DNA from: Octopus sinensis
Lineage: Eukaryota
Length of the DNA stretch: 64,000 nt
Direction of reading: 5' to 3'
Assembly: GCF_006345805.1 (NCBI RefSeq)
Contig: NC_042997.1
Location: 151,156,001 to 151,220,000 of the forward strand
In this document: piece by piece, positions 1-64,000 of the stretch
Numbering within the stretch: the first letter of the stretch is position 1
How the letters are laid out: every line of letters begins with the position of its first letter
The notes under the pieces: generated by a model
Told to the model about the DNA's origin: nothing
Databases searched by the model: none
What the model saw: the letters and a program-made list of their open reading frames with translations, nothing else
Made by a program: the position numbers and the translations under genes

Positions 1-247
1 GCGTGTATGTGTGTGTATGTGTGCATATTCTAACAGGTGTGTGCATGTATATGGATGTATGGATGTGCGCCTGTGTATATGTGTTTCTCTCGCACCACTG
101 CCTGGCAACTGGTGTTGCTTTGTTTACGTCCCTGAAAAACAAAATAAACCATTCAAAGCATCGCCCGAGCATGGCTGCATTCCCATTACCAAACTGTGTG
201 TTAGTGTGAGTGTGCATGCGCGCATATATAATTATATATATATTATA

Positions 248-303
<56 letters not shown>

Positions 304-953
304 TTTAAGTGTGTGTGTGTGTATGTACGCTGTATAAACATTCATTTCATACGTATGTGAATGTATTTGTGCTTAATTGTGTGTGTGTGTTTGTTTGTGT
401 TTGTGTGTGTGAGATACAGAGAGAGCGCGAGGGAGGGGAATTATATTTATCTCTCCTTGTGGACATGCGTGTGCGCATATGAATGTGTAGTTGTGATCGG
501 CAGAGGCGGTACATATCTATTATTGAATTCGACCGTATTTACTTGAATTTACAATATGAATTGTAGATAAACGTAACGAAAAACCATAAGCAAAGAAAAT
601 ACGCAAAGATAAGGACCTGAACAATGGATGCATAACAATGATTGATGCAGGTATAGTAAAAAGTGAAGATTATTTGAAATAACAATAAAAAATAGAATGT
701 GAAATAATTCGGAAATCCAAGGCTGAGAAGCCCAGCACAACTGCTAAAGCATAAGCAGTGAGATAGAATGCTGCGAAAATATTCATATTTGTTTAATCTT
801 TTCATCGTTAAATTCTTGTCTAAACCAGATAATTCAGATATATGTGTGTACGTATTTTTGCATGTATATATATATATATACACATTAGTGTCGTATTTTT
901 ACGTTCGCTATTTCCAGTAAATATCGGTACTTAGTTGTGCCATTTATTTACTA

Positions 954-992
<39 letters not shown>

Positions 993-1012
993 TATACGTA
1001 TATATACATATA

Positions 1013-3155
1013 TGGCCTAAATGTCTCTCCTCGCCAGACATCGACGTGAAACTTCAACAATTCATGTCTGTAATGCAAGCCATATGCTACAAATGTGTCC
1101 CAGAGAGAAAGGCCACTGTACACAAGAACAAAATCCCCAGAGAGAGGAAAATCTTAATGAGACGGCGTACGAAATTTTCAAATCGCCTAAACAAACAGAT
1201 TGAAAGCAGTGAAAAGTCCCGCCTAAAAATAAAACTGTTGGAAATCGAAAAATGTCTGCAACTCTCCCATGAAAAAGAAAGAGCAGACAAAGAAGCCTGG
1301 GCTATAGAAAACATAAAATCTAACCCCAGAGCTTTCTACAGATATGCCAAAGAAACAGCTACAGTGCACTGTAGAATAGGGCCACTCCTCGAAAAGGATG
1401 GCACACTTACAGGAAAACCAATGAGGGTAAGTGAAATACTGAATGAGCAATTCAAGAGTGTTTTCACTCCACCCCTTGGGCATCTCCAAATCACCAATCC
1501 AACTGACTTTTTTACCACTGCAGATATAAAATCAGAGGCGGCGACGATAGATTACATCGATATAAAGGAAGACGATGTAACCAAGGCTATAGATGAAATG
1601 AAAACAGACTCAGCTACTGGCCCCGATGGATTCCCGGCAATCCTCCTAAAAGACAGTCCTAGCAAGACCACTGCAGTTCCTCTTTCAGAGCTTCCTTGCA
1701 GCTGGCAAACTTCCAGGAAAACTGAAGGAAGGTAAAATATGCCCCATTCATAAAGGAGGTAGCAGAGCGGAAGCCAAGAACTATAGACCTATCTCTCTGA
1801 CCTCACACATCAGCAAGGTCATGGAACGAATAGTCAGAAGGAAGCTGATCACCTTCCTTGAAGAGAATGACTTGCTGCCCGACACACAACATGGTTTCCG
1901 ACCAGGGAGAAGCTGTTTAACTCAGCTCCTACAACACTATGACTGGGTGCTGAAACGGCTGCTCAACCACTCAAATGTGGAAGTGATATATCTCGACTTT
2001 GCAAAGGCCTTTGATAAAGTCGATCATGGAATGATATGTCACAAACTGCGTGATCTCAACATAGTTGGAAAACTGGGAGAATGGCTTCATGACTTTCTGA
2101 AGGATAGAAGTCAGGTGGTAGTAGCCAATGGGACCACCTCCATTAACACACAAATAGTGAGCGGTGTTCCGCAGGGCACTGTTCTGGGACCACTACTGTT
2201 CATAATGGCCCTCTCAGACATGCCCTCAGCCACGCAGAGAGCCACGATCACAAGTTATGCAGATGATACAAAAGTTTCACAGGCAATACAGAACCCTGAG
2301 GACACTAAACACCTGCAATGTGAGCTGGACGAAATATACAAGTGGGCTGAAAAGAATAGCATGCAGTTCAATGCTGGAAAGTTTCAAGCTTTATACTATC
2401 AGCATGCAAAACTGAATGCAATACCCAATGAATACACTGGACCCGGAGGGATTGCAATCCCAGAGGCACAATCAGTGCGTGACCTGGGTATTCACATGAG
2501 TGATGACGCGACCTTACATGTACATGTTGCTAAACTGACAATGAAATGTAGACGGCTGGCTGGATGGATTCTTAGAACCTTTAGAACAAGAGAACAAGAA
2601 ACCATGATGGTCCTCTGGAAGACACTTGTCCTAAGCCACTTTGACTATTGCTCTCAGCTATGGTCACCATCCAGTGTCAAGTTGATCACAGAACTTGAGG
2701 CGATCCAACGAAGCTACACAAAGAAGATAGCCTCTATGCAGAAAGTAAGCTACTGGGAAAGACTCAAGAGATTAAAATTATATTCCCTGGAGCGTAGGCG
2801 GGAAAGATATGCCATAATATACATCTGGAAGATCCTGGAGGGAAGTGTCCTGAACTTTGGCATCGAGAGTTACGCAAATGCCAGAACTGGGCGCCACTGC
2901 GTGGTGCCTAGGACTCCAAACCTGCCATCAAGATGTAGGACAAGATTCTGTGATAGCCTGGGCTTCCGAGGCCCACAGCTCTTCAATATCCTCCCGAAGA
3001 ACCTGAGAGACCTGCATGGGGTGGATACAGATGTCTTTAAAATGAAGCTGGATCTCTTCCTGTCAGGTGTCCCAGATGAACCAACTTCACGGCAGGAGGG
3101 GCAGATGAGGGAAGCTCTCATGCACCAAATAGCAGTTGCTAGAAAGCCTCCATGA
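1013..3155 (+). pseudogene. Disrupted ORF2 (reverse transcriptase) of the CR1-type LINE
   Basis: ORFs 935-1735 and 1821-3155 join through one frameshift near 1650 (LLK / KTVLARPLQFLFQSFLAAGKLP...KNYRP). The 5' end is lost in (TA)n. Confidence 0.85.
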
Positions 3156-3236
3156 AGTGAAACCAAGTAGCAACACCAAATGGCGGTGCCCCAGCATGGC
3201 CACAGCTCATAAGCTGAAACTAGAATCAATCAATCA
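1013..3236 (+). mobile_element. 5'-truncated CR1-type non-LTR retrotransposon (RT plus 3' tail; no endonuclease region)
   Basis: Motifs NPRAFYRYAK, ATGPDG, KNYRPISLTSHISKVMERI, QHGFRPGRSCLTQLL, YLDFAKAFDKVDH, SGVPQGTVLGPLLF, SYADDTK. Ends in a stem-loop and short (AATC)n tail. (TA)n on both sides. Confidence 0.9.
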
Positions 3237-3537
<301 letters not shown>

Positions 3538-4033
3538 TGAATGTGCCTATGTGCACATGGATACCTTTGAAAATATACCACCAACACTCACTCGGGTCTT
3601 TTCATAAACTATGTCAATGTATAATCGTACAATATATTCACTCCGTCAAAAGGGTAAGCCTTCTATCAGTGAATATATGACAACCGAAACCAAATTGTTT
3701 TATGATGTTTTCAACCGAAAATAAATAAACACGACGAGAACAGAAATAAGCATATTGCAGTGTTGATGTCAGTTTGTTGCACAGTGATTCCATTGAAGAA
3801 TATATGCATACAATTAGATACAATTTCAGTTGCCGAACCGTAATAACTGAAACAAGTACATTGTGCCAAAGATAAGGGCGAACAATGAAGGCAACATATA
3901 ATTTATATGGTTCTTTAGGAAAGGGAGGGAGTAGACATGCATAAGTACACTCCCACACAGGTAATCATTGACTGGCGTGCTTGCGATTGTTTTATAAATG
4001 TTTTCCTTTGGAAATGCCATTGTATTCCTCTAC

Positions 4034-4096
<63 letters not shown>
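4034..4096. repeat. (ATCT)n microsatellite, 5' flank of the Tx1 element
   Basis: Perfect ATCT run ending at the element junction. Confidence 0.95.
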
Positions 4097-4754
4097 AGCG
4101 CCAAGAACAGAATCATCACCACCAACAACAAATAAACCAATTCCAACACCAAGAATAACAACGAAGAAGACAAGCACCAAGGATGTAGGAGAGACAATAA
4201 CCACAACAAACCCCCCAGCAACACCCTCCCCGCGCACCACAACAATATCTACAACCGCACAAACAGACCCAGACGCTTTACCCTTACCCCCTGCTGATTC
4301 GTCAGACTTTTCATCTAACGATGAAAGTTCGACAGAATGGCAAATAGCCACAGGGGGTAAAAGAAAAAGATCGAGAAAAACCAAACAAGAAATCGCAACC
4401 AAAGCAGGGAGATACCTGAACCCTGAAAGCTCCATACACAACCAAACAAGCACCAACACCACAAAAACACACACAATGCTATCAGCGATAGACACAAAAG
4501 ACTCCAAACTAATGGAGTACATCACAGGCTACACAAACATCTGTGAAGATGACTTCAAAACGAACAACCATCCACGCACTACACCACCCAAACACATCAA
4601 AATACTACACATCACACAAACACAACACCACAAACTCAAAGCCCTCTTCCCAAATGCTGTAGGGGGTTTCCAAAAATATCTATCCCAAAAACTTTATAAA
4701 AACCTCCTCCAAGACATCAAAGAACGAGGAAGCAAAAACTTTCGACACAAGTAA
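4097..4754 (+). pseudogene. C-terminal part of ORF1 of the Tx1-like element
   Basis: Open frame with no start codon, Thr/Pro-rich, contains basic WQIATGGKRKRSRK. Stop at 4752-4754, 54 nt before the ORF2 ATG. Confidence 0.65.
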
Positions 4755-4808
4755 GTAACTCTCTGTACTTTCCTTTTTGTGTTTTAAAGCACACAACCCA
4801 ATAGAATC

Positions 4809-7800
4809 ATGGTCAAGATTGGTTGTGTGAATGCGCGTGGCTTGGGGTCTCCTTGGAAACAAGGATACCTCCTAAATGACATCAAGTCACACGATTTGGG
4901 AATCATAGCCATAAGTGAGACCAGACTCCACGAGCCACGGGCCCTAAAGTCCATGTTTGGCGGACAGTTCAACATTTATTTTGCTCCCTGTCTGCCGAGG
5001 TTGGGCGGTAGTGGCACCGCGGTACTTTTTCACAAGAGCCTAGATCTCGAAGTCAAGACGATATTCGTAGACCCGGAGGGTAGACTGGCGTTCGTCGACG
5101 GCAGCAATGGGTGCGCTTTACGACTCGTATCAGTCTACGCACCGCCTTTAACAGGTCGGCCGGATTTCTTTCGACGTCTAGAAGTATTCCTGGGAACGTC
5201 TCGTCCTTTACTTTTAGTGGGAGATTGGAATACTACCTTGGACACGCATCTAGACTATGTGGGGAGAGACAAAAACAGAAGGGGATGCAAATGCCTCAGA
5301 GACCTGCTCAGACGATTCCAACTGTCTGACAGGTACCGACTCGACCACCCAAATGCACCAACGTGGACATGGAGCAACTGCAGTGGGTCGTCGAGATCGT
5401 ATCTAGATAGGATACTGTGTAGGACAGTAGACAAGGATAACTTAGGATGTCCACAATTCCATACAGTCAGCTACACGGATCACAAATTCGTGACGTGTAC
5501 GCTAGACTTAGATAAGGCACATCGACAGGGTCCTGGGTACTGGAAACTGAACGCATCATTCCCGTCCAGACAAGTTTTCAGAGACCGGATTAGCACACTA
5601 GTAAAGAGGGCTTTGACGGGAGCCATCATCAACAACAAATGGTGGTTTGCCCTCAAGAGAGCAGTAAAAGCAGAAGCGATTAGATACAGCAAAGCACTAG
5701 CCATAGATAGAAATAGAGTAGAGGGTGAGCTAATTAAGAAGCTAGAAGAGGCAATTAGAAGCGGCATCGCATCCGACGTTTTGGCGGCGAGGTTGGCCCT
5801 CGACCAACACTTCAACGCCAAACACGAAGGATATGCTGTCAGAGCTAGGATGCGTGCTCTAAGGAACGAAGGTGTTGGAGCCGCGAGAGAGGCCCGGGTG
5901 GCGGAGGCGCAGCAGGGCAACAAAGCCACCATTCGGTCTCTGGTAGATGAACAAGGGCGCGAATTGCTCGAGCCCAGCAAGATGTGCGAGACATTTCAGC
6001 GGCACTTTGCCCGACTGTACGGGACGAGTGGTGAGCGTGAACGCAGGGTGGATTTCAGTGCCTACCTGCACAGCCTACCACGACTCTCGGCAAGAGAGGC
6101 AGAGTGCTGCGAAGGTGCCATCACGGCGGCGGATGTGCAGGACGCGATGGCAGAATGCTCGAGAGACAAATCGCCGGGTTTGGATGGTCTGCCCTAAGAG
6201 TTTTACAATTGTATGCCAGACTTGTTTGGAGACGTCTTGGCAGCGGTATACTGCAACTGGCAGCAAAACGGGAGCATACCCGGTTTTGTGAGTCGAGAAG
6301 CTGTAACACTGCTGAAGAAAGATCCAAACAAGGGGAACATTATAGATAACTTTAGACCAATCACTCTGCTCAATGCAGACCTGAAAATTTTGACAAAGGT
6401 GTTAGCCAAGAGGTTGGCGCTTGTCATCGAGAAACTGGTCGACAACGCACAAACGTGCGCCGTGCCGGGCCGGAGCATCCATGACAACCTCCATCTGATG
6501 CGCTACATCATAGACGGGGTAGTTAACGAACCTGGCATGGGTGGGGCCCTGATCAACTTGGATCAATCGAAAGCCTTCGATAGGGTAGACCATCGACACT
6601 TGGAGGCAGTCCTGAGAGCGACTGGTTTCGGTCCCGTCTTCCGCGGCTGGATAGCTGCCTTGTACAGAGGCATCCGTTCGGTAATTCGCGTGAATGGACA
6701 TCTATCGAGACCTTTCGACATTGCAAGTTCGGTCCGTCAGGGATGCCCCCTCTCGGCGCTTCTATACGTATTGACTCTTGAGCCACTACTGCGGAAGCTG
6801 GCGACCCTGAGGGGCATCCCGCGAGAATTGGGATGCGGGACGAGCGTCTGCATACGCGGACGACGTCACCGTCATAGTGTCAAGCCACGAGCACATCGAG
6901 CGGGTCGGCGAGACACTGAAAGACTACGAAGCGGTCACAGGAGCAAAAATCAACCGGGAAAAGTCAGTGGGCTTGCGGCTCGGCACCTGGAGAAGCAAGC
7001 CCATGCAGTCCACCAGTACCTCCGTCGTGGGACGCTGGACAGACGGCCCGGTTGAGTTGCTCGGGGTCTGGTTCGGTCCGGACCTCCAAATGGAGAAGAA
7101 CTGGAACGAGATAACGAGTAGGGTGGTCAATCTCGCCCAGCAATGGGCCGAGAGGAAACTGTCCCTAAAAGGTCGGGCGGAGGTGGCGAACACGTACATC
7201 GCGTCCATCATCTACTACCCCCTGACCGTCGTACCTTGTCCCGACCCTACCATCACCAAACTAGAACGCATCCTCTTCCGCTTCTTGTGGAAAGGATGCG
7301 TCCCGATGGTCAGGCGATCCATTTGCTGTCAACACCCGTTAAAAGGAGGGCTGGGCATGCCGTGGTTGATGATGCGCAGACACGCGCTGAGACTGCGACA
7401 TCTCCGGCTCTATGTAGACAACGGTGAACAGGTGTGATCGCCGTTTGTGAGGCACGCATTCCCGCAACTTGTCTCCATGACCGAACTGCAGTCGTGGATC
7501 AAAAAGAGGCCGAGGAAGGGCGAATGGCACCGCGAGTGTCGCGTTGCTCTCAAGCAACTCTGCCGTCCCGGGTCGACCTTGAGTGACTTCAACACAACCA
7601 AAGCATTCTATAGGGGATTAGTGGAGGGGAGGTACGACGACGATCTCGGGGCAAACCTGGGCGTCGACGAGGAATACATGACCCGCCTGTTTCAAACGAC
7701 TTTCGGCCCGGGACCTATGGACAACTTCCAGAGATCCCTGGCCTGGCGGTGCTACCGAAAAGCGCTACTCGTTCGGGATAAGCTCTATAGGCATGGCTCG

Positions 7801-8238
7801 AGAAACACGGGGCCGACCTGCCCGAGATGCGGGCAGAGCGACGAAACCGCTCTGTACGCAATCGTGCAATGTCCAGCAATTTCCCACCTGTGGGCTTATG
7901 TTGAACGACTGCTGTTACGTGTGGGACGTGTCGGTTTATCAGCCGAGTCTATCGTTAATATCGTCACGCCTCCTTCCTTCAAACGGGAAGGAAGAGCTAT
8001 TTTTATCATACTTGTGGCTATGGCGAAAGAATGTATCTGGTGGACGCGCCTGAAAGGATTAGAGACAAACACTTTCCTCTCTGGTCAATCTCTCATCAAC
8101 TTCTTCAAGTATCACTTGAGGAGGAAAGTGAGAGTAGAGAGGCAAGTTTTGTCTAGTGAATGTTTTAAAAAAAGATGGGTGAATGTAGCAAGGATGGCAC
8201 GTATGAATGACGAAGCCACCTTGACTATGATTCTATGA
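4809..8238 (+). pseudogene. ORF2 (APE endonuclease + RT + zinc knuckle) with three frame lesions
   Basis: APE motifs VNARGL, ISETRL, VYAP, VGDWN, YLDRIL, TDH. RT motifs NFRPITLLNADLKIL, LDQSKAFDRVDH, VRQGCPLS, SAYADD. Knuckle CPRC...(H>Y)AIVQC. Lesions: TAA at 6195-6197 (GLP*E), frameshift near 6846, TGA at 7435-7437. Confidence 0.9.
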
Positions 8239-8603
8239 ACCATAAAAATTAATACAGAGAGTCGCTTATTTGGAAAAAAAAAAAAGAAATATAACATGTG
8301 ACTTCATTGACCGAGGTTACCGTGGTCTTTTCCGTAAGCTTTTCTTTCCACGGGTAAACCTCACCTGTCCTCCCCTTTACACTTCATATTGACATTTCTG
8401 TGATAACGATCCCTATTGATCAATTTTTTTCCTGTCCCCCTTTTTTTTTACCCCCCCCCTTTTTTTGTCCTCTTTCTCTCCTTTTACGATCCCTTTTGAT
8501 CGAAACTACCCCCCTCTCCTTTTTTTTTTAACCTTCAAAAGAAAAGCTCTACCTTGTAATCTGTTCTATCTGTGTGCAGCCCTGTGTGGCTAATAAAGAA
8601 ACA

Positions 8604-8657
<54 letters not shown>

Positions 8658-8752
8658 CCTATCTATTTATCTATATATCTATCTATCTTTCTATCTATCT
8701 ATCTATCTATCTATCTATTTATCTGTCTATTTACCTATCTATCTATCTATCT
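8604..8752. repeat. (ATCT)n microsatellite, 3' flank of the Tx1 element
   Basis: Direct reading; same orientation as the 5' flank. Confidence 0.95.
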
Positions 8753-8975
8753 CGTTCACTTTCGCCCTATTCATACACAAGGAACGTACACATACTCATA
8801 CACACACGCGCGCGCACATACACATCCAATCATATATAATAGCAAATAAAAGTGATCACATGACTGCTATTCTGAAATCACTGATTAATGGATAATACGC
8901 TCTATAGTCTCATGACGTTTTACTTTAACGAAGTATATATTTGTCTATTGAGTTGTAATAATTGGTTAGTATATA

Positions 8976-9558
8976 CGGAGCAACCTCGGTTCTCGATCAT
9001 AATTTGTTCTTGAAAATCTATTCTGAAACTGAATTGCTCGTGAACCGAATCATTTGATGTAAAAGTGATTGATTCGTTTTCAAGCACCAGATGACCGCTT
9101 ATTTACATGTTTGCACAATATATTTTAGCATAAAAATGTTTATTCAAACTGTAAATAATACAGTATTATAAATAATACTGTCTTAGAAGGGGATATCCCT
9201 TCCATAAAATCTTCTGGTAACTGTCTTTCGGGGGTTTCTTTCCTTCTATGTCTCTTTGACTCAGGTAACTATTTTTCTGTTTTTTTTTTTTCTCTTATTC
9301 TTTCAGTTTGATTTTGCAATGTTAGTTGCGTTGTAAAATCTTTCTAAAATAAGACATGGCATTGCAATTGAAAAGGTTTACTGCTGTATTTGCAACCATC
9401 GATCGACTCACAAATGATTCGGTTCGAGTTAAATCGCTTCGGCAATGTTGTTCGAGAACCGAAATTTTTTGTTACAACTGAGGCATATTTATCTCGAATG
9501 TTCTGTTTGAATACCGATTTTTCGACATATGAGACGTTCGAGAACGAAGATTGCACTG
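8976..9558. mobile_element. Tigger/pogo-like MITE
   Basis: Imperfect TIRs (CGGAGCAACCTCGGTTCTCGATC versus the reverse complement of GTTCGAGAACGAAGATTGCACTG). TA on both sides. Subterminal inverted pair GAACCGAATCATTTG / CAAATGATTCGGTTC. Confidence 0.65.
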
Positions 9559-9560
9559 TA

Positions 9561-9655
<95 letters not shown>

Positions 9656-9751
9656 GGGAATAAGTGGAATACATAGAATTCGGCCATGCTGTAGCAGCGC
9701 TTTGAATAATTTTTAGTCGAATATATTGACCTCAGTACCTATACTTTCAAC

Positions 9752-9830
9752 AGGTACGTTATTTTATCGACCCCCGAAACGATGAAAAGCAAAGATGATT
9801 TCGATATAATTTGATCTAAGTACATAAAGA
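9752..9830 (-). mobile_element. Degenerate fragment of the SINE family at 35752-35981
   Basis: GGTACGTTATTTTATCGACCCCCGAAACGATGAAAAGCAAAG resembles 35843-35885. Confidence 0.55.
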
Positions 9831-12800
9831 CAGACAGAATGTCGATAAACATTTTGAATGGCGAGCTAACGATTGTACCAGTCGCCTTTGCCTCCTGAGC
9901 ACTGCAAATGTAGAATAACATGTACAGAATCTGGAGAATATCGCAACTCACCTGTAATCGGCTCGCCTTTTAAGTGAGCAAAATTGCTGACTGTAAAATA
10001 AAACATGAATGAGCATCACACAGTATGCCACTCTACTGCATTCCATAAGCAAATGCATTTATCTGGTCTCTTGCCAACTGGATTTCCACTAAATATTCAA
10101 CACAATATAAGAGTTTCATAACTGAACTGAAAGCGAATTTATTGCCTCCAAAATTCCAATACATTCTACTTTTACCACAAGAAGGGTATCTCCATCAACC
10201 ATTTATAGTTCATTTGCTCATAATTCCTCACCGTTCCTGAAATGACCCCATATGTTGCAAACGATATTTCTCTCGAATGAATTAATGACGGATCACTTTA
10301 GTTTCGAGCACATTCAACGGAAAAAAAACCCAAATAGATGAAAACAATTATCGACCCTACCTCCTTAAATAGCGCTTTTTTCCCCAGATGCTCTTTATTG
10401 GGTTTCTGAAATCTCAATTTACTAGGGACATTTTTTATTCAATAGGGATCTCTTGACAATGGAAACCTTAGGGAAAACTCTCTGTGTCTGGTACAGTAAA
10501 CTCTTGGATTAACCGATCGTATTTTGGTTGAAAAAGTTCATCTCAAATTGCGTTACAATATTCTTGCACTAATATAACATTACCGTATATATGGTGTATT
10601 TGCTTTAGTCCATACCCTTTTGAGCGCCGTGTATGCTATTGCCACCTGTACATTAGAGCGGTGCTTGCTATTGCCCCCAACTACTCGCTGTCCTATTCAG
10701 AAGAAAGCAATAATTATTGCTCCTAAATCCTCATTCATAGAAGCCATCAGCATTCTACTTAAACAGCTTCATGTCAAACGTGCATTGGCTCTGTGACCAG
10801 AAACCTCTGATCAAAGAGATATGAATGTCATGTTTCTTGCAAAGGGAACATAACATGTAAACAGCATAAACGCACACACAAACGTACACAAACGCATATG
10901 CACACACACACACACACGCACACACTCACATACACATAAACACACACACACACACTCACTCTCTCTCACACACACGCACGCACACACATTTCATAAATCG
11001 ATGAAAAATATTACTGCTTATCTAAAAGTCTTGTACAAAATTCATAACCTAATAAATTCTATGTTCCAAAGGTATGCTTTTCTCATCAGAGATGGAAAAT
11101 ATTTCACTTTTGATCAGATATTTAGTTCAATAAAAACCGCCCACTAAAAACTTACAGAATCTAATTATTACATCTCAAAATAACGACCAATTATCTTGTT
11201 GATAACCACTCATTTAGTTGCACATTACATTGCCTTACCCATGTGCCTGCTTTTCCTCCTGACTTCTATAACATCTACAATAATTTCTTTTTATCTGAGT
11301 CAGAATGTTAACTTATTCCAACATTCTGAAGCTGAACGATGCTCTATTCCTCTCGATCTCCAGAACCTATAGTTATCATCATTATTATTTTTATCCCTCA
11401 AAACCACTGGATTTCCCGACTCGCCCGGGTCGAGCATTAGTCATATAAATCACATCGATGTCAGAGGACATCCGAAGGTCATGGGTATTAATCCTTATTT
11501 CCCTGCTGAACTGTAAAAAGATTTAATCAGCTACAACTTTCCCTTAGAATGTTCCTCCATATTACCATCATTAGAAACCAAATATTATCTGGCACTCTTA
11601 TACAGGTCGTGTATTACTATCCAGCTGAGACTATGCACTAAAAATAGATCGACTGATGATCAATTCGGAGATTTATTTTATCGATTCCAGGACTAAGGAA
11701 AGGATTAATCGATCCATATTGTAACGCATTTAATCTTCTGTTTTACCAATACTCCACCGACTCACCCAAATATATTATAGATTTTATAACTCGCTTGATT
11801 TTGAATTTTGGAATTTGGAGCGTTGAATTCGATTTCTTTGTGTGCTGTTCCCAATGATGATAGGAAAATCGAGCAGATTTGTGTGAGATTAAAACAGAGA
11901 TCACTGAGACATTCAATGCCTGTGTTACAATTATAAATCAACTCGTGTGGTTGCCATACCTTTACGATGCTGTTCCATTATTTATTAAGTTATTTCTTTA
12001 TTAATCATAGTATATGTCAAACAGTCAAAAACAGAGCGAGATTTAAACTCAAGAGATACTGACCCCGTTTTAATTCTTTTATCCACTATAGAGCCAAGTG
12101 TTACAAAATTATGGTTATTATGGTAAGAATGTGCACTTTCCAGAAAACGGCATTAACTTAAACCATACATTGAAGGTACTACCTCTGTTTCTCACACTAG
12201 CGTTGGAAGCATGATAAACGTTAGTGTTACAATGATCTTTTCTTTAATTAAAGAGTATCTCAAACGTTAATCTCTTCTCTAATTAAAGAGTCTGAGATGA
12301 TACCGTTCAGCAGTTATATCATTCACATCTCATACATTGTTAAATACGCGAACTCCAATTTCTTTACGTGTGGAAGCGTTTTGAAAGGAATTTAGTTGTA
12401 ATTTCTTACACATGGTTTTTGGTTCCGTCCTCCATCGTTGAGTCTTGCTTCTTTAAATGAATTAGACAGCGGAGAGAGACTAGCAGCCAGAAAACTGATA
12501 AATAGAAGCTGAAAGTTTATTTTCAAATAGGAAATCTATTCCAAAACCTGTACATATTCGGCCCGCTAAAATCGCATAAGGTTTAGAAGATTAAGTCCCT
12601 TCCTTCAGCACAATGGTGCAGTCCCGACAATGGGCTTCAACATAGTCTTATTTAGAAATGTTCATTCAAAAAACCGGTCAAAATTCAACTCTAGCAGAAG
12701 ACACGTGTCAAAATGTTTTTCTCACAGGATTGAAATACGAACTTCGTGATTTCCAATCGCTACGATTATATTTATATTAGTTGTTTCAGATTTAGGGTCC

Positions 12801-15063
12801 TCTTTAATAAAGTTGTATTTGTAAAGATAAAGATAGTGATGTTAATGATTAAAGTAGGGAAGTCGTTCTTATCAGGAAAAGTAGCGTAGCCATTTTCTAA
12901 AGTTAGAGGAAGCGAGCACATAGCAAAGGTACCATGTTTCAGTGATCATATCATTATGTATGAAACTTCTACTTATATAGGTGTGACGTGAAAATGATGA
13001 AACTAGACGGGATCATCCAAGTCGTGATGTCGTTTTTTTGTTTTCGTTCTTCAGATATGTCAGCGGCCACCAAACACATCACAGGAGATTGAGAAGAACT
13101 CAAAAACACGGGAGAGTGGTAATAACTCGAGAAAGTTCTTAAATTGCGATAGAGGAAGGAGGAAAGAGAGAGACTCAGAGAGAAATTCAGCTTTTATCGC
13201 ACAACAAATGAACCAAAGAGTTTAAAAAAGAGTATTGAAAAGGTGCCAATTTTGAAATATGTACTCGGAGAAAGCTGTCGCTCCGTTTCCTCTCCTATTT
13301 GATACGCCACTGATCAGGCATATCTTGGCAATTATAATGTAGCAATTTTCATACATATGGTTCCATTTGTTATAGCTTTGCTGGTAATTTTATGTGGTTT
13401 CCAAACCACACTTTTGCTTCGTAAAACCTTAAACGAAGTGGCTCGTTAGAAATTGGCATAACTAATATTATATTATCTCTATATGCTTAAATCTACTTTG
13501 TCACGATGCGAATTATAAAGGAGGAAAACGACCGTAAATTCATAATTGCATTGAAGCCAGCAAGAGAGCCTCTATGTAGCCAATCGGCCTGCTAAAATTA
13601 TCGGCCAAATATTCTGAAATCACATCTACTGACGTAAGTAAAGTAATATTAAATAACATAATCATTGAATCCCTCCCCCAACAGAGAAATGAGATAGAAA
13701 CAGGATACGTACTTTAGTCATAGCTCGGCGTTTTCTAATTATTCTTTCCGTGTACAATATAAAGTTCTGTTTAATTACTTCTCACTAGGTATAAAGTTGA
13801 ACGTGCAGATTATCAAGTCCGCGATCATGATAATTATGATGCAAGTTCCTCAGTCAACTACCTCAGTGTAGGTGAAGTGTGCTGCAGTAATCACTGCGCC
13901 TGTCTGAAGTTTGTCAAATATTTTGTTTGTTTGCATTGGTCAGTTTAATTCCTCCCAGAGGTAAATTTATCCGAAAGATAGTTACAGTTAATTCAGTTAT
14001 TATTACAAGAGCCGCAGATAACCATCGGGTGTATGGATTTTTCACATTTGGAACGGGATTGGATTGTATACACGGGGGAAATTTTGAAATGCTGGAACGA
14101 TTATTGGTGATAAAATTGCTGACAACAAATGACAGAAATTGTAATTATGGTGAGTTATTTGATTAAGCATAAAAGAAAAATCTGTATTTTTCGCGGGAAA
14201 AGAGTGACAAGACTATCTACTTAGCTAACACAGTGATTTCACAGTGTCCCGATCTGCCAAGGTATTATCTCTCGATTTACAGGGATGGCCACAATGAAAT
14301 TGTTAATATCATTATAGAACAATTGAATCATCGCAGAATCAGTGCATAAATTAAAAGGCGCCTGCACTCTTGTATCAACATATGCTATATTATTGTTCTT
14401 TATGAATAATTTCTAATATAAACACGAGGACATAATTCTAGGTACTGTTCTTTTAAGTTATTTAACAGCCGGCCAGTTGTTGTTGGGTACTGATTTTATT
14501 GATCGCAGAAGCATGAAATGCCAAATAACCACAGACTGATTTGATATATTAACATGAAGAGTTGCACCTCAGTAACCATAAGATTTTTGTACATTTGTCT
14601 AATGACTTTACCAACTCCCTGTTTCGTAAAAATAAGACATTTTATTATTGCAAAATATAAATAAAGGAAAAGTATTGCAGTTTATGGAGTGGTTAATGGC
14701 TACAATAACTCTAGACCAATACAATTGTATTAGTCCCAAATGTACATATCTGATCAAATCACTTGCCAAACATGTGCAACTGAAGAATATAGAATAATTA
14801 TAGTATTGGAAATTTTACAGGCAGATCGTCCCTCGGTGGGATCATAACTTATTTTAGTGAGCAGCTTAACGATGGATTATAACAGGAAGTCACAGAGGCG
14901 AATATCTTCTGCCCTGCAGTCATAAAACACATTAGTGTTTTATGTTGGTTAGCCTGTAATATACAGCCATCGATCAAACGAAGCTTGGCGTTAGTAAAAC
15001 GATTTGCTTGGAAAAATAAGTGTGTATACATGTACACATAAGTGTGTGTATGCTTGTCTAAAT

Positions 15064-15067
<4 letters not shown>

Positions 15068-15162
<95 letters not shown>

Positions 15163-15208
15163 CATACATATATATATATATATATACATATGTATATATG
15201 TATATATA

Positions 15209-15253
<45 letters not shown>

Positions 15254-15300
15254 CATAAAAATATATATATATATACATAAATATATATATATACACACAC

Positions 15301-15336
<36 letters not shown>
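15068..15336. repeat. (TA)n microsatellite
   Basis: Direct reading. Confidence 0.95.
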
Positions 15337-15339
<3 letters not shown>

Positions 15340-17293
15340 AGTATGGATGGATGTATGTATGTGTGGGTGTGTATGTGGGTTTGTAGCTGTAATAATCGTT
15401 TGAAGATTCATTGAGTCCGGCGAAATGTTTTGTAATAAAATGTCGCTTTAGATTTATGAAGATAGCAAAGAAGTGAATATTTCTACTGTTGAGACCGTAG
15501 AAACAGTAGACAATGGCGTAGATGGCGTTACAGATGTGACGGAGATAGCAGTAGTACTGATTGTGATCTAAGATGCGTTAGTAGCTGTTAGAGTTAGAGA
15601 TAATGGTGGTTACCATAGTTTTAGCAGTGGTGATTTGTGCATTGTCAAGCCCGAAGGAATAGTTAAGATTGTGATAGTTATAAGCAACTCGATCGCCCTG
15701 CTAGAAATTGCAAGCGAATCTCCCTCAAATGGTCATAGGTAGGCTCGATGAGAACAGACCTGGGGATAAACTCTATAATCATCCATAAAAAGCAAGAGTA
15801 GCCAGCCCGTTATCTCAGATATTTGTACTACAGTACAAAACTGCCTTTTTTAATTTCATAATCTATTGTGTAACTTGAAGGAGATTTGACAGCTAATTTT
15901 AACTACCTATTTTTTAATAGCTCGAGTGAGCAGCTAGAAATGTACCCATTCGGCTTATTGTGTTCATGCCGGTTGTGGTATGATCGTGTTAATGACGACA
16001 TCGGCTTCGGCGATTATGATAATCACGATAGAATGCCTGTAAAGTGCGTAATGTACGTTGGTTTGCAGTATACATTTTTCATTTAGTACTTGATACATTT
16101 TTTTGATATTCTTGAATTCCAGCCTATTGCTAATCGAATAGATAATTGGGCAAAGTGATTTTATTGCAACTATCCTGAATTTTGTACCCCTTTTCTGCAG
16201 AAAGCCGAGACGTCATCATCCACGTATCCTTTTCGAGGAAGAAAGGGCGTGGTTTAAGAGAATTCGGCTGCTGATTTCAGTAGATGGATTGGCCATACGA
16301 AAACACCATCAGTATCACACACTTGAGCCTGTTGTCTAGTAGGACGTGTGTGGTGTTATATTTATGGTTACTGACGTGGTGGTAGTTGCTGATATTACAG
16401 ATTCTTTATTTTTTTTATTACACTTCGATTTCTATTTTTTTATGTGGGATATGATGAAAACTATACAAGAGCGGATCATCGTCTCCTTTACTTTTGTATT
16501 TAGTGTACCTGGGATAATATTATCCAGTACATGTTGTTGGTTGTTTTAGATTTGGTTATCTTGGTGTTACTAATATTATTTATAGTGGTGAAAGTTACAG
16601 TTATGGTTGCGGTAGAGATAGTGATGGTATTCATGCTGGTCATTATGGTAGTTATGGAATTATTATAAAGTAAACCTATATTGAAGATAGTTCCGTCATA
16701 AACTTATCTTTATCCATACTTACAACTGCATCGCTAGTACTAGAAAGTGAATTACAGAAAGTGTGCTCAGTTTTCATATCTTATCCAGCTGAACAACTCT
16801 TTTCACTGACTTGCAGTGTCAATAAATAAAATACTTTTTCAGGTCCAGAGCAGTGGATTGGTGCAGTTGGTAGTACAACTTGTTCTACCTCTTATTATGT
16901 GCATTTTACGGTCAAATTCTACCTAGGTGCTAATGGTCAGCTGTAATGACCTGCCGTAGAGAACAGCACATGCCTCCGGCAAATGCGTAGTGCATACTGA
17001 TAGAACTATAAACAGCGTAGATAAGTCAGCAATAGCAAACGGCTGAATGGAAATAGAGGCCGAATAGCGTTGATACAAATTGTTGAAATTTATTTCTTCT
17101 TTTGGTCGAATTTATGCTGTGAACTGATTACGCCGATACTAGAACATAAGAAGGGCTTCAATTGATGAAAGTGACTTGGCATTTTATGTCTGGTACTTTT
17201 TGGTGAGCCGTTAAGTTACAGAGATGTAATTATCTTAAACCGGTTGTCAATTTGTGAGAGACGCTTACGCATTTATTACTCATATATACAAGC

Positions 17294-17347
<54 letters not shown>

Positions 17348-17371
17348 ACATAAAGATATACATACATATAT

Positions 17372-17448
<77 letters not shown>

Positions 17449-19389
17449 GTGTGGGGCTATGGGTGCTATGTGTGTGTAACTAACCATCATCCCATCCTTT
17501 ATTAGTGTATTACAGACTAAGCTAAAAAAATGATAAGGTCGACACACCTAATACCGTAGAGAATAAATACGTCATTAATGGAATGTTTGCTCTTACTTGG
17601 ACCAAGAAGCATTTGTGAATGAAACTTATAGGGGAGATAATTTCAAGAAATCAAAAGAAAAAAAAATTAAGTATGTTTATTGGCATGTGTTTAAGAAAAG
17701 AATAGTGTGTTCTTTGAAAGCTAAAAGCAGCAATGGCCATGTGTTGGTTTATTTGACCACGTAAGCAGGGTACGAAATTTATGTTACAGAATATGACCTG
17801 CAGCGGTTTGTTGCATCGAAGAAATTTATGTACTATTTCTAATATTTGGAGCATTTTCGTAAGGAGAACAAATGATGATACTAAAATCATATACATGGTA
17901 GCAGCATGGTAAGATGTTTGGACAAAAAATGTACAGAGTTAATAGTTATGATACTGTTGATTACCATCACGTTTCTACGGAAGTTGGTTTGATAATAAAA
18001 AAAAAAGTTAGTGGAGGAGGTTGAGATATATTAAGGTAGACATAATGTTGTTACTGTCAGGAGTGATGTTGTTGCTATTAACAACGGCGTATTACTTTGA
18101 TACTACTGATAACAGTCGTTCTGGCTGGACTTGTTAGAGGTGATGATGGTGTATTCCTGAACTAATGAAATTAATGACGGTATTATTGATGACGCTGAGG
18201 GATGTCGTTCAGTCACATCGCAGCCCCACCAATGGCCGAAACTATTCTACGAGTCATCACCCCACCTTAATCCAAAGCAAATTAAATCCAAGACTAATTT
18301 AGTGAGCATGTCGTTCTCGTTGTGGCGGCAGAATGTGATTCGTAACAGATGTGGTTGCTATATCTAACACATCGTGCGACTGCATAGATGTTCGTCCATT
18401 GATAATGCTGACAGAAATTGATGTGTTGATATGGATTACAGTGATGTTAATGCTGATGTAATTATATGATATTTTTGCTGGTGGTAGAGATAGTAATATT
18501 AATACAGGTACAGCTTGATGTCGAGATAGTGATAGGAGACTGTTGGAAATCTATTAGTAATAGACATGATTTTAGTAGGCGTTATGATGGGCAGTAAAGC
18601 GTAGTGAAAGATAGCGGTGCTGATAGTAATTATTGGGATTTGGTTGAAGCCTGTAAAATATGTAATAGTCGTGTGATGGTCGTGATAACATGGGCGTTTA
18701 AGTAATAGTGGTAGTATGGTTCCATTACGAGGAGGGGGTAGACGTATAATAAAAGGAGAGAACAGTAGCAGTAATGTTATGGACATGGAGTGCTATTCGT
18801 GGTATTGATAGAGACTAATGTCGGAGATGCCGATGGCGATGGTAATATTCGTGAAGTCACTTGTTATCGTTGTGGTGGTACTAGTTGTAATGGCAGTTTC
18901 CCTGGTGTTTGAAGTGGGAGCGGTAATAGTAAAGACGGTGCAGTTATCAGAGAGGGAGATATGCTGCAGGGAAACCAAAGTTATAGATGTACATATATAT
19001 ATAAATGTGCAAAGTTATGTTTGGCTGTGTACAACCGTTACATATACGTCTATGTGCGAAACGCGCGTATGTGTGTTGTGTGTGTACCCTGTATGTGTAC
19101 AAAGGACTTTTCATATACACACATGAATAACTACATGTACTTTTATATATACATATATACATATCTACATATCTATGTGTGTGTGTTTGTATGTGTATAT
19201 ATATATACATATAAGCATACATGTATACTTATGCACAGACACCCACGGAGCGTGTTCTGGTATATGTACTTGTATGTTTGATTCTGTGTGATGCTATATG
19301 AAAATGTGTGTATGTGGGAGGGCGACTGGAAATGTTACTAATTGAATTGATGTCTCATCCAATAAAATTTATGGCTGCTATGTTTTATT

Positions 19390-19419
19390 ATATACATACA
19401 TACATACATACTTATATAA

Positions 19420-19450
<31 letters not shown>

Positions 19451-19526
19451 ATATACATACATATATATATGTATATGCATATATATATACATGTATGTAT
19501 ATATATATGTATATGTATATATATAA

Positions 19527-19588
<62 letters not shown>

Positions 19589-19612
19589 ATGTATGCATAT
19601 ATATATATATGC

Positions 19613-19648
<36 letters not shown>

Positions 19649-19650
19649 TG
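19390..19650. repeat. (TA)n/(TACA)n microsatellite
   Basis: Direct reading. Confidence 0.9.
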
Positions 19651-20479
19651 TTCTGTGTGTGTTTGTGTATGTTAGTATTGGAGTGTATAAATATACGTGT
19701 GTATTTTCTCTATATTAATTTTCTGGTTCTTATTTATTTATTTACATATTTATTTATTCATTTATCAGTTTGGTTGTTTTGTTTTATTTCTTTGAGCGAG
19801 GTCGGTGAGGGAGAGGATTTTCCAATGTTGGGGAGGAGGCGAAGACTTCTGATTCAGTTTTCGTTTTCATATTTTTTATGTTTTTATTTTTTTTTAGTTT
19901 TTACATATATGTTGCTTTTATTTTATAATGAAGAAATCTAAAACAAAAATAATAAAATATCAAAATGTAAAACAGCATAACAAAAAAAAATAATTGCAAA
20001 TAGATCGATGATCTCTGGCCACATGAAAGAGGGGAAAATATTATTACTACCTTAATATGTGATTGCCAAATATTGATCCAATGCATGGACTTATTATAAA
20101 CCTTGCCAGCGTATATTTGCAACAGCAGCAGCAGCAGTAGCAGCTATTGCAGTAGAACTAGTAACAACAGGAACAGTAGCAGCAGTAGCCGCAGCAGCAG
20201 CAGCACCAGCAACATGAGCACCAACCTCAACAAAAACAATAGAAATATAGTAGACGCTTGAAGTAAAAAACAATGAAAACTAACAAATATCAGCTACAAT
20301 ATCGACAACATCAACATCAAGAGCAGTATTGAACCTAAACCCCAGCAACCAAAAAAGAAAAAAAGATGGGGGTAATTAATGTATAAAGGAAAGAAATTTA
20401 GGGACTAACGCAACACATTGTCTTATGAAACGTAAACAGAATTGCAATGCATCATTGAAAATGAAAATACTGACGATGA

Positions 20480-20819
20480 TTAAGCAGCATCGAAAGCATC
20501 AACAACATTATCAACGTCATCATCATCATCGTCAATATCATTATCATCATCATCATCATCATCATCAACATCACCACCATCATTGTCATCATCATCATTA
20601 TCATCATCATTATCATCATCATCATCATCGTTGTCGTCGTCTTCATCATCACAATCATTGTCATCATCGTCTCCATTACCATCACCTTTCCCTTATCCCC
20701 TCCTCTTATTCCTCCTTGTCATCCTCCTCCTCCTCATCATCATCGTCATCATTATCATCATCACCAGCACCAGCATATTGTTGTTATTATTAATGCTGGT
20801 ATTATTATTATCATTATTA

Positions 20820-20901
<82 letters not shown>

Positions 20902-20902
20902 G

Positions 20903-20992
<90 letters not shown>

Positions 20993-21001
20993 TTATTAGT
21001 A

Positions 21002-21045
<44 letters not shown>
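20480..21045. repeat. Compound trinucleotide microsatellite (CAT)n-(CCT)n-(ATT)n
   Basis: Direct reading; explains the poly-H/S/L/I ORFs. Confidence 0.95.
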
Positions 21046-21509
21046 GCTTTGTTTTTACTGTTGATGTTGTTATCGTTGCCGTTGTTGATTTTGCCGCTGC
21101 TTCTGCTTTTCATAATATCAACAACAGTTTCTAAATAAGGTGCAAAGCAACATTTTATTTAGAAATGACTGCGGTCGATTGAATCGACCTCCAATAGTTT
21201 ACTGCAGATCCACTCATAAAGTTGGATAATACAAGAGAGTCGAAGAAGAAAAATGATGGAATGAAATCTGCAACGAACATATAAAGAGATAAAAGAAAAT
21301 CTATAAAAACAGAATTCTACTGCGTCTCAAATTAATAAAGTTAGCCAATTAAATTGTCCCCAGTATATGACCCTATAGTTTTGACACCATAGGTTTGCGA
21401 CATGAGGTTGATCTTCGAAATATTGTAATTTATAAGGTACAGAATGTTTCTTTTTTTCCTACTGTATATTTTGAGATGACAGGTTTCTTCGGTTCTTCCA
21501 TATGTGTAT

Positions 21510-22740
21510 GTATTTCATCTCACATGTGAACAAAGCTATGGGACGCGTTATCAGAAGGGGGCTAATCGTATATTTCTAGGAAAATAAAACCATGCTCACG
21601 AACACGCAACATGCCTCATACAGTCATTACTACATTTTGACAGAGAACTCAAACAATATTGGAGCCCACCCAAATGTGTATGTGATATATCGAATTCACT
21701 TAAGCGTTCGACAAAGTTGTTTGTGGAGTGATATTTCACAAACCATCAGAACTGAAGCAACAGTTGTATGAATATTCAAAAAGTTATACGTTAGAGAGTC
21801 GCAGCTAATAATGCTCCCACTGAGCTGGCGTCAGTTTATACTAGCTTGAATAATGTTTGCGGTGACTCTCCTCAGTAATGCAGTCAGCCAGTCTCACCCG
21901 ATATGCTGATAAAACAAAATATCGCAAACTATAATGATACCCTAAAACTGCTGTAAGATTTAGAGAAGGGTAGATGAAAATAACATGCATTTCAATGCTG
22001 AGAAATTTCAAGTATTCAACTATCGGCCCACAAACATATCGGAATACACAGAGACAGGAGGGTTGGATAATTCCAGAGTCAGATTTGGTGTGTGAAATGT
22101 GAATCTGCGCAAGTAACGATGTAACATTCCATAGGCATATTTCCAAGTTTGAAACACTGTGCAGGAGTGGCTGATTGGATTCTGAGATCATTCAGAACTA
22201 GGAAAGCTGATATCATAGTACTCCTACAAAGGACATTTATTCTCAGAGTACTTCTCTTAAAATGAGGTCACAGTAGAGCGTCAAATAACAGTGGAAACGC
22301 ATGGCAATCCAATGCTCCTAAGAAAGATTGACATGGTGCAAAATCTGAGCTGCTGCGATAGGCTAAAGGAACTGATGTTCTTCTCAGTTGAGAGAAGAGG
22401 CAACATTTCAAAATTAGAAGCTACATTCTCTAGGATCTTCCATATACATACATGCATGTATGTTTGGGAATAAAAGCTATACCAACAACCGAAATGGATG
22501 AGACTACATAGTACCAAAGTTTCCATCATCTCCATCTCGAGTACTGGCTCAGCACTTCCATAGTTTAGGCTTCAAGGCTTATACATTTTCAAATTCTATC
22601 TCAGGAATCTGAGAGGGGTAGCTGTGAATGTTTTCAAACAATATTTCCACAAATGTTCATCTCATGTAACCCACAGCACGACAAAAACACAAATAAGAGC
22701 AATTTAGTTCGAGTCTCGCAACTTCACCAGAAACACTTAT
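21510..22740 (+). mobile_element. Old, degenerate CR1-type LINE fragment related to 1013-3236
   Basis: Broken frames give ISSHVNKAMGRV, ENKTMLTNTQHA, AFDKV, RYADKTK, NNMHFNAEKFQV, WILRSFRTRK, DRLKELMFFSVERR, collinear with the first copy. Confidence 0.75.
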
Positions 22741-23204
22741 GTTGGAAAATGCGGACAGTGATTGTTCCTTATTAACCAGTCATGTGAAAATGTGGTCTCA
22801 CAGCATGGCAGCAATTTTACGTTGAAACTACTAAAGCTGAAAATGAAAATAAAAGTAACATTATACGTGTGAGTTTGTAAGTGTACGTGTGCGTGTGTGT
22901 ACATATATATATGTACGAATACGAATGTTTATTTTCTCTTATGTTACATGTATTAGTGCAAGATCGCAAGTCTCTGTACCACTTGTATGGCGTCTCTACC
23001 CAAACAATCTTTATTCTTTGTTAGTCAATCACCGCAGTGTTATTCACTAGTCCTCGTGCAGCTAGAATGTGTAAAACATGAGTTAAAATCATTCAAATAC
23101 AACGCGCCAAAACTATTTAAATTCTTATCTCTAAGTCTAATGAGACAATTTCCGTGTTTATCCTTTTCCATTAATCATTTCCAAGTCCCACTTCAAATTC
23201 AATA

Positions 23205-23306
23205 GTGTGTGTGTGTGTGTGTGTATGCATGTATGTGTGTGTATGCATGTATGTGTCTATCCATCCATCCGTCCGTCCGTTCGTCCGTCCATCCATCCAT
23301 CCATTC

Positions 23307-23370
<64 letters not shown>

Positions 23371-23420
23371 CTCAATCTCTCTATCTCTCTATCTATCTAT
23401 TTATCTATATATATATATAT
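23205..23420. repeat. Compound (TG)n/(ATCC)n/(ATCT)n microsatellite
   Basis: Direct reading. Confidence 0.9.
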
Positions 23421-23431
23421 GAGTGTGCTTT

Positions 23432-23610
23432 TATGACGGGTTTCTTTCAGTTTCCGTCTTTAGAATCTACTCACAAGGCTTTAAACGGGCCGAGGCTATA
23501 GTAAAGGACACTTGATCTAAATACCGCACAGTGGGATTGAACCTTAATACGAAACCTTATGACTTAGAAGAAAACTTCTTACAACAGAGCCTTGCATGTG
23601 CCTATGTGTG
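23432..23610 (-). mobile_element. 5' half of a tRNA-derived SINE (family of 32961-33374 and 42746-43164)
   Basis: GACGGGTTTCTTTCAGTTTCCGTCT...CTCACAAGGCTTT...CCGAGGCTATAGT is the reverse complement of the family body. Confidence 0.75.
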
Positions 23611-24548
23611 TGTGTGTGTGTGTACGTACGTGTGGATGTGGGTGTGCGTGTGCGTGTACGTGCGTGCGCGTGTGTAAACAATTCGAGTATATCATGAAAA
23701 AATGAAAACATTTTCTTTATGTGAATTAACAATAATGAAAAATTTGTTTCGGAGAAAAAGGTCCCAAAATGTAGGATTTTAAATAACACCCTCTAATTTC
23801 GGCATCAATAAAGATATATGGTTATATACATTTATGTGCTATTCTATGTATGTTTTTATGCATGAACGTATGTATGTCTCTGCGCACTTATGTATGTATG
23901 GGGAATAATGTTAGATCCCAATTATCGGAATGAGACGAATGGCTATTTTCTTTCGATGAGCCTGTAAGGTAATAAGGCAACCTGAAAATGATTACGCAAA
24001 GAAACATGTTTACAGAATGTTTATATCATTCGGTCAATAAAAGATTTTGCTTTTGTACTAACTTTGATGCATTTTCCCTATCATCTAGACCCAAATAATG
24101 TAGAAACTCGCTTTTGGTCGGCTGTGAAATGGCGTTTGTTTTTATTTTATTTATTTCCTATTTTTGCTTAGGCATGATAACAAACACGATTATACCTAAA
24201 AGGTATGTACTTGGGACGAAGTTAAAAAAAGTGATGAAATCACTACTGATTTAACATTCTTTGAAGTATGTGCGCCATTCATCTTATAAGTAAAATTTCT
24301 CTGAACACGTTTTAATGTGACCGACTAAGATGAAAAGAACGTACCGAACGACACCGAGTACTTTAAATATCTTTTATCAAAACACGAGATCGACTTATTC
24401 ATGTCGGCAAAATCTTTTAAATGTAAGGTTGTACATGTTCTTCATTAATTCTCAGAAGTATATATATATATATATATATATATAAGTATATATTAACACG
24501 CGTGCGCACATGCACTCACAAGAATATATCTATCTCCCTGTCTGCCTT

Positions 24549-24632
<84 letters not shown>

Positions 24633-25062
24633 TTATCTATCTATCTGTCTGTCTATCTATTATATATATTTACACGTATACGCTCATGCATGAACACACA
24701 TACATAAAGACAAGAGGAAATAGAATATCAGAAGATGTATTCAGTTCAGTCCAAAATTAATTGTTTCCTCATTTCTAGAAAATAATATCATCTGGCATGA
24801 ATATGGCTACATCATATTAAGTTTAGTTTTAACATATTCATGCGACGTAGCCGTTACGCAAAGTAAATGCCCCCAACATGTCAACAGTACCAATCAAGTT
24901 ACCAACGGAAGTGAAAAATTATTTGCAATTTCGCCAAAACTTTTTTGAGGTTCGCTGCACTACCTTCAGCTCTTGTATGCTAAATAGTCATAAATAATCC
25001 TATGGTTACCTAAACTAGTTGAAAACTTTGGGTCAGTCCTATTTTTGTGTTACAGTGTAAGC

Positions 25063-25455
25063 ATGGCCGCTCAGCTAGTAGCGTGCTCGAAGAAACAACA
25101 GACATCTGTGATTCAATTTCTCTGATCCGAAGGTGTATCCAGCGCTGAAATTCATTGCGGGCTTTCATTACAATACGAGGATAGTGATGTGCTGTGCAGA
25201 ATTGTGTATGGGGGCATGAAGAAATTTGAAAATGGACGGAAAAGTGTGAATCACGAAGAGGGAGCAATAAGCCCATCAATTTGTACCACTGATCTGAAGA
25301 TTCTACAGACTCGGAAGAAGGTTCTGGCGAACTGACGAGTGACTGTTGATGATGTGGCATGTTCTCTACACATTTCTCATGGTTCAGCACATAAAATCTT
25401 CCACGACAAATTTCGCCTCCTTAAAGTCTGTGCGAAATGGATGTCAAGAGACCTT
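25063..25455 (+). mobile_element. Mariner transposase relic, N-terminal HTH region
   Basis: MAAQLVACSKKQQTSVIQFL*SEGV...KKFENGRKSV...RVTVDDVACSLHISHGSAHKIFHDK...KVCAKWMSRDL (WVPREL-like motif), with stops and a frameshift. Confidence 0.8.
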
Positions 25456-25842
25456 TCCAAACAATAGAATGAATAGGTACATACAGTAGTACATAAGCGA
25501 CTGTCTAAATTCTTCATTTATACAGACTGATACAAAATACGTTTATCTGTTTATTCTCCATCGCATTCGACCTTTGTCACTATCTCTCTCTATCAGCCTT
25601 CCCCTCCCAACTACCTTTCATCCATCACATCTCTCTCTCTCTTTCTTATTCCGATTTTTGTCCTTAGTCTTTCCATCATATCTCTCCTCAATCTTTTACT
25701 ATTCTCTTAAACATTTAGCAGATTCAACACAAATATTTCTTAGGAATTATATATTTCACAATCAAATTCTATATTTTCTCTCTCCCAAACACACTACATA
25801 TATATACCCAATAACTCTAACATACGTTTCCTCTATTACCTC

Positions 25843-25873
<31 letters not shown>

Positions 25874-25895
25874 CTATCTATCTATCTATCTATCA

Positions 25896-25970
<75 letters not shown>

Positions 25971-25971
25971 A

Positions 25972-26007
<36 letters not shown>

Positions 26008-26030
26008 GTCTGTCTGTCTGTCTATCTAAA
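25843..26030. repeat. (ATCT)n microsatellite within a CT-rich tract
   Basis: Direct reading. Confidence 0.9.
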
Positions 26031-29000
26031 TATCTGTCTTTATGTCTGTTTTTCTGTTTGTCTATCTATCTCTCTATGTATCTATCTCTGTATCTTCTTT
26101 TTTTTTCTGAATTTCTATTTATCTTTCTCATTCTGATTTTTTTCTGTACATATTTTCTATTATGGCTACAACTACAAAGAATCTCTTTTCATTTGTGCTC
26201 TTTCTTTCCCTCATAGACTTTTCTCTGTAGGCTTTTCACTTTATATCCACATACCATCATATTCTTCCTGTCAATGTATTCTTCTTTAATCAACTACACA
26301 CCTTTCTCTCTCTTGCAATATTCGATTACATATTTCCCTTACGATTTCCTTCTCTTTTTTTTTATTTTTCTCTACTGAATTCAATATCATTCGCGATAAC
26401 ATTCCCACCTCTGCTACTTCCATTGATTCTCCCTTCCTCATTCCATTTCTCTTCTGCACTCGGACTATATAAATATTTACAGACCGTCATTAATTGATGT
26501 TGCCTCGAAGCTGTCACAGTAATCTACTGCTAGAAAACCTGTTTAACATTGCAATTGTTATGCTAGTGCTACACGACTTTACAGTGTATTTTCATTTTTT
26601 TCATGTTTTCTCTCATTCTTCTTTTTTTTATTCGAATCTCTCACTCAGTTTCTCCTCTCACCCCATTTTTTCGCTTTCTCGATCCATTCCTCTCTCACTC
26701 CAAAAATCAATTCTTTCTCCAAATTCTCATCGTTCACCAATCCACTTCCCTTTTCTCTTAATAATCAAAGCTCAATTCACTACTTCTATGATGTCATGCT
26801 AACTTAATTAATGACAAATACACGACGAAGAATGTCTTTGATCATTTGAGCAACATGCTACCTATGTAGCATTCATTATCGAAAAAGATTACGCATCTCC
26901 TTAGTTGAGGTCAACAGAATGTATTTTACGAAGCTCGAATATCAAACCACTGTAATAAGTGCTACTTCAACTCCACTTGAACTAATTATATTGTAGAAAA
27001 AACCTCAAAAGAAATGTAATTGTATACAGGCTTCCATAAAATATGCCAACCCATATAATATTTTTTTTATATTAAGCGTAGGAGTGACTGTAATCGTGAT
27101 CGTGACAGGTTTTTCCAGATTGGTGCAAGCGATACTATTGCATCAACTCGAACTATTTTATCCGAGTCGGGGAAAATATGCTACAGTGAATACTATAGCG
27201 AACCACTGTTGCAAGGATGGAGAAACAAAGAGATTTTCGAGCAGAATTTTGGGGCTGAGACATGGAAACTTAGATAGGATGTTGAGAGATGGGCATCTCA
27301 TAACTTTGGAGGAGATATACACGACACATTTTTGTTGAGACCATTTTCAGTCTCTCCTCCTTCCTGTCAATAACTCTTAACACTAAATTGACACTAAATT
27401 AATATTTTTCCACAAATACATGAGAATCTCTCCCGACGACCTGATTGCTTGTCCTTCGAATGTTTAATCTATAGTTTACAAAACTCAATTGGCAGTACTG
27501 TCTTATCATTGTCTTTCAGACCCAGTTCAGTATGTAACAGGAGACTAACGTTAGAAGCAGGAACTATTTTAGGATCCAAATTTTATCTACTCTAACATAA
27601 TTACAATCACTGAAACAGTATTCGAGTTTTGGAGGAAATTATATATAAAAAAAAATCAACGATTACCCTGTGTAACAAAATGTTTATATATTTGTTTTTT
27701 TGTTTTTTTGCCTCTAGCCCATAGGTGTTATTTCCTATTTGCTTGTACCTAGAAATCAAAAGAAATTACTAGTACTCCTTTTCAAACTTTGCTTTTTTCA
27801 CCTGGACGTCACTGTTTAGAAACTGACCTATTTTCCATTGCATTTTACACACATTCAGTTTCAATGATTGAAGCAGAATTATCGTTATAGCAAATATTCT
27901 GCTCAATACCACAGATTTGCTAGTCAGTTGCTTGACTTTAACCACTTCAGATGTCCCTCAGTGGTTTAGCTTATGCGCATCTCTGAACACGAGAAGAAGT
28001 AGTAGGGAAATATCATAGCCATGAGTCGAGAGGGATTCTTTGGGTTTGAATAAATGTAATAAAAGCAGAGTGGGAAGGAAATATTAGCCAGTTTCGATGC
28101 TTTCCCGGAGTAAGGAAATAAAAACATAACAGTAGATAACCAAGAACAAATATCGTGTTACACTATGTTATATGGCTCTCTAAAATTATCGTGTTATATG
28201 AAGAGCCCTAATTCAAATTCCAGGTATCTCTTAATATTCTACTTTTCTATTATGCCAGGAAAGCTTCCTTCCTCCAAGAGAAATATTCTTGGATTATATA
28301 AATAATACCTATAAAACATAAAATTTTATTGTTCTAAATCACTCAATACCTCATAACATGAGAGATGGTTAAGGTACTTTTATCTATGAACTGTGTATTT
28401 ATGAGTGTAAAATATTTTAACAATGACAATTGGCCAAAATAGTATTTGTGGTTTCTGTTTTGATTATTAAGTTAGAATTATTCTTTCTCTATACGATAAT
28501 GCTTGCATTTGGGCGTTAAAGTAGTTCTACTGTAAAGCCCTTAAAATAATTTCGAACTTAAACGTATGAAATATAATGTTACATCTTGAATAATCTTAGC
28601 TTACATGTCGCCGCATGTAGCACAGCTCAAATTCAAAATTAAGATTAAGAAGAGTCTACTAGCTTCGGTGGAACTGACATTGCATATTGTGGAAATCCAT
28701 AGAAACATTCAAAACATGTACAACAATCTGTTGTATTTTACAACCACTGGATCTTCAAAATCTGAAATGAAGTTACTTCGCATCTAACCCCAATTTATTC
28801 GATGCGAATTTTTTTCTCCCTGTCTCATAATAAAATTCGTCTCTATTTCATATGAGCCACATATACATTCAAGATATAGAAAATATTCGCATTCTCATAG
28901 TTAATCTGAAATGCTGACAAAAATTTACATGCAAAACTGAAAGTTAATTCAGTCGAAACTTCAATTTTGAAAAAATGTGAAATATAAGAGAATTTCCTGA

Positions 29001-29592
29001 CATGAAAGAAATTGTTTTAAACTACAAAGAAATTTGAATGCATATTAGGAATTTCTCAAAATTGTCTTGAAACTAGACACCAGGCAAAATCTTCTTAACT
29101 ACTCTGCTTACATGTCTTAGACTTCATTTAATAATTTCACACATGTAACACGATTATACGCCCGTTAGTTTCCTTTTTACGCTGTTCTGGATTTGTTCCT
29201 ACTGCTATAAGTACTTCAGAGTTACAAATATATTAATCCCTACATCATACTGGATGCGTAAATTTTTCTAACCTTAAAAGACTATTCCTTGAGGACGGAA
29301 CAGAATATAAGCACTCATATAGGTATGTGAAAATACATGTGAAATATATATGTACGTAGAAGGCTAATAAGTCTAAGTAAAAGTATGGAGCATCACTCTT
29401 CCTCTCCTCTGATACCTTCATACCAAATTCAATTTTTATATACTCCCTCTCTCCCTCACACACACACACACATACACATTCAAACACACATACACACATG
29501 TATGTAGAAACACATACGTACAGAGGATGATCTTAATATCATCGAACGTATTTTTGGCTGTTATTCTTATCAAAAGTCTGCCTTGAAATTAA

Positions 29593-30150
29593 ATACACCG
29601 CATGCCGAAATAGTAATGCTTTGAGTTTGATGGGATCATAAAGGCACTATTTCTTATGAGTTTCCCCCACAAAATTAGTCTACTAATTCTGATGTGTTCT
29701 GTCGTCAGCACTCTAATTTGAACCAAAAGATCAAAGATTTTAGGCCGGAGATTGCCAACAGGGGTAATGATCCAACAAGACAATGCCCGACCTCTTGTAC
29801 TTTTAGCTACCCGAACAAATGTACATGAAATTGACTGAGATCTCTTACCCCATCCACCATATCCTATTGATATTGTGCCATCCGACTATCATTTGTTTTG
29901 TCTCTACGGAACTCATTGCAAGGAAAAACATTTAACAATTTAGATGGCGTCAAAATGCATCTCGATAATTTTTTTTTCTTCAAAACAATTCAAATTTTAT
30001 GCCGATGGAATATATAAATTGCCTGATAGATGGACAAAGAACGTTAATAATAATGGAAATTATGTCATTGAATAAAATTTATTGAAAGGTCAATTATTTA
30101 TATCCATTTTTGCATATTAAAAATTGCTCAGAACACTCCGCACAACCTAA

Positions 30151-30151
<1 letters not shown>
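29593..30151 (+). mobile_element. Mariner relic: C-terminal DD34D region plus 3' ITR
   Basis: QQDNARP, LLPHPPYP.DIVPSDYHLF (YSPDL-like motif), FYADGIYKLPDRW, stop at 30073-30075. The end reads ATTAGGTTGTGCGG on the minus strand, a mariner-like ITR start. Confidence 0.82.
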
Positions 30152-30184
<33 letters not shown>

Positions 30185-32661
30185 TATGCATGTATGTATA
30201 TATATATGATTATATATACATATATATATATATGCATACATTTATATACATATATATGTGATATAACGTAATATATATTTTGTAGTTGCACAAGAGATAC
30301 TATATTGCAACAAACTTGTAAATACATACCATACACCTTATCTATCTATCTATCTATCTACCTACTTACCTACCTACATACATACATACGTACATATCTG
30401 TCTGTCTTTTTGTCTCTGATTTGTGTATACTTTAGTTAAATGTGTATACCTGTGAGTAAACAGTAACTAATATTGCATACATTTTACTTTGAACCATGTA
30501 GAATAAAAATGTCACCGCTGTCAGTTACACATTATCGTTATTAGGAAGTAGTGAAGTAGGTTCTAAGGAACTCATAAAACACGAAATTGAATTTGAAAAA
30601 ATGTGTTTCGTTTTCATCTAGACTGAACGCTAATCGTTTCTAAGCGTATATTAATAGTGACGTTTATCATTGCTGTATCAAACTGTCCACGGAGGTCGTT
30701 GAAGTTTTACTTTTAATAATGTCAGAATGCAAAAGAATTTAAAATCAAATTCTGTAGTCCTCTGATTTAGTTAACCTCCTTTGATCAACTTTGAAATTAC
30801 TAATTAGTCATATTTTAAGAACTGAAGTGTAGCGGAAAAATCCAAAAGATATAATTGAATTAATCAATTCAATTCACAAGTAGAATCATTTTACATCCTC
30901 CACATCAGCAAAACCCTCGTAAATGGCTTTAAAGTTAGAGATTTATCAGGAGCAATATATTTTATCAGGCGTTTTCTGCAGTGTTCTACTAACTATAAAA
31001 AAATTACTTTCTATATTTTTATACAGTTTGCTGTGAAAGAGTAGAGCTGTGTTTGGAAGTGGAAATGAATCAAGAAAAGATTAATAGAATTATTTGTCTT
31101 TTTCTCTTTTATTCTCTCTCTTCTTTTTTTTTAGTAGGATTATATATTTGTTGCGCTGTAAGATCAAGGGTTATCAAAGCCATGAATAAGATACTTAATC
31201 TTTCAAACTGGTACAAACCACTTCCATAGAATTTCAAACACAACTGCACCAGTAGCAGCAGTAGAAATAGCTGTAGCCTTATCTGTAGTATCAGTAGTCA
31301 TAGTATCATAAACAACAACATCTTGTCTCACAAATCTATTTGATAACAGATCATAGGAATACATAGGAATGACAAGTAGCTAAAACTTATTGATTAAATA
31401 GTATCAATTGAGGAAGTTAGAGTGAATCCATGAAGCACATACAATACATATCAAAATTAGTGCAATAACATCTGACAAATTTTAATTTAGCAAATATCAA
31501 AATAAAAATGATTAGTGCATTATTCAATAATTTCTAGAGGAAAACTTGCAAATCAAGGGAGTTCTTAGTGACGTCTTTCATCAATTATATTTTCCTTACA
31601 TGTTTTATGTAGAATTTATTATGTTTTGGTTTTATTGTATTTAAACTGTGTTAAATAAGGATAAAAGAGATGTTTTGAACAGTACAAATAACAATGAAGC
31701 CAATATTTAAAATTCTATAACAATGCTCAGAGATAAAAACCGAGAACAGCTGAAAACTTCGATTAGAATGGCAAGTTTGCTTTGCAATTTTATTTTCTCC
31801 TATTATCAAGAATCTAATTCAAACTTCTATGATACCAAACATTTGACAACAATATCTTAGAAACAGCTAATAATGTAGTTAATCATTTTATGTTTTTGTA
31901 TTCTTTGAGGAGGTTATGACTTTTTCTTAATTTTCTACATTCCATTCTAACGACCATTCTTTCAATGTACTTCAGTTTTATACGGATTATTTTTTCTTAT
32001 TCATGTCTTACTTCCTAAATTTTTTCTGTTTCCTATTTTTGTGAATGTATTTGTTATTAGGCTTATTTGTAAATTCCCCAATTAGTTTGTTGCTACTATA
32101 ATCTTTACTTCACTTCTTATGGCTATCTCTTTTGATGCTGGCCTTTATATCTTTCATTTGAATATCTCTTTCTAATACATTTAATCAATGACAAACCGGA
32201 ATTACAAGAATTGACAACACGTCTCAAAGCAATATTATAGAGCTTTCAACGAAAGTAAAGGAGGAAAAGTCGCTGAAATTATTTATTTGTCAAACAGAAA
32301 ATAATCTTCAAATGTCTCTAAAGTATTCTCTACATTACTGATCAGACAGCTTCCTTAGTTTGTCATAGTACAGGTCGTTTGTTACGGATGATATAAGTCA
32401 AGGTTACTTCCCCAGTGCTCTGGCCTGTCTTTCAGTGTAAAAATGTGACCAGTGACATGAAAAAATAGTCCATTATGTAACTAATTGTTTTACATGAATA
32501 CGGCTGTTTAGTAGTTCTTTTTTTAATATCTGAAAGAACGCATTGATTAAGTAATGCCTTTACGTGTCTATAAGGCTTCTGTAACACTTATTTACATTAT
32601 TTACATTGGACAGATATGTGTGTAAATAAGGTTTAAATAAGGTATTCCTAAGAAATAAATG

Positions 32662-32764
32662 AATAAATAAATAATAATAATAATAACAATAATAATAATA
32701 ATAATAACAACAACAACAACAACAACAACAGCAACAACAACAACAACAACAACAACAACAGCAA

Positions 32765-32797
<33 letters not shown>

Positions 32798-32838
32798 CAG
32801 CAGCAACAACAACAACAACACAACAACAACAACAGCAA

Positions 32839-32871
<33 letters not shown>

Positions 32872-32933
32872 CAGCAGCAACAACAACACAACAACAACAA
32901 CAACAAAAACAACAACAACAACAACAACAATAA
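32662..32933. repeat. Compound (AAT)n-(AAC)n-(AGC)n microsatellite
   Basis: Direct reading. Confidence 0.95.
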
Positions 32934-32960
32934 TATCAGCGTAGGAGAGGCTGCGTGCAT

Positions 32961-33374
32961 AGGCGTAGGAGTGGCTGTGTTGTAAGTAGTTTGCTTTAAA
33001 TGCCGTCTTGGCAAATTTGATGAAATAAAGCAGCTTGCTAACGAAACGCATGGTTCCGGGTTCAGTCCCACTGCGTGACATCTTGGGCAAGTGTCTTCTA
33101 CTATAGCCTCGGACGGAAACTGAAAGAAGCCCGTCGTATATATGTATATATATGTATGTGTGTATGATTCTGTGTCTGTGTTTGCCCCCCCCCCTAATAT
33201 CGCTTGACAACCGATGCTGGTGTGTTTACGTCCCCGTAACTTAGCGGTTCGGCAAAAGAGACCAATAGAATAAGTCCTAGGCTTACAGAGAATAAGTCCT
33301 GGGGTCGATTTGCTCAACTAAAGGTGGTGCTTCAGCATGGCAACAGTCAAATGACTGAAACAACTAAGAGAGAG
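32961..33374 (+). mobile_element. tRNA-derived SINE (octopus OR-type), near full length
   Basis: A-box-like TGGCTGTGTTGTAAG and B-box-like GGTTCAGTCCC. Internal TA/TG microsatellite. 3' tail GGTGGTGCTTCAGCATGGCAACAGTCAAATGACTGAAAC. Other copies occur in the window. Confidence 0.85.
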
Positions 33375-33429
33375 CAAATTAAATACCTTAGAAACGAGAA
33401 GCCACGGTTGGGTTCAACATTCTACCAGG

Positions 33430-33475
33430 ACAACTGATGAAGGCTGGAGAATAAATCAGCCGAAACATTGTGGTA
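33430..33475 (+). ncRNA. Degenerate minimal type I hammerhead-like motif (Penelope-type relic)
   Basis: CTGATGA-A-GGCTG[GAGAATAAAT]CAGCC-GAAA-CATT. Stem II is perfect; stems I and III are ambiguous. Confidence 0.5.
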
Positions 33476-33509
33476 ACAACAAACAAGATGAGGATAAGTA
33501 CCAGAGGCA

Positions 33510-34140
33510 CAAAAGAACCTGATGCACAAAAGGTATAGACATGCAGGAAAAGCAGTAAAATGTGACAACCGATGGAGACTTTGTGGAGTTCACACTGAAT
33601 ATATCACCCACATCATAAGCAGTTGTCTGAAAATATCATCACCGTATTATCTACTGATGACGTGTTATGTAATCCGCCAGAAGGATAGTCCCAAGGACAG
33701 CGAAATAAGAATCCACAATAAGGTAGAAACTATAGCAACTCATAATGAAAAAGGAAAACTGGTTGAATCTCCCAGTGAAGACCTAAATAAAATGTAAACA
33801 CAACAGACATGATATAATGATTTAGGATAGAGAAGAGAAACTGTGCACTATTGTGTAAATTACCTGCCCAGCTGATGTTAACATAAAGCTGAAGATCAAT
33901 GAAAAAGAGAACACTTATGCTGAACTATTAAGAAATCAGAAGTTACGCTATCCAGATTACAAGTTCAGATTATAACTGTAATTAATAGGACCCTGTGATA
34001 TGTAACACACTGTTTAAATACTAATCTTGAGCAATTAGGCTTCTCAAAACGGGAAAGGAGAAAGCTGATTCGACGAATACAGATCCAATCCATTACTCGA
34101 ACTGTAAAAACCTGTAAAACTATCCAGAAGTTTATGATTT
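33510..34140 (+). mobile_element. 3' fragment of an RLE-type non-LTR retrotransposon
   Basis: Degenerate knuckle (W)RLC...THIISSC, then HNRHDIMI..REEKLCTIV.ITCPADVNIKLKINEKENTY, an RLE PD..D..K-type region. Confidence 0.65.
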
Positions 34141-34838
34141 AAATATAGATGGGTATTCTAGATATGAAACAATAAGAACGAGAATACACACATAAAATAT
34201 ACAAATCTGCACATACATACATACATACATACATACATACATACATACATACATACATACATACATGGTGGCTGCCCCCTCGTTACCGAGTATGGCCACT
34301 GCACGAAGCTTAATCAATGTTGTTATCGTGCAATGCCTGTGCTAGAAGATTTTTTTAAGTGAGGAAAGGCTGTGCACTGAGTTAATCCCACTCACTAAGC
34401 AACATCAGCCATAATCCGAAAAGAAGAACAAGTCAACATCATCGGAAACTACTGACCCGCAGGTTTTATGTCGGAGTTATCCCAGTTACCAGAGTTACCT
34501 TCTCCTAGAAGGATGCCCTAATAAAGGCTAGGAGTTCTTCACTCCCAATGGTTTAACCGCGCGATCGGATATTCAGTCCGATTATTTCTATGTCCCCGCG
34601 CATGATACAGCCTTAAGACATTTATTGGATGGCCGTTGACTCTCAAGAGTTTCTCCGCCCTTTGACAGGTTTCGTTTTTCATCCCGCAGGGTGTCCAATA
34701 TACTCCCTCATCACCAAGCAAGCTTGGTGGGGTTGCCGGTTTAATCGTCGGTTTAGTCGCCGACGACCCGACCATGCAACAGGTTGTACTGTGTTACATG
34801 TTACCAGTAGCACTCGAAAGTGACCTGACAAACATACA

Positions 34839-34872
<34 letters not shown>

Positions 34873-34910
34873 CATACATACATACATACATACATACATA
34901 CATACATACA

Positions 34911-34942
<32 letters not shown>

Positions 34943-35059
34943 GAGAAGGATACTCTGTTGTTGATGTTGAAATTCCAATGAAGGAACCTTGGATCTAGTT
35001 TCGAAAATGGTTCTTTCTATGTTGGCTAGAAATCTTGAAATAAACTGAATAATAACACA

Positions 35060-37030
35060 TATATGCATATAGAACGGTTAAAACAGGTCGGGGCTCAGAA
35101 AATAAAACCTTAAATTCCAGAATGCACCAGGTGAAAGAACAAACAGCGAAAACATAGAAATCAAATTATATATCTGCAGATAATAAACGAAAAACACTAA
35201 AGAGAATGTTTGTTCGAGATCCCCAAACAGTCTTATGCAACATCAATATAAAGAAAATGTCAGCAAAAAATTATCCCACCAGCAAAACTAATAAAAAGTT
35301 GCAGAACTTCAGTTTGGGAAAGGAAAGATTGATTAATGAAAAAAGCTGACTGGACAGATGTGTTGGCAGAGGGATGTGTTAGAAGAGGGATACATGTCAA
35401 ATAAAATCATTAAGAAATTGACAGGGCAATATTTGAAACAGTCCGGGGAAAAATACCAAGCAAAAATTCCCGTTCCCTGATCATATCACAGTTTATTGGA
35501 TAACAAATCTTATCTTGTAACAAGAAGCTTTAATTAAGCTTTTGAGGAGAGCATGAAGGGCACATTAACGGTACCCATATGACTAGAACTCATAACCCGA
35601 ATTATCCAAAATTATTGAAATAATATTTGATGAGTTGTAATGTGCATTTTGGTGATAAAAATATAACAAATATTTTCTCTTAACGAAGGCACTACACATT
35701 AACAACCCAGAAATACAGCCTCTGCTATCTGGGGAAAGTTACGTATATATATTTCTTTACTACCCACGAGGGGCTAAACACAGACGGGACAAACAAGGAC
35801 AGACAAAGTGATTAAGTCGATTATATCGACCCAGTGCGAAACTGGTACATTATTTATCGACCCCGAAAGGATGAAAGGCAAAGTCGACCTCGGCGGAATT
35901 TGAACTCAGAACGTAACGACAGACGAAATACCGCTAAGCATTTCACCCGGCGCGCAAACGTTTCTGCCAGCTCGACGCCTTAAGTTTTCGTATATATTGG
36001 ATAAGATGAAACTGTGAAGTATAACGAAGCCATAAATAAGAGGAAGACAAAAAATGTGTAACTGAAGAATGTTAAAAAAATGTGGTCATCTAAACTTCCA
36101 ATACATTTGTATAATAAGCAAATTGTTACAACACTTTTGCAATGACTGTCCTCACGTCTATATTTCGGCTTCTGAACTGGTCACGTCAATGAGATGAATG
36201 TTCGAACTCTCAAGCTGGAGAAAGTCTATACTTCCCACGTAAATATGACGGGAGTGGTTGCAAAGCTATGTTAATTCATATGAAGCATATAATATGATAT
36301 TGAAGCGACCTCAACAGCAGTGGATGTAACTATCCTACCCAACTTTCCGACGATGAAATTAGAACATAATTAGGATAGCTAAGGAATTTGAGGAGAGACA
36401 CGAAATAAGAGCCCATACAGATCTCTCCTCGTGGGGCTCGATGGGCTGTGGTAAATTCTATTTGAAAAAATGTAAATGAAGCGATTCACTGAAAAGATAG
36501 TGCATGGGTCCTTGGCGAGAAGGACACATAATAGAGAAGGAACTGACAATATGAAAAGCTTGGCTTCGACTACAGACAAGGTTATGACATCACACTTGAA
36601 AGGCTACCGCCAACTATTTCAAGAATAAAGGGTAGAAAACTTTGACAGACAAGAAATGTAGACCGTGTTAACAAACCTACGGACTTCATCGACATTATTG
36701 TTAACTGAGAGAGACTGTCTTCCAGATATTGTCTTCTTATGACGCATCCTTATACAGTGGCCAGAAGAGTCTGGAACAGGATAACAATGACAAATACAAC
36801 GACAACAAAAATCAAAAGGATGAACTTGACTATATTCGGACCGATGGCGGATGAAAAGGATATTCGTAAAACTTAAAGCTCAAAGGAGCCACCAAGTTAA
36901 AAGGCAACCGGCCAGATATGATTGTGTGGAATCATTGTAGAAATCGGCGGCCCTCTGGATACGAATGTGTTTAGAAAAATGCAAGGGAAAAGCGTTATCT
37001 GTGGATAATTGATAAAGAGTATATAAATCT
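35060..37030 (+). mobile_element. Highly degenerate RLE-type retrotransposon fragments, interrupted by a SINE
   Basis: Scattered motifs FVRDP, PDHITVYWI, LYFPRKY.G.G, KIVHG, KGNRPDMIVW..VEIGGPLDTNV. Confidence 0.5.
35752..35981 (-). mobile_element. tRNA-derived SINE (octopus OK-type)
   Basis: Minus strand reads GAGCTGGCAGAAACG (A-box-like), GAGTTCAAATTCC (B-box), then ends ...GTAGTAAAGAAATA. Homologous to 41424-41839. Confidence 0.88.
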
Positions 37031-37374
37031 AGTGTCTAAGATACATTTTCAGCTTCATGTTTATTGTTACTGGAGTAACAGCCTATGTGCCATCCTGTCA
37101 CAAAGAAAGAAGTCTGGACTTGTTTTTTTTTTTTTTTTTTTAGAAACAGAGCGAAACTCCTAAATTCTTATACTAAGAATAATCATGATTATCTAGAACT
37201 TGAAAAATCTGCGAAACCTTTCTTAGATTTAAATGAAGGTGAACAAAAAAATTGCTTTCCTTCACAACCTCGATACCAAGTACGTTATCGGGAACAATTA
37301 ATTCCAAATTAAAAGGAGAAAGGGAAAGTACACACTTACATATATGCATATATGTGGGGGGGGGGTATATATGC

Positions 37375-37640
37375 ATCTGTAAATATAAAGGAAATTACAC
37401 CATAACCGATATCCAATCTGCAGTGGAAAAGGCTAGCCACTGGATTTGGTTGAAAAGAGACGATGAGCAATAGCTAGATGAATATTGAACTTTATCTGAT
37501 AGCCAGTTGATCTAGCAAGCGGGGCTCCGTATCACTGTCGTGATGTAGGCCCCGAAACGGTGCGCATTCTCTCCTGTTGATCCTATTCACTTGCTGGCTG
37601 GCTTCTGCTATGCAGGGCTCTCGATTGGTAGCACTTGCAT
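37375..37640 (+). mobile_element. Probable 3' end of a HERO-like RLE retrotransposon
   Basis: IQSAVEKASHWIWLKRDD resembles the HERO C-terminus as recalled, followed by a UTR containing TGATGTAGGCCCGAAAC. Confidence 0.45.
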
Positions 37641-37662
37641 GTGCAAGTTGTTTGCAAAACAG

Positions 37663-37709
<47 letters not shown>

Positions 37710-37775
37710 GTAAACACATAAATGTGAAACAAGGTCGAAAGAAGAGTACTCAAATACCAGTGGTAGAGTAATATG

Positions 37776-37833
37776 CTTTATTTAAAGCAGCAGAAAATTG
37801 GTTTTGTTGAATTTTCTGCTGCTTTAAATAAAG
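37776..37833. repeat. Perfect 24-bp inverted repeat with a 10-nt spacer
   Basis: CTTTATTTAAAGCAGCAGAAAATT (37776-37799) pairs with AATTTTCTGCTGCTTTAAATAAAG (37810-37833). Confidence 0.95.
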
Positions 37834-37853
37834 TATATATATATATATATATA

Positions 37854-38306
37854 AGCAATAATAAATCTCTGAACGAGGTATAAACAGTAACTGCACGTCA
37901 ATGTGAGGTATACTTGCCATCTCAAGTATACCTCACATTGGCAAGTATACCTCACATTGTCGTGCAGTTACTGTTTATACCTCATTCAGAGATTTTCTAT
38001 TGCTTGCATACAGTTTTTCGAGATCAGTGACGAAAAGTTACTGGAAAAACGATATAAGGATTTGCATTGGAACACTTTTCATTGAAAACCGGTGATAGTC
38101 GTACGCTAATGACAGGTCAAAACATAGAAACTGCAGTACATGCGTATCACTTAGGTTGACGAGAGAAGGATGACCTCCCTTTGGAAATACCATAAGGGCA
38201 CAGAAAGTGTGCCCAAAGCCAGCTGGAGACGATGTTCTCCTGGGGCTACAAGCTACAGTAACACCCACCCTTAGTGGTTAGCCATATTGAGATGGCAAGT
38301 ATACCT

Positions 38307-38310
<4 letters not shown>
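37854..38310 (+). mobile_element. Retrozyme/Penelope-like non-autonomous element: ~354-bp monomer with a 5' fold-back
   Basis: 18-bp direct repeat TGGCAAGTATACCTCACA at 37939 and 38293. 66-bp inverted arms 37854-37919 / 37939-38004. Internal hammerhead-like motif. Confidence 0.55.
38092..38150 (+). ncRNA. Degenerate type I hammerhead ribozyme-like motif
   Basis: Helix I GTGATA-gt-CGTACG / CATGCG-TATCAC. Core CTAATGA (G5>A)...GAAA. Palindromic helix III ACTGCAGT. GTA triplet at 38136-38138. Stem II is poor. Confidence 0.5.
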
Positions 38311-38349
<39 letters not shown>

Positions 38350-38377
38350 GTATGCATATATGTATATATATATATAT

Positions 38378-38408
<31 letters not shown>

Positions 38409-38591
38409 CCAATTAAGGACTGAACACGAAAAGTGGACAGTCAACATGCTAGATATAGACGTCAAATCGCCATTCTCCACAAAAGGTTATGTTCTCAGAT
38501 CTCTTGATATATATAAATATTTTAATCTTCGGATTTTTTTTTAATATGCTAGACCACTGTTCGAATTGATAAATATCAATTTCTACCCTAA

Positions 38592-38622
<31 letters not shown>

Positions 38623-38624
<2 letters not shown>

Positions 38625-38995
38625 GGAGTTAAACGCAGGTGTTACTCAAATTATTTTACTTCCTACACAGGTTCCGAAGATACCGTTGGTATTATTCCAA
38701 AGGGCTAAAATGGTGTAAAACAATGTAGTCTTCTCTTCGGTGAAATCAAGAAATAAAACTCGTCAATAAGACATTTTAACACAAAATGATGGATATGTAT
38801 AGTGATGAACTGAATGCTATACATATCCATCATAGTCTGATAAATGTTTTATTGATGTGTTTTATTTCTTCAGTTCCCTGAAGGGAAGATTACATTGTTT
38901 TACACCATTTTATTCCCTTGGAATAATACCAATGATATCATCGAAACATGTGTCGGAAGTAAAAGAATTTGAATAACACCTGCGTTTAAATCCAT
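38623..38995. repeat. Long imperfect palindrome (fold-back element), ~180-bp arms and a 14-nt loop
   Basis: Arm 38623-38802 aligns by eye with the reverse complement of 38817-38995 at roughly 85% identity. Confidence 0.92.
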
Positions 38996-39154
38996 TTTTT
39001 TAATTTATATATATCATACAAAATATTTTACATAAACCCGGAGTTTCTACCTTTAAAAACAAGGTATTACGCTCTTTTGTGTGACATTTTGCTACCCTGG
39101 AAACTGTTTATCTATTTTTCCGTGTTAATTGTAAACAAAGGGTGAAATAAACAC

Positions 39155-39528
<374 letters not shown>

Positions 39529-39646
39529 ATATTTCGGAATGGTCATTTTGCCAGTTTAGCCAATAAAAACACACGCACTATATATTTGATGTTACTTTGC
39601 TTCAGTGTTATTTATTTATTTTTTACATTAATCTTAATCTTATTTC

Positions 39647-39690
39647 GGCCAGAGTTCTTTCGTCACACTCCTGTGACCGCATCAGTGGTC
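39647..39690 (-). ncRNA. Minimal type I hammerhead-like motif
   Basis: Minus strand GACCA-CTGATGC-G-GTCAC[AGGAGT]GTGAC-GAAA-GAAC-TC-TGGCC. Stem I CCA/TGG, 5-bp stem II, A9>C in the core. Confidence 0.6.
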
Positions 39691-41423
39691 CTTTGTTTTC
39701 TTCTTTCTTATTTGTGTCTCTCCTTACTAACCGTCAGCCATTTTGTATTTTTATTGTACGTCTTCATTTGCGCATGCTTATATCTCTATGTGCGTCTATA
39801 TTTATTTAGTGTGTGTGGGGGGGATGCCTGTAATATTTGTATCTTCTGTTTATATACGTTTATGTAATTTGTTTTTGTTGTTGCTGTTTTTGTTTATTAT
39901 TATTTTGTTCATGTGTTTACATCCACTTATTATTATCATTACATATGCTTGTATGTATGTATGTATAACAACAATAGTAGTAATAATAATAATAAATCGG
40001 AAATAAATAATATTGTTATTTATCTGTGTGTTTATTATGTTTTCGGGATCCTCTACCGTCATATGTTGTGGTGTGTGCTAGTGTTCCATTCTAGTTTTCT
40101 ATTCAGGCTAGGTTTATTTTCTATTATGTGTGTAGCTTCTGTAATTTGTCTGATTGTTGCATCTGTTCTATGTGTGGACAACATTTTAATTTCTATGTTA
40201 TTGATTGATCCCACTATATATATATATGTATTTATGAGTCAGACAGTGCATAGTTACTGTTGAGTGTTCCCCGTGTCTGTACGTGTTCTCCAGCACTGGA
40301 GCCATTTCATGAGAATAACTCTCATAGTGTGAATAAAATTTTGCCAACTCGCATGATATTATTTGACAAATTATGTCTATATCCATTCTATTTTTATCAG
40401 TTCGAGACTTACCCTGTTGATACTCAGTCGATGCTCGGTATAATGTTTTAAACCAGGTGAAAATGAAGATATTAATAAACCACCTCACTGTAACATTCCT
40501 ATATCAGTTTATAACCCATTTAGATTTGCATCACCTTGTTACCAGTACATTGAGTGTTGTAATTGAAATATATTAAGCGAGTGTATGATTCTTGAACTAT
40601 TTAGGCGTTCTAAACGGATATATGAATGGAAGATATTCAATGAATCTCTTTAATATATTTCATAGCAGAGAGACTTTAATGGCTAAATAAGCAATGCGAA
40701 AATCGAAAGAATGTATGAATTACTAGCTTGCATAGCATCTAAGCTGCGTGCTTTCCATTTTCTTTCTCAATTGAAATTATTAGTGCAATTTTAAAACTAT
40801 AGAATACAACTTATATGTAAGATAAACTATAATTTACAGAGATACAAGAAGAAGACTCATGAATGAAGAATAGATAGAGGAAGAATTCAGTGTGCCAATT
40901 TTCTTGCAATTCATTTGAGAAATATATCCAAGATATAATGCGCCAATTCAGAACCGAAATAAGATTGAGAAAAGTCTCTTACGAGTATCTGTCCATAATG
41001 TTGCATATAATTTACGAGTTTTCGTGTAAACGTCAGACAGTCCATGGGGCCTGACACCATAATTGTGCTTCAAAAATTATAAATATATCGAATATTCAAT
41101 TGAGTAGCAACTTCCCTTCTCAGCATCACAAGCTATAGTAAGCACCCACTCACACCCACACCTCACAAAAATTTGAAGACCATAAAACTAAACAACGATT
41201 CCAGTACATTTCAGTGTTTGCTTACAATTTTCTTTCACAGTTTAAATAAACACAACACTAAGAACGCGGTCTTACTAGAACTGACCCGAGAAATGAATGC
41301 ATGAAAGGTACCTAAATATCATTATAATATGCAACAAAAATACAATTTATTTTGTATGCTAAATTTTTCTTTATATTTCGTAATATTAATATCTTTCATA
41401 CATGTCAGTATTATTATGATTAT

Positions 41424-41913
41424 TAAGTCGCGACCAAGACGAAACGTTAGCACGCCGGGCAAAATGCTTTGCGGTATTTCGTCTGCGTTACGTTGTGAGT
41501 TCAAATTCCGCCGAGGTCGACTTTGCCTTTCATCCTTTCGGGGTCGATAAATTAAGTACCAGTTAGGCACTGGGGTCGATGTAATCGACTTAATACCTAT
41601 GTCTGTCCTTGTTTGTCCCCTCTGTGTTTAGCCCCTTGTGGGTAATAAAGAAATAGGTATTTCGTCTGCCTCTACGTTCTGATTTCAAATTCTGCCGAGG
41701 TCGACTTTGCCTTTAATCCTTTCGGGGTTGATTAAATAAGTACCAGTTACGCACTGGGGTCGATATAATCGACTTAATCCGTTTGTCTGTCCTTGCTTGT
41801 CCTGTCTGCGTTTAGCCCTTTGTGGGTAGTAAAGAAATAGGTATTTCGTCAGCCGTCCATTGGCCCCTCCCCCAAAACTTCGGGCCTTGTGCCTAGAGTA
41901 GAAAAAACTATTT
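41424..41913 (+). mobile_element. OK-type SINE with tandem reiteration of a 183/184-bp unit
   Basis: GGTATTTCGTC starts at 41473, 41656 and 41840. Each unit carries a B-box-like motif and the GGGGTCGAT motifs. Confidence 0.88.
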
Positions 41914-41923
41914 TTGTCGTTAT

Positions 41924-42132
41924 GTTGGGGAGCTAGCACACTCGTTAGCCCACCGGGTAAAATGCTTAACGGCATATCGTCCGTCATTGTGTTCTTAGTT
42001 CAAATTCCGCCAAGGTAGTTTTGCCTTTCATACTTTCAGTGTCAATAAAATAACCAGTTGAGCTCTAGGATCGATGTAATCGACTTAACCGCTCCTTCTA
42101 ACTCGCTGACCATGCGACAAAATTTCAAGTCA
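41924..42132 (+). mobile_element. Older diverged OK-type SINE
   Basis: AGTTCAAATTCCGCC...TTTGCCTTTCAT...GATCGATGTAATCGACTTAACC. Confidence 0.75.
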
Positions 42133-42745
42133 TTATTATTGTTGTTTTCAGTCCAAGGACAGTCCTGTCAGTTATATACATTCAGTCACTCCTGTGTATT
42201 ACTTTATTCAGGCACAGAAAAACTCTACCCAGTGAATTCACTCGTAACAGTCTAGGATTTGTGAAATGAAAGACACCTAACTGTTGTATCTAGCTTGACA
42301 AACGACACCATATATATATATATATATAAGTACAACATATTTATGTGTGTGTATACATACATGAATGTATGTATGTATGTATGTGTATGTGTGTATATGT
42401 ATGTATGTATGTGTATGTATGTATGTGTGTATGTATATGTATATATGTATGTTTATGTATGTATGTGTATGTATCTATGTGTGTATGTATGTATGTGTGT
42501 ATGTGTGTATGTACGAACGTATGTGTGTGTATGTGTGTATATAGGTATGTACGTATGTGTGTGTGTGTATATAATCGTCCGAAAACACATAATCATTATC
42601 AAAAGGAATTAATAAATATTTTAAAAGGTAAGATTGTAGAATATTTCTTCACTACGGGTTAAAATATTTGATCAGCAAAGACAAAGCGGTCTTATTCACC
42701 TTTTTATGAAAGTGTTTCACAATTACGCGATGAATAATAATTTGA

Positions 42746-42923
42746 CCAGGAGTGGCTGTGTGGTAAAAAGCTTCCTTCACATCAACGTCGTTCCGGGTTC
42801 AGTCACAATGCGTGGCACCTTGGGCTAGAATTTTCTACTATAGCCTCAGGCCGACCAAAGCCTTGTGAGTAGATTTGGTAGACGAACGCTGAAAGAAGCC
42901 TGTCGTATATACATGTATATATA

Positions 42924-42957
<34 letters not shown>

Positions 42958-43164
42958 CCTTTGTGTCTTTGTTTGCCCTCCTCCACCACCATCGCTTGAC
43001 AACCGATGTTCGTGTGTTTACGTCCCCGTAATTTAGCAGTTTCACAGATAGAATGAATACCAGGCTTACAAAGAATAAGTACAGGGGTCAATTTCTTCGA
43101 TTCATATGCGGTGCTCCAGTATGGCACCAGTCAAATGACTGAAACAAGTAAAAGAATAAAAGAA
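42746..43164 (+). mobile_element. OR-type tRNA-derived SINE, near full length
   Basis: GGAGTGGCTGTGTGGTAA head, GGTTCAGTC box, internal (TG)n, tail CAGTCAAATGACTGAAACAAGTAAAAGAATAAAAGAA. Confidence 0.88.
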
Positions 43165-43770
43165 CATCTTATATTGTAATTTCCGTCAAAAAGCATATTT
43201 ACAAACATTTACCCTTCCACTATTTGTATTTATGCTGTAGTACAAGTAAATTTGTGAGTTACGTTAATTGGGAAAATATAAAGAAGAGCAGCTGATATGG
43301 AAGTAATTCAGCCCAGAGAAGACACTTAATGGAAAACACCGCTATATGAAAGCATATTTCGATATCAGCCTGTTACCTACCAAACAAATGCACGCGCAAG
43401 CTCGCTCACACGTGCAAAGATGAACAGACACATATTAGAAGTATAATAGAAACCTCGCGTGAAGTAAATGAATTTTAGCTGTCAAATGATTCTTGCAAAA
43501 TTCTTTTGTTTCGTCGATTTCTAAAGCACTTCTAATTCTCCTACTTTCTTACCATTTTAATATTCCTGGAAACGCAATTAAAGATGCCAAATTCGAATTT
43601 TATTCTTCGATTTTTAAAATCGTACCTATAAAGAATATTTCTTGACTCAAGGCTTTTGGCGCCAAATTCAGTTGCGTCTCTCTCTAAGCCAATAGTGTCG
43701 AGGAAATACAAACGAAATGCAGCGTACTTCACATTTGGAAAAAAGTTTTTCGCTTTGAAGAATGTACTGG

Positions 43771-43927
43771 GAGAGGAGGAGCAGGAGGAGCAGGAGGAGC
43801 AGAAGGAGGAGGAGGAGGAGGTGGTGGTGGTGGAGGAGGAGGAGGAGGAGGAGGAGAAGCAGAAGAAGAAGAAGAAGAAGAAGAAGAAGAAGAAGAAGAA
43901 GAAGAAGAAGAAGAAGAAGAAGAAGAA
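43771..43927. repeat. (GAG)n-(GAA)n polypurine microsatellite
   Basis: Direct reading. Confidence 0.95.
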
Positions 43928-45364
43928 AGAAGCGACTGCAGCATCTACACTATTAAAGAAAGAAGATTGAGTAGCAAAAATATTAATGCTAGAAATATAT
44001 AGAACGAAATGCCGCGTAGATTTATCGACCGTATTTCTGAAGATGCATTCAATAAAATTTCCGACAGAAAAAAAAAAAAACGAAAAACCGAAGGATTGAA
44101 ATAATTTTAATTAGAAGTTACTGCTGAAACGACGATGTTATAATCAGCCAGATTGCTCTTTATATCGAACTAGATAGATAAATGTGAATTGTAAAATGAT
44201 TATAAAGCGTAAAGAAAAATAAATTCGCAAAACAAGAAAATAAAGAAGCTAACCTACTCAAGACTCAAAAGGATTTTGGTTATTAATTTGATCGATGAAT
44301 AATACTTTTTAGCAGATAACGCAGCGAAATCTAAAATAACTGAGTCAGCAATGGGAATTAAATCGAATTATGTATTGCTTTACATTTTGCGTCGTTATTA
44401 TTATTATCATCATCATCATCATCATCATTATCGTCGTCGTCATCGTCGTCGTCATTTTCGTTATTTATTTTAGAAACGTAGAAACGCAAAGTACAAAAAT
44501 TATAGAGAAGTGGGAAATGAGAAATAAAAAAAAAGCATTAAATATACAAATAATTATTTGTATCGAAATGATGGCATTATAGCATATATTGGTTACGAAT
44601 ATTTCCATTGCCATTTTCAATAGCCTGAAGCTTTAAAAGAAATATTACTAATTCAAAGATGTGTCCAAATTAATATGCTGTTTTACTGCTTCATGCGTAA
44701 AATACTTGTGTTGTGTACGATACAAGTAAAATTACGAAAGAGAACTAAAAGCAACGATATGTTCAACAGCGTTGCCATATATCAACGGTATATTTTCAAT
44801 ATATTAAAAATACTGTGTTGAGAATTCTCTGTGACGAGCATAAGAAATAGCAAACCTTAAAATATTCAATCACAAATACTAAAATATCTTGTGTTCAAAC
44901 AAGTATTTCAGCTGATATATAAAAATCCTAAAAGGCCTGTAGCTTTTGTTATAAATAATTAAAATGTTATTTCCCCATCTTTTATTTTTTTCTCTCTCTC
45001 TGAGATTTCATTACATAAAGATGATAATTTTTATCTGATTGAGTAGGGACTCTAAGAGGTTATCTTTCTGCCTGTTACGCTTTGGAATATTAAGATTAAC
45101 ATTTGATTAAAGACTCCGACTAGCTATAAATAGTACCGCGTAAGTTAATTCGTAGTATAGACTATTCTTTGGCATTTTACTCAATGATTAATTTCATAGA
45201 CGAATTTAATTTCTACTGGTCATTACTGCATTCATCATTTACATGGAGGAAATTAATGCACTCATATTTTTATTTTCAGAAAATACTACGTGTCAAATGT
45301 TTTATATGTGCTTCTGTTGTGTGTATGTGTGTTTGTGTGTGTGTCTATTTACGCATATCTATAT

Positions 45365-45424
45365 GGAGGCGCAATGGCCCAGTGGTTAGGGCAGCGGACA
45401 CGCGGTCGAAGGATCTCAGTTTCG
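45365..45424 (+). mobile_element. Isolated tRNA-like SINE head
   Basis: GGCGCAATGGCCCAGTGGTTAGGGCAGCGG...GTTTCG has an A-box but is truncated at the T arm, with no acceptor 3' strand. Confidence 0.65.
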
Positions 45425-46110
45425 TAAAGATGAAGAGCTCTCCCATTATGACGACTGTTGCTTCGTCTCAGTTTCCTACTCGTAGACCCAGCTCTTATCG
45501 CCAGTGATTATTCTCAGCATGAAGGATGGGGTATCAGTGGAATGCTGACGGGGATCCTGCCGTATCTCGATGCGATTTTCTTCTGCTCAGTTGTCAGCAG
45601 GCGGTAGACAAACTTGGCAGAGTTATAACGCTTGTTCGATTCGGACGTGATTCTCTGCACGGACACATATGACAAACTAACAACATCAGCAATGCCGATG
45701 ATTGAAATCCAATGACCCTCATGCACAGGATAATGACTTTTCTCCACAGGTCTGTGGTTGACGCTCGTGGCAGATCTCTCAGATCGCTCGTCGGCTTTTA
45801 GGGACGTTCATCCACTCTTTAAACACACTTGATTCTCTAAATATTGCTTACAACCCATCGCTTCGTCACCGTATGTGGCCGAATCATGCTCACTGTCTAT
45901 GTAGCAGACTTAAGGCGAAATTTCACGTTCGCCCTTTGCTCCAACTTCCTAACCATGACAGAATAGCAGACTACAGCATTGATATTGCTTCGTCACCGTA
46001 TGTGGCCGAAGCATGCTTAATGTCTATGTAGCAGACTTACGGTGAAATTTCATGTTCGCTCTTTGTTTCAACTTCCTATCCATGACAAAATAGAAGACTA
46101 CAGCATACAT
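45424..46110 (-). mobile_element. Mariner transposase relic (N-terminus to first catalytic D), 5' part duplicated
   Basis: MVRKLEQRANVKF...YGDEAM...DERS...SAKFVYRLLTTEQK...RIITGDKSWVYE*ETETKQQSS*W. Confidence 0.82.
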
Positions 46111-47290
46111 GTGATCACAAAAATAGGAATCTGCGAAGTAAACACAGCGATGTCACACGGCACACAGCCTCATGAAGGTCACTGCTAGCTCTCACTATGC
46201 ACGCAACCGTGTACTGCCATCTGAAGGGTGAACAGGACTTTTTCTTGACCTACTTCCGAATTTATTCTCTGCACGTTGTTCAGCAATGATGTTATGGAAG
46301 GAGAACTTTTGTTTCATTTTGCTGAATGATCTATTCCCTGTTTTATCAACCAAAAGAATAGCAGAAAAATTCTTAAATATTTTCTGCTTTACAAAATGGA
46401 TTACAGCTCCAGTTTTAGCTGTGAGCGTATCTGATTGTTAAATGTGCAGACAGCGGGAGAGGTTTATAAAGTTTTGGAAACAAGCACAATAGAAAAGTGT
46501 AATAAGTATATTCGTTAAAAATTACTTGCTTATGCTTGAGAAAATACTAATTTCCCACCAATCAGAAATGACCGCCATCCGTAGTACACTAAACTATATG
46601 CGAACAGATGAAAGCATTGTAACTGGATCTTGTGTAAACAAAATTCGAGAATTTATCTCTCCAACCAAAACTCATCACCTTCTTGAAAGTCGCTGGAGGC
46701 GGAAGGCTAGGACGGGGAATAATGCTCTGTACGTAAGCAAATTTGATAAAGTAGCTGTGTAACAGAAAAGCCTAGTTGTTGCATATTTAAAACTTCAGCT
46801 GCAGTTAAGAAGGGAGGAAGAACGATCCTTATTACAAGCAGTTCTTACACTATTTTTCAAGATTTTTAGTATATATTCTATGTATATTCAATCTCTCTCT
46901 ATGTGATTGTCTGTTTTGGAGGGTTTTTTTCAGTCGTATGTATGTGGATGGCAGATCATTGAGGAGAAATTAATAAAACGTTAAATAATTTTGTAACCAA
47001 TATACTTTCAATAGCTTCGACACCAAAAAAAAGAGTACATTCCTGCGGTGTTGCAGCACTTTCTATAGAAGAAGTGGAAACTTTAGTATTGCGTAGATGT
47101 TTTCTGTGAGTTATGTTGATAACTAAAAAAAAGTAATACGTTTAGTGTGTTCAGTTGATAGCATAATTGCGATGATGGTATAAGAAGTACTTAAACCTAC
47201 GTAGGCTATTGTTTTAGACTGCACAGAGAATTTTCAGCCATGATTTTGTTGTGTTTTGTTTACTTTTTATTATATCTTTTATTTTTTATC

Positions 47291-47496
47291 TTTTACTTGC
47301 TTTAGTCATTTGACTGCGACCATGCTGGGGTATCGCCTTGAAGTGTTTTAGTCGAACAAAATCGACACCAGGACTTATTTTCTAAAGCCTACTCTATCGG
47401 TCTTTTCTGCAGATCTGTTAACGGGGACGTAAACACCGGATGTCAAGTGGTGGTGACGGTCAAACACAGACACAAAGACACACATGCACACATACA

Positions 47497-47530
<34 letters not shown>

Positions 47531-47536
47531 CATACA

Positions 47537-47589
<53 letters not shown>

Positions 47590-47733
47590 GTGTGTGTGTG
47601 TGTGTGTGATAGTATTCTTTTAGTTTTGGCCTGCCAAATTCACTCACAAGAATTTGATCGGCTCGAGGCTATAACAGAAGACAAAGAACTATGTCGCTGG
47701 GAAGCAAGCATCTTACCATGCACCCACGCCTGT
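47291..47733 (-). mobile_element. Diverged OR-type SINE with an expanded internal microsatellite
   Basis: Reverse-complement tail GGCGATACCCCAGCATGGTCGCAGTCAAATGACT. Body motif GGGGACGTAAACAC. (TACA)n(TG)n core. Confidence 0.8.
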
Positions 47734-48859
47734 AGTGCCTCAGTTATTTATATTAATATTTTCCAGTAAACTCATTATTAAAACTCATTTTCACAGCACC
47801 ACTGAGTGCAATATTGAGCACAATCCTGATGCGTAATCTTGAGCACAATCTTGATGCGTATTGTTCATTTTCTCCTTCCTGTTACACTGAAAGTATACTT
47901 TGTCACGTATGTACAGTGGCTAGTAGTGTTATTTCCTCTTAACTTTTCCTATTTGTAAACTATCTGCGTCTGTTATTGTATTTTTTCCTATGTTTTTAAA
48001 TTGCTTCCAAAACGTCTATAAGTATGGTTTCCGTTGTCTGCATACCACTCAAAGAACGCTTATTAGCATATGTGTTGTTTTTGCTTTCATTCCATACAGT
48101 CTAATGATATCTGTTTTCAGATCTTTATTTTTATAATTTCTATATGTTGTTCAGAAATACATTATCGTCTGCAGGTAGTATTATTCTAAAGAGGAAGCAA
48201 TTTCTTTTGTAGTGAACCTTGACAGTAATATTGTCTCCAGCATCTATTTGCAAATTGACAAATCCCAGAATGTGGTGGCTTTGTCACAATCACTTTTCTC
48301 TTCGTATTATATAATACAGGCATAATTTCTAATGTATTCAATCCCATTATACCATGCTTGTAGAAGTATACTCTTTTGGCTAAATTTCGACAGACAAAAA
48401 CAATAAGAATAATTTGTATTTAATAGCTTCCTCATATTTTCTTCCTACATAATGTAGTTTGTTCTATGACCTGTTTCTTGTGCGAAGTCTTTCAAACTGT
48501 ATTACAAACAATTATCGTTTAGTTTCAACGTTATATTTCGTGCTTCTCCCCTAGTGCTTGCTGTAATTTGATAGTTGTACCTGGCACTTAGTTCAGCTTT
48601 TTAGGCATTGGCCGTATAGAAATCGTTTGTGATCGTTTTGCTACCGCATTCTCTCACCACATTTTAAACTAACTGTTATCCTTTACAACATTTCTTTCGT
48701 CTTTTTCTCTCACCTGCTGACAAACCCACAAATTTCAGGTGTCAAGCTAGAGTTTATTGATTTCCTCGAATGACAAAAATAAAAGTATTAGCTTCGTTTT
48801 GTTTTTAAGTCTTTCTATTTTCCATTCCTACATATGTTTTGATAATTCTATGGTATATA

Positions 48860-49260
48860 TCTCTCTACATATAAAGCTGAAGTTGTCTGTGTATGGCAGG
48901 CTCGATAGCCTTCAACTAACACTATCTCCTCCGAAACCCTGTGGCGCAAGTTGACCAAAATTGAGAGTATGATAGAAGAAGGCTTTCTCTTCCTTCCGTT
49001 GAAGAAAAAATTCAAATCAGACCATGTTAACACCAAACATTATTTACATCAAAAAGGTGCTCTTTTTCTAAGAAAATTCCTATTTTTTACGATTTTTTTT
49101 ACTGCTGTGTCACCATTTTTCGGTGTATTTCAACCAGAAAAATGTTCACTTAAAGAGAATATCAAGCTACATAGCGCAAAACTTTTACTTTTCAAAAATT
49201 CCAATTCTAAAGAATCTAAGCAAACCCGAGCAATGCCGGGCGATACTGCTATACTGCTAG
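48860..49260 (+). mobile_element. Non-autonomous Helitron (~400 bp)
   Basis: Starts TC after A48859 and ends CTAG before T49261. Subterminal hairpin CCCG-AGCAATGC-CGGG at 49225-49240. No target-site duplication. Confidence 0.78.
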
Positions 49261-50557
49261 TTTTATGATAAAGTTATATTTGCATTAGCCCTGTGCATGT
49301 GCAATAAACACACTTTCCAATCAGATTTTATGCGGTTATTATTTACTTGTAGGGACGTGGTATTTTGTTATGAAACCATAATATACTCTAAAGTACATCA
49401 AATGTTTTTACAAGTTGATACCGCGTTCTGCTGAGTTAGCAGTGTTATTGAATCACATGTTAAGGTTATCGCTACAGACTGTCTATAGAAATTATAAGCT
49501 CCGATTTTGTTACGACATTTTGTATCTGAGACTCTAAATGTAAGCAAACAATGAAATACGGCCGTTACTTTTTTGATTTGTGCCTTGTCTTGCTAACTCA
49601 TTCGGGGGCCGGTTGAGAATATTCTCTTTATAAATTACTATTGACACAACTAATTTATTGATGCGTATCGTATTTTGTCATTAAAATTTTACTGTTTTAG
49701 ATATTAATCTACGTCATGAATATACATCTACATAATTTTATCATTTACTGTGTTACAAGAATATATTGTCTAATTCATTGGTTCATATATGTATCTATGC
49801 GAGTATAATTTGTTTGATTGTCTACTTTGTTTATCTATAGAGCATAATAGTTCTTAATTAATGCTGCATTGTTTGAAATTGTCTAGGCACATGCTTCCAA
49901 TCTTAATCTCACAGCAATAATTCTTTTAATAAATCCGTCTGTTGCCTATAGCTGTCTTCTTGTATAAAATTGTCATAATAATTATCTGAACAAAATAATA
50001 GTGCGAATCTAGTCTGGTCTAACAGGCTGGCTAAAGTTACCGCTAGTCAGAAAAGTAGCCGGGGAAAACAATTCCCATGGAAAATTCTTACTGCAGTTAA
50101 AATAATATTTTAACATGTTCTGTATATGTGCAATTATGTGCACTACGCTCTGGACGGTTTTAATGTGTCTTCATATTACTGATTGTAAGTTACTAATGAA
50201 TAATATATCCAGATACCATGTCTGGGGAACATCGTCACTCTGGAGGACCTTCATCCTTCAGCTATGTGTTATCTGTTGCTGATCAACAATGGAAATCTTT
50301 AGAACGGTTTGAGCAGTTGTTGAATTCGTTATGCTCTTCTGAATAGAAGCTGTCATTCTGAATATCTTTCTCCTGTATGCGATATTATTGCAGTTAAATC
50401 TCCGTAACCTCTAGGCAGATATATTATGTGCATTTAATGTTTAACATTCATTGTTTATCTAAACTGGGGTTTTAAGATGTTTCTCATTAGATATTCAGGC
50501 ACGTATTCATCTGTGAAACTGTAAATATTAAAATTCCCTCCTAGTGTCATATATATA

Positions 50558-50614
<57 letters not shown>

Positions 50615-50867
50615 ATATATTAACCTTAAGTTTATATTTCTATTTTGATTTTCTATTATGAGTTCAATAAAATACTTTTGGATGAATTCGAACTAATTTA
50701 CCTAAAAGGATTTCATCACTTTAAGCTAATGAAATATTTCCGATCTTTCGAAGAACGTTGAATCAGGCGACATATGATTTCCTATGTCGATATAGTAGCT
50801 GCGTTGTTGTGGCTGTTATTTATGCTGTCCTTGTTTTTGTTATAGTTGTTGTTGCTGTTGTTGTTAT

Positions 50868-50872
50868 TATCA

Positions 50873-50940
<68 letters not shown>
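50868..50940. repeat. (ATT)n microsatellite; (TAA)n 3' flank of element A
   Basis: Direct reading. Confidence 0.95.
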
Positions 50941-50943
<3 letters not shown>

Positions 50944-53900
50944 ACACACTCAACAGATTTGAATTTTGGAGAAGAAAAGAATACTCACTTCAGGCTACAA
51001 GTAGATTTAAATGCCAAGAACCCTCCTAAGTATCCTGCCTGTTCCTAATAACAGTGATTTCTGCAGCTGTACTATACTGGATTTTATGCCTATTCCCTCT
51101 AAACATATTTTTAGGGATAGTTCCCGGTGCACATAAAACTACTGGGATACATTTTACCAGCACTTTCCATAGTCTCTGTAATTCGATTGTTGTAAGGTTA
51201 TAGTACTTTGCTATTTTTCTATACTTCTCATATTAAATATTTCATTATTTAGGATTGTAAAGTCTTGCACATTTTATTCTCTTTATCTATTAGTATCAAA
51301 TGAAGCCTTCTAGCATCTATTACTCTGTCAGTTTGAATGATAAAGTCCAGCAACATCTTGTATTTCTTACCTTTTATTTTCTTTTACTAGGGTCATGTTC
51401 ATACCATTTATCAGTATGTTCACATCCTTACATTCTGTATAGATCCCAGTGGATTGCTCTCACTAGATTGTCATGTCTTTTTTGTATTCTTTCTGTACCA
51501 GCATGCTACAATCATCTATTGATCTATACTGGGAATCTACTTGGTTTTTGTCAATTTTGACAATCATCCAGTTATTCCTTAACACTTGATCTTGTGATGC
51601 TACTAACATACTATCTGTCTCACTCTTCAGATTTCCTTTCTGCATCAATAACCACGTCACATTATTACTATTTGCTGAAACTATCTATGAGAATCTACAA
51701 TGCCAGTCAGATAATTTCTGTTATTTTTCCTGGTTTTTAAGTTCGTGTGGTGTTTTGGTTTTCCTATGCCTTGCTATAACGTGACTAGCTTTCTTCACTA
51801 TTACGTAGATAGTAGTTTATATCTACTTTAGCAAATATATTGAATTCCTACATAGCTCCTCTGTTCCAATTTTTACTAATTCAGTATCAAAGTAATGATA
51901 CTACCCAAGTATTTCCAACCTTCACTAGATTCGGACCATATGGTTTTGACTTCACTAGCTACCTCACACTCAGGTTTAGTTTTCATAACTATAATTAATA
52001 CTCTGTCAGATTCTAATACTCCTAGATAGTTATAACACTCTCCTCCTTTCAATGAATTTAATATCTGGCCATATGGTAACTGGATGACTTCGCAAGTGAC
52101 TACCTGTCCCCTTCTCATGATTAATATTGCACACTTATCTATACCAAATTCTATGCTAATTTCTTTGCTCAAGATTCTAACTGTCTGTATTAAGGAATCT
52201 ATCTCCTTTTCATTCTTACTAAAGATCATCCATGTAGAGCAAATATATAATTTTCCCACTACTATTGCCTTTGCCTTCCTTAATACTAAACTGAGGAGTA
52301 TCAAACATAGACAAATATCAAAGGGGACAACAAGACTCCCTGAGAAATTCCTCTTTTGACATTAGCTTTCCCGAAGAGTGTGTCACATGAGTAGAGATCT
52401 ACTTTCCATTTCTTCATGATTAAGCTCATTAATATTCTTATGTTGACTGCCACACTGAATATATTCAAACATTAATTTAGCCATAAGTGTGGGATCATGT
52501 CATATTATCTATCCATGCTATTGTTAAATTTTTCTTTCTAGATTTTACTTCATTTATAACTGCTTTATCTATATATAGTAGATCATGCCTTTCTCTAACC
52601 TTCTTCCTGCAACCCCTTTGTTCCTCTGGTAGTAAATTCTGGTTGTCAATGTGCTCGAAATGCTTTCTGAAAGTATTCCTGTTAACAACTTCCACACTAA
52701 TGGTAAGCAAGTGATTTGTGTGCAAGTGTTAGCAGTATTACCCTTGCTCACATCCTTCATAATGAGTATTGTCCTCCCTTTATTATTCCTCCGTTAAAGC
52801 ATTCCTGAAGTTGTTCCCTCCGTCTCCCATGTAAAATATTGAATTTCTTTAGCTGGTGCTGGGCCCTTTCGATTCGGCACTTTCCTAACACCTTACTCAT
52901 TAATGCACTAGTTAATGTTAGATCTGGCTAGTTATCACTCATTATTTACTTCTTCCCTCACTTTCTTTAACCATAATGTATCTCCGTTATGATTGACATG
53001 TTTATCCCAAATATTAGTAGCGAACTTTCTAGATTCTTCTGCATCAGGTTTCTCATCTTCAGTATTTCGTTCTCCACTATTTATTTGGTTATATAATCTC
53101 CTCTGGTCTGTCTCAAATAATCTATTTTTGTTGATACTAATCTAATTTTGTGATATCTGGAGAACTTGCCTGCTACTGCTATGATACGCTGTTTCAAGAC
53201 TTCTATTATTCATCCCTAATCCTTTCTCTTTGACTAATTATATTTCCTCGAGGGAAGATTTGCATCATGTGTTTATTTTCCAGGCTTCTATTCTACTCAT
53301 ATCTAGTCTTAAAATCTCCACTTTATTTAGCAGTTATCTTTTACACATTTTCACTTTTTTAATTTTACCCTGTGAGATATCTAATCTCCTGATGACTACT
53401 ACCCTCCTGCATAGATCAATAATTTAGTGTCTCCCAATTCTTTAGTATCTATCCTCCTGAAAAAGAATGCACTTTCCTTGTTATTTCTGGTAGCGTCTTT
53501 CTGTTGATGTCTTTTAATGCTGGCAAAATTATCATACGTCTTTACTGATTACTTCCATCAATACATCTAAAATATTTTGATCTTCCTCCCATAAATTATT
53601 TACGTTGTTGGTGCCAGTTGTTGCATACTTATTGGTAGTGGTATTATTATTTTTTCCTTCGGGTTCTTCATTGGCTTAAACTGTAACACTTATGTTGTTG
53701 TTTTGTCTTTCCCACTGCCTCGTCTTTCTTTTCCAGTTGCCTATTCTATCTCCAATCTTGTCATCGACTTTCTTCTCCTAATGTCATTAGCTTGATCAAC
53801 TAATCTCTGATCAGTCATTTTAAACATACCCTTGTCTACTCAAGGTTTTAACATCCGTTTTCTATAGCTTATTCTTTTAGGTTCACTTTCTAAGTAGCAC

Positions 53901-54050
53901 TGCATCACTATTTGCTTTCTTCGTTGGTCCACTTTCTCACCCTTACTCTATTATCTGCTGATGCTGTATTAGGATGACAGGTGTGGTCAGTCTCAATCTT
54001 TGCAGATCCACTACCCAGCAGTAGGCCTTCCTTAAAGGTCCAACTTCATT
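50941..54050 (-). mobile_element. Element A: old, near full-length but heavily decayed R4/Dong-like RLE retrotransposon
   Basis: Collinear motifs RVRKWTNEE..VMQCYL (Myb-like N-terminus), ITCLPLVWKLLTG, LPEEQRGC, RGISQG..LSP, LYMDD (52225-52239), FGIDKC, GNLKSETDSMLVASQDQ, KRHD, QKSLLLGTA. Many stops and frameshifts. Confidence 0.82.
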
Positions 54051-54206
54051 TTCGCTATTACAACCAGAGTTTCTTCAGAAACTCCTGACTCTCATCAAAT
54101 GAGGTAAAGTAACGTTCTACACGATCGTTATCACCACTATTACATTTCGACGTTTGAATGTTTTAAGCAACTTTGTATTTCATCATTTGTCGCACCTCAC
54201 TGCTGA

Positions 54207-54236
<30 letters not shown>
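54207..54236. repeat. (ATT)10 linker between elements A and B
   Basis: Ten perfect ATT units. Confidence 0.95.
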
Positions 54237-54239
<3 letters not shown>

Positions 54240-54333
54240 TAGTTTTATTTTTATAGCGTGCTTTCACTTCACTACCGAGCACAGCTCTGTGTGCCTTGGG
54301 TATGTGCTGTGATTTGTTGTGATGCTCTGATGG

Positions 54334-57300
54334 TTATTGTATGGAAAGTGTTCTGCGTAGGATGTGTGCAGTGCCTAGTAGTGCAATTTTCTGTATGTTA
54401 TATGTGTTTGTAAGTCCTGGTGTTTTTGTTATGTATTTGTCTGAATATTTTTTTATCATGCCTAATGCACCTACTATGATAGGAATTGTTTCTGTTTTCA
54501 GATTCCACATTCTAGTTAACTCTATTTCCAGGTCTTTGTATTTTGAAAGGTTCTCCATTTCTTTTAGAGACACGTTGTCATCAGCCGGTATTGATACATC
54601 AATTAGAAAGCATTTTTTTTCTTCATGGTCTCTGACAACTATATCTGGTCTGTTGGCCTTAATTTCTCTATCTGTGTGTATCGGCATATCCCAGAGTATG
54701 GTTGCTTTCTCGTTTTCTGTGACCTTTTCTGGTGTGTGCCTATACCATCTTTTTTCTGTTGTTATTCCATAATGTTGGCATAGCTTCCAATGTATGTAAG
54801 TTCCAACTCTGTCATGTCTGTGAATATATTCCTTCTTAGCCAGGACTGGGCAGCTAGAGATAATATGATTTATTGTTTCTTGTCCATCTCCACATATTCT
54901 GCAGTACTTGTAATATTTCTTTTCATTACATGTCTTTGGTAATTTCTGGTGGGGAGGCTTTGGTCTTGTGCTGCAATTAAAAATCCCTCTGTTCTGCTTT
55001 GAGTCCTGAGCTTCTCAACCATTGCTGGGATTTTTCTTGTCTATTTCTTTTGCGTTTAGTTTAGTCCAGTATTTACCATGAAGGGGCTTTTCTTGCCATC
55101 GTTTTATCATGGTTCGTTGCTGTTCTATTTTTAGTTTGGATTTCATTTGTTTTATAGCTTTTGTTGTTTCTTCATCTTCTTCTTCTTCTTCATGTTTATT
55201 AGGTGGTATGATTTCTTGTTTGTATTTGTCAGCTTCCTTAAATACTGAGAACAGTTTTTTGTTTTGCTCGTGTTTTGCCGCTATCTGGATCAGCTTTCCT
55301 TCCTTCTGAAGTAGATATTTTTGCAGTCCTATGGTGGTTATTTTATAGTAGTTTTCCAGCTGTATAAGTCTTCTACCACCTTCTATACGTTTTATATATA
55401 GTCTTTCTATGTCAGATTTTGGGAGATGCATCCAGGATCCTGTCACTATTTTTCTTGTTTTCCTATCTATTTTGGACAGTTCATATCGTGTCCAGTTAAG
55501 GATATTGTAGATGTAACTTATAACTGGGACAGCTAAAGTGTTGATACCTATTATCTTGTTTTTAGCATTGAGCTCTGTGTTTAGTATTGATCTGACTCGT
55601 CTATAATATTCTTTTTTTATTTTCTCTTTCATTTGTGGTGTGTGTTGTGTTTATCTAGTTCATGGATTCCTAAGTATTTGTAAGTTTGGCTTTGGTCTAA
55701 TTCTTTTATTTCATTTGCTTCATCTAGTGTGATGTTGTTACTCTTAACTAGTTTTCCTCTTTTCATGGTTACTTTGGCGCATTTTTCTAATCCAAATTCA
55801 TATCTATTTCTTTGGTAAATCCATGAACTGTCTTTAATAGTGTTTCCAGCTGTTTGTCATTTGCAGCGTATAGTTTTAGGTCATCCATATATAAAAGGTG
55901 GCTGATCGTTTTGCCGTAACATTTATATCCGCATCCAGTTCTATTTAGCATATCAGATAGAGGTGACAGTGCCAAGCAGAAAAGGAGTGGAGAGAGCGTA
56001 TCTCCCTGGAATATTCCTCTTCTAATGTAGATGTCTTTGGTTTTCATGAGTCCCTCTTTTGTTTGGAGGTGTAGGACTGTTTGCCATTTATTCATAGAGT
56101 GCTCTATGAATTTTATGATTGTTGGTGCTACTTTGTTAATGGCTAGTGTTTCGAGGATCCATGTGTGGGGGATGCTATCAAACGCCTTTTTGTAGTCAAT
56201 CCAGGCCATACTGAGGCCTTTCTTCTTTCTGTGGCTGTCTTCAGTTATGGCTTTATTAATCATTAGTTGATCTTTACAGCCATATGAGCCTTTGCGGCAT
56301 CCTTTCTGCTCTTCTGGGAACAGTTTGTTTTCGTCCAGGTGCTTGTTCAGCCTTTGTGATATCACTGCAGTAAATGCCTTGAACATAGTAGGGAGGCAGG
56401 TTATTGGTCTGTAGTTTTCTGGTTTTTCTGTTTCATTTGATTTGGGAATTAAGATGGTTTTCCCCTTCGTGAGCCATTCAGGCATTGTCTCTGGCTCTGC
56501 TAGTACGTTGTTAAAGTTTTCAGCCAGCTTTTTGTGCATTCCTGTTAGATATTTCAACCAGAAGTTGGGGATCTTGTCATGCCCAGGTGCCTTCCAGTTG
56601 CTTAGTCTTTGCAGTGCCTGGGTGACCTCTTCAGTTGTTATGGGGGTCCAAATTTGTTCAGATGCCGAGTGTGTTATTTTGATACTCCTTTTTTTGGTGG
56701 TTCGTTCGCCGACCATATTTCTCCTCAGAATTCTTCCAATTCTTCTGCCGTTGGTGCTGCAGTGACTTCTATTTTATTTTTGCCCAGTTCTTGGTAGAAC
56801 TTTTTGGGGTTAGAGTTGAACTTTTTGTTTTCTTCAAAGAAGCGTTGGCGTTTCTTGTACCGGCGGATCATTTGTGCTTTGGCAAGGATATCTTGCTTCA
56901 GCTTTTCTTTTATTTCAGGCAAATCTTTCTCTGTGATGTTATATTTGCGGAGTATTTTTGTTCTCTTTTTGTTGCTCAGTAGCGTTGATTGTTTGCTGAT
57001 TTCATTAAGAATCGACAGGTCTTTTCTATTTTTTTTTATTTTGCTTTGGATGTTATTTATCCACAGGGTTTGTTTGGGTGGTGGTACTCCTGTTTGGGCG
57101 GGTTTGGGTGAGTATCCAGCTTCTTTTGTGGCTGCAGTGGCTGCTGCGTATATTAGGTTATTTAGCTCAGTGATATCACTTTTTTTTGATTCAGTGGCTA
57201 TCAGTTCAGTGACGGCTAGGTTTATGCTGTTTATAATAGGTGTTGTTATTTCGTTTATTTTTATTCTTGGGAGGTATGGTCGGTGGTCCATTTGAGCTCT

Positions 57301-57972
57301 GTGGTTTTCAGTCTTTGATTATTTTATTTTTTATATTATCATAATCATTAGGCTCCCCTTCGTTGTTTACATCGTGTTTGTTGGGAATGTTGCGTTTGTC
57401 TTCGTGTTTTACAGTTTCAGTGTTTATATTATTGGGCATTGTTGTGTGGCTTCTATCTACATTTTCCTGGTGTATGTTTTCTTTTAGGTGTTCTATTTCT
57501 ATTTCTGATATTTTTTTGTGTTGAGAATGTATCTTCGTACGTTAGCTAATTTATTAGGGTTCATTGCTGTATCCAAGTCTAAATCTCTATTATTTTCCTT
57601 CCATATTTTATATGTATGTGTTGTTGTATTTTCATTTTTGGGGTAGAGTACTGCTGTGAAGTATGCGTGTAAGATAGAAATGTATTCCTCACGTGTCCAT
57701 TTACGTCTTTTGGGTTTTATTTGCGGGACATGAGGTACAACGTCCGGCCCATTATTTTGACGGTCGTCATTTTCGTAGGGTACCGGTCCGTTTATTTCTG
57801 TTGTCACATTATTTCGCACGTGTAGTTTTTCGTACATTTTTTGTTGTAGGTTTAATGTACGTACCGCTCGATTGTTATTCTTGGGTTGAATAGTATCGGT
57901 GGCATTTAATTTCTTCGTAGTTCCTTTGTACATGGTGTTTGGGGTCGGAGATGATCGTGATGTTTCACGCAT
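54334..57972 (-). pseudogene. Polyprotein of element B, at least six frame lesions
   Basis: KRRKWTREE (Myb-like); NWKAPGHDKI, NYRPITCLP, EEQKGC, AWIDYKKAFDS, RGIFQGDTLSP, HLLYMDDL (RT); CRICGDGQETINHIISSC (CCHC); NRPDIVV..CFLIDVSIP..E.LSKY (RLE). Confidence 0.92.
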
Positions 57973-58174
57973 GTTTACATGTGTTCCGTTAGAGGTGGAG
58001 ATGATATCGAGTCAAAATACATCATTTCGTTTCGAAAATAGTAATAAATTTCAATTTGTATTACTTACTCGGATACAGTCCAATTCTTTGTTAGTAAAAC
58101 TTTGGCTCCATAGGATGTCCTTGTTTTCGATGTTTGTGGATAGGTTTCGGAGCTCTGAATTTTCCTTCTTACAT

Positions 58175-58418
58175 CTTAAAAGTCCCCCGGTGTTCTCTCT
58201 TAAAAGTCCCCCGGTGTTCTCCTCTTAAAAGTCCCCCGGTGTTCTCCTCTTAAAAGTCCCCCGGTGTTCTCCTCTTAAAAGTCCCCCGGTGTTCTCTCTT
58301 AAAAGTCCCCCGGTGTTCTCTCTTAAAAGTCCCCCGGTGTTCTCTCTTAAAAGTCCCCCGGTGTTCTCCTCTTAAAAGTCCCCCGGTGTTCTCCTCTTAA
58401 ATGTCCCCCGGTGTTCTC

Positions 58419-58419
<1 letters not shown>
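58175..58419 (-). repeat. Ten tandem 24/25-bp units at the 5' end of element B
   Basis: Plus-strand unit CTTAAAAGTCCCCCGGTGTTCTC(C)T. Lengths in order 24,25,25,25,24,24,24,25,25,24. One substitution, in the outermost unit. Confidence 0.97.
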
Positions 58420-58480
<61 letters not shown>

Positions 58481-58509
58481 TATTATTATTATTATTGTTA
58501 TTATTATTA
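58420..58509. repeat. (ATT)n linker between elements B and C
   Basis: Direct reading. Confidence 0.95.
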
Positions 58510-59340
58510 GTGATTTTCTTCGCAGAGCGTCTATCACTAGGGATATATTACGGTGATAGCTGTTCACTACGAGTCAACTAAGGTAACACCTATTATTTTT
58601 CGAGCCCCACCCGGAGTAATCGAGCGGTCCCAAGTGTTTTCTCCAAGTGCTCCACCCTTATTGCAGCCTATATTTGTTCCATATACTTCTCAAATTTGTT
58701 ACTCACTGTTCTCACTGTTCCCAGGACTCCGACAATCTTTGGCACTGCTACCAACTTTTTCAGTGTCCACAATTGCTAAACTTCTCAAGCTAACCTGTCA
58801 TGTTTATCGACTTTTCTTCCTTCCTTATCGCCTGCCTTGTTGTCAGCTGGGCATGCTATATCTATGATGTAGCATCGTTTGCTTTCTTTCTCAATTAACT
58901 ATGTCTGGCTTTCTATTCTCTGTCTCATGGTCGCACTGAATCATAAAATCCCATAGGATCGTTGCATTATCATTTTCGGTGATGCCATCGGGTTTACGTT
59001 CGTACCACTTTTTGCTCTGTCAATTCCATACTTGTTGCAAAGGGTCCAATGGACAATCCTTGCTATAATGTCATGACGTCTCATATTCTTTCTGGCTTGG
59101 TGGCGTATAGTGACTGGTAATATGCTATACTATTTCACCATTTTGTCCACAAATTCTGCACTTATCACTTTCTGATGTGGTGTCGATTCTATATTTGATG
59201 TAATTCGTTCTTAATGTTTGCTCTTGGGCAGCACATATTAGAGCCTCCGTTTCCGGTTTTAAATGATTTTTTGTCATGCATAACCATCTTTTTCTCTGTC
59301 TTATCTTCAACATCCCTAGCATGTTTTCCGAGGGGGAAGA
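58510..59340 (-). mobile_element. Element C: 3' fragment of a third R4/Dong-like family
   Basis: HLKPETEALICAAQEQTLRTNYIK..ID..SDKCRICG, KWYERKP..ITENDNATILWDF, RKPDIV..KRCYIIDIACPAD, LGTARLLR, then UTR and (TAA)n. Confidence 0.82.
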
Positions 59341-59543
59341 GGACTGATTGGACGCAAACACAGCATTAGAGCACAAGAAATCAACATCGCATAGTATGTA
59401 AAAACAAATGCCGCAGAACCATTATTATTGGCAGTAAGAAGGTCAGGCTTCTGTAGGATGGAAGATTGCAAAGATAAAGCACTGTATATGCACTTTAGAA
59501 TGAATGAAACTGAAAATAGTTTTATAAAGAAAAATTATTCATA

Positions 59544-59727
59544 TTCTTCTTCTTCTTCTTATTATTATTATTATTATTAGTAGTAGTAGTAGTAGTAGTA
59601 GTGTAGTAGTAGTAGTAGTAGTAGTAGTAATAGTATTGAGTGAGTGAGTGATTGAGTGAAAGAGCAGTGTATGCTATCGAAGAAGAAGAAGAAGAAGAAG
59701 AAGAAGAAGAAGAAGAAGAAGAAGAAG

Positions 59728-59757
<30 letters not shown>
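59544..59757. repeat. Compound (TTC)n-(TTA)n-(TAG)n and (GAA)n microsatellites
   Basis: Direct reading. Confidence 0.92.
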
Positions 59758-59758
<1 letters not shown>

Positions 59759-60757
59759 GCGTATGCCCGGATTTGTAACTTACCTTATTATTTGAAGTTG
59801 TCATCACTTTTATGAAGATTATTTACTTCCATTCTTAGCTCATTTTACATCTCAGTGAAATGTATACATATACATACACAGATACACGTCTACACGTACA
59901 TATATATAAATGTGTGTGTGTGGAGGAAAGGCCATACTTAATTTTGGAGTCTTTAAAATGTCGCCAACGAAACTTGAAATGAACTTCACTCTATTCAAAG
60001 GCACATGTCAAAATTTCAATACGGTTCTTATGCCATCAACCTATTTAAAGCAGCGTAAAATGATTCACCAAGCTAATCTGATTATTGAAGCACACGAATT
60101 CCCCATCGATGCGAATGAAGAGGATGGGGAAAGACAACATTGAATGACTTATCAATGATATTTCAATAGATTTCCAGATAAAAGTGTTCGTTCCGAAAGG
60201 AATTCCAAACTAGCTGAAGAAAATCCCCGGAATTTCAATGGCATTGGCTATATTTACAATATGACAACTGAATTATATGTTCCGTAACATTATAGGGGGT
60301 CAACAATTTCCTTTGTTGTTAGTGACTTCATAAAAATACATTCTTAGACAATTTACGTTTTAAAGATTTGTTAGTTGTTTGCAGCCTCCCCAGGTTTCTT
60401 TTAACAGTTGTTCGAAAATCTTCCCTAATATTACAGGCTACATTTTTGTTATCCTATCATATCTTTCTTCTTAGTCCCTTTCTTTTTGTCTTGGCTTTCT
60501 TTTGCTCACTGTGGCAAATGTTACATGTTTACTTCTTTTTTATTCATTTCGTATTTTCTTTTCTTTTTCAACGCAAAATAATTTTCTTTTGTTCTGTCTC
60601 TCTCAAACAATATTTATTTCTCCACTATATATTTCCAAATATTATTTCACATGCTATCTCTAATTCTATCTATTCTCACGTTTGTAATATTATTTACTCT
60701 ATTAATGTGTCTTGTGCCCGTGTCTCACTCGCTTTTACTTGCTCTCTCTTTCCTACA

Positions 60758-60759
<2 letters not shown>

Positions 60760-60797
<38 letters not shown>

Positions 60798-60928
60798 AAT
60801 CTATTTCTTCTATTCTACTTCTCTTTTTCAATCATTATATATTTCTTTCTGTCAAATTCACAGTTTATTTTCCAGATCTCTCTCTTCGTCTATATCTGCT
60901 CTTATCTCTATCTGTTTTGTACGATCTT

Positions 60929-60970
<42 letters not shown>

Positions 60971-61135
60971 CTCGCTCTCTACCTCTCTATCTACCTATCT
61001 ATCTATCACCATTTCTCTCTTTCCCTATCCACACTTTCTCCTATCTCTCTTTGTCTCTCTCCCCACTTTCTCCTATCTCTCACTTTCTCTCTTTCCCCAT
61101 TTTCTCCTATCTCTCTCTCTTTCTCTCTTCTTCTC
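60760..61135. repeat. CT-rich low-complexity tract
   Basis: (CT)n runs with degenerate repeats; explains the L/S-rich ORFs. Confidence 0.85.
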
Positions 61136-62049
61136 TTGAGCGAACTGTGTATCTTTATATTTTCCTTTCTCTTCTTTCCCCATTATCCCAACACTTTATC
61201 CCTACCTCTCCTCAACCTTTTCTAACTTGCAACGTTCAATAATTTGTTATCACCCTTTCTATTCTTTAGAGAATAGATTTGAAACAGAAAATAAAGAACG
61301 ATATTATAAAACTGTATATTAAAAAATAAAATAAAAGATTTGGAGGATAAATTATTCTTCATCAAATTGATATATTCCGAAGTTTCCGAAACTGAATTGT
61401 AATCTCAAGGAATCTCTTCAAGAAACAATCTGAGAAATTGGCATATTTCCAAATATTACAGAAGTACTGACCTCCCTTTTTTTTCTCATAATCTATTCTA
61501 TATTTTTGGCAGTCTGCCAGTATGTGAAGATTTGAAAGAAATTTTTCGTAAGTATATTGAAAAGATCTCACGGACAGGAAGAGTTTGGATGTACTTATTA
61601 TAGTATGAAGCATCACACGCCACACAGAACAGCCTTAAGATATCTATCAGTGATCAATTCTTTTGTGGGAAAGGGCGGAAAAAATACTAAAGAAGTAATT
61701 ATTGTTGAATAAATAAATAAGCAAATAAATACTAGCTTAAACATACTGCTCGAATATCGCAATTCCAATTTCTTTTGTCTAGTTATTTTTTGTAAGAAAA
61801 ATTTTACGATTCTGAAAGACCGATTTAAACAAAAATAATTTATGATCAAATATAAAATGAATGACACGGTTTCAATACGACAATAATGGATATGAGAACA
61901 ATAGCGTCAGTAATATATATTATATAGAAAATATAACCTGAAAATGTTGGTTCGAAGCCCACAGGCAGCCATCAACGTTTCCCCTCTACTTGAAACGAAC
62001 GTCTTATCATACAAATAGACAGACAGATAGGTAGCTAGGGAGGTCGATA

Positions 62050-62065
62050 AATAGATAGATAGATG

Positions 62066-62157
<92 letters not shown>

Positions 62158-62182
62158 CATACATACATACATACATACATAC
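62050..62182. repeat. (AGAT)n-(ACAT)n microsatellite
   Basis: Direct reading. Confidence 0.95.
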
Positions 62183-62244
62183 ATAATGGAATACAATCAA
62201 AATACAGTTATCACCGTTCACATTCCGAAATACACATGACATAC

Positions 62245-62515
62245 CGTTGGTTACGATGGTGAGGTTTACAAATGATCATGAAAATAAAACGCAACTGGCT
62301 GAAGTTCCACAGACACGCCTACTCTAAGCATAACATAATTCTCAAGGAGATTCAGCGTCATACAGAATGTGACTAGATTGGTCCTTTGAAATACAGGTAC
62401 TACTCATGTTTATACCCGCACTACTCATTGAAATACAGGTACTGCTCATTTTTGCCAACTGAGTAGACTGGAGCAACATGAAATGACGCGTCTTACTCTA
62501 GGACACGACGCACCG
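62245..62515 (-). mobile_element. Degenerate SINE with a CORE-like central domain
   Basis: GCCAACTGAGTAGACTGGAGCAACATGAAATGACGCGTCTTACTCTAGGACAC resembles the reverse complement of a CORE-like domain as recalled. Internal duplication of GAAATACAGGTACT(A/G)CTCAT. Confidence 0.6.
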
Positions 62516-63741
62516 TGAATTTTCGATTTCAGAATTTTACGATTGTGAGTTATATACTGCCATAGTTGCACCTACTAGTGATATTAGAATCTGGATATCA
62601 CGGAGGAACAGCATCTCTCATTAGCAAGAGTTCTGGAATGGTGTAACTTACCTTCAAAAAGTTTTATAGGACGTTTTTTTTTTCATGGTATGTAAGAGAT
62701 ACCATTTAATTGGACGTGATGCGATAATCAGTCATGCCAAGCAATAAAGCGGGCTTTAAACATAGAGTGCTTTATATCCAGTAAGATACGATACCCCCAC
62801 TCTACCTTAGGGCGGGCGTACCTTGATCAGATTTTGATACATGCTGGTTGGGCGAACGAAGAGGTCCAATGCAGTTATCTCTGTTCAGAGAAATTCACTG
62901 TATTAAAACTTTTTAAGCGGATACCAAAGAAGTTAAATTTAATATACAAAACGGGTACTAATTATTGAATTCTATATACTAGGTGTTCAGACTAATTTTT
63001 TTTAGTTTCATGTGTCCTTATTTAGGAAAAGCTTTTTTGTATTTGTAAACAGTTAACATTATTGGGGAGGACAAAGATTAACGTCTTCTCCGATACTGTT
63101 GGTGGACAAATTTAGCAGACATGTTCGAATGGAAGCTACTTGAATATTAGAGATTTACATGTAGGCTTTTCGACTCAATTCTCTGTATTCTGCCATTTTG
63201 GCCAGATAAAATATAATTCGTTTTTCGGTATCTTCGTTTGGAAATATATTGATTTCTGACGAGGGCACAAGTTTCCATATTTGTGGGCACAAATTGTGAA
63301 TGTGTGCTCTGCTACTTCTATCGTAGGTTATTTCCACCACTTATTTTATGGAGGCATTTAAAAGCATGGCAATTAAACCCATTGCCAGAACCGTTGCGTA
63401 TTTTCCAAAAATCAGATGGATGAAAGAGAAATTTGTAAATTGTGCAAAGCAGTGTTACGATTTTATAACCTGTCGTCTAACAGACATAGGAAATATAATC
63501 TCTGTATACATACATACATACATTCATACATACATACATACACACAAACATGTATATGTATATATATATATAGTACTTTTGAACTATGAGCTAATATGTT
63601 TGCCTATGGCTTGATATTTCTATTAAAGATAATTTGCAGTAACTCTTTTATCATCACAAGTAAATAAAATACAAGGGCCACCACATACACTAACTACAGT
63701 AACATAGCTTTTGGTCAAAGCGATTTTATTTCCTTTACATC

Positions 63742-63780
<39 letters not shown>

Positions 63781-64000
63781 TCGATATTGTCGCCATCGTT
63801 ATTCACAGTCCTAACAATTTGCGGTAGTCTGTGTGCTTTATATGTGTGTGCACGAGTGGTTATGGAACGGAGCGCATTTTCTAAAAAGCTTATTTCTTGT
63901 TCCACGGCAAACATTGCATATTCTACCGTATCGATGGATTGAAGCAGTAAGTACCTAATTGCTCTAATAAAGTAAGTTTACAGCTTATAATACTTAATGA

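What the first reader, a model, noticed from the sequence alone, without database searches (positions are those of the whole stretch)
50868..59580. Head-to-tail stack of three different (TAA)n-linked R4/Dong retrotransposons
Seen on the minus strand: (TAA)n near 59570, about 200 bp unassigned, element C 3' part, (TAA)n, element B full length, (TAA)10, element A near full length, (TAA)n. All three share orientation, are clearly different families and differ in decay. Established: Dong (R4 clade) inserts into TAA repeats through its RLE endonuclease. Inference: each insertion leaves TAA at both ends and regenerates the target, so successive families build a polarised, self-extending array of about 8.5 kb. 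This resembles telomeric retrotransposon arrays but at an interstitial microsatellite, and read-through from upstream copies might drive downstream ones.
Basis: partly seen in the sequence, partly recalled or inferred. Interest (0 to 1): 0.8.

Follow-up and report, generated by a model that had tools for sequence, protein, structure and literature searches.

The report
Stacked dead Dong retrotransposons in TAA repeat
Three unrelated, now-dead copies of a jumping gene that lands only in TAA repeats sit head-to-tail in one microsatellite, which is the expected result of its target preference and is also seen in other animal genomes.

Summary
On the minus strand, four (TAA)n arrays (7, 30, 10 and 26 units) bracket three co-oriented LINE copies. 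C is a 3' fragment of about 1.0 kb. B is 4.2 kb and structurally full length. A is 3.3 kb and near full length.

All three have the Dong/R4 layout: reverse transcriptase, then a CCHC knuckle and a restriction-like endonuclease. A and B also carry an N-terminal motif matching the published Myb/SANT-like domain. They share no DNA similarity, so they are different families. All are coding-dead.

B is the least decayed and lies in the middle. The stack therefore grew by insertion into an internal TAA linker, not by polar addition at one end. Its TAA total (73 units) matches an unoccupied array in the same window (about 70 units), so target amplification is not shown here.

Relatives elsewhere carry sense-strand TAA after the ORF in 35 of 51 loci, against 1 antisense. 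TAA-linked multi-family stacks recur in independent assemblies. Misassembly or chance is therefore unlikely.

No 5' ribozyme or promoter was found, so read-through drive remains speculation. This is an ordinary, well-documented example of a known kind.

The parts
59559..59579 (-). Upstream (TAA)7 linker at the truncated 5' end of element C. It is followed by (GAA)5 at 59540-59558 and preceded by (CTA)n and (GAA)26.
58510..59533 (-). Element C: a 5'-truncated Dong-like copy. The CCHC + RLE domain lies at 59334-58599, with a 3' UTR of about 100 nt. 59334-59533 is unassigned. The C-terminal domain has 4 stops, 3 frameshifts and 10 codon gaps over 215 codons.
58419..58509 (-). (TAA)30 linker between the 3' end of C and the 5' end of B
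58174..58418 (-). Ten near-identical copies of a 24/25-bp unit (GAGAACACCGGGGGACTTTTAAGAG) forming the 5' terminus of B. Origin and role unknown.
54237..58173 (-). Element B body, structurally full length:
- N-terminal Myb/SANT-like region, 58011-57502
- RT, 56773-55790
- CCHC + RLE, 55014-54337
- 3' UTR with conserved hairpin, 54336-54237

It has at least 7 frameshifts and 1 stop, and is the least decayed of the three.
54207..54236 (-). Perfect (TAA)10 linker between the 3' end of B and the 5' end of A
50942..54206 (-). Element A: a near full-length but heavily decayed Dong-like copy of another family.
- RKWTNEE motif, 54045-53911
- RT, 53357-51882
- C-terminal domain, 51780-50998, with the CCHC cysteines lost
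50864..50941 (-). (TAA)26 after the 3' end of A, continuing into (GAT)2 and (CAA)n and then unique DNA
47885..48485 (-). Remnant D: a fourth, very decayed Dong-like C-terminal fragment in the same orientation, 2.4 kb beyond A's tail. It is not TAA-linked to the stack.
33492..33957 (+). Remnant E: a decayed Dong-like CCHC + RLE fragment on the plus strand, downstream of a plus-strand (TAA)11 at 32672-32707. Its orientation again matches the nearest TAA strand.

Best explanation
One compound microsatellite containing a (TAA)n tract was hit at least three times by different families of Dong/R4-clade non-LTR retrotransposons.

How it works:
- They integrate by target-primed reverse transcription specifically into TAA repeats, always with their sense strand on the TAA strand.
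- Every insertion therefore splits a TAA tract into two tracts that remain valid targets, and all copies in one tract point the same way.

Order of events here: C and A are the older insertions, and B later landed in the TAA tract between them. All three have since decayed, so the locus is a graveyard and not an active array.

Shown:
- the anatomy and domain content;
- that the three belong to different families;
- their relative decay;
- the TAA rule in independent loci;
- recurrence of such stacks elsewhere.

Inferred:
- the TPRT mechanism and the role of the RLE, by homology with R2 and from the literature;
- the insertion order.
For: Domain content:
- RVT_1 at E=2e-29.
- The C-terminal profile has conserved Cys-X2-Cys-X8-His-X4-Cys and D...D...K columns. 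It matches the CCHC + RLE region of solved R2 proteins at E=1e-6.
- The RT is nearest to R2, at 6e-28 against 1e-17 for L1.
- No APE domain is present.
- The N-terminal domain is homologous to that of full-length relatives, at E=5e-11. It matches the Myb/SANT-like domain reported for R4/Dong (PMC7998251).

TAA rule:
- The B-family copies L001 and L002 end with the same ...ACTACTGAA + (TAA)n.
- 35 of 51 relatives have sense TAA within 300 bp after the ORF, against 1 antisense.
- More than 20 truncated copies also have TAA directly at the 5' junction.
- The literature states that Dong targets (TAA)n in insects, molluscs and cnidarians (PMC3812793, PMC7998251).

Independent insertions:
- A, B and C share no DNA similarity.
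- Disabling lesions per 100 codons in the C-terminal domain are B 1.1, A 3.1 and C 3.3. In the RT they are B 0.8 and A 2.0.

Recurrence:
- Head-to-tail, TAA-separated, multi-family stacks occur in L086, L087, L088 and L090. These contigs come from ENA assemblies of other hosts.
- L075 shows the same arrangement.
Against: - No reference Dong or R4 sequences were available, so clade placement rests on architecture, target and literature, not on a tree.
- No 5' HDV-like ribozyme, which is known for Bombyx Dong, was found in A or B.
- Ages are inferred from lesions and not from divergence to family consensus. B's frameshifts could partly be assembly errors.
- TAA at the 3' end may be partly the element's own tail and not target.
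- No reads or orthologous empty site were available to verify the assembly or the insertion order.
Confidence: 0.85

Rival explanations
1. Tail-targeting instead of microsatellite-targeting. The elements carry (TAA)n as their own 3' tail, and new copies simply prefer to nick in the A/T-rich tail of a resident copy. The stack would then grow from tails without any ancestral TAA microsatellite.
For: - Every copy ends in TAA.
- One external stack holds far more TAA than a normal array, with blocks up to 372-507 bp in L088.
Against: - Single truncated copies elsewhere have long TAA upstream that is preceded by non-Dong DNA (L004, L085).
- The window has an unoccupied (TAA) array of about 70 units with similar compound flanks.
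- The stack's TAA total (73 units) equals that array, which is what simple subdivision predicts.
Confidence: 0.1
2. Functional read-through array. Promoter-less downstream elements are transcribed from upstream copies and released by 5' self-cleaving ribozymes, like an interstitial version of telomeric retrotransposon arrays.
For: - Bombyx Dong has a 5' HDV-like ribozyme that cleaves at the TAA/Dong junction (PMC3774820).
- Full-length relatives start right after TAA with nested GC-rich helices that show compensatory changes (L009, L016, L087, L090).
- All copies in a stack share a strand.
Against: - In this window all three copies are coding-dead.
- Rfam finds no ribozyme.
- A descriptor that recovers a control ribozyme finds none in the stack.
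- B's 5' end is a 25-bp repeat array with no pairing partner downstream.
- No expression data are available.
Confidence: 0.1
3. Assembly artefact. Separate Dong copies were joined through their shared TAA repeats.
For: The joins are exactly at simple repeats of 30-90 bp, a classic place for chimeric joins.
Against: - The window spans many longer microsatellites without breaks.
- The same architecture appears in independent long contigs of other hosts and in other metagenome contigs.
- The unique flanks on both sides are continuous.
Confidence: 0.04
4. Ectopic recombination between TAA arrays at different loci brought pre-existing elements together.
For: TAA arrays provide homology. L091 shows an inverted, mirrored arrangement with a palindrome at the switch point.
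Against: - It would need two independent exchanges that preserve orientation, with no other rearrangement.
- Simple re-insertion explains all junctions.
- The linkers are short.
Confidence: 0.03

Closest known systems
Dong / R4-clade non-LTR retrotransposons (Dong of Bombyx mori, DongAg, DongBg; annotated as 'Dong-R4' in cephalopod genomes)
   Same: - RT followed by CCHC + restriction-like endonuclease, with no APE.
- N-terminal Myb/SANT-like motif without zinc fingers.
- Sense-strand (TAA)n at both ends.
- Frequent 5' truncation.
- Conserved 3' UTR.
   Different: - No 5' HDV-like ribozyme was detected in these decayed copies.
- B begins with a 10x 25-bp tandem array that I did not find described for Dong in the papers read.
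- Clade placement by phylogeny was not done.
R2 elements in 28S rDNA
   Same: R2 is the closest solved relative for both the RT and the CCHC + RLE region. It is site-specific, uses TPRT, and depends on co-transcription plus a ribozyme.
   Different: The target here is a microsatellite, not rDNA. There are no N-terminal zinc fingers. Identity to R2 is low.
Tandem insertions of other target-specific LINEs (Utopia in U2 snRNA genes, PMC4640811; telomeric TRAS/SART and HeT-A/TART arrays, from my own knowledge)
   Same: Repeated insertion into a repeated target gives co-oriented head-to-tail arrays with target sequence between the copies.
   Different: - The locus is interstitial, with unique flanks on both sides.
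- There is no evidence of a host function.
- Several unrelated families are mixed in one array.
- The youngest copy is internal, not terminal.

Membership tests
R4/Dong clade LINE | Reverse transcriptase domain of non-LTR type | tested here: met
   RVT_1 at E=2e-29 in B. A's RT aligns to Dong-like RT proteins. The nearest solved RT is R2, at 6e-28.
R4/Dong clade LINE | CCHC knuckle plus PD-(D/E)xK restriction-like endonuclease C-terminal to the RT, with no APE endonuclease | tested here: met
   Cys38/Cys41/His50/Cys55 and Asp124/Asp139/Lys columns are invariant or at least 90% conserved in a 21-sequence alignment. The profile hits the R2 CCHC + RLE region at E=1e-6. There is no Exo_endo_phos hit in B's pieces. 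The domain is present but damaged in A and C.
R4/Dong clade LINE | N-terminal Myb/SANT-like domain without zinc fingers (PMC7998251) | tested here: inconclusive
   B residues 86-167 are homologous to the N-termini of four full-length relatives, at E=5e-11 to 2e-8, with the motif KRxKWTxEEY...NKLANVRR. A has RKWTNEE. Pfam gives no Myb hit even at E<=1.
R4/Dong clade LINE | Insertion into (TAA)n with the element's sense strand on the TAA strand (Dong lineage) | tested here: met
   All junctions of A, B and C abut TAA. Among relatives, 35 of 51 have sense TAA and 1 of 51 antisense. The 5' junctions are also at TAA.
R4/Dong clade LINE | HDV-like self-cleaving ribozyme at the 5' end (PMC3774820) | tested here: inconclusive
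   Rfam gives no hit at E<=10. My own descriptor gives no hit in the stack, although it recovers a control ribozyme. On larger sequences a slightly looser version of that descriptor gave many off-junction hits, so it is not specific. Both copies are decayed, and B's 5' end is rearranged.
R4/Dong clade LINE | RT phylogeny groups it with reference R4/Dong and apart from R2, NeSL, HERO and CRE | not testable with these tools
   No reference Dong or R4 sequences could be fetched. Relatives include Exaiptasia diaphana proteins, a species whose Dong-like elements are used as R4/Dong representatives in PMC7998251.
Telomeric retrotransposon array | Located at a chromosome end and extends it | tested here: not met
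   The stack is flanked by non-repetitive DNA and other transposons on both sides within the window.
Tandem duplication / satellite of one element | Units share DNA sequence | tested here: not met
   blastn finds no similarity among A, B and C beyond a 70-bp patch. The same holds within the external stacks.

The most novel reading that the evidence does not exclude
TAA-specific Dong lineages build self-reinforcing 'nests'. Each insertion donates its own TAA tail, so occupied microsatellites become larger and more numerous targets. Promoter-less members of a nest are expressed from read-through transcripts and released by 5' ribozymes. This would be an interstitial analogue of telomeric retrotransposon arrays. 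B's 25-bp monomer array could be an alternative 5' promoter module, as in mouse L1.
Probability: 0.12. Interest if true: 0.55.

Novelty: new member of a known kind. Interest (0 to 1): 0.3.

Why it matters
The locus is a clean, checkable example of how strict target specificity shapes genome architecture. A harmless microsatellite becomes a co-oriented pile of unrelated retrotransposon families.

It is useful in three ways:
- For annotation, because TAA-linked stacks should not be merged into one element or mistaken for a satellite.
- For dating insertions, because nested order can be compared with decay.
- As a place to look for intact Dong copies with their 5' ends.

It does not change what is known about Dong/R4 biology.

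Tried and rejected
- Rfam at gathering and at E<=10 on the stack, and at E<=1 on 13 relative loci, found no HDV-like ribozyme.
- My own HDV-like descriptor gave 0 hits in the stack and recovered the CPEB3 control. A slightly looser version then gave many hits away from TAA junctions in larger loci, so it is unspecific and I dropped it.
- I tested whether B's 25-bp monomer is homologous to the 5' ends of relatives. It is not significant (shuffle p 0.04-0.8), and there is no pairing partner downstream.
- The monomer was not found in genome contigs or viral contigs.
- I looked for Dong RT between A's tail and remnant D and found none, so D is not part of the linked stack.
- I looked for further copies of families A, B and C in the window and found none.
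- Literature searches for a prior description of Dong stacks found none in the searchable library. The original Dong paper is not held.
- Accession-based host identification failed. The only hints are an Argonauta hians best named hit at 51% and a SINE that I recognise from memory as octopus-like.
Full report
**1. What is there**

Tandem Repeats Finder and a regex scan find four TAA arrays on the minus strand:
- 50864-50941: 26 units.
- 54207-54236: exactly 10 units, perfect.
- 58419-58509: 30 units.
- 59559-59579: 7 units, followed by (GAA)5.

Reading the minus strand 5' to 3', the order is:
- (GAA)26, (CTA)n, (TAA)7, (GAA)5
- element C (58510-~59533)
- (TAA)30
- ten copies of a 24/25-bp unit (58174-58418)
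- the body of element B (54237-58173)
- (TAA)10
- element A (50942-54206)
- (TAA)26, (GAT)2, (CAA)n, then unique DNA

**2. What the elements are**

B's central piece is a reverse transcriptase (Pfam RVT_1, E=2e-29). Among solved structures its nearest relatives are R2 proteins (E=6e-28), ahead of L1 ORF2p (1e-17).

B's last 226 codons have 847 database relatives, from a holothurian, a sea star, corals, an anemone and a tunicate. A 21-sequence alignment has:
- conserved Cys-X2-Cys-X8-His-X4-Cys columns (Cys38 and Cys55 invariant; Cys41 and His50 at least 90% conserved);
- conserved Asp and Lys columns after an RPD motif.

Its profile matches the CCHC knuckle and restriction-like endonuclease of R2 (E=1e-6). 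No APE domain is present.

B's N-terminal 80 residues are homologous to the N-termini of four full-length relatives (E=5e-11 to 2e-8). They share the motif KRxKWTxEEY...NKLANVRR. This matches the Myb/SANT-like domain reported for R4/Dong (PMC7998251). A carries RKWTNEE at the corresponding place.

A and C align to the same C-terminal domain, and A also aligns to the RT.

Together with the TAA flanks, this is the Dong/R4 layout. I could not make a tree with reference sequences, so clade membership rests on architecture, target and literature.

**3. Different families, different decay**

blastn finds no similarity among A, B and C except a 70-bp patch. Protein identities are 25-46%.

Frameshift-aware alignment to intact relatives gives the following for the C-terminal domain:

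| Element | Stops | Frameshifts | Codons |
|---|---|---|---|
| B | 0 | 3 | 280 |
| C | 4 | 3 | 215 |
| A | 2 | 4 | 192 |

A has also lost the CCHC cysteines.

For the RT:
- B: 0 stops and 4 frameshifts in 511 codons.
- A: 1 stop, 5 frameshifts and 20 codon gaps in 293 codons.

B is thus structurally full length but dead, and it is the youngest. It sits in the middle. A same-family copy from another sample (L002) is 92.4% identical over 962 bp, and B's three C-terminal frameshifts are single-base deletions relative to it.

**4. Is TAA the target?**

B-family copies L001 and L002 end with the same ...ACTACTGAA followed by (TAA)n.

Among 79 metagenome loci that encode relatives, 51 have at least 200 bp after the ORF end:
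- 35 carry sense (TAA)>=3 within 300 bp, typically 75-105 bp after the stop.
- 1 carries the antisense repeat.

More than 20 truncated copies also have TAA directly at their 5' junction. Single copies in Oculina, Asterias and Holothuria do as well.

The literature states that Dong targets (TAA)n in insects, molluscs and cnidarians (PMC3812793, PMC7998251).

In the window, a fifth remnant (E, plus strand) lies downstream of a plus-strand TAA array, so it also follows the strand rule.

**5. Are stacks general?**

Yes. In 20-kb loci from long contigs of ENA assemblies:
- L086 has 3-4 co-oriented copies, each ending just before a sense TAA block.
- L088 has 6 copies in 10.8 kb.
- L090 has 4 copies.
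- L087 has 2 copies.

Segments within a stack share little or no DNA similarity. These loci share nothing with the window except Dong coding similarity of about 66%, so they come from other hosts. L075 is another head-to-tail pair.

Mixed orientation also occurs (L047, L064, L091). In each case the element is flanked by TAA on its own strand. Orientation is therefore dictated by the repeat strand and not by the array.

Decay is not monotonic along the stacks.

Four of the nine long loci hold a single copy (L003, L004, L085, L089).

**6. Mechanism**

The best explanation is repeated, independent, strand-specific TPRT into one TAA tract. Each event splits the tract into two still-valid targets.

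The window's stack holds 73 TAA units in total. An unoccupied compound array at 20826-21045 holds about 70. Simple subdivision is therefore enough here.

L088's TAA blocks of up to 372-507 bp hint that tails can add target, but I did not test this.

**7. Read-through idea**

Bombyx Dong has a 5' HDV-like ribozyme that cleaves at the TAA junction (PMC3774820).

Full-length relatives (L009, L016, L087, L090) start right after TAA with nested GC-rich helices of the P1/P3 type. These show compensatory differences.

In the window I found no ribozyme. B's 5' end is a repeat array with no pairing partner. Nothing here shows expression.

**8. Context and verdict**

The host is probably an octopod cephalopod. 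The evidence is an Argonauta best named hit and a SINE I recognise from memory.

Octopus vulgaris is reported to have 5 recently active Dong-R4 families with 1129 insertions (PMC13282606). Multiple hits on TAA tracts are therefore expected.

I found no paper that describes Dong stacks explicitly. Tandem insertion of other target-specific LINEs is described (Utopia, PMC4640811).

The polarity, self-extension and read-through claims are not supported by the data. The finding is an instance of a known kind.

Noticed in passing
window 58174-58418 (-): Ten copies of a 24/25-bp unit, 98% identical, form the very 5' end of element B, directly after (TAA)30. They are far more homogeneous than B's decayed coding region. 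They could be a monomer-type 5' module or a post-insertion expansion.
   Followed up: partly
window 20826-21045: An unoccupied compound (TAA) array of about 70 units on the same strand as the stack, flanked by (GAT)n-rich DNA. It is a plausible picture of the pre-insertion state of the stack locus.
   Followed up: partly
window 3981-8238 (+): A GC-rich (47-56% against a background of about 35%), nearly intact APE-type LINE. Its ORFs are 257, 462 (Exo_endo_phos), 280 (RVT_1) and 263 aa (zf-RVT). The best named relative is from Argonauta hians (51%). A second LINE RT lies at 935-3155 (+).
   Followed up: partly
window 33040-33340, 42790-43155, 47277-47760, 23432-23543: Several copies of one SINE-like repeat, 68-80% identical to each other. 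One abuts remnant D and one separates remnant E from its TAA array. From memory it resembles the abundant octopus SINE.
   Followed up: no
window 54237-54336 (-), with L001 and L002: The B-family 3' UTR is as conserved as the coding region. It folds into a hairpin (GGCACA...TGTGCT) with one compensatory pair among three copies. It may be the RT recognition element.
   Followed up: partly
L009 54-120, L016 53-106, L087 8651-8705, L090 7222-7276: Full-length relatives begin right after (TAA)n with nested helices: CCCCG...CGGGG around CAG-GTTGGCGT-CTG. Changes on both sides keep the pairs intact. This is a candidate 5' ribozyme that Rfam models do not detect.
   Followed up: partly
L091 1-18743: Two opposed Dong stacks (minus copies with TTA blocks, plus copies with TAA blocks) meet at a near-perfect 90-bp palindrome at 6257-6347. 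This suggests an inverted duplication.
   Followed up: no
L088 9119-19980: Six co-oriented Dong-like copies of different families lie in 10.8 kb, with TAA blocks up to 372 and 507 bp. This is far more TAA than in the window's stack.
   Followed up: partly
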